Shown here one piece after another: positions 1 to 24,216 of a DNA stretch of 24,216 bases. The stretch is from the NCBI GenBank assembly GCA_036339735.1, contig JAYZAL010000081.1:1-24216 (forward strand), read 5' to 3'. Made by a program: the position numbers and the translations under genes. This stretch comes from Candidatus Poribacteria bacterium. GTDB taxonomy: Bacteria; Poribacteria; WGA-4E; UBA9662. Each line of letters opens with the position of its first letter. The stretch's first letter is position 1. The notes beneath the pieces were generated by a model. It ran no database searches and had not been told where the DNA came from. It worked only from the letters and a program-made list of their open reading frames with translations.

Positions 1-341
1 AGAACTTTACTCGTAATGACGTGATATAGCAGGACCTCTTTGAGTTTATTCGTGTCTTGTAACAAGTTGTCTAAAGTACCATCAGGTAATTTTTGGAAAG
101 CTTTATCATTAGGGGCAAAAACAGTAAATGGGCCTTCAGCTCTCAGAGTTTCTACCAAGCCGGCGGTTTCTAATGCATTAGCGAGTGTACTGAACTGTGT
201 GTCTTTTGTGGCAATAGAAATAATATCAGCTTCGTGCTGGTCTTGCGGTTGACTGTTGATGGGTAAATTCACCAAAGATAACAGTAGGGTTCCTAAAATG
301 ACTACCATAATTCTGCGAGCAATTGATTTAATTGATTTCAT
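1..341 (-). CDS. Fasciclin (FAS1) domain secreted protein, 5' part; runs off the left edge of the window
   Basis: Manual translation from ATG 341 (GGATAG upstream): MKSIKSIARRIMVVILGTLLLSL...DIISIATKDTQFSTLANALETAGLVETLRAEGPFTVFAPNDKAFQKLPDGTLDNLLQDTNKLKEVLLYHVI. Contains the FAS1 motifs TVFAPxDxAF and LxYHV and a signal peptide. Absent from the ORF track. Confidence 0.93.
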   Translation of the reverse strand, partial: MKSIKSIARRIMVVILGTLLLSLVNLPINSQPQDQHEADIISIATKDTQFSTLANALETAGLVETLRAEGPFTVFAPNDKAFQKLPDGTLDNLLQDTNKLKEVLLYHVITSKV

Positions 342-436
342 TTACTATCCTATCTATGTTTTTTGATTTATGTATTAGAACGTATTTGAGTTGGAAATAA
401 AAAGTACGATCTCTCGGATCAGATATCAAATTTTTG

Positions 437-466
437 TTGTTCATTAATTGTCGGATGTGATAAAAT
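437..466 (+). promoter_or_regulatory. Possible sigma70-type promoter for the first LamG gene
   Basis: Extended -10 TGaTAAAAT (458-466) with TTGTTC 18 bp upstream of the -10 hexamer, about 50 bp before ATG 517. Confidence 0.35.
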
Positions 467-516
467 CCGGCTGATTTTGTAAAACACCTGTTTACAAGAG
501 AAAGGGTAAATAAAAA

Positions 517-1266
517 ATGGCGTTGGCTTGGAACAGTTTGTTGCTTGTCTATTTAGTTGTTACTCTGTTGTGTTCATTGGCTACAGCTAAGGAAACCTTT
601 TATTCAGCATTGGAGAGTAAAGCTGATGTGGAAAAAGAGGGCGGGCAAGTTTTAGGAACCGCTAAATTCGTCGAGGCCAAATGGGGAAATGGATTTTTAG
701 CTGATGAGGGAAAAGACGTGGTTGCTTTTCCAGTCGAAAATCGCTTTACCAATTTGGAAGAAGGGTCAGTCGAGTTGTTTGTTAAAATGGGGATGGATGC
801 AAAAGACATTCAGGGTGAACTTTTTATGTGGTTCACTTACAAAAGGGGTACGGATGCAATCTTTTTACAATTTAACAAAGGGCCGAAAGCTGGTATGAGA
901 ATTAAGAGTGGTGGCTCATGGAAAAACGCTTGGAGTGAACCTATCGAGTGGAAAAAAGGCGAAATTCATCATATGGCTGGGACTTGGGGGCCTGACGGTC
1001 TAAAATTATATTTGGATGGTGAATTAGCCGCTGAAGATGACTTCAAAGGTGGGCCACAATTATTTGGAAAAACTTTTAGTATTAATAACATTGAACCAGA
1101 AAAAGTGGGTAACTTTGTCTCTAAGTGTACTGTGGATGAAGTTCGGTTATCTGACCACCAAAAAAAGTTGGATGAATTGATCTTAGACCCAGAAGAATTC
1201 TTTCCCGTTCATCCGAAGGGTAAGGTAACAGCAATCTGGAGCAATCTCAAGAGGCAGATTAACTAG
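517..1266 (+). CDS. Secreted LamG-like (concanavalin A/jellyroll) domain protein, paralogue 1
   Basis: Signal peptide; LamG_3-like motifs HHMAGTW, LKLYLDGELAA and VDEVRLSD; C-terminal PVHPKGKVTAIWSNLK tail. Confidence 0.85.
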   Translation: MALAWNSLLLVYLVVTLLCSLATAKETFYSALESKADVEKEGGQVLGTAKFVEAKWGNGFLADEGKDVVAFPVENRFTNLEEGSVELFVKMGMDAKDIQGELFMWFTYKRGTDAIFLQFNKGPKAGMRIKSGGSWKNAWSEPIEWKKGEIHHMAGTWGPDGLKLYLDGELAAEDDFKGGPQLFGKTFSINNIEPEKVGNFVSKCTVDEVRLSDHQKKLDELILDPEEFFPVHPKGKVTAIWSNLKRQIN

Positions 1267-1676
1267 CACTTCTCAACTCCATATCATGTATCTAAGAATG
1301 ATTTTTGGGCTACATGGTTGGTTTCCGTATAATTAGAGAAATTATTGATTTTCTAATTGCCTTTGTATTCCGTTTATCAAATTGAGAACGTTGGGTAAAA
1401 ATTCGCATAGTAAAATAAAGGTTGGCAAGCGGGAAGGGGTCGTAGATTAAGTAATTGTTAACTATTTAGTCTATCCACTCACCCAAGAATTACATCTCTA
1501 TTTTCTATTTTTATGTTGTGGTCTTGTATCTTACCCATGTTAGTTAGAATGGAACAGGATCTTTATTCGGACGTCGGTTCTATTATCAAATTTATGTTTG
1601 AGCTCATTTTCAATAGCAACCCACAAGTTTTTCTTTTAATCCAAAATTAAACTGTCATAGTAATGAGGGAGTAGAA

Positions 1677-2438
1677 ATGGAACAAATAATAAGATGTTTA
1701 GGTAGACAAGCAAAATATGCTTTTTTTATTGTTACTTTAATGTGTTCGCTGGTTACAGCTAAGGAGACCTTTTATTCAGCATTAGAAAGCAAAGCTGAAG
1801 TAGAAAAAGAAGGTGGGCAGGTTTTAGGAACTGCTAAATTTGTCGAGGCCAAATGGGGAAATGGATTTTTAGCTGCTGAGGGAAAAGACGTGGTTGCTTT
1901 TCCAGTTGAAAATCGCTTTACTAATTTGGAAGAAGGGTCAGTCGAGTTATTTGTTAAAATGGGGATGGATGCAAAAGATATTCAGGGTGAACTTTTTATG
2001 TGGTTCACTTACAAAAGGGGTACAGATGCAATCTTTTTGCAGTTTAATAAAGGGCCGAAAGCTGGTATGAGAATTAAGAGTGGCGGCTCATGGAAAAATG
2101 CTTGGAGTGAACCTATCGAGTGGAAAAAAGGCGAAATTCACCATATGGCTGGGACTTGGGGACCTGACGGTCTAAAATTATATCTAGATGGGAAGTTGGC
2201 CGCTGAAGATGGGTTTAAGGGAGGTCCGAAGCAATTTGCACAAACCTTTAGTATCAACAATGTAGAGCCAGAAAAAGTGGGTAACTTTGCCTCCAAATGC
2301 ACCGTAGATGAAGTCCGCTTATCTGACCATCAAAAAAAACCGGATGAGTTAATTTTAGACCCGAAAGAATTTTTCGCTACGACCCCCGTTCATTCAAAAG
2401 GAAAAGTAACCATGACTTGGGGGTATCTAAAAAAGTAG
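1677..2438 (+). CDS. Secreted LamG-like domain protein, paralogue 2 (tandem duplicate)
   Basis: Mature region nearly identical to 517..1266; RBS GAGGGAG; C-terminal PVHSKGKVTMTWGYLKK. Confidence 0.85.
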   Translation: MEQIIRCLGRQAKYAFFIVTLMCSLVTAKETFYSALESKAEVEKEGGQVLGTAKFVEAKWGNGFLAAEGKDVVAFPVENRFTNLEEGSVELFVKMGMDAKDIQGELFMWFTYKRGTDAIFLQFNKGPKAGMRIKSGGSWKNAWSEPIEWKKGEIHHMAGTWGPDGLKLYLDGKLAAEDGFKGGPKQFAQTFSINNVEPEKVGNFASKCTVDEVRLSDHQKKPDELILDPKEFFATTPVHSKGKVTMTWGYLKK

Positions 2439-2474
2439 GTTAATCACTGGCTAAAATTCTTACCTTTATTCATT

Positions 2475-2532
2475 CTGAGAATGACCAGATTAGCTCGTCA
2501 TATGTCGGTAGGTTGAATATGGTCATTCTCAG
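2475..2532. repeat. 13-bp perfect inverted repeat between convergent genes (possible terminator or stabilising hairpin)
   Basis: CTGAGAATGACCA (2475-2487) and TGGTCATTCTCAG (2520-2532), with a 32-nt loop. Confidence 0.6.
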
Positions 2533-2903
2533 TCGTTTGCCAGACCAGACAATATTAATGATGAAAAATTGGTTAACCAAATGGTTGACCTTAGACTACT
2601 AATAAGTTTCCATGAACGACTTATCGAGTAATCGTGTGAGTTACATATACCGATTGTGGTGGCTATTACTCTCTTCAAGCCTGATTGTTTTCGATTCCTT
2701 CCGTTGTTATTCATTCCATAATTATGCATTTCTAATTTTTACAAACGGATAGACCTGATTCATACGGGGCTAAACTTGGGATTAGCATATGATTGATGAG
2801 GTTAGAATAGGCTTTTTATAATTAAATTGTGAAGTCTACTTTGCTTGAACAGAAACAGTGAAACAGTAAGCCAAATCGAAAACCCTGATCAAATAATCAG
2901 CCA

Positions 2904-5894
2904 CTAAAATTCTAACACCTCGATGACTGAATCTTCCTTCCGTACTACATAAACCTTGTCCGTAGTTACACAAATACCCAAGGGCATAAAGCCCACTTTG
3001 ATTGGTTCGGCAGCAACCTCGGCTTGCCAAACTTCAAACGGGCGGACTTCATTGGTTCGTGTCTCAAGCATAGTAATGGTAGAATCCCCCTGGTTAACTA
3101 CGAAAATCAGATCTCGATTGGGATGAAACCCCTGACTAACTGCTACTCGGACTGGGGAAAATCCAACGGATATTTCTTTGATCACCACTTGGTTAATGGC
3201 GTCAATGATGCTCAAGCTATTCCTCTTATTATTGACTACATACACAAATTGTTGGTTACTAGAGGTGGCTAGATCCGATGGGCCAAATACACTATTGATG
3301 CTTTTAATCGATCTATTTGACCGAGTATCGAAAATTTCAACCGTTTCACCAACTATGGCGTATAAGTGGCCATGAGTCAGTACCATTCGATTGGGTATCC
3401 TATTCCTGAGTGGTATAAGTAAGCCAATCTCTTTGCGTTGGCCCAGATCAACAACCGAGATCGTTCGGCTAGACTGATTAGCTACATAGAGACGATTAGC
3501 AGTCGGATCAATGGCTAGTCCGACAGGATAATTACCCACTGTTACTGCCACTGATCGATCCAATAATTCTGGCATAATAGAGATGGTGTCATCTTGAGGC
3601 GTACCCAATTTGGTCGGCTTAGCAAAGCTGTTGGCCACTATTACCTGGCCGGTTAATGGATGTACAATCAAGTCTTTTGGGTTTCGGCCGTCATTGGACA
3701 GGTCGAAAGTCTTTACTATCTCGTTACTGCTGACCGTAATCTGGCTGACAGTTGATGATTCACTGTTGATCACATAGGCAAAAGTACTATCACTCGATGA
3801 GATAATCTCGGTCGGTAGATCCAATTCTCTACCTTGAATTCGCCCAGATAGTTGGGGAATAGGTGTGAGTTGGATAATTTTTTCCACCAGTCGATGCTTT
3901 GCTGACCTTAGATTAACCGAGAAGGATTGATTTAGGTAACCCTCAGCCGATACTAAACCATTTATCATAGCAAGATCAGTATCCTTGAACTGGATCCGCC
4001 CGTCAACTTGTGCCTCTCGGCTCAACGCTTTAGCTTGAGAAATTGGTCGCCTGGTTTTGGCGTCTATCACTTTGAGTTCTAAGGTAGGCAGAACTTTAAC
4101 CATAACTGTCAATTCTAATCTTTTATCAATTTGATCTGAGTCAATTGTTAATACCGCTTGGCTACTACCTGGTGGCAAAGGACTACGGTCAACCTTAACT
4201 TGGACCATGATGGATTGGTTATTCAATTGTCCACGCTGAGGTTCAACCTGTAACCACTTTTGACTGGAATAGATTTCAAAATCAACATTACTAAACCCTT
4301 GACGAGATAATTGAAAACTTTGCTGTTTTTCTTTAGCTACCAACGACAATCTCGGCTTATCAACTAACAGGTTGGGACGATCAACCAACATGCTAACTTC
4401 TAACGGCCAATCACCACCATTACTAGTTATGGTAACGATCTGCCGATACTGTTTAGCAGCTAATCCTATCCGCACCACATCCAGATTGATAACTGATGAG
4501 GTTTGCTGGCTGGTGGTCCCATTTTGCGGTATGATCTTTAACCATTCTGGTTCCGGCACCAAAATTTGCCAATCCAGTTGTCCAGTACCTAGATTACGGA
4601 TGGTGAGGCTTGAATTCTTTGTACTGTTGTCAAAGTCAAGAGCTTTAGTGTTAACATGGAGCCGAGGGCTTTCATTCACCCTAATTGAGGCTCCTACATC
4701 CATCTGACCTCCGTTGGAAACGACTGTTAGTTGTTGTTGGTAGTTTCCTGGTCTCATATTTTGTCGGTCAGCCGTCAATTTAACGGAGGTAGAAGTTTGG
4801 CGAGTTTGTCCACTAGCAGGCTCAGCCCTAATCCACTTTTCTGGCGAGGTAATGATCCATTCCAGTGGACCGGTACCTCGATTCTCAATACTAATTGTTA
4901 AGCTTTGCTTATCTAGGCCAAAGTCTAATTTCTCCGGAGAGACGAAGAGTGCTGGTTTGGGTTTCACGTTGACAGTAATAGGAAATCTTTTGATACCGCC
5001 GTTGTGAGTAAAGGTTAGTTCCAGCTGATAAGCCTTTGGCTCAAGTCCATCCCGTTTGACCTCGATATGAATTGTATTTGGCATCTCTGGTTTAGCAATA
5101 CCTTTTAATTTTTCTAGTTTAATCCAGTTCTCTTTAGGTTTGTCCACCGTCCAATTCAGGGAACCTTTTCCCTCATTCTTAATAGTCAATTTTAGATTAT
5201 CTTTATCTGTACCAAAATCCAGACTGGTTTCTGAAAAAGCCAATACTGGTTTAAACGGTGGTAGTAAAATATCGGCTCGAGCCGGTTCACCTACCTGAAC
5301 GACTACATCCAGCTGCGTAATTTCAAAGCCTTCGACCTCTGCTATAACCACATAGCTAGCCGGCTGGAGTTTTTGGGAAAACCGGTAATTACCATCACTA
5401 TCACTGATAGCCACTGAAGTTGACGGAATAGTAGTCAATTTTACGTTTGATAGAGGATGTTGACTATCTTGATTAGTTACTATCCCGAAAATGGTCTGAG
5501 AATTCTGCTTTTCCAAGATCACATCAGTAGTTGAAGCAGCATCAATCACTGTTATCTGATTAATATAGGCTTGATAATCGGCTTTAGTGACGGTAATTTG
5601 GTAGATTCCGGCTACGATATCTCCAAACAGAAATTGACCGTTACTATCAGTGGTAACTGAATGATTCTCGGGTCCACTGATGGCTACCCGAGCACCCGAC
5701 AGGGGTTGTCGATTTTCGGCTAAGACTTTACCTTCAATCTGCAGATCTGTCTCATCGCTACAACCAATCGTCAATGATAAATAGAGACTAAAAACAAAAA
5801 GTATAATCCACGTCTTGACAGACCAAGAAGGTTGCTTGATGGGATAGTTGGAGAAAGCGTTTGTCAGATTAGTATCTAAAATATTGTTCATCAA
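2904..5894 (-). CDS. Large surface lipoprotein: 2 carboxypeptidase-regulatory-like domains, 4 BACON-like repeats, C-terminal YVTN/YncE-type beta-propeller
   Basis: Lipobox-like LTIGC after a hydrophobic stretch; GKV..PLSGARV..TDSNGQF..GIYQITVTK motifs; repeated PxLxV..LDFG..TIxNxGxGxLxW..W units; propeller blades LYVANQSSRTISVVD and VYVVNNKRNSLSIID. Start codon uncertain. Confidence 0.85.
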   Translation of the reverse strand: MMNNILDTNLTNAFSNYPIKQPSWSVKTWIILFVFSLYLSLTIGCSDETDLQIEGKVLAENRQPLSGARVAISGPENHSVTTDSNGQFLFGDIVAGIYQITVTKADYQAYINQITVIDAASTTDVILEKQNSQTIFGIVTNQDSQHPLSNVKLTTIPSTSVAISDSDGNYRFSQKLQPASYVVIAEVEGFEITQLDVVVQVGEPARADILLPPFKPVLAFSETSLDFGTDKDNLKLTIKNEGKGSLNWTVDKPKENWIKLEKLKGIAKPEMPNTIHIEVKRDGLEPKAYQLELTFTHNGGIKRFPITVNVKPKPALFVSPEKLDFGLDKQSLTISIENRGTGPLEWIITSPEKWIRAEPASGQTRQTSTSVKLTADRQNMRPGNYQQQLTVVSNGGQMDVGASIRVNESPRLHVNTKALDFDNSTKNSSLTIRNLGTGQLDWQILVPEPEWLKIIPQNGTTSQQTSSVINLDVVRIGLAAKQYRQIVTITSNGGDWPLEVSMLVDRPNLLVDKPRLSLVAKEKQQSFQLSRQGFSNVDFEIYSSQKWLQVEPQRGQLNNQSIMVQVKVDRSPLPPGSSQAVLTIDSDQIDKRLELTVMVKVLPTLELKVIDAKTRRPISQAKALSREAQVDGRIQFKDTDLAMINGLVSAEGYLNQSFSVNLRSAKHRLVEKIIQLTPIPQLSGRIQGRELDLPTEIISSSDSTFAYVINSESSTVSQITVSSNEIVKTFDLSNDGRNPKDLIVHPLTGQVIVANSFAKPTKLGTPQDDTISIMPELLDRSVAVTVGNYPVGLAIDPTANRLYVANQSSRTISVVDLGQRKEIGLLIPLRNRIPNRMVLTHGHLYAIVGETVEIFDTRSNRSIKSINSVFGPSDLATSSNQQFVYVVNNKRNSLSIIDAINQVVIKEISVGFSPVRVAVSQGFHPNRDLIFVVNQGDSTITMLETRTNEVRPFEVWQAEVAAEPIKVGFMPLGICVTTDKVYVVRKEDSVIEVLEF

Positions 5895-6601
5895 TATTCA
5901 AAAAAGTTTTTTTAATTGTCAAACATAGTGTCTATGGTAAACCCAACACATAAGGTGTAAAATGTCGCAACTGCAACAAAGGGCATTAGCCGTTGACTTT
6001 ATTCTCATATCTTAATTGAAGTTAGATTTCCATTGCTAGTAAATTTACAAAATACATGAACCATCCAACCATTTTTAGGAACAATTAACAAAAAGATTGC
6101 ACTTTTTGATTTGCAGAACAGTAGAAAAAATGGATCTGACAGGTTATAAAATTCGCTGAACTGTTACATGATTTGGTGTTTTATGTGATAGCTTGGACTG
6201 TAACTGATTACCCTCATGTCGTAAACCTATTCTACTCGGTATTAATATAAAATACTGAGATTTGTAGGATATATCTTGCCGAGGGGGATACGTGATTGTT
6301 ATGCAGTTTTCACTGGTTCAATTGTGAAATAGAAAAAGATTCAACCACCTAGATATAGAGTTGTTCTTGAGTGTAACAAAAAAATCAACTCAAAACTTAG
6401 TATTTTCAACAGGTTCATCAGATATAGTAACCTTCATTCCAGAGTATCACACTTGAAAAGACTCTATAATTGACATTTTTTTGTAGCGTTATTTTCTATA
6501 TGATTAGGATTTTTAATCTAGCAGGTGAGCGCAATTAAATTTTTACTCTATTATTTTGATTATTTTGGCTTATGATAACAATCGCGCTCAATTTCAAATC
6601 A

Positions 6602-7693
6602 TCAATCTTTCCAAGCGATTTCCCTTATCATTTCTTCGTCTATTTCTACCCCTAATCCCGGTCCATTTGGTACCATGATATGTCCTTCTACTACTTCTAG
6701 TGGTGTCTTTAGTACTGGTGTTTGGTCGCGGAGTGGGTGGTGGTCTTCACCATAGTATTCTTGTGGGTAAACGCAGCTCTGACACGCAGCCCAAAGATGT
6801 AAATGCACCACTGTCATTAATGCTGGGTCTGTATTATGGCAGGTCATTGGTCGATTGTAAGCTTCAGCTAAAGCCGCGACCTTCATCCCTTGTGTATACC
6901 CCCCGCAAGAGGTGATGTTAGGTTGTAGAATGTCAATATTTCCTCTTGTGATCAAGTCTCGAAATTGCCATAGGTTATATTCCTGTTCACCTGCCGCGAT
7001 TGGCACCTCTAGTACTGCTTGGAGTTGATTGTATCCATCCAAATCCCAAGGTGCAATCGGCTCTTCAAAATGTGAGACATCAAGTTCTCCTAAGGCCTTT
7101 CCTACTCTCATGGCACCGGGTACCATATAGGCCTGATTCACATCGACCAAAATCTTGAGCCGATTATAATCCCCACATTGATCTCGTAGAGCTTTTACTG
7201 TTTCGACTGTTCCGTCTTTACCTTGATCAAATGACCAGGCTGTGGCTGTATGAAGTTTAACCCAGCTATATCCCTGTTCCATCCGAGCTAATACTTTTTC
7301 CACATCTCTCTGCGGAGACAAGTGCCGCTCCATCAGGCTAGAATAAACTGGAACACGATCCCGAAATTTCCCACCTAACAGATTCCAAATGGGTGTTTCC
7401 AGTGCCTTACCTTTGATATCGAAACAAGCAATATCTAAGGCACTAATGGCTGACATATAAGCACCAGTACTACCAATTCGATATCCCGAACGAAATAAAT
7501 CTTGCCACAAAGCATCAGTATTAAGTGGGTTAAGACCAACCACCTTTTGTCCTAACGCTTCTAATAGTTGGGCAGTTAGTCGCTCACCATGAAATGCAGC
7601 TTCACCCCATCCAGAAATACCTTCGTTGGTATCCACCTTTACATAGATGAACTTACCATGAAGCAGAAAAACTTCTACTTTGGTGATTTTCAT
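6602..7693 (-). CDS. Mandelate racemase/muconate lactonizing enzyme family protein (DgoD-like acid-sugar dehydratase)
   Basis: N-terminal MKITKVE..VKVDTNEGISGWGEA; SALDIACFDIKGKALETPIWNLLGG; KxH motif; metal ligands DVN, EEP and GEQ; PNGPGLGVEIDE; RBS AAAGGA. Confidence 0.93.
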   Translation of the reverse strand: MKITKVEVFLLHGKFIYVKVDTNEGISGWGEAAFHGERLTAQLLEALGQKVVGLNPLNTDALWQDLFRSGYRIGSTGAYMSAISALDIACFDIKGKALETPIWNLLGGKFRDRVPVYSSLMERHLSPQRDVEKVLARMEQGYSWVKLHTATAWSFDQGKDGTVETVKALRDQCGDYNRLKILVDVNQAYMVPGAMRVGKALGELDVSHFEEPIAPWDLDGYNQLQAVLEVPIAAGEQEYNLWQFRDLITRGNIDILQPNITSCGGYTQGMKVAALAEAYNRPMTCHNTDPALMTVVHLHLWAACQSCVYPQEYYGEDHHPLRDQTPVLKTPLEVVEGHIMVPNGPGLGVEIDEEMIREIAWKD

Positions 7694-7841
7694 AGATTCG
7701 TCCTTTAATTATTAACCGAATTAGGAAAACATGATACTGATACAACATAATTAAGTAAGATCAGCTCATCGGAGATCAAGATCTAGTGCAATATTTCTAA
7801 CGATATCTGGTTGATACTTTTGACGATATGAATTGACATAT

Positions 7842-9101
7842 TTAGCCCACTGTTCGTTCCAGTACATCACCATTTCCTAACCGAATGACGGCTTTCCATT
7901 CTTGGTTATCATTCCCGATGTCAACACCTTTGTATCGCCAGTTACTAATGAAATTTATGGGAAATGACTCGTCATATGAAGTGTAGTACAACTTACCGTT
8001 ACAGTAAAAATCGACTTGACTGATTGTTTCAGGGTATAGGCTAGCCAGACGAATCCATCTTTGTCCTTTGTAAGACCAATCAGGCTCCAAACCCTGCAAA
8101 TAATATTGGTCTTCTTTAGGTAGTTTTGGTACTTTGATTCCAATTCCTTCTGCCATCCGGTGCGCGAAGAAAGTGTCTTCGCCCTTTGTGACACCCCAGT
8201 CCGCAGGTGGTTCCTGCTTTGTCATATTATTATAATATCCCCAAGATGTTTTTGTTTTGAATGCGACGCCGAGATTTCCCAAGGCTGCAGAGTCTTCATT
8301 ACATACAATCGGTTTATTTTGCTGCCAGCTTTTGATTTCTTCTATCATTGTATAGTATTTTTGCCTTGTTTGACCGTTTCCATGGATTAGTATGTAGTCA
8401 CTGGCTTCAGCAACTGTGTAGTTCCGATACCCACCACCACCACTGCACCCAACAGCCATTCCGCCGGAGACTTTACGTGCAAGATCGATCAGAGATGTCA
8501 TTCCTTCCGGTTCATATATGATCGGATGATTCTTGAATGCGCTAATGTTCATTTCATTTGCTACTTCGATCAAAACATTTGTATAGCCACCTTCTTTCAG
8601 GAATTTGGAAGCTCCGATAACTGCGTTACGCACCGAATGTACATCTTTAAGCCGCCGAGCTTGAGAGCCATAGAAGTAGCTGACGATAACAGCCATACCT
8701 TGTTCATCGGCACCCTTTATTAAGGTATCCATTCGCGTGGCATATGCCGGATCAAGCTTTGTTCCATCTTCACCAAACGGATTGTTATCGATCGTATCAT
8801 TACTAGTAGTGAAGCAAGGACCTCCACCTTGAAAACCAACGGTGAAAGCACGAAGCCCATATCCATACCATTCAGGAAGTGCATCAACGAGGGCTTGGGT
8901 GTTTACCGCCGGGTCCCATTCTGAGCATCCCCACCGAGCAAAACGATCTGGCTCTACACTATCATCGAAGATGCCTTGAATGAAACGGGCATTCATGATC
9001 ATTCCATGCGATTCAGGTTTGCTTGTATTGATCTCAGAATAGGTCAATTTTTGATTAATCAAGAAAGATTCATTTTCGATCGAGATGCTTGTTTTACCCA
9101 T
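7842..9101 (-). CDS. Putative glycoside hydrolase-like TIM-barrel protein (clan GH-A/GH5-like)
   Basis: Acid/base-like NVLIEVANE, ILIHG and nucleophile-like KPIVCNED; no signal peptide; co-oriented upstream of the dehydratase. Confidence 0.6.
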   Translation of the reverse strand: MGKTSISIENESFLINQKLTYSEINTSKPESHGMIMNARFIQGIFDDSVEPDRFARWGCSEWDPAVNTQALVDALPEWYGYGLRAFTVGFQGGGPCFTTSNDTIDNNPFGEDGTKLDPAYATRMDTLIKGADEQGMAVIVSYFYGSQARRLKDVHSVRNAVIGASKFLKEGGYTNVLIEVANEMNISAFKNHPIIYEPEGMTSLIDLARKVSGGMAVGCSGGGGYRNYTVAEASDYILIHGNGQTRQKYYTMIEEIKSWQQNKPIVCNEDSAALGNLGVAFKTKTSWGYYNNMTKQEPPADWGVTKGEDTFFAHRMAEGIGIKVPKLPKEDQYYLQGLEPDWSYKGQRWIRLASLYPETISQVDFYCNGKLYYTSYDESFPINFISNWRYKGVDIGNDNQEWKAVIRLGNGDVLERTVG

Positions 9102-9602
9102 TTACATAGTCTTCTCAGTCTGATTGAGTTTTAGTTATACGAACTGTAGTTGAGCGTATATGAAAATGCTGAACGGTATGAAGAGACTCAGATTGGCTAG
9201 GTCTGTCTCGTTCACATATGGTCCAGTTTGATATTACCTGTACTTATATGGGTAAGCACATATAGTTGGACACTCTATGCTTACCTCTTGAATTTTTAGG
9301 CCTAGGGTATGATCCTGTTTGAAATTTTCATCGCTGAAACTAAAAGCGAATTAACTAATATAAGATAGGTATCCTAGGATTGTATAGTCAATTGCTCGGC
9401 CGTATCTTGGGGCCTATACTAACAAGAGTTTAGCTTTTCGACAGCAAAGAGTCATACTAAATTCTTTTCAGTTATTGGTCAAACAGTAGTTTGTAGATAA
9501 GCAATTTTTAGCACTTCACATTGATAAAACCAAACACAACTTAACTTCATGATACCACCTGAAGGATATTTATTTTCTAATTGTTTGGGTTTCAAAAATA
9601 AT

Positions 9603-10490
9603 CTACTGATTTAACTGTTCTGCGGTTGTTCTTCGCTTCCTTCGATGGAGTTTAACATGATCTTGATACATATTATCATCTCGATCCAAGGTTGTTTCGC
9701 GATCAAGAAAAAGTGGAAACTCTGATGCCGGTGGTTTGGCATTGTGATAAGCGTTACTATAGCTCCGCATGATGATACGTTGTTCACGATTGAGTGTTCC
9801 TAACCATTCGGGATCCGATTGTAAGCGGTCTGCCGAAGTCACCCATGAGGGACAATACGCTATAAAAATATTATATCGGGTGGTATTACTCTCGTTTGGT
9901 TCAACTCGGTGCCAAATGCTGGAGTGCATAACGGTCATTGTTCCTTTGGTTAGACAAATAACCTTTTCTCCTTCTACGCTATCATGGGTATCATATGAAT
10001 TCATATACTGTTTTCGATGGCTGCCTGGCATAACAACGAGATTGCCCATTTTTTTGTCAGGTAGGTCACTAAGCCAATACCCAATCTTGATCTGAAGGGG
10101 TAATTTCGGTGAAAAGACGTTATATGGTAATGCACGTGCTCCGTCAGGGTGCCAAATGTTATAGTTCCCTCCCCCGGGAGGTCGTAGGAAAAATTGGCTC
10201 TGATGAAGTTTTAAGAGTTCCCCGAAAATATCGTAGGCAAAACCAACATGGCGAGGGTGATCAATTAGTGAAGAAAACTGGGGGGCTTTTTCAACAATAT
10301 TATCAATACCGAGATACTTTCCAGATTCATATTTGGGGTGGGTCAGAGCGACTCGGTCAATTGCAGATCGATACATTTGAGTTTCTTTATCGGATAGTGC
10401 ATGTTCGATCAAGATAATGCCGTCCTGATTGAATGTTTCCCATTGTTCTGCTGTAAATCCTTTCGGAGCCAATCGATGTTTTTCACTCAT
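9603..10490 (-). CDS. Phytanoyl-CoA dioxygenase (PhyH) family Fe(II)/2-oxoglutarate dioxygenase
   Basis: FNQDGIILIE; HxD motif WHPDG; GNLVVMPGSH; distal His in MHSSIWH; Arg in NESNTTR; RBS GGGAG. Confidence 0.92.
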   Translation of the reverse strand: MSEKHRLAPKGFTAEQWETFNQDGIILIEHALSDKETQMYRSAIDRVALTHPKYESGKYLGIDNIVEKAPQFSSLIDHPRHVGFAYDIFGELLKLHQSQFFLRPPGGGNYNIWHPDGARALPYNVFSPKLPLQIKIGYWLSDLPDKKMGNLVVMPGSHRKQYMNSYDTHDSVEGEKVICLTKGTMTVMHSSIWHRVEPNESNTTRYNIFIAYCPSWVTSADRLQSDPEWLGTLNREQRIIMRSYSNAYHNAKPPASEFPLFLDRETTLDRDDNMYQDHVKLHRRKRRTTAEQLNQ

Positions 10491-10562
10491 TCAAAATCTC
10501 CCGCAACGAGCTAAATTAGATCATATAAATCACCAATTTCCTTAAATCGCCAAATATTCCCT

Positions 10563-10594
10563 TAAGTTCGATCACTCATAGTGCATCGAACTTA
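10563..10594. repeat. Intergenic hairpin/palindrome
   Basis: TAAGTTCGAT-CACT-CAT-AGTG-C-ATCGAACTTA: 10-bp perfect outer stem, 4-bp inner stem and one bulged base. Confidence 0.6.
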
Positions 10595-10925
10595 GTTAAT
10601 GCTGAACGAGTGGTGACGGTCTAAATATTCTTTTAAATCAGGAATCTGAAATAGATTATCCTCAACTGATTCATCTATTAGAACGATTTAGTAGCCCTGC
10701 TAATACTGCTCATTTTTTTCGATTCCGATTTTATTTTTATTGAAGACGAGACAAAGTTTGGTACTTTTTTCTTTCGTCTGACTTTACATTGTTACTTGGG
10801 ATATTTACCGTCTGGGTGCTTTCGAGCATTTGTTGAGAACTTAGTGTCTAATTTATCAAAGTTCGGAATTGCTGACAATAAATAGAATTTTTATGATCAC
10901 TGAAAAACTGCTTACTTGTTAGTAG

Positions 10926-11639
10926 CTAGTCAATCATAGGAACATCTATAACTAGAAGACGTGAGTCAGTTTCGGCTGATATCTCAATTGATGAGGTGTT
11001 CCAAATACCTATGGCGTCTCTCTGATTGATTTTTTCTCCACTTATCTTAATCTCTCCTTCAAGTACAAAAACATAAACACCATTTCCTGTCTTTTTTATT
11101 TCGTAGGTTTGTTTTTTATCTCTATCGAATTCTCCCAGATAAAACCAAGCCTCTTGGTGAATCCAGGTACCGTCATCTTCAGGTATCGGAGATAATATTT
11201 GGTAGAGTTGATTTTTGATTTGCAAGTCGATTATTGAAATTTGGTCGTATCTCGGTACAACATCCTTTTTGTTAGGGATGACCCAAATTTGCAGAAATTG
11301 GACCTCACGGTTTTGGTTTTTATTGTATTCACTATGAAAAATACCTTTACCTGCACTCATTACTTGTACATCACCCTGTTGAATAATAGATCTGTTTCCC
11401 ATATTATCTTGATGCTCTAAACCTCCAGACAGTGGGATAGATATTATTTCCATGTTCTGATGTGAGTGCATACTAAAACCTTTACCAGCATCTACTCTAT
11501 CATCATTTAGTACTCTCAATGCACCAAAGTGCATCTTATCTAGATCAACATAATCAGCGAAGCTGAAACTATGGTACGATTCCAACCAGCCTAAGTTCGA
11601 AAATCCTCTATCTATCGAACGATGGACGATTTTATTCAT
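10926..11639 (-). CDS. Pirin family protein (YhhW-like quercetin 2,3-dioxygenase)
   Basis: GWLESYHSFSFADY, FGALRVLNDD, HSHQNMEII, MSAGKGIFHSEYN, FLQIW. Start placed at ATG 11639 (RBS GAGGGA) rather than TTG 11651. Confidence 0.95.
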   Translation of the reverse strand: MNKIVHRSIDRGFSNLGWLESYHSFSFADYVDLDKMHFGALRVLNDDRVDAGKGFSMHSHQNMEIISIPLSGGLEHQDNMGNRSIIQQGDVQVMSAGKGIFHSEYNKNQNREVQFLQIWVIPNKKDVVPRYDQISIIDLQIKNQLYQILSPIPEDDGTWIHQEAWFYLGEFDRDKKQTYEIKKTGNGVYVFVLEGEIKISGEKINQRDAIGIWNTSSIEISAETDSRLLVIDVPMID

Positions 11640-11748
11640 TAATTCCCTCAATTCAGTGATGGTTGTAGCTGATTTTGTTGGAAAGCAATTGAAGTAATAT
11701 GACTGGAAATTATACTTAGATCATATCATTTCAATTGCCTGACCAAGA

Positions 11749-12453
11749 TTATTCTTTTTCTGATTGATTTTTCGGAGGAACCGTAGTAGCTAACATCGAG
11801 ATTTCAATTTCTATTTCCTCACTCAGTTTCATCAATAGAAATTGAGGTACCTTAATTTGAAAATCGCTCAACTTTAAGCTAAAACTACCATCAATTTTAA
11901 GTAAATCACCGAACATATATCCAGCCTCTAACTCTTTGCTTCCTTTAAGATAAGTTACTTTGACTCTCTTCAACTGAAGATTCTTTTCTACCCCGTGCAA
12001 TGCTAAAATACCTTCTGCGTTGACGTAAGCACTTTTTCCACTTTCTAACTTTTGAGGCGTTTTTCGGTCATCTCCTTCAACTTTGACAATTTTGCTTATG
12101 GTTAAAGTTGCTTTAGGAAACTTTTCTGTTTCTAGGTATTGCTCTCTAAGATGCTCATCACGCATTGTTATTCCGGTCTTGATACTTGCTAGGTCGATCT
12201 CAAATGAGGCCTTCAAATTCTTGGTGATATCATCGGGATCAACAATAGTTTTTCCTGTGATCTGACTGGTCGTTCCAACAATAGTTTCTAAAGGAGCCTT
12301 AGACTTAAATTGGAATAAATCTTTGGAGTCGTAGATGTGGAAAGTGACTTTTGATTGATGATGATCAGCTGATATATTGACCAAAAGTGTAAAGAATAAA
12401 ACCAGATACAATGCAAGATGTAATACTTGTTTGTTAATTTTGTAATTGAACAT
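11749..12453 (-). CDS. YceI family (polyisoprenoid-binding) secreted protein
   Basis: IDLASIKTGITMRDEHLREQYLETEKFPKAT, GILALHGVEK, LSDFQI; signal peptide; start at ATG 12453 with RBS AGGAGA. Confidence 0.9.
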   Translation of the reverse strand: MFNYKINKQVLHLALYLVLFFTLLVNISADHHQSKVTFHIYDSKDLFQFKSKAPLETIVGTTSQITGKTIVDPDDITKNLKASFEIDLASIKTGITMRDEHLREQYLETEKFPKATLTISKIVKVEGDDRKTPQKLESGKSAYVNAEGILALHGVEKNLQLKRVKVTYLKGSKELEAGYMFGDLLKIDGSFSLKLSDFQIKVPQFLLMKLSEEIEIEISMLATTVPPKNQSEKE

Positions 12454-12545
12454 TAAATATTCTCCTGTGAACGAAATAACTGGCAAGCCAGGTAAAATTT
12501 GATTTTAAAACGGCGCAAATTGTACTTTTAAAGTTTTTTGTTGTC

Positions 12546-12606
12546 AAGTACCTACTTTTTTGTTATATTGTATTTGTAAAGTGATTTACTTACTAAAAGT
12601 ATACTA
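12546..12606. promoter_or_regulatory. Divergent promoter region with candidate HxlR-family operator
   Basis: AAGTAcctACTT (12546-12557) and TACTTACTAAAAGTATACTA (12587-12606), both TACT/AGTA-type palindromic elements, lie between the divergent yceI and hxlR genes. Confidence 0.4.
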
Positions 12607-12618
12607 TAGGTGGTGTAA

Positions 12619-12975
12619 ATGCCAATTGGTGGAAATGATCAAGTAACCGTTGTCAAGGAATCGGAATGTGGCGTAACAATAACGATGCAAGTCATAGGTG
12701 GTAAGTGGAAGATGCCAATTATCCATACTCTATCTAATGGTTTACAAAGATTTAGTGCTCTCAAACGTTTGATTCCAGATGTAACACAGAAAATGCTGGT
12801 ACAGCAATTGAGAGAGTTGGAAAGCCATGGAATCGTAAATCGGAAAGTTTATGCGGTAGTTCCACCTAAGGTTGAATATTCTTTGACTGAATATGGAAAG
12901 ACGCTAGCACCGATCCTCGAGTTAATGCATCAGTGGGGAGAGAAGCACGCATCAAAAACGAAGGAGATTAGCTAA
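12619..12975 (+). CDS. HxlR/DUF24 (MarR-type winged helix) transcriptional regulator
   Basis: [61 protein letters not shown]-terminal Cys as in thiol/quinone sensors. Confidence 0.95.
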
Positions 12976-14015
12976 GAAAATTATGTTTTGACTGTTTTTA
13001 TCAAGCAAGATGGAATATTTAATGTGGCGCCTATTTACTATTTTTCGTGTCAATTTCTGAGTTTTTATGATATTAGCATGGTATCAAGATAAATAAATTG
13101 CCTGATATCAATAGACTTATTTTTGGTATAGATAAGGTTTCTGACAGATCGACACAACTCAATAATAATATCTTTAAAATCATCCACGGCCAATTTAATC
13201 ATAGATATTAGTAGACATGGAGTAACGGTCAACGTAGCTTTAAGACGAAATAACCTCGTGAAAATAAGGCACAATATTTGTTTCACAAGCAAGAAGATTT
13301 GGTTTAGTACTTCATGGCTATTCTCTTGAGTGAGGTAAGCAGTAAGACTTATTAGTTCAATTTCTACTTTAGCTTGGTCAAGATGGATCTTGTTAGCATT
13401 AAATTCTGGTAAAGACTGAAAACTGGCTTAATAGCGCAGGGATGAAAATATTAGTATTCTACATTCTCTGAAAACGTTGAAGAATCAACACTAGCTGGTA
13501 AGATACGTAATATAAAAATGAGCAGTAACTAAGAAAAAAATAAATGGATAGCTGCAACCAGTGCTTGATAAAAACCTTCAATTTTTGATTTTTAGAATTA
13601 GGTGTTTTTTCAGTTATACAGGGCAGACGGAATTTTTTTCGATATAACCTAGTATTTTTGACTTTGCCTGCTTAGTTTTCCTTTTGTGATTATATTTTTT
13701 TCGTTCTGATTTTTTCTGGCTAGTCAATATGGTCTGCAGATTTGGCATAACAACATTAAAACCATAATACCACGTGTATCTATTTGGTTCGGACAATGAA
13801 TACCCAAAGAACGCAAATAGATATGCCAGACAGCCATAGACTATCTAGTTGGCAAAGTGATTTTGTTTTATCTGAGATTGACAATCAGTCAGAGATTTGA
13901 TTGTGGGAACACACTTCCAATTGTAAGTTATGGTACCCTCTCTGTCCTTAAGATAATCAGGAATCTACCACTGTAACTAGCAGGCGACTTCGCCAATGTA
14001 TCAAACAAGACAGAC

Positions 14016-14642
14016 ATGACAAAGAGAAAGAGGATGTTAGAGATGAAGGAGAAGCCTAGATTGTCCTTAAATTTCAAAACCAATTTTAATCAGTTTGTCA
14101 ATCCTCCTGAGATAATATGTGAAAGGTTAAGTGGTGATGAACAAATTCCCAACAATCAAAAGTTACCACTTTTGGTGTACTCAAAGGCTTTAGATACTTC
14201 AAATAGTAATTTGGTATCTATCTGTGAGTCATTATTCATTACAAACGGATGGCAGGGTTCTTGGCGGAATGGTATTTTCAGCTACCACCATTACCACAGT
14301 ATGGCACACGAAGTTCTCGGTGTTTGCGTGGGTGAAGCTAAAGTCCAATTTGGAGGCAAAAATGGCATAATATTACCCATCGCTTCCGGTGACGTGGTAA
14401 TAATTCCAGCAGGTGTAGGGCATAAAAATTTGGGTGCAAGTCCTGATTTGTGTGTAGTAGGAGCTTATCCACCCAATCAAATGCCTGATATCTGTGATGA
14501 TAAAACCATGGTCAACCCAGATGATAGATTACAGATTATTCAGAATATCGCACAAACAAGCATACCATTGACCGACCCAGTTTATGGTACAAATGGACCA
14601 CTATTAAAATACTGGCAGAATTCAAAGAGACATACTATATAA
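14016..14642 (+). CDS. Cupin domain protein (YjlB-like)
   Basis: IPNNQKLPLLVY, NGWQGSWRNGIFSYHHYHSMAHEVLGV, GDVVIIPAGVGHKN, VGAYP, DPVYG. The true start may be downstream (e.g. ATG 14043). Confidence 0.9.
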   Translation: MTKRKRMLEMKEKPRLSLNFKTNFNQFVNPPEIICERLSGDEQIPNNQKLPLLVYSKALDTSNSNLVSICESLFITNGWQGSWRNGIFSYHHYHSMAHEVLGVCVGEAKVQFGGKNGIILPIASGDVVIIPAGVGHKNLGASPDLCVVGAYPPNQMPDICDDKTMVNPDDRLQIIQNIAQTSIPLTDPVYGTNGPLLKYWQNSKRHTI

Positions 14643-15050
14643 AAAATTCTAACCTATTTGTGCTGATGGGCCGGCAAACTCAAAACTATTATACTAATTA
14701 ATTTTTTGCCTGTTTACTTTCATTAGGCGAATCTTCCAACCTGATTTTTAAAAAATTGTTACCTTGGTTATTAGAGTTTTGTCTGAAGGGGGACTAAATT
14801 AAATAATCCGGTCTCGATCAAACCTTCAGAATCGAATTTTTTCGGTTAACTTTTCGCCGTCGGAAGCGTCTGCCAAGTGCTTCTGGGATAGTAAATCCTA
14901 GGATAGAAAGTAAAATAGATTGGCCAAGTACAAAATAAACTGAGCCAGATAAGAAGATACATTCTGACATATTGTTACTGTTTGTTTTTCAATAATAACT
15001 GTAAAGCGGAGTATGCGTAAATCAAAATTTATGACAAGGCAACAAGATAA

Positions 15051-16379
15051 ATGAATCTACGTCCTGGTGGATACTACGAAGTCTTAAAGTTGGCTTACCC
15101 GATTGTGATATCTATGGTTTCTCTAACAGTTATGACCTTTGTAGATACAGCTATGGTCGGTCGGCTTGGAACTTCTCAAATGGCCGCAGTTGGCCTAGCA
15201 GGGATTACGACGTGGACTATACTTTCTTTCTTTAGTGGCTTGCTAACATGCATCAACACTTTTGTGGCTCAACACTATGGTGCTAACCAACCTAGGATGG
15301 TAGCCGTTATAACTTGGCAAGGCTTGTATATAGCTTTTGGGTCATATTTACTTCTGATTCTAGTTAGCCAATTTGCTCCTTATCTTTTCGTTTTGATGAA
15401 GCCATCATTAGAAGTACAACAACTCGGTACCACTTATATCCAGATTCGGCTATTTGGAGGCATCGGGCCTCTTATCTATTTTACTATGTCCAGTTATTTT
15501 CGAGGTATTGGAGATACTAGGACTCCAATGTGGATTGAAATTTTTGCAAATTTGACTAATATGGTTTTCGATTATCTATTGATTTTCGGTAAATTTGGAT
15601 TTCCTCGTCTGGAAGTTGAAGGAGCCGCTATTGCTACAGTTATCTCCGGAGTTTTAGCCGCTATTATTTACCTTTTAATTTTTTTATCAAAAAGATATGA
15701 TCGGAAATTTCAAGTAAGGAGTCTTTTTCAATTTCGACTGTCTGAAGTTGGTAGATTAATGAAGGTTGGCTTACCAATGGGCATTCAGGGAGTACTTGAT
15801 GTAGGAAGTTTTACTGTTTTTTCTGCTATGATTGGCCGTATGGGCAACTCAGAATTAGCTGCAAATACAGCCGCAATAACTCTGCTTCATACGTCTTTTA
15901 TGCCACTGATAGGCATTTCGCTAGCAGCTACAACTTTAGTAGGGCAATATATTGGTTCTAATCAATATACAAATGCACGAGAAAGTGGTTATACTGCAAT
16001 TAAAGTTGGGGTGGCCTACACTAGTATTATGGCTCTTCTCTTCTTTTGTTTACCAAATACGCTTCTATCCCTAGTTACTGATGACCCAAATGTAATAACA
16101 CTGGGGCGTAAGATCCTATTTTTAGCTGCGATTTTTCAAGTTTCGGATGGTTGTGGAATTTGCTCCAGTGGTGCATTAAAAGGTGCAGGTGATACACTTT
16201 TTACTATGGTCGTTGGTATTAGCTACGGATGGTTACTATTCTTACCACTTTCTTACTGGTTAGCAGGCCGCCACGGTTTATCTGGGGCATGGGCAGGCGC
16301 AACGGTTTACATTATCTTGTTGGGAATCACTTATTTCTTACGCTTTCGAAGCAACAGGTGGGAGAAACTCCAGATATAA
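15051..16379 (+). CDS. MATE family efflux transporter (NorM/DinF-like)
   Basis: LAYPIVIS..FVDTAMVGRLG, RGIGDTRTPM, FGKFGFPRLEVEGAAIAT, GALKGAGDT; multiple hydrophobic segments. Confidence 0.95.
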   Translation: MNLRPGGYYEVLKLAYPIVISMVSLTVMTFVDTAMVGRLGTSQMAAVGLAGITTWTILSFFSGLLTCINTFVAQHYGANQPRMVAVITWQGLYIAFGSYLLLILVSQFAPYLFVLMKPSLEVQQLGTTYIQIRLFGGIGPLIYFTMSSYFRGIGDTRTPMWIEIFANLTNMVFDYLLIFGKFGFPRLEVEGAAIATVISGVLAAIIYLLIFLSKRYDRKFQVRSLFQFRLSEVGRLMKVGLPMGIQGVLDVGSFTVFSAMIGRMGNSELAANTAAITLLHTSFMPLIGISLAATTLVGQYIGSNQYTNARESGYTAIKVGVAYTSIMALLFFCLPNTLLSLVTDDPNVITLGRKILFLAAIFQVSDGCGICSSGALKGAGDTLFTMVVGISYGWLLFLPLSYWLAGRHGLSGAWAGATVYIILLGITYFLRFRSNRWEKLQI

Positions 16380-16883
16380 TCTATTCACAATAACTCAGAT
16401 CCACAGCCTACCTTCTTCTCCTCTCAGACTGATTCTAATCATTCAGATCTCGATTACCAACAGCTTAAACTTCAAACCCTTCAACTTTGGCAAGATCAAC
16501 ACCAACAATTAGGTAACCCCCTGTCCTCCAACGCTGATCTTTATCAGATCATGCGACAGGATCATCCTCTCGGTATTGATGCTTTCGTCTCTCAGGCTTG
16601 CCAGTTAAGTCCTCATGTTAACCCCATTCAAGCCCTTCAGCTGCTTCAAGAGTGCATTAAAATCATGCCTCAAACTGTTGGTAATGGCCGCTCCATTGGA
16701 AGTCCTGGCTGGTTCCTCCTCTCTATCTCCGATTCCTTCTTCAAGCGGGCCTGGGCCAATACCTTCGACTTTATGCCCCTCTATTGGCAACAACATCAAA
16801 ATACCGCTCCTCATCCCCGGTCGCTCCAACCCGTTACTCGAGTCCGTAATCGCTCGGGTAAACCCCGTTCTTCTCACTTTTAA
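16380..16883 (+). pseudogene. 5'-truncated remnant of a foreign gene of unknown function (open frame of 167 codons)
   Basis: The frame of track ORF 16551..16883 stays open back to 16380, directly after the MATE TAA. Abrupt shift to C/T-rich, G-poor sequence with mostly pyrimidine-ending codons; no start or RBS at the 5' edge. Confidence 0.45.
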
Positions 16884-17559
16884 ACCACAATAACCGGATT
16901 CTAAACTCAAATTAAATTAATCACCAAACCCCTTTTAAAATCGTTTTAAAACCCGTTTACTTGGTCCAGTAATTTCAGCTTCAAACTCCAAAAAATTGAA
17001 CTTTAATCTCTGATTAGCTTAACAATGTCCCCCGCATTGCTGGGTATTGTTACTCTTTTTGACCCTTTTTGACTCTAAAATCCCTCCTGCCTGTCTTTTG
17101 CACCGTCATTTTTTTCAGATGGGTAGGTCATTAGACTGGAAAAGTACAGGTTTTTGCTGGTTAGACCTTTCTAGGTCTTATTTTTCTCTAATCAAGGTTG
17201 GATTTCTTCCGCTTTTGCCAAGCTTTTGGACCGCGATATTTCCCGCATATTGAGACCCTCCCAAATCAGACACCTAAACCTAACCAAATCCCAAATTAGT
17301 TGTTGACGCTCCCCTCTGTTACTGATTTTTCTAATCTTTAACTAATCTTTAAATTGATCATCTTTCGATTTCGGGGCCTCAAACCTTGACCAAAGGTTTC
17401 AAATTCAAAATAGATCATTTTTGATAGCGCAACAAGCTGAATTAGGGTTTAATGTTTTATAACTTTTGTTTTCCAGTCGATTCTGTCATACTGACTTTTT
17501 GTCAACAAAAATAAGTGGTTTCCGATCAGGTTATTTTTTGTACAGTATGGGGTAAGTTT

Positions 17560-20500
17560 ATGAAATTCTACTTATGTACCTTAATTATTCTTTCTTGCCT
17601 CACTTTCTCATATAGCCAAGATGAGTGGCGTCAATTTACAACTCGAGATGGTATGAGTGGCGATAATATCTTGTCAATTCAACAATCGAAATCAGGTGAT
17701 ATTTGGATTGCAACAGATAAGGGGTTAGACCGTTTCGCTGGTACTTTTGAAAACTATATTACTTCTGCTAAGAAGTTTTCTCATTTAGACTTGTTTGAAT
17801 CCTCAACTGGACAGCTAATTGTCAATGTAGTAGATCATATTAACGATTGGACTACCACTAGAACTGTATACTTTTTTGATGGACAAGAGTGGGATGACCC
17901 CGACTTCAATAAGAATGTCCGGGTTTCCACTCTGCCGGAGTTTGCGGTCGCTTTTGACGAAAAAATTTGGCTGGCAACTTTCCAGGGCTTACTCGGATTT
18001 GACGGGCAAAATTGGCAATTGTTTGATGGTATGGTAGGTAGTATCAAGGGCCGAATTGACTGGTTAGTCAAAACACCCGATGGACGATTGTGGTCAGCCA
18101 ACCGGCATAAAGGAATAATCAGTTTCGATGGCACTAGATGGAATGTCGAATTCAAAGATAACTTTGTTATTGATCATTCTTCTGTCAACACAGCTTACGC
18201 TGATGATAGAGGACATATTCTAATTGGAACCGACGAAGGATTATTTCGATTAGACCCAACACTAAATACTGTAACAAATATGGGGTTAGGCCAGACCAAT
18301 ATCAGTCAAATCTATCAGTCCAAAACTGGTCATCTTTGGGTTTTGACTGATAAAGGCCTATTTCGGTTTGGCGATAATGAATGGGTTGAACACCTAAAAA
18401 CTGAAGATCAGACTCGTGTGTTTAGCGACATATTAGAACAATCAAATGGTGAAATATTGGTCGGAACTGATAACGGTTTGTTCTCTTATAATGGCTCACA
18501 ATGGCAACAAAGGCTGTTCGTCCCAGTTAATTGTATTTACTTGCTTAATGATGGGATTTTGATGGTGGGAAGCACCAGTGGTCTTTTTGTTTTTTCGCCA
18601 GATCCAGTTCCAAAAACTGCTTTGAATGGAATAAGTGTGATTGATATTCATCAGGCCGCAGACGGCAAAATATGGCTAAACTCGGATCAGTCAATCTCCT
18701 ATTTTGACGGTCGTGAATGGGTCCACTTCACCGAAGGTGTTAATAATAGCGGCGCCAGAGGTAGAATATTATCTGACGGAAACGGCAGGGTATGGTTTTC
18801 AAGGAGGAATGGCTTGTATGTTTATGATAACCAGACGATATTCCAGACACTTGGATCGCGCCAATACGACTTTATGGAGGCTAGTGATGGCCAAATCTGG
18901 TCCATTGGGGGTGGTAACCTTACGAGTTATGATGGAACCAAGTGGATTGACCACAAAGAGAATTGGCCTGATACAGGAAGTCCATCCTGGGCGCTTGCTG
19001 AGGACGCAAATGGAGATGTCTGGGTTGGAGGTGGAGTGAACCCCACCGATGGTTTATATCGATTTGATGGACAGAAATGGGAGCTAGTACTGACGAAAGC
19101 TGAAACCGGTGGAGGTATAGAAACCTTGTTTCTCAGTTCTGATGACACACTATGGGCTGGATCTTGGAAGGGTGGGATTTTTAAGAAAGACAAAAATGAC
19201 GATTGGGTTCAGGTCTTGGAAGAAGGCCACATTTGTTCTTTTTATGAATCCGAGAATGGTCAATTGTTTGCCGTTGTTCCATCCGGAGGTCTCCTGCAAT
19301 GGAATGGAGAAACATGGTCTCGGCATCTCAGTTTTGATAAAAGTATTAGTATAAGTATCCAGAGCGGTGTCAGTTTTGTCGAACATCCTGTCGGTGTTTA
19401 CTGGTTGGCTACTACTAATAGTGGTTTAATGCGGATCGAAGACGATTCCTGGACTTTTCTGACGACAGCCGATGGCTTACCGAGTAACAAAGTTTATTCA
19501 GTGGCTAAGGATTCTGAGGGAAATATTTGGGCTGCTACTGAGTTTGGGGCTTATGTCATCGAAAACAGAAAACATCTACACCCTCCTTCGATTAAGATCT
19601 CGAGAATTGATGATAGTGAATTCCGGGACTCTGCATACGTGACTGGGCGTTCTTTCGTCTCTGTGACCTGGATCAGTGGAGATATACAAACATCCGCCGA
19701 ACGAATAACGTATCAATACAAATCTGAATCTTTAGACTCTGACCAGGAACCGGTCTCATGGTCACCTTTGATACGGGAAAATACAGTAACAATCGGTTTA
19801 CCTGATGGTCAGCACCGGTTCTCTGTACGTGCGATTGATCATCATTTCAACGTTAGTACTGTGGATTCGGCTGATATCATAGTTAAGACCCAAACACCAT
19901 ATCTGTCTATTAAAAATCTGTCCTCCGGAGATATCATCAGCGGGGACATCTATATTAAAGGCCAAGTTAAGGACGATGATTTTAGATCTTTTCAGCTATT
20001 TATCTCTGATACAGATTTGACGACCACGCCAATTTTGTTAGACGATTCTGAGAAAAAAGGTCCATATCAGTTAATCTTTCAATCTAATGTTAAGCCCCGA
20101 ACCGAAACGTTGGCTCTCTTCAGAACTACCAAGTGGAATGATGGGGAGTACTTGCTATGGTTGACAGCACAAGATCAGACGCAGCACTCAAGCTTTGTTA
20201 AATTGAAAATCCGGACAGATAACACCCTTCCTACGGTTGAAATATTGACGCCGGAGAACAATCAACGTGTCTTAAACAAAATCACTATTTCCGGGGTCGC
20301 CAGTGATTTTCATTTGGATGGCTATCGTCTGGATTACACGACCGACTTATCAAGTAATGATTGGGACCAGATTTACGTTGAAAATGACCTCTACCAAGCG
20401 AACAAAAAAAATCTACTAAATCCATCGGAACTACAACCGATTGAAATCCAACGGGAATGGGAGATTCCAATTAAAGAAGGAACCATTTGGATTCGGCTGT

Positions 20501-21267
20501 TGGCAACTGATGTCGCAGGTAACACTGGTAGCCAAACTGTAGAGGTGGAAATTCCTGCTGCTGTACAGACCCGGAAAGGTGGCAAGATTTTTCCTGTTGA
20601 TCAACGTACTCAGCTGTACTTTCCTCCGAATACGCTAACTGAAGATGCAATTATTACTGTTAATATTTTACCCGAGCAGGAAGTAGATCTTCCTCTACTT
20701 CGTTTAAGTTTGGTGTATGACTTTATTCCTAATGATCTCCAGCTAAACCCGATGAAGCCTGCAACCCTGATTCTTTATTATGATCAACAACAACTTCCCG
20801 TTGGCAAGCAACCGGTCATTTACCACCGCAATGGTGGAGCTTGGAAAATAGTTGGTGGCACTCCGGACCCCGAACAACAAACTATCACCACTGTGGTTTC
20901 ATCGCTGGGACAATACGCAGTCGTCGGGGCCGACCAAACTCCGGCCACAGATTCAGCCAGTTTAGTTCCTGAATCATTGATTTGCCAACCTCGAGTTTTT
21001 TCACCCCAAGGTAACACTTTCAGTGCTAATACTACGATTTCTTTTGTCTTAGATCAATCAGCCAGCGTGAGCATTAAAATCTATAGTATTGGTGGTCAAT
21101 TAGTTCGGTGGCTGGCAGATGGGACAACATTTGGGCGAGGGAGACAAGCTCTCAGTTGGAATGGACGAGATAATAATCAAGAAATAGTGCCTACAGGTTT
21201 GTATATTGTGGTGGTGGCTGTGGACAATCAAATCCAAAACAAAGTAATCAACATTTGGAACCATTAA
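17560..21267 (+). CDS. Large secreted protein: two-component-regulator-type beta-propeller repeats, Y_Y_Y/Ig-like domains and C-terminal FlgD-Ig (T9SS-CTD-like) domain
   Basis: Signal peptide MKFYLCTLIILSCLTFSYS; repeated DGL/M..V..I..D..G.IW.AT..GL blades; LPDGQHRFSVRAID; DNTLPTVEILTP; C-terminal PRVFSP..IKIYSIGGQLVRWL..WNGRD..VPTGLYIV. Start placed at ATG 17560. Confidence 0.88.
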   Translation: MKFYLCTLIILSCLTFSYSQDEWRQFTTRDGMSGDNILSIQQSKSGDIWIATDKGLDRFAGTFENYITSAKKFSHLDLFESSTGQLIVNVVDHINDWTTTRTVYFFDGQEWDDPDFNKNVRVSTLPEFAVAFDEKIWLATFQGLLGFDGQNWQLFDGMVGSIKGRIDWLVKTPDGRLWSANRHKGIISFDGTRWNVEFKDNFVIDHSSVNTAYADDRGHILIGTDEGLFRLDPTLNTVTNMGLGQTNISQIYQSKTGHLWVLTDKGLFRFGDNEWVEHLKTEDQTRVFSDILEQSNGEILVGTDNGLFSYNGSQWQQRLFVPVNCIYLLNDGILMVGSTSGLFVFSPDPVPKTALNGISVIDIHQAADGKIWLNSDQSISYFDGREWVHFTEGVNNSGARGRILSDGNGRVWFSRRNGLYVYDNQTIFQTLGSRQYDFMEASDGQIWSIGGGNLTSYDGTKWIDHKENWPDTGSPSWALAEDANGDVWVGGGVNPTDGLYRFDGQKWELVLTKAETGGGIETLFLSSDDTLWAGSWKGGIFKKDKNDDWVQVLEEGHICSFYESENGQLFAVVPSGGLLQWNGETWSRHLSFDKSISISIQSGVSFVEHPVGVYWLATTNSGLMRIEDDSWTFLTTADGLPSNKVYSVAKDSEGNIWAATEFGAYVIENRKHLHPPSIKISRIDDSEFRDSAYVTGRSFVSVTWISGDIQTSAERITYQYKSESLDSDQEPVSWSPLIRENTVTIGLPDGQHRFSVRAIDHHFNVSTVDSADIIVKTQTPYLSIKNLSSGDIISGDIYIKGQVKDDDFRSFQLFISDTDLTTTPILLDDSEKKGPYQLIFQSNVKPRTETLALFRTTKWNDGEYLLWLTAQDQTQHSSFVKLKIRTDNTLPTVEILTPENNQRVLNKITISGVASDFHLDGYRLDYTTDLSSNDWDQIYVENDLYQANKKNLLNPSELQPIEIQREWEIPIKEGTIWIRLLATDVAGNTGSQTVEVEIPAAVQTRKGGKIFPVDQRTQLYFPPNTLTEDAIITVNILPEQEVDLPLLRLSLVYDFIPNDLQLNPMKPATLILYYDQQQLPVGKQPVIYHRNGGAWKIVGGTPDPEQQTITTVVSSLGQYAVVGADQTPATDSASLVPESLICQPRVFSPQGNTFSANTTISFVLDQSASVSIKIYSIGGQLVRWLADGTTFGRGRQALSWNGRDNNQEIVPTGLYIVVVAVDNQIQNKVINIWNH

Positions 21268-21515
21268 TACTCACTTACCTGTTTAGTCTTCTGAAAAGGT
21301 TGTCACGGTTAATCCATCACTGTAAGAAATTTCTCGGGTTGTTTTACATATTTTTTGATGACCATAATTACCTTCTCCAAGTTCAACAAGCATTCTGGCC
21401 GAGGAAAGTTTAGTAGTATAGAGTTGGCCAATTTGGGTTTTGCTAATCCAGAAAACAGAATGAGAATGTTTACAAGTTTTTTCTCAAACAGGTTTAAATA
21501 ATAAACGTTCTATGA

Positions 21516-21710
21516 TTCATTCTAGCGGATCAGAGTAGTATTATTCGTAGCAATGCGATCAAAGTATTAGGAAATATTGGATCTAATGCTTTGATCGTAG
21601 TACCAGCATTAACTAAACTATTAGAAGATGAGTCTTGGATTGTTCCTGATTCGGCCGAAGTAGCATTGAGACAAACTAGTTCCGAGGATAAAGAAAGAGA
21701 CAAAACATAG
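21516..21710 (+). pseudogene. HEAT (PBS-lyase-like) repeat protein remnant
   Basis: Frame reads FILADQSSIIRSNAIKVLGNIGSNALIVVPALTKLLEDESWIVPDSAEVALRQ...*, preceded by an in-frame TGA (21513-21515); the nearby ATG 21512 is out of frame. Confidence 0.65.
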
Positions 21711-21900
21711 TTTATTAAAGTTCAATTAGAAAAAAAACAAAAACCTGAATGATCAAAAATAGAACTTAAGTTCTGGGTCAAATTTTTTACTACTGCCAGT
21801 TTGCCACTAGTTATCGGACGTTTATTTTGAGGCTTTTGACTGGGAATTTGGCAGTGTTAGTACAAGGGGTTGTGGTTGCAGGCTGCCAGTTGGATAGATA

Positions 21901-21928
21901 ATGTCCGATAAAAACCATTATCAGACAT
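21901..21928. other. dif/Xer-like tyrosine recombinase core site (11-6-11)
   Basis: ATGTCCGATAA-AAACCA-TTATCAGACAT; the inverted repeat extends to 14 bp (21898-21931) with one mismatch; TAA-N6-TTA architecture. Confidence 0.6.
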
Positions 21929-22158
21929 TATTCAAACCTCTGCGGTCCGTTTGAGACTATTTCAGCCTCAAATTAAAATCCAGCATAACAGCCGAATATT
22001 AGCCAAATAATTGGTTCTTAGACTCTAGATTAAACCCCTAAACCAATTAATTTGTTTCTGGATTGGCGATTCCAACTGGTTAGACAATTGGTCCATCCGA
22101 TCTCAATTCGGATCTTACCCAACTGGTAGACTGAAATTGCCGGTAAATTTTCGGTAAA

Positions 22159-22187
22159 TTGCCGCCAAAATTAAGGTATGATAGAAT
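22159..22187 (+). promoter_or_regulatory. sigma70-type promoter upstream of the FGE-sulfatase gene
   Basis: TTGCCG-17 bp-TAGAAT, with extended -10 TG at 22179-22180. Confidence 0.5.
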
Positions 22188-22263
22188 CCGCCCAATTTCT
22201 TTGGTTCAACCATACTAACTAATGATTGTCTTAACCCATCTCAAATAATAGCTGGAAACTAAA

Positions 22264-23248
22264 ATGAAGCAGATAAGCCCAATCTTATTGATCCTATTAT
22301 CAGTAATAACCAGTCAGGCCCAAGATAGTAATCGCCCGCCCGAAATAACCAATGTAGTAGCTCAACAGGTAGAGATTACTTATAACCTGTTAGACCGAGA
22401 TGGTGATTTGATGACGGTTAGCCTGCAAGTCTCATCTGATAGTGCTGGTAACTTTGACACAGAAGCCAGAAGCTTAACTGGTCAAATAGGTGAAGGCATT
22501 GACAGTGGTAGCTGGTGACAACGTGGGACCCAGAGCTGGATTTGTTCATCCTACTGACGGAGCTAGTATGGCACTGATACCGGCTGGTAGATTTGAGATG
22601 GGCGACCACTTAGATGGAATGAGTCGAGCCCTACCAGTCCATACGGTGTCCTTGGATGCCTTCTATATGGATGTACATCAAGTGACGGTGGGCCAATTCA
22701 AGCAGTTTGTCACTCAGAGTGGGTATAACTATAACAGGTGGAATGAGGTGGCCCAGGATTCGCCGGGCGATGACTATCCGATGGTCTATGTCAATTGGAA
22801 TGATGCCACCTCTTATGCCGCATGGGTGGGTAAAAGGCTACCAACTGAAGCCGAGTGGGAGTATGCGGCTCGAGGAGGTTTAGAGGGCCAACGTTATCCG
22901 TGGGGAAATGAGATAACACACGATAATGCTAACTATGGTGGCACAGGCGGTATTGACCATTGGGATAGATGTTCGCCGGTAGGCAGTTTTGCGGCTAACG
23001 GATATGGGTTGTATGATATGGTAGGTAATGCTTGGGAATGGTGTCAGGATTGGTATGATGAAAATTACTATAGTAGTTCACCAGTCAACAACCCACCCGG
23101 GCCGGACTCTAGTCCACAAGGATGGCGAGTCTTGCGCGGGGGCAATTGGGATAATCATGGCAAGTACTTACGTCTGGCTTACCGCTACGCCAATCCCAAT
23201 CATAGGAGCTACTACAGCGGGTTTCGTTGCGTGCTAGGATCTGATTAG
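22264..23248 (+). pseudogene. Secreted FGE-sulfatase/SUMF1 (CLec-fold) domain protein, split by a frameshift near 22505
   Basis: ORF 22264..22518 gives a signal peptide and the start of an Ig-like N-domain. ORF 22490..23248 (+1 frame) gives the full domain: IPAGRFEMG, VTVGQF, PMVYVNWNDA, RLPTEAEWEYAARGG, NGYGLYDMVGNAWEWCQD, RVLRGG.W, GFRCV. The domain alone might be translated from ATG 22568. Confidence 0.8.
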
Positions 23249-23353
23249 TACTGTGGCCACCTCGGGTGGAGGGGGTTTTACTATTGGCAAAGCCACGGCC
23301 TTTACTGTCCTATGTTGAAGAAGATTTGTTCAGTTGGAATACCGTGGTGATAA

Positions 23354-23853
23354 GTGGCTGATCAAAAACCAGTCAGAATAGAACTGAGAGATCGTGTTAT
23401 GGATTTGGATATTGAGTAGTCTAACCGTTTTAGGCTGGTCGGCCACGCCGTTCAGAGACGATCACCATTGATGTCAGGATGCGGCCTACCATTTTCCAGT
23501 ATCAGCCCGGCCCAAGGCACTACTTTAGGTGGGAGAGCTAACCACGGTGACGGTCACCTTGCAGAACTCGGAATCTATACCGGTCAGCGGTCAATCGGCC
23601 GAGATCAGCTTAGAGCCCGGCTGATCAAACCACTATCATTCAACCAACTGATTTAACCAATCGGCAGGGACAGACCACGGCCCAACTGCTGGTTAAGCAG
23701 TCGGGTTTAAAAATCATCAGCTCTAGATCAGGCGACTTGCAACTCTCAACCGCGGCCACTATCCTGTTTGAAGCTGGCCCACTGGATCAGATCCAACTAC
23801 AGGCCCAACCCAAACGAGTAAAACCGAAAGCAGCAGCCACTATTAAGTTTTAG
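23354..23853 (+). pseudogene. Fragmented Ig-repeat surface protein (signal peptide, IPT/TIG start, Big_1 invasin-type domain)
   Basis: Successive frames read IVLWIWILSSLTVLGWSATP / ETITIDVRMRPTI / SSISPAQGTTLGG / ELTTVTVTLQNSESIPVSGQSAEISLEP / ADQTTIIQPTDLTNRQGQTTAQLLVKQSGLKIISSRSGDLQLSTAATILFEAGPLDQIQLQAQP...*, with at least 4 frame changes. Confidence 0.65.
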
Positions 23854-23967
23854 TCTCATGCGTGGATTTTTCTTTTGAGGGAAGAAGCTGTTTTGAAAAC
23901 GATGAGCGTGTTTGACAGCTGGACATACAGTTATCATAACGTCGTATGTAGAAAAAATGGCTTAATA

Positions 23968-23995
23968 ATTTCCGATAAGGCTCATTCTCAGCCGT
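23968..23995. other. Second, degenerate dif/Xer-like site
   Basis: ATTTCCGATAA-GGCTCA-TTCTCAGCCGT; left arm plus flank is 13/14 identical to 21898-21911, right arm 8/11 identical. Confidence 0.4.
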
Positions 23996-24094
23996 TTTTA
24001 TATCTGACTTGGATTTGCGTCATTATGGCTAGTAGACAGTCAGTTCAAGCTGCTGAAAATCATGTTTCTTTGAAAAAAATCAAAATCAAAAATA

Positions 24095-24125
24095 AAAAAG
24101 GCACTCGGCAACGACGTAGAGTGCC
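24095..24125 (-). terminator. Rho-independent terminator of the incoming minus-strand gene
   Basis: Minus strand reads GGCACTC-12 nt loop-GAGTGCC followed by a T-run, about 20 nt after the stop at 24145. Confidence 0.75.
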
Positions 24126-24144
24126 CTGAATAGCGTAAGTGAAA

Positions 24145-24216
24145 TTAATTGTTAGTAGAAGTACTTCTGATCTGCCCCCAGGTGACGGTAAGTTTGTTGG
24201 TAGGCTCAACAGCTGT
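24145..24216 (-). CDS. 3' end of a secreted Poribacteria-type protein (enters from the right edge of the window)
   Basis: Reads ...TAVEPTNKLTVTWGQIRSTSTNN*, the same tail as the LamG proteins, and is followed by a terminator. Confidence 0.8.
   Translation of the reverse strand, partial: TAVEPTNKLTVTWGQIRSTSTNN

Follow-up and report, generated by a model that had tools for sequence, protein, structure and literature searches.

The short palindromes that recur in genomes of this poribacterial genus are, in the reading that we favour with moderate confidence, the core sites of the lineage's single Xer recombinase; their extra copies would be joints between gene modules joined by exchange of one strand, and the segment enclosed by two of them in the window would be one such module, now decaying. 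The window is the whole stretch of 24,216 nucleotides that was analysed (contig JAYZAL010000081.1 of the Candidatus Poribacteria assembly GCA_036339735.1, C81 below). A cassette system had been proposed in the first-pass annotation; it is favoured by mosaic flanks, by homology that breaks off within a spacer and by the crowding of sites near contig ends, whereas its surface-gene and DGR components find no support.

Sites and attached elements in the window and the genus

The two 11-6-11 sites and the half-site of the first-pass annotation lie exactly where it had placed them. On the forward strand, site 1 reads ATGTCCGATAA-AAACCA-TTATCAGACAT (21901-21928, arms complementary at 10 of 11 positions) and site 2 reads ATTTCCGATAA-GGCTCA-TTCTCAGCCGT (23968-23995). 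Their spacers differ, as had been noted, and their direct orientation holds, because both sites score best on the minus strand. The features of the region are as follows.

21796-21898, plus strand: conserved accessory element of ~105 nt (flank family 1), joined to site 1 on its C-arm side and containing the distal half-site
21811-21821, plus strand: distal half-site TTATCGGACGT, an inverted copy of the adjacent site 1 arm, ~80 nt away
21899-21930, minus strand: site 1, full Xer-type core site, minus-strand reading TAAT GTCTGATAA TGGTTT TTATCGGAC ATTA
21951-21979, plus strand: promoter-like hexamers TTGAGA-17-TAAAAT (unverified consensus match)
22037-22123, minus strand: conserved tail on the T-arm side of site 1 (flank family 4), common to the AIM24 cassettes of C95 and of a sister genome
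22264-22518, plus strand: N-terminal fragment of the cargo gene from the ORF list, with a signal-peptide-like start, ending at a stop; no Pfam match
22490-23248, plus strand: FGE-sulfatase domain (SUMF1-like, C-type-lectin-fold; PF03781, E 3.4e-63)
23529-23853, plus strand: Ig-like (Big-type) remnants split over two stop-to-stop frames, labelled by eye alone
23966-23997, minus strand, oriented as site 1: site 2, degenerate core site, minus-strand reading AAAC GGCTGAGAA TGAGCC TTATCGGAA ATTA

The motif TTATCRGAC occurs three times in the window against 0.38 expected, and at least three times in none of 100 shuffles. In a scan of the genome with the pattern that had been suggested (AYGTCYGATAA-N6-TTATCRGACRT), site 1 is an exact match; site 2 is indeed degenerate, with 4 of its 22 arm positions unlike those of site 1, and was for that reason missed by a search that allowed three mismatches. 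A position matrix with a training set of only 14 sites from two sister genomes gives 43.4 bits to site 1 and 30.5 bits, on the minus strand, to site 2. With it, 15 distinct positions in the 4.32-Mb genome reach at least 20 bits, and otherwise none reaches 12 bits except opposite-strand readings of the same sites. One position counted earlier as a site (C30:46388) failed the matrix and was dropped; five other 15/18 matches (C6, C16, C44, C47 and C70) had first been set aside as noise, one of which (C44:31064) later passed. The well-kept arm of site 2 (TTATCGGAA) faces the enclosed segment, and its degenerate arm faces the contig end, 221 nt off. The window sites are intergenic, as had been stated, in that they overlap no supported gene; site 2 falls inside a mechanical 84-aa ORF with no Pfam match. 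As single-stranded DNA, site 1 is predicted to form a hairpin (z -7.1).

The genus consensus, TAAY-GTCYGATAA-N6-TTATCRGAC-RTTA, has the architecture of Xer/dif sites: 28 bp in length, with inverted arms of ~11 bp on either side of a 6-bp spacer and ATAA-N6-TTAT at the centre. All listed family members keep the spacer length of 6 nt. The extra copies, both window sites included, are polar: at position 4, one arm has T and the other C, and TG(A) stands at the spacer end next to the T-arm. In a sample of 44 sites from three genomes of the genus and one metagenome contig, selected with a matrix that already contains this polarity, TG stands at exactly one spacer end in 39, one T-arm is paired with one C-arm in 33, and, of the 29 with both asymmetries, 28 have TG beside the T-arm.

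The half-site had been called isolated, and this description does not hold: it is a conserved part of the ~105-nt element fused to site 1, kept in 5/5 aligned copies of the element in this genome. These copies (72-84% identity) lie in the window (C81) and at C19:651-789, C19:100463-100600, C95:6682-6811 and C14:50678-50825, and further copies are found in two sister genomes and one metagenome contig. Homology between copies stops at the outer edge of the palindrome. The element has no Rfam match, nor does 21500-24216 contain a known RNA family; a 140-nt stretch of element plus site folds weakly better than shuffles (z -2.1 and -2.6), with the short palindrome dominating the fold. On the other side of site 1, the family 4 tail is 74.7% identical over 91 nt to C95:5743-5833 and clusters with the flanks C95:5869-T and G002_C62:3907-T. 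The promoter that had been claimed for the enclosed gene does have a consensus match, 23 nt past site 1 toward the FGE gene, but such matches are not enriched in the region, where neither promoter nor terminator scans gave counts above those of shuffles. A leader reading TTTACA-17-TATATT was seen in the sequences at a similar distance after other sites (C30, C48 and L134).

Association of the motif with a single Xer-type recombinase

Very probably, the motif serves a Xer-family recombinase of a single-recombinase system as its core site, as the first-pass annotation had read it; this is argued from the sequences of related loci, where a site precedes the only Xer-type gene. Of the 41 recombinase loci fetched, 3 belong to other phyla and 38 to Poribacteria or close kin. 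In 37 of the 38, but in none of the 3 (37/41 overall), the gene (~300 aa) is preceded at a distance of 110-224 nt by a site that scores at least 15/18. The protein carries PF02899 and PF00589 (Pfam), and the six catalytic positions (the RKHRHY set) do not vary among relatives; NCBIfam matches it best to XerD, XerC and XerA, each below its own cut-off, and among solved structures XerD (1a0p) and XerA (4a8e) match best. It is the sole strong Xer-type gene in 4/4 genomes checked. Across 41 genomes, xer and the motif occur together: the gene is present in 22/22 genomes of families f3 and f4 versus 0/12 of f2, the motif in 22/22 versus 3/12, with one hit in each of the three; the control, a reversed pattern, has matches in just 1/41. 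Xer proteins are ~55% identical between families that share an identical arm sequence. The motif has at most 14 matches per genome, with one mismatch allowed. In families f3 and f4, the extra sites are symmetric and their spacers unrelated, which would make their recombination with each other awkward.

The gene was not found in the present assembly, which is 92% complete. A PF00589 scan gave two weak long ORFs, and one of these, on C49, was the single weak hit of a tblastn search with four relatives' proteins (25.9% identity, E 1.4e-4) and was rejected as an orthologue. The conserved downstream neighbour of xer stands at the very start of contig C36, and no xer 3' end is found in the first 200 nt of that contig; synteny places the predicted xer just off the start of C36. 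One genome of the same genus does possess the recombinase gene, on the minus strand at L022:1501-2385. The product encoded downstream of xer, 129 aa long, is conserved and by eye resembles a ribbon-helix-helix protein.

The xer-proximal copy of the site, a perfectly symmetric palindrome in relatives, is probably either the chromosomal dif or a control site of the recombinase itself. In five genomes, its distance from dnaA is 0.36-0.49 chromosome lengths; GC skew, sampled in one complete relative as 20 windows of 20 kb, was noisy and did not switch at this position. The sites of the window were rejected as chromosomal dif because they are two of 15 copies, not a single one.

Modules between the sites and the ways to explain them

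Modules lie between the sites in varying combinations. The flanks fall into 14 families, and 49 pairs of sites share one side, only one pair sharing both; a metagenome contig joins an element of the window type to yet another partner. One AIM24 module, on C95 (4703-5894), matches a sister species at 98% identity across 1192 nt, compared with 90% in the syntenic backbone, and its homology ends inside the spacer, after the T-arm and TGA, as at a crossover. Not all breakpoints are at sites: in the sister genome, the other end of this module lies 100 nt from one, and synteny with the sister species breaks off at C95:3911, which is 760 nt short of the first site. Cargo beside the sites includes AIM24, cupin, PhyH, LamG, FGE, ankyrin, DNA methylase and TIR defence proteins as well as unknowns. 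Sites form arrays of up to five, 240-1700 nt apart, some with little or no coding capacity between them, and other sites lie 140-700 nt from the edges of variable islands that carry defence genes. Contig ends lie within 2.5 kb of 12/14 sites versus 12% of the genome (binomial p 8e-10), a tendency that recurs in sister MAGs. Counting against rearrangement, two sites with matching inverted spacers flank 8 kb in another genus that is colinear in 5/5 relatives, with no inversion; orthologous positions there carry diverged palindromes, and these sites are therefore stable intergenic features. Two loci with an equal site spacing of 459 nt in two genomes proved unrelated. Taken genus-wide, the sequence comparisons fit module shuffling at such sites.

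Within the window, segment 21929-23967 appears to be one module, now decaying, with a frameshifted FGE gene and Ig-like remnants. The FGE-sulfatase gene does lie between the two sites, as had been said, but it is not intact, being broken near 22500: residues 6-52 of an intact 479-aa homologue align to the N-terminal fragment in frame 2 and residues 74-329 to the FGE-sulfatase domain in frame 3, and the difference in frame is the ground for calling the gene frameshifted. The GC content of the domain, 0.505, is the highest among 36 paralogue hits (median 0.452). The pseudogene described as Ig stands as Ig-like remnants in two frames, identified by eye with no family search, and tblastx found no paralogue in the genome. 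A search of two sister genomes, and of metagenomes by a sequence tag, found the module neither at a second place nor with other junctions, and no empty site. The sister genomes contain no orthologue of its left neighbour and nothing above 73% identity to the module itself; a 70% identical homologue in one of them is flanked by inverted rather than direct sites, a point against the cassette reading. A 22-nt tag from the window element matched one metagenome contig, where it marks another copy of the element beside a different partner, not the same locus. The whole contig is without synteny in two genomes of the same genus, and no contig-end overlaps were found for C81.

Two further suggestions of the first-pass annotation are not supported. 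The suggested link to DGR diversification finds neither a reverse transcriptase (PF00078) in the 92%-complete assembly nor a template/variable repeat pair in the window, and the 3' end of the FGE gene is not repeated within the window; an 80% repeat on C14 was rejected as a DGR-type repeat, being two similar gene 5' ends. Specific shuffling of surface or ligand-binding genes does not agree with the mixed cargo or with the positions of the FGE paralogues, since only 2 of the 36 hits have a site within 3 kb.

The same sites might be operators, bound by a dimeric protein (a Xer-like repressor or the small protein encoded downstream of xer) that regulates neighbouring genes with no DNA exchange. 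Many sites lie 20-220 nt upstream of start codons, the two sites of the other genus keep syntenic positions ~20 nt upstream of genes, unrearranged in 5/5 relatives, spacers vary freely as expected of an operator, the copy upstream of xer could be autoregulatory, and the 129-aa neighbour of xer, ribbon-helix-helix-like by eye, is conserved. Operators confined to promoters, which the first-pass annotation had named as the contrary outcome, are not what is seen, since sites also stand at gene 3' ends and in arrays free of ORFs, and the neighbouring genes form no coherent regulon. Regulation of this kind is unlikely: a symmetric dimer leaves the polarity unexplained (TG by the T-arm in 28/29), as regulation does the 98% identical module with its spacer-internal stop of homology, the mosaic flanks and the pile-up at contig ends, and the catalytic residues of the recombinase are all invariant. 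A selfish palindromic repeat, REP- or MITE-like, spread by another route and breaking short-read assemblies by its repetition, would make the likeness to the xer-proximal site incidental and would account for multiple intergenic palindromic copies with conserved 90-135-nt flanking elements near contig ends. We regard it as highly improbable, given the low copy number (at most 14 one-mismatch matches per genome in the 41 genomes), the constancy of the arms across families whose Xer proteins are only ~55% identical, the absence of the motif where xer is missing, and the expectation that an assembly whose overlaps point to k=141 would get past repeats as short as 28 bp, or only 75-85% identical, without interruption.

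One-way integration of foreign DNA by the host Xer at decoy dif-like targets, as in IMEX, would leave decaying hot spots with no excision or reshuffling. It agrees with the sites 140-700 nt from the edges of variable defence islands, with the decay of the window module beside one degenerate flanking arm, and with part of a published account (PMC11705084) in which Acinetobacter plasmid Xer sites are reported to fuse replicons and not to excise modules. We regard it as unlikely: arrays of up to five sites 240-1700 nt apart are unlike phage-type elements, the same module-end families occur in many pairings within one genome, and the sites are dispersed rather than gathered at the xer-proximal site.

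If the sites are instead module joints of the single Xer, the polar extra copies would stand between small unrelated gene modules of the flexible genome, and two polar sites would be bound by Xer dimers. The strand beside the T-arm would be exchanged with the aid of the common TG(A), and the variable remainder of the spacer would block or slow the second exchange, so that modules would be joined, swapped or inserted via a one-strand-exchange intermediate comparable to those of CTX-type elements and integron cassettes. The window module would have moved in this way to dock beside the ~105-nt accessory element with its third half-site. Such binding, catalysis, strand exchange and movement are predicted from sequence. 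A wider proposal, which we put forward only tentatively, is that Poribacteria possess a chromosomal integron-like cassette platform run by a housekeeping single Xer, in which polar sites sharing TG(A) allow one-strand exchange between heterologous sites, accessory elements dock arrays, and the cargo of the cassettes comprises defence genes together with expanded families of symbiosis type (FGE-sulfatase, LamG, PhyH, ankyrin); it would then be a main driver of genome plasticity in a marine phylum that also lives with sponges, and the integron principle would have been invented here independently.

Descriptions of modules between Xer sites have so far been almost confined to Acinetobacter plasmids: in our literature search, the papers on dif modules or pdif sites all concerned Acinetobacter, and none linked Poribacteria to Xer, dif or gene cassettes. 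If a housekeeping Xer does shuffle chromosomal modules, the integron principle arose from Xer more than once, a mechanism is on offer for the large accessory-gene families of sponge symbionts, and there is a reason why these MAGs break at one kind of place.

Comparison with known systems

In the XerS/difSL, XerH/difH, archaeal XerA/dif and XerL (Legionellales) systems, the site lies beside the recombinase gene. Poribacteria resemble them in having one Xer-type enzyme and a near-palindromic 11-6-11 site directly upstream of its gene, but those systems have one site per chromosome, whereas Poribacteria have up to 14 extra copies per genome, in flexible regions. The plasmid Xer sites cer and psi, with their accessory sequences, are alike in that a conserved stretch of ~100-180 bp adjoins the core on one side, but the element here carries a third recombinase-type half-site.

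The one-sided spacer homology of IMEX suggests a single strand exchange. Poribacterial modules share with these elements the flanking dif-like direct repeats and the limitation of spacer homology to one side. Like the poribacterial modules, IMEX (the CTX, TLC and VGJ phages and, in PMC3091885, the microvirus proviruses of Bacteroidetes) carry no recombinase of their own. Unlike them, the modules in Poribacteria are 0.3-2.6 kb long, contain no replication or phage genes and are not located at the xer-proximal site.

Sedentary chromosomal integrons (IntI, attI, attC) are alike in having small, mostly single-gene modules of unrelated function with sites between them and conserved module ends; one-strand exchange is plausible in both, and the recombinase belongs to a Xer-related branch. 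An IntI-type integrase, which would have an integron-specific extra domain, was rejected (TIGR02249, 93.5 bits against a cut-off of 265), and attC sites, which form imperfect hairpins of 57-141 nt whose R and L boxes pair, were likewise rejected for these duplex-type palindromes of 28-32 bp, on the fold scores given above. Poribacterial arrays are moreover dispersed, away from the recombinase gene.

The closest known kind is the dif modules of Acinetobacter, which are reportedly bounded by pdif (XerC/XerD) sites on Rep_3 plasmids and chromosomes. Both have 28-bp Xer-type sites with a 6-bp spacer, differing spacers, and small accessory-gene modules in varied combinations, by a mechanism that is debated. 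Acinetobacter employs XerC plus XerD at sites that alternate as C/D and D/C on Rep_3 plasmids, whereas Poribacteria have one Xer-type gene per genome, near-symmetric arms and, in the window, direct repeats. The poribacterial sites, in an uncultured marine phylum, lie on contigs with chromosomal genes, carry attached conserved elements of 90-135 nt, and accompany cargo other than antibiotic resistance.

Palindromic sites in the window and its genome

The window, which is the entire contig C81 (24,216 nt) of an assembly of 4.32 Mb (107 contigs, 40.6% GC), contains two Xer-type palindromes and a half-site exactly where the first-pass annotation had placed them (21901-21928, 23968-23995 and 21811-21821). 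The arms of site 1 are complementary at 10 of 11 positions around a 6-nt spacer; site 2 differs from site 1 at 4 of 22 arm positions and was therefore missed by a 3-mismatch search. The window has three occurrences of the 9-mer TTATCRGAC (0.38 expected; at least three in 0 of 100 shuffles). A genome scan with the pattern suggested in that annotation returned 3 matches, and looser cores returned 4 and 7. A 32-nt position matrix, trained on 14 sites that all come from two further genomes in this genus, picks out 15 distinct positions in the 4.32-Mb genome that reach 20 bits; elsewhere in that genome the scan finds nothing of at least 12 bits except opposite-strand readings of the same 15 sites. 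The two sites in the window, with the segment that they bound (the window module), are:

21901-21928, minus strand: site 1, 43.4 bits with the sister-trained matrix
21929-23967: window module, bounded by site 1 and site 2
23968-23995, minus strand: site 2, 30.5 bits with the sister-trained matrix

Both sites score on the minus strand and are therefore direct repeats, as had been proposed. The family consensus is TAAY-GTCYGATAA-N6-TTATCRGAC-RTTA. Spacer length, whose conservation the Xer reading presupposed, is 6 nt in every member, and the spacers of the two window sites do differ, with TG alone in common. The half-site belongs to a conserved element of ~105 nt attached to one side of site 1; this element has five copies in the genome (72-84% identity), with homology ending at the palindrome's outer edge, and additional copies in sister genomes and one metagenome contig.

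Among 44 sites from three genomes of the genus and one metagenome contig, selected by a matrix that already carries a polarity bias, TG is found at exactly one spacer end in 39 (TGA in 28 of those 39), 33 combine one T-arm with one C-arm (T or C at arm position 4), and TG adjoins the T-arm in 28 of the 29 sites with both asymmetries. The same asymmetry is visible in the list obtained by a symmetric pattern search. The copies just upstream of a Xer-type recombinase gene in relatives (xer-proximal copies) are symmetric, and the same holds for the additional copies in families f3 and f4 of the order.

The Xer-type recombinase and the xer-proximal copy

With at most one mismatch, the motif is found in 30 of 41 related genomes (maximum 14 matches per genome), and a reversed control pattern has matches in just 1 of the 41. 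One copy per genome, with a conserved spacer, lies upstream of a gene of ~300 aa (Phage_int_SAM_1 and Phage_integrase domains): a site scoring at least 15/18 is located 110-224 nt upstream of the recombinase start codon at 37 of the 41 loci fetched with the protein (37 of 38 loci of Poribacteria or close kin, 0 of 3 of other phyla). All six catalytic positions of the recombinase are invariant (7 sequences). In NCBIfam it matches XerD, XerC and archaeal XerA best, each below its own cut-off, its score is far under the integron-integrase cut-off, and the nearest solved structures are XerD and XerA. None of the four genomes examined has another strong Xer-type gene. Gene and motif are each present in 22 of 22 genomes of f3 and f4; in f2 (12 genomes, of which four are in 1-4 contigs) the gene is found in none and the motif, largely absent too, in three, as single hits. 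A second recombinase fragment, truncated or frameshifted and with Phage_int_SAM_1 alone, lies beside a site in a cassette-like cluster of one relative (L043:5965-6724).

The recombinase gene was not found in the assembly of the window genome (4.32 Mb, 107 contigs). Its conserved downstream neighbour of 129 aa is present (C36:162-533); synteny with a same-genus relative stops there, and the end of the xer gene is absent from the first 200 nt of C36. This neighbour (also L014:4278-4667) directly follows xer in every family examined and has no Pfam or NCBIfam match. Judged by eye, its N-terminus resembles a ribbon-helix-helix DNA-binding motif; the protein may assist the recombinase as an accessory factor, or may be its rival for binding to the palindrome.

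In five complete genomes, 0.36-0.49 chromosome lengths separate the xer-proximal copy from dnaA, and 20 sampled windows of one of these five contain no GC-skew switch at this copy. By elimination, a dif role is likely for it.

Sites as putative joints between modules

The cargo beside the sites is mixed (AIM24, cupin, PhyH, aldo-keto reductase, LamG, FGE-sulfatase, ankyrin, metallo-beta-lactamase fold, CotH, DNA methylase, TIR defence proteins, a ParB-like protein and many unknowns), and arrays exist, such as 5 sites in 2.5 kb, in which some intervals lack an ORF of 80 aa. The 150-nt flanks of the sites group into 14 families; 49 site pairs have a flank family in common on one side, and 1 pair on both. 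The ~105-nt element of the window (family 1) has four different partners, with a fifth combination on a metagenome contig, and a ~90-nt tail beside the T-arm in the window module (22037-22123) is also present in the unrelated AIM24 module, a cassette on contig C95. Over 1192 nt, the AIM24 module (C95:4703-5894) shares 98% identity with its counterpart in a sister species, against 90% in the adjacent syntenic backbone, and the homology extends across the T-arm and TGA to end inside the spacer, a crossover-like break. Contig ends lie within 2.5 kb of 12 of 14 sites, such zones being 12% of the genome; many sites in sister MAGs are near contig ends too. Module order also varies from genome to genome: going by coordinates alone, a META-domain module is on one side of a shared segment in one genome and on the other side in a second. 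C81 belongs to a flexible part of the genome, and no synteny of the whole contig was found in two genomes of the same genus. Defence-type genes adjoining sites in relatives encode a CAP12/Pycsar-type TIR effector, a TIR-TPR protein and a DNA methylase (L035:3199-3987, L034:3248-4795, L041:3949-5433).

Comparisons with relatives and metagenome contigs gave no sign of movement of the window's own module, whose homologue in a sister genome (70% identity) lies between inverted sites. Within it, a promoter-like match is not significant in the scan, the N-terminal part and the domain of the FGE-sulfatase gene are in separate frames, and the remnants labelled Ig-like by eye occupy two frames. Site 2 has its well-kept arm toward the module and its degenerate arm toward the contig end. 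The FGE-sulfatase gene has the highest GC (0.505) among 36 paralogue hits; only 2 of the 36 are within 3 kb of a site, so the sites show no tie to FGE genes as a family.

Several boundaries elsewhere do not coincide exactly with sites. Synteny with the sister species breaks 760 nt from a site, at C95:3911, where an unrelated repeat of 85 nt lies; the other end of the AIM24 module in the sister genome is 100 nt off its site; and the sites of a variable island in another genus are 140-700 nt from the island edges. A genome of the same family carries numerous copies (82-89%) of this ~85-nt repeat (C95:3911-3994, locus L009), which lies exactly at the end of the 90% synteny. In the genus with the variable island, two sites with matching inverted spacers surround 8 kb that is colinear in 5 of 5 relatives, in which the orthologous positions carry diverged palindromes, one changed identically in both arms; thus, some members of the site family are stable intergenic features. 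At a conserved intergenic position (L138:136-159 and L139:206-229), one relative has GTCCAATAA-N6-TTATTGGAT, with both arms changed alike, a hint that dyad symmetry itself is under selection.

Another feature of the window is a multi-copy element of ~720 nt (16389-17111) whose plus strand is C-rich. Copies are at C14:47852-48573 (85%), C47:107219-107753 and C88:170876-171273, and a sister genome has many. In three cases the distance between this element and a Xer-type site is 2-5 kb; the element has no Pfam or Rfam match. Tandem LamG (Laminin_G_3) paralogues (517-1266 and 1677-2438) have a 300-nt stretch in common at 92% identity; LamG genes often neighbour sites in sister genomes, and this pair has no site nearby. 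An ordinary-looking cluster (10926-12975) comprises minus-strand pirin and YceI genes and a divergent HxlR-type regulator.

Proposed mechanism and known systems

Xer dimers would bind the site arms and swap the T-arm-side strand via the common TG(A); because the variable remainder of the spacer would hinder the second exchange, products would form via a one-strand intermediate. CTX-type elements and integron cassettes are known to use such an intermediate. The ~105-nt element, which carries a third half-site, may be similar in role to the accessory sequences of cer and psi.

Among the papers listed by full-text searches, none linked Poribacteria to Xer, dif or cassettes, the few with both words being on other subjects, and those on dif modules or pdif sites all dealt with Acinetobacter. 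One paper describes microvirus proviruses flanked by dif-like repeats in Bacteroidetes and states that dimer resolution in that group had not been studied (PMC3091885). Of the described kinds, the Acinetobacter dif module comes nearest to the Poribacteria sites; another paper reports replicon fusion, not excision, for such modules (PMC11705084).
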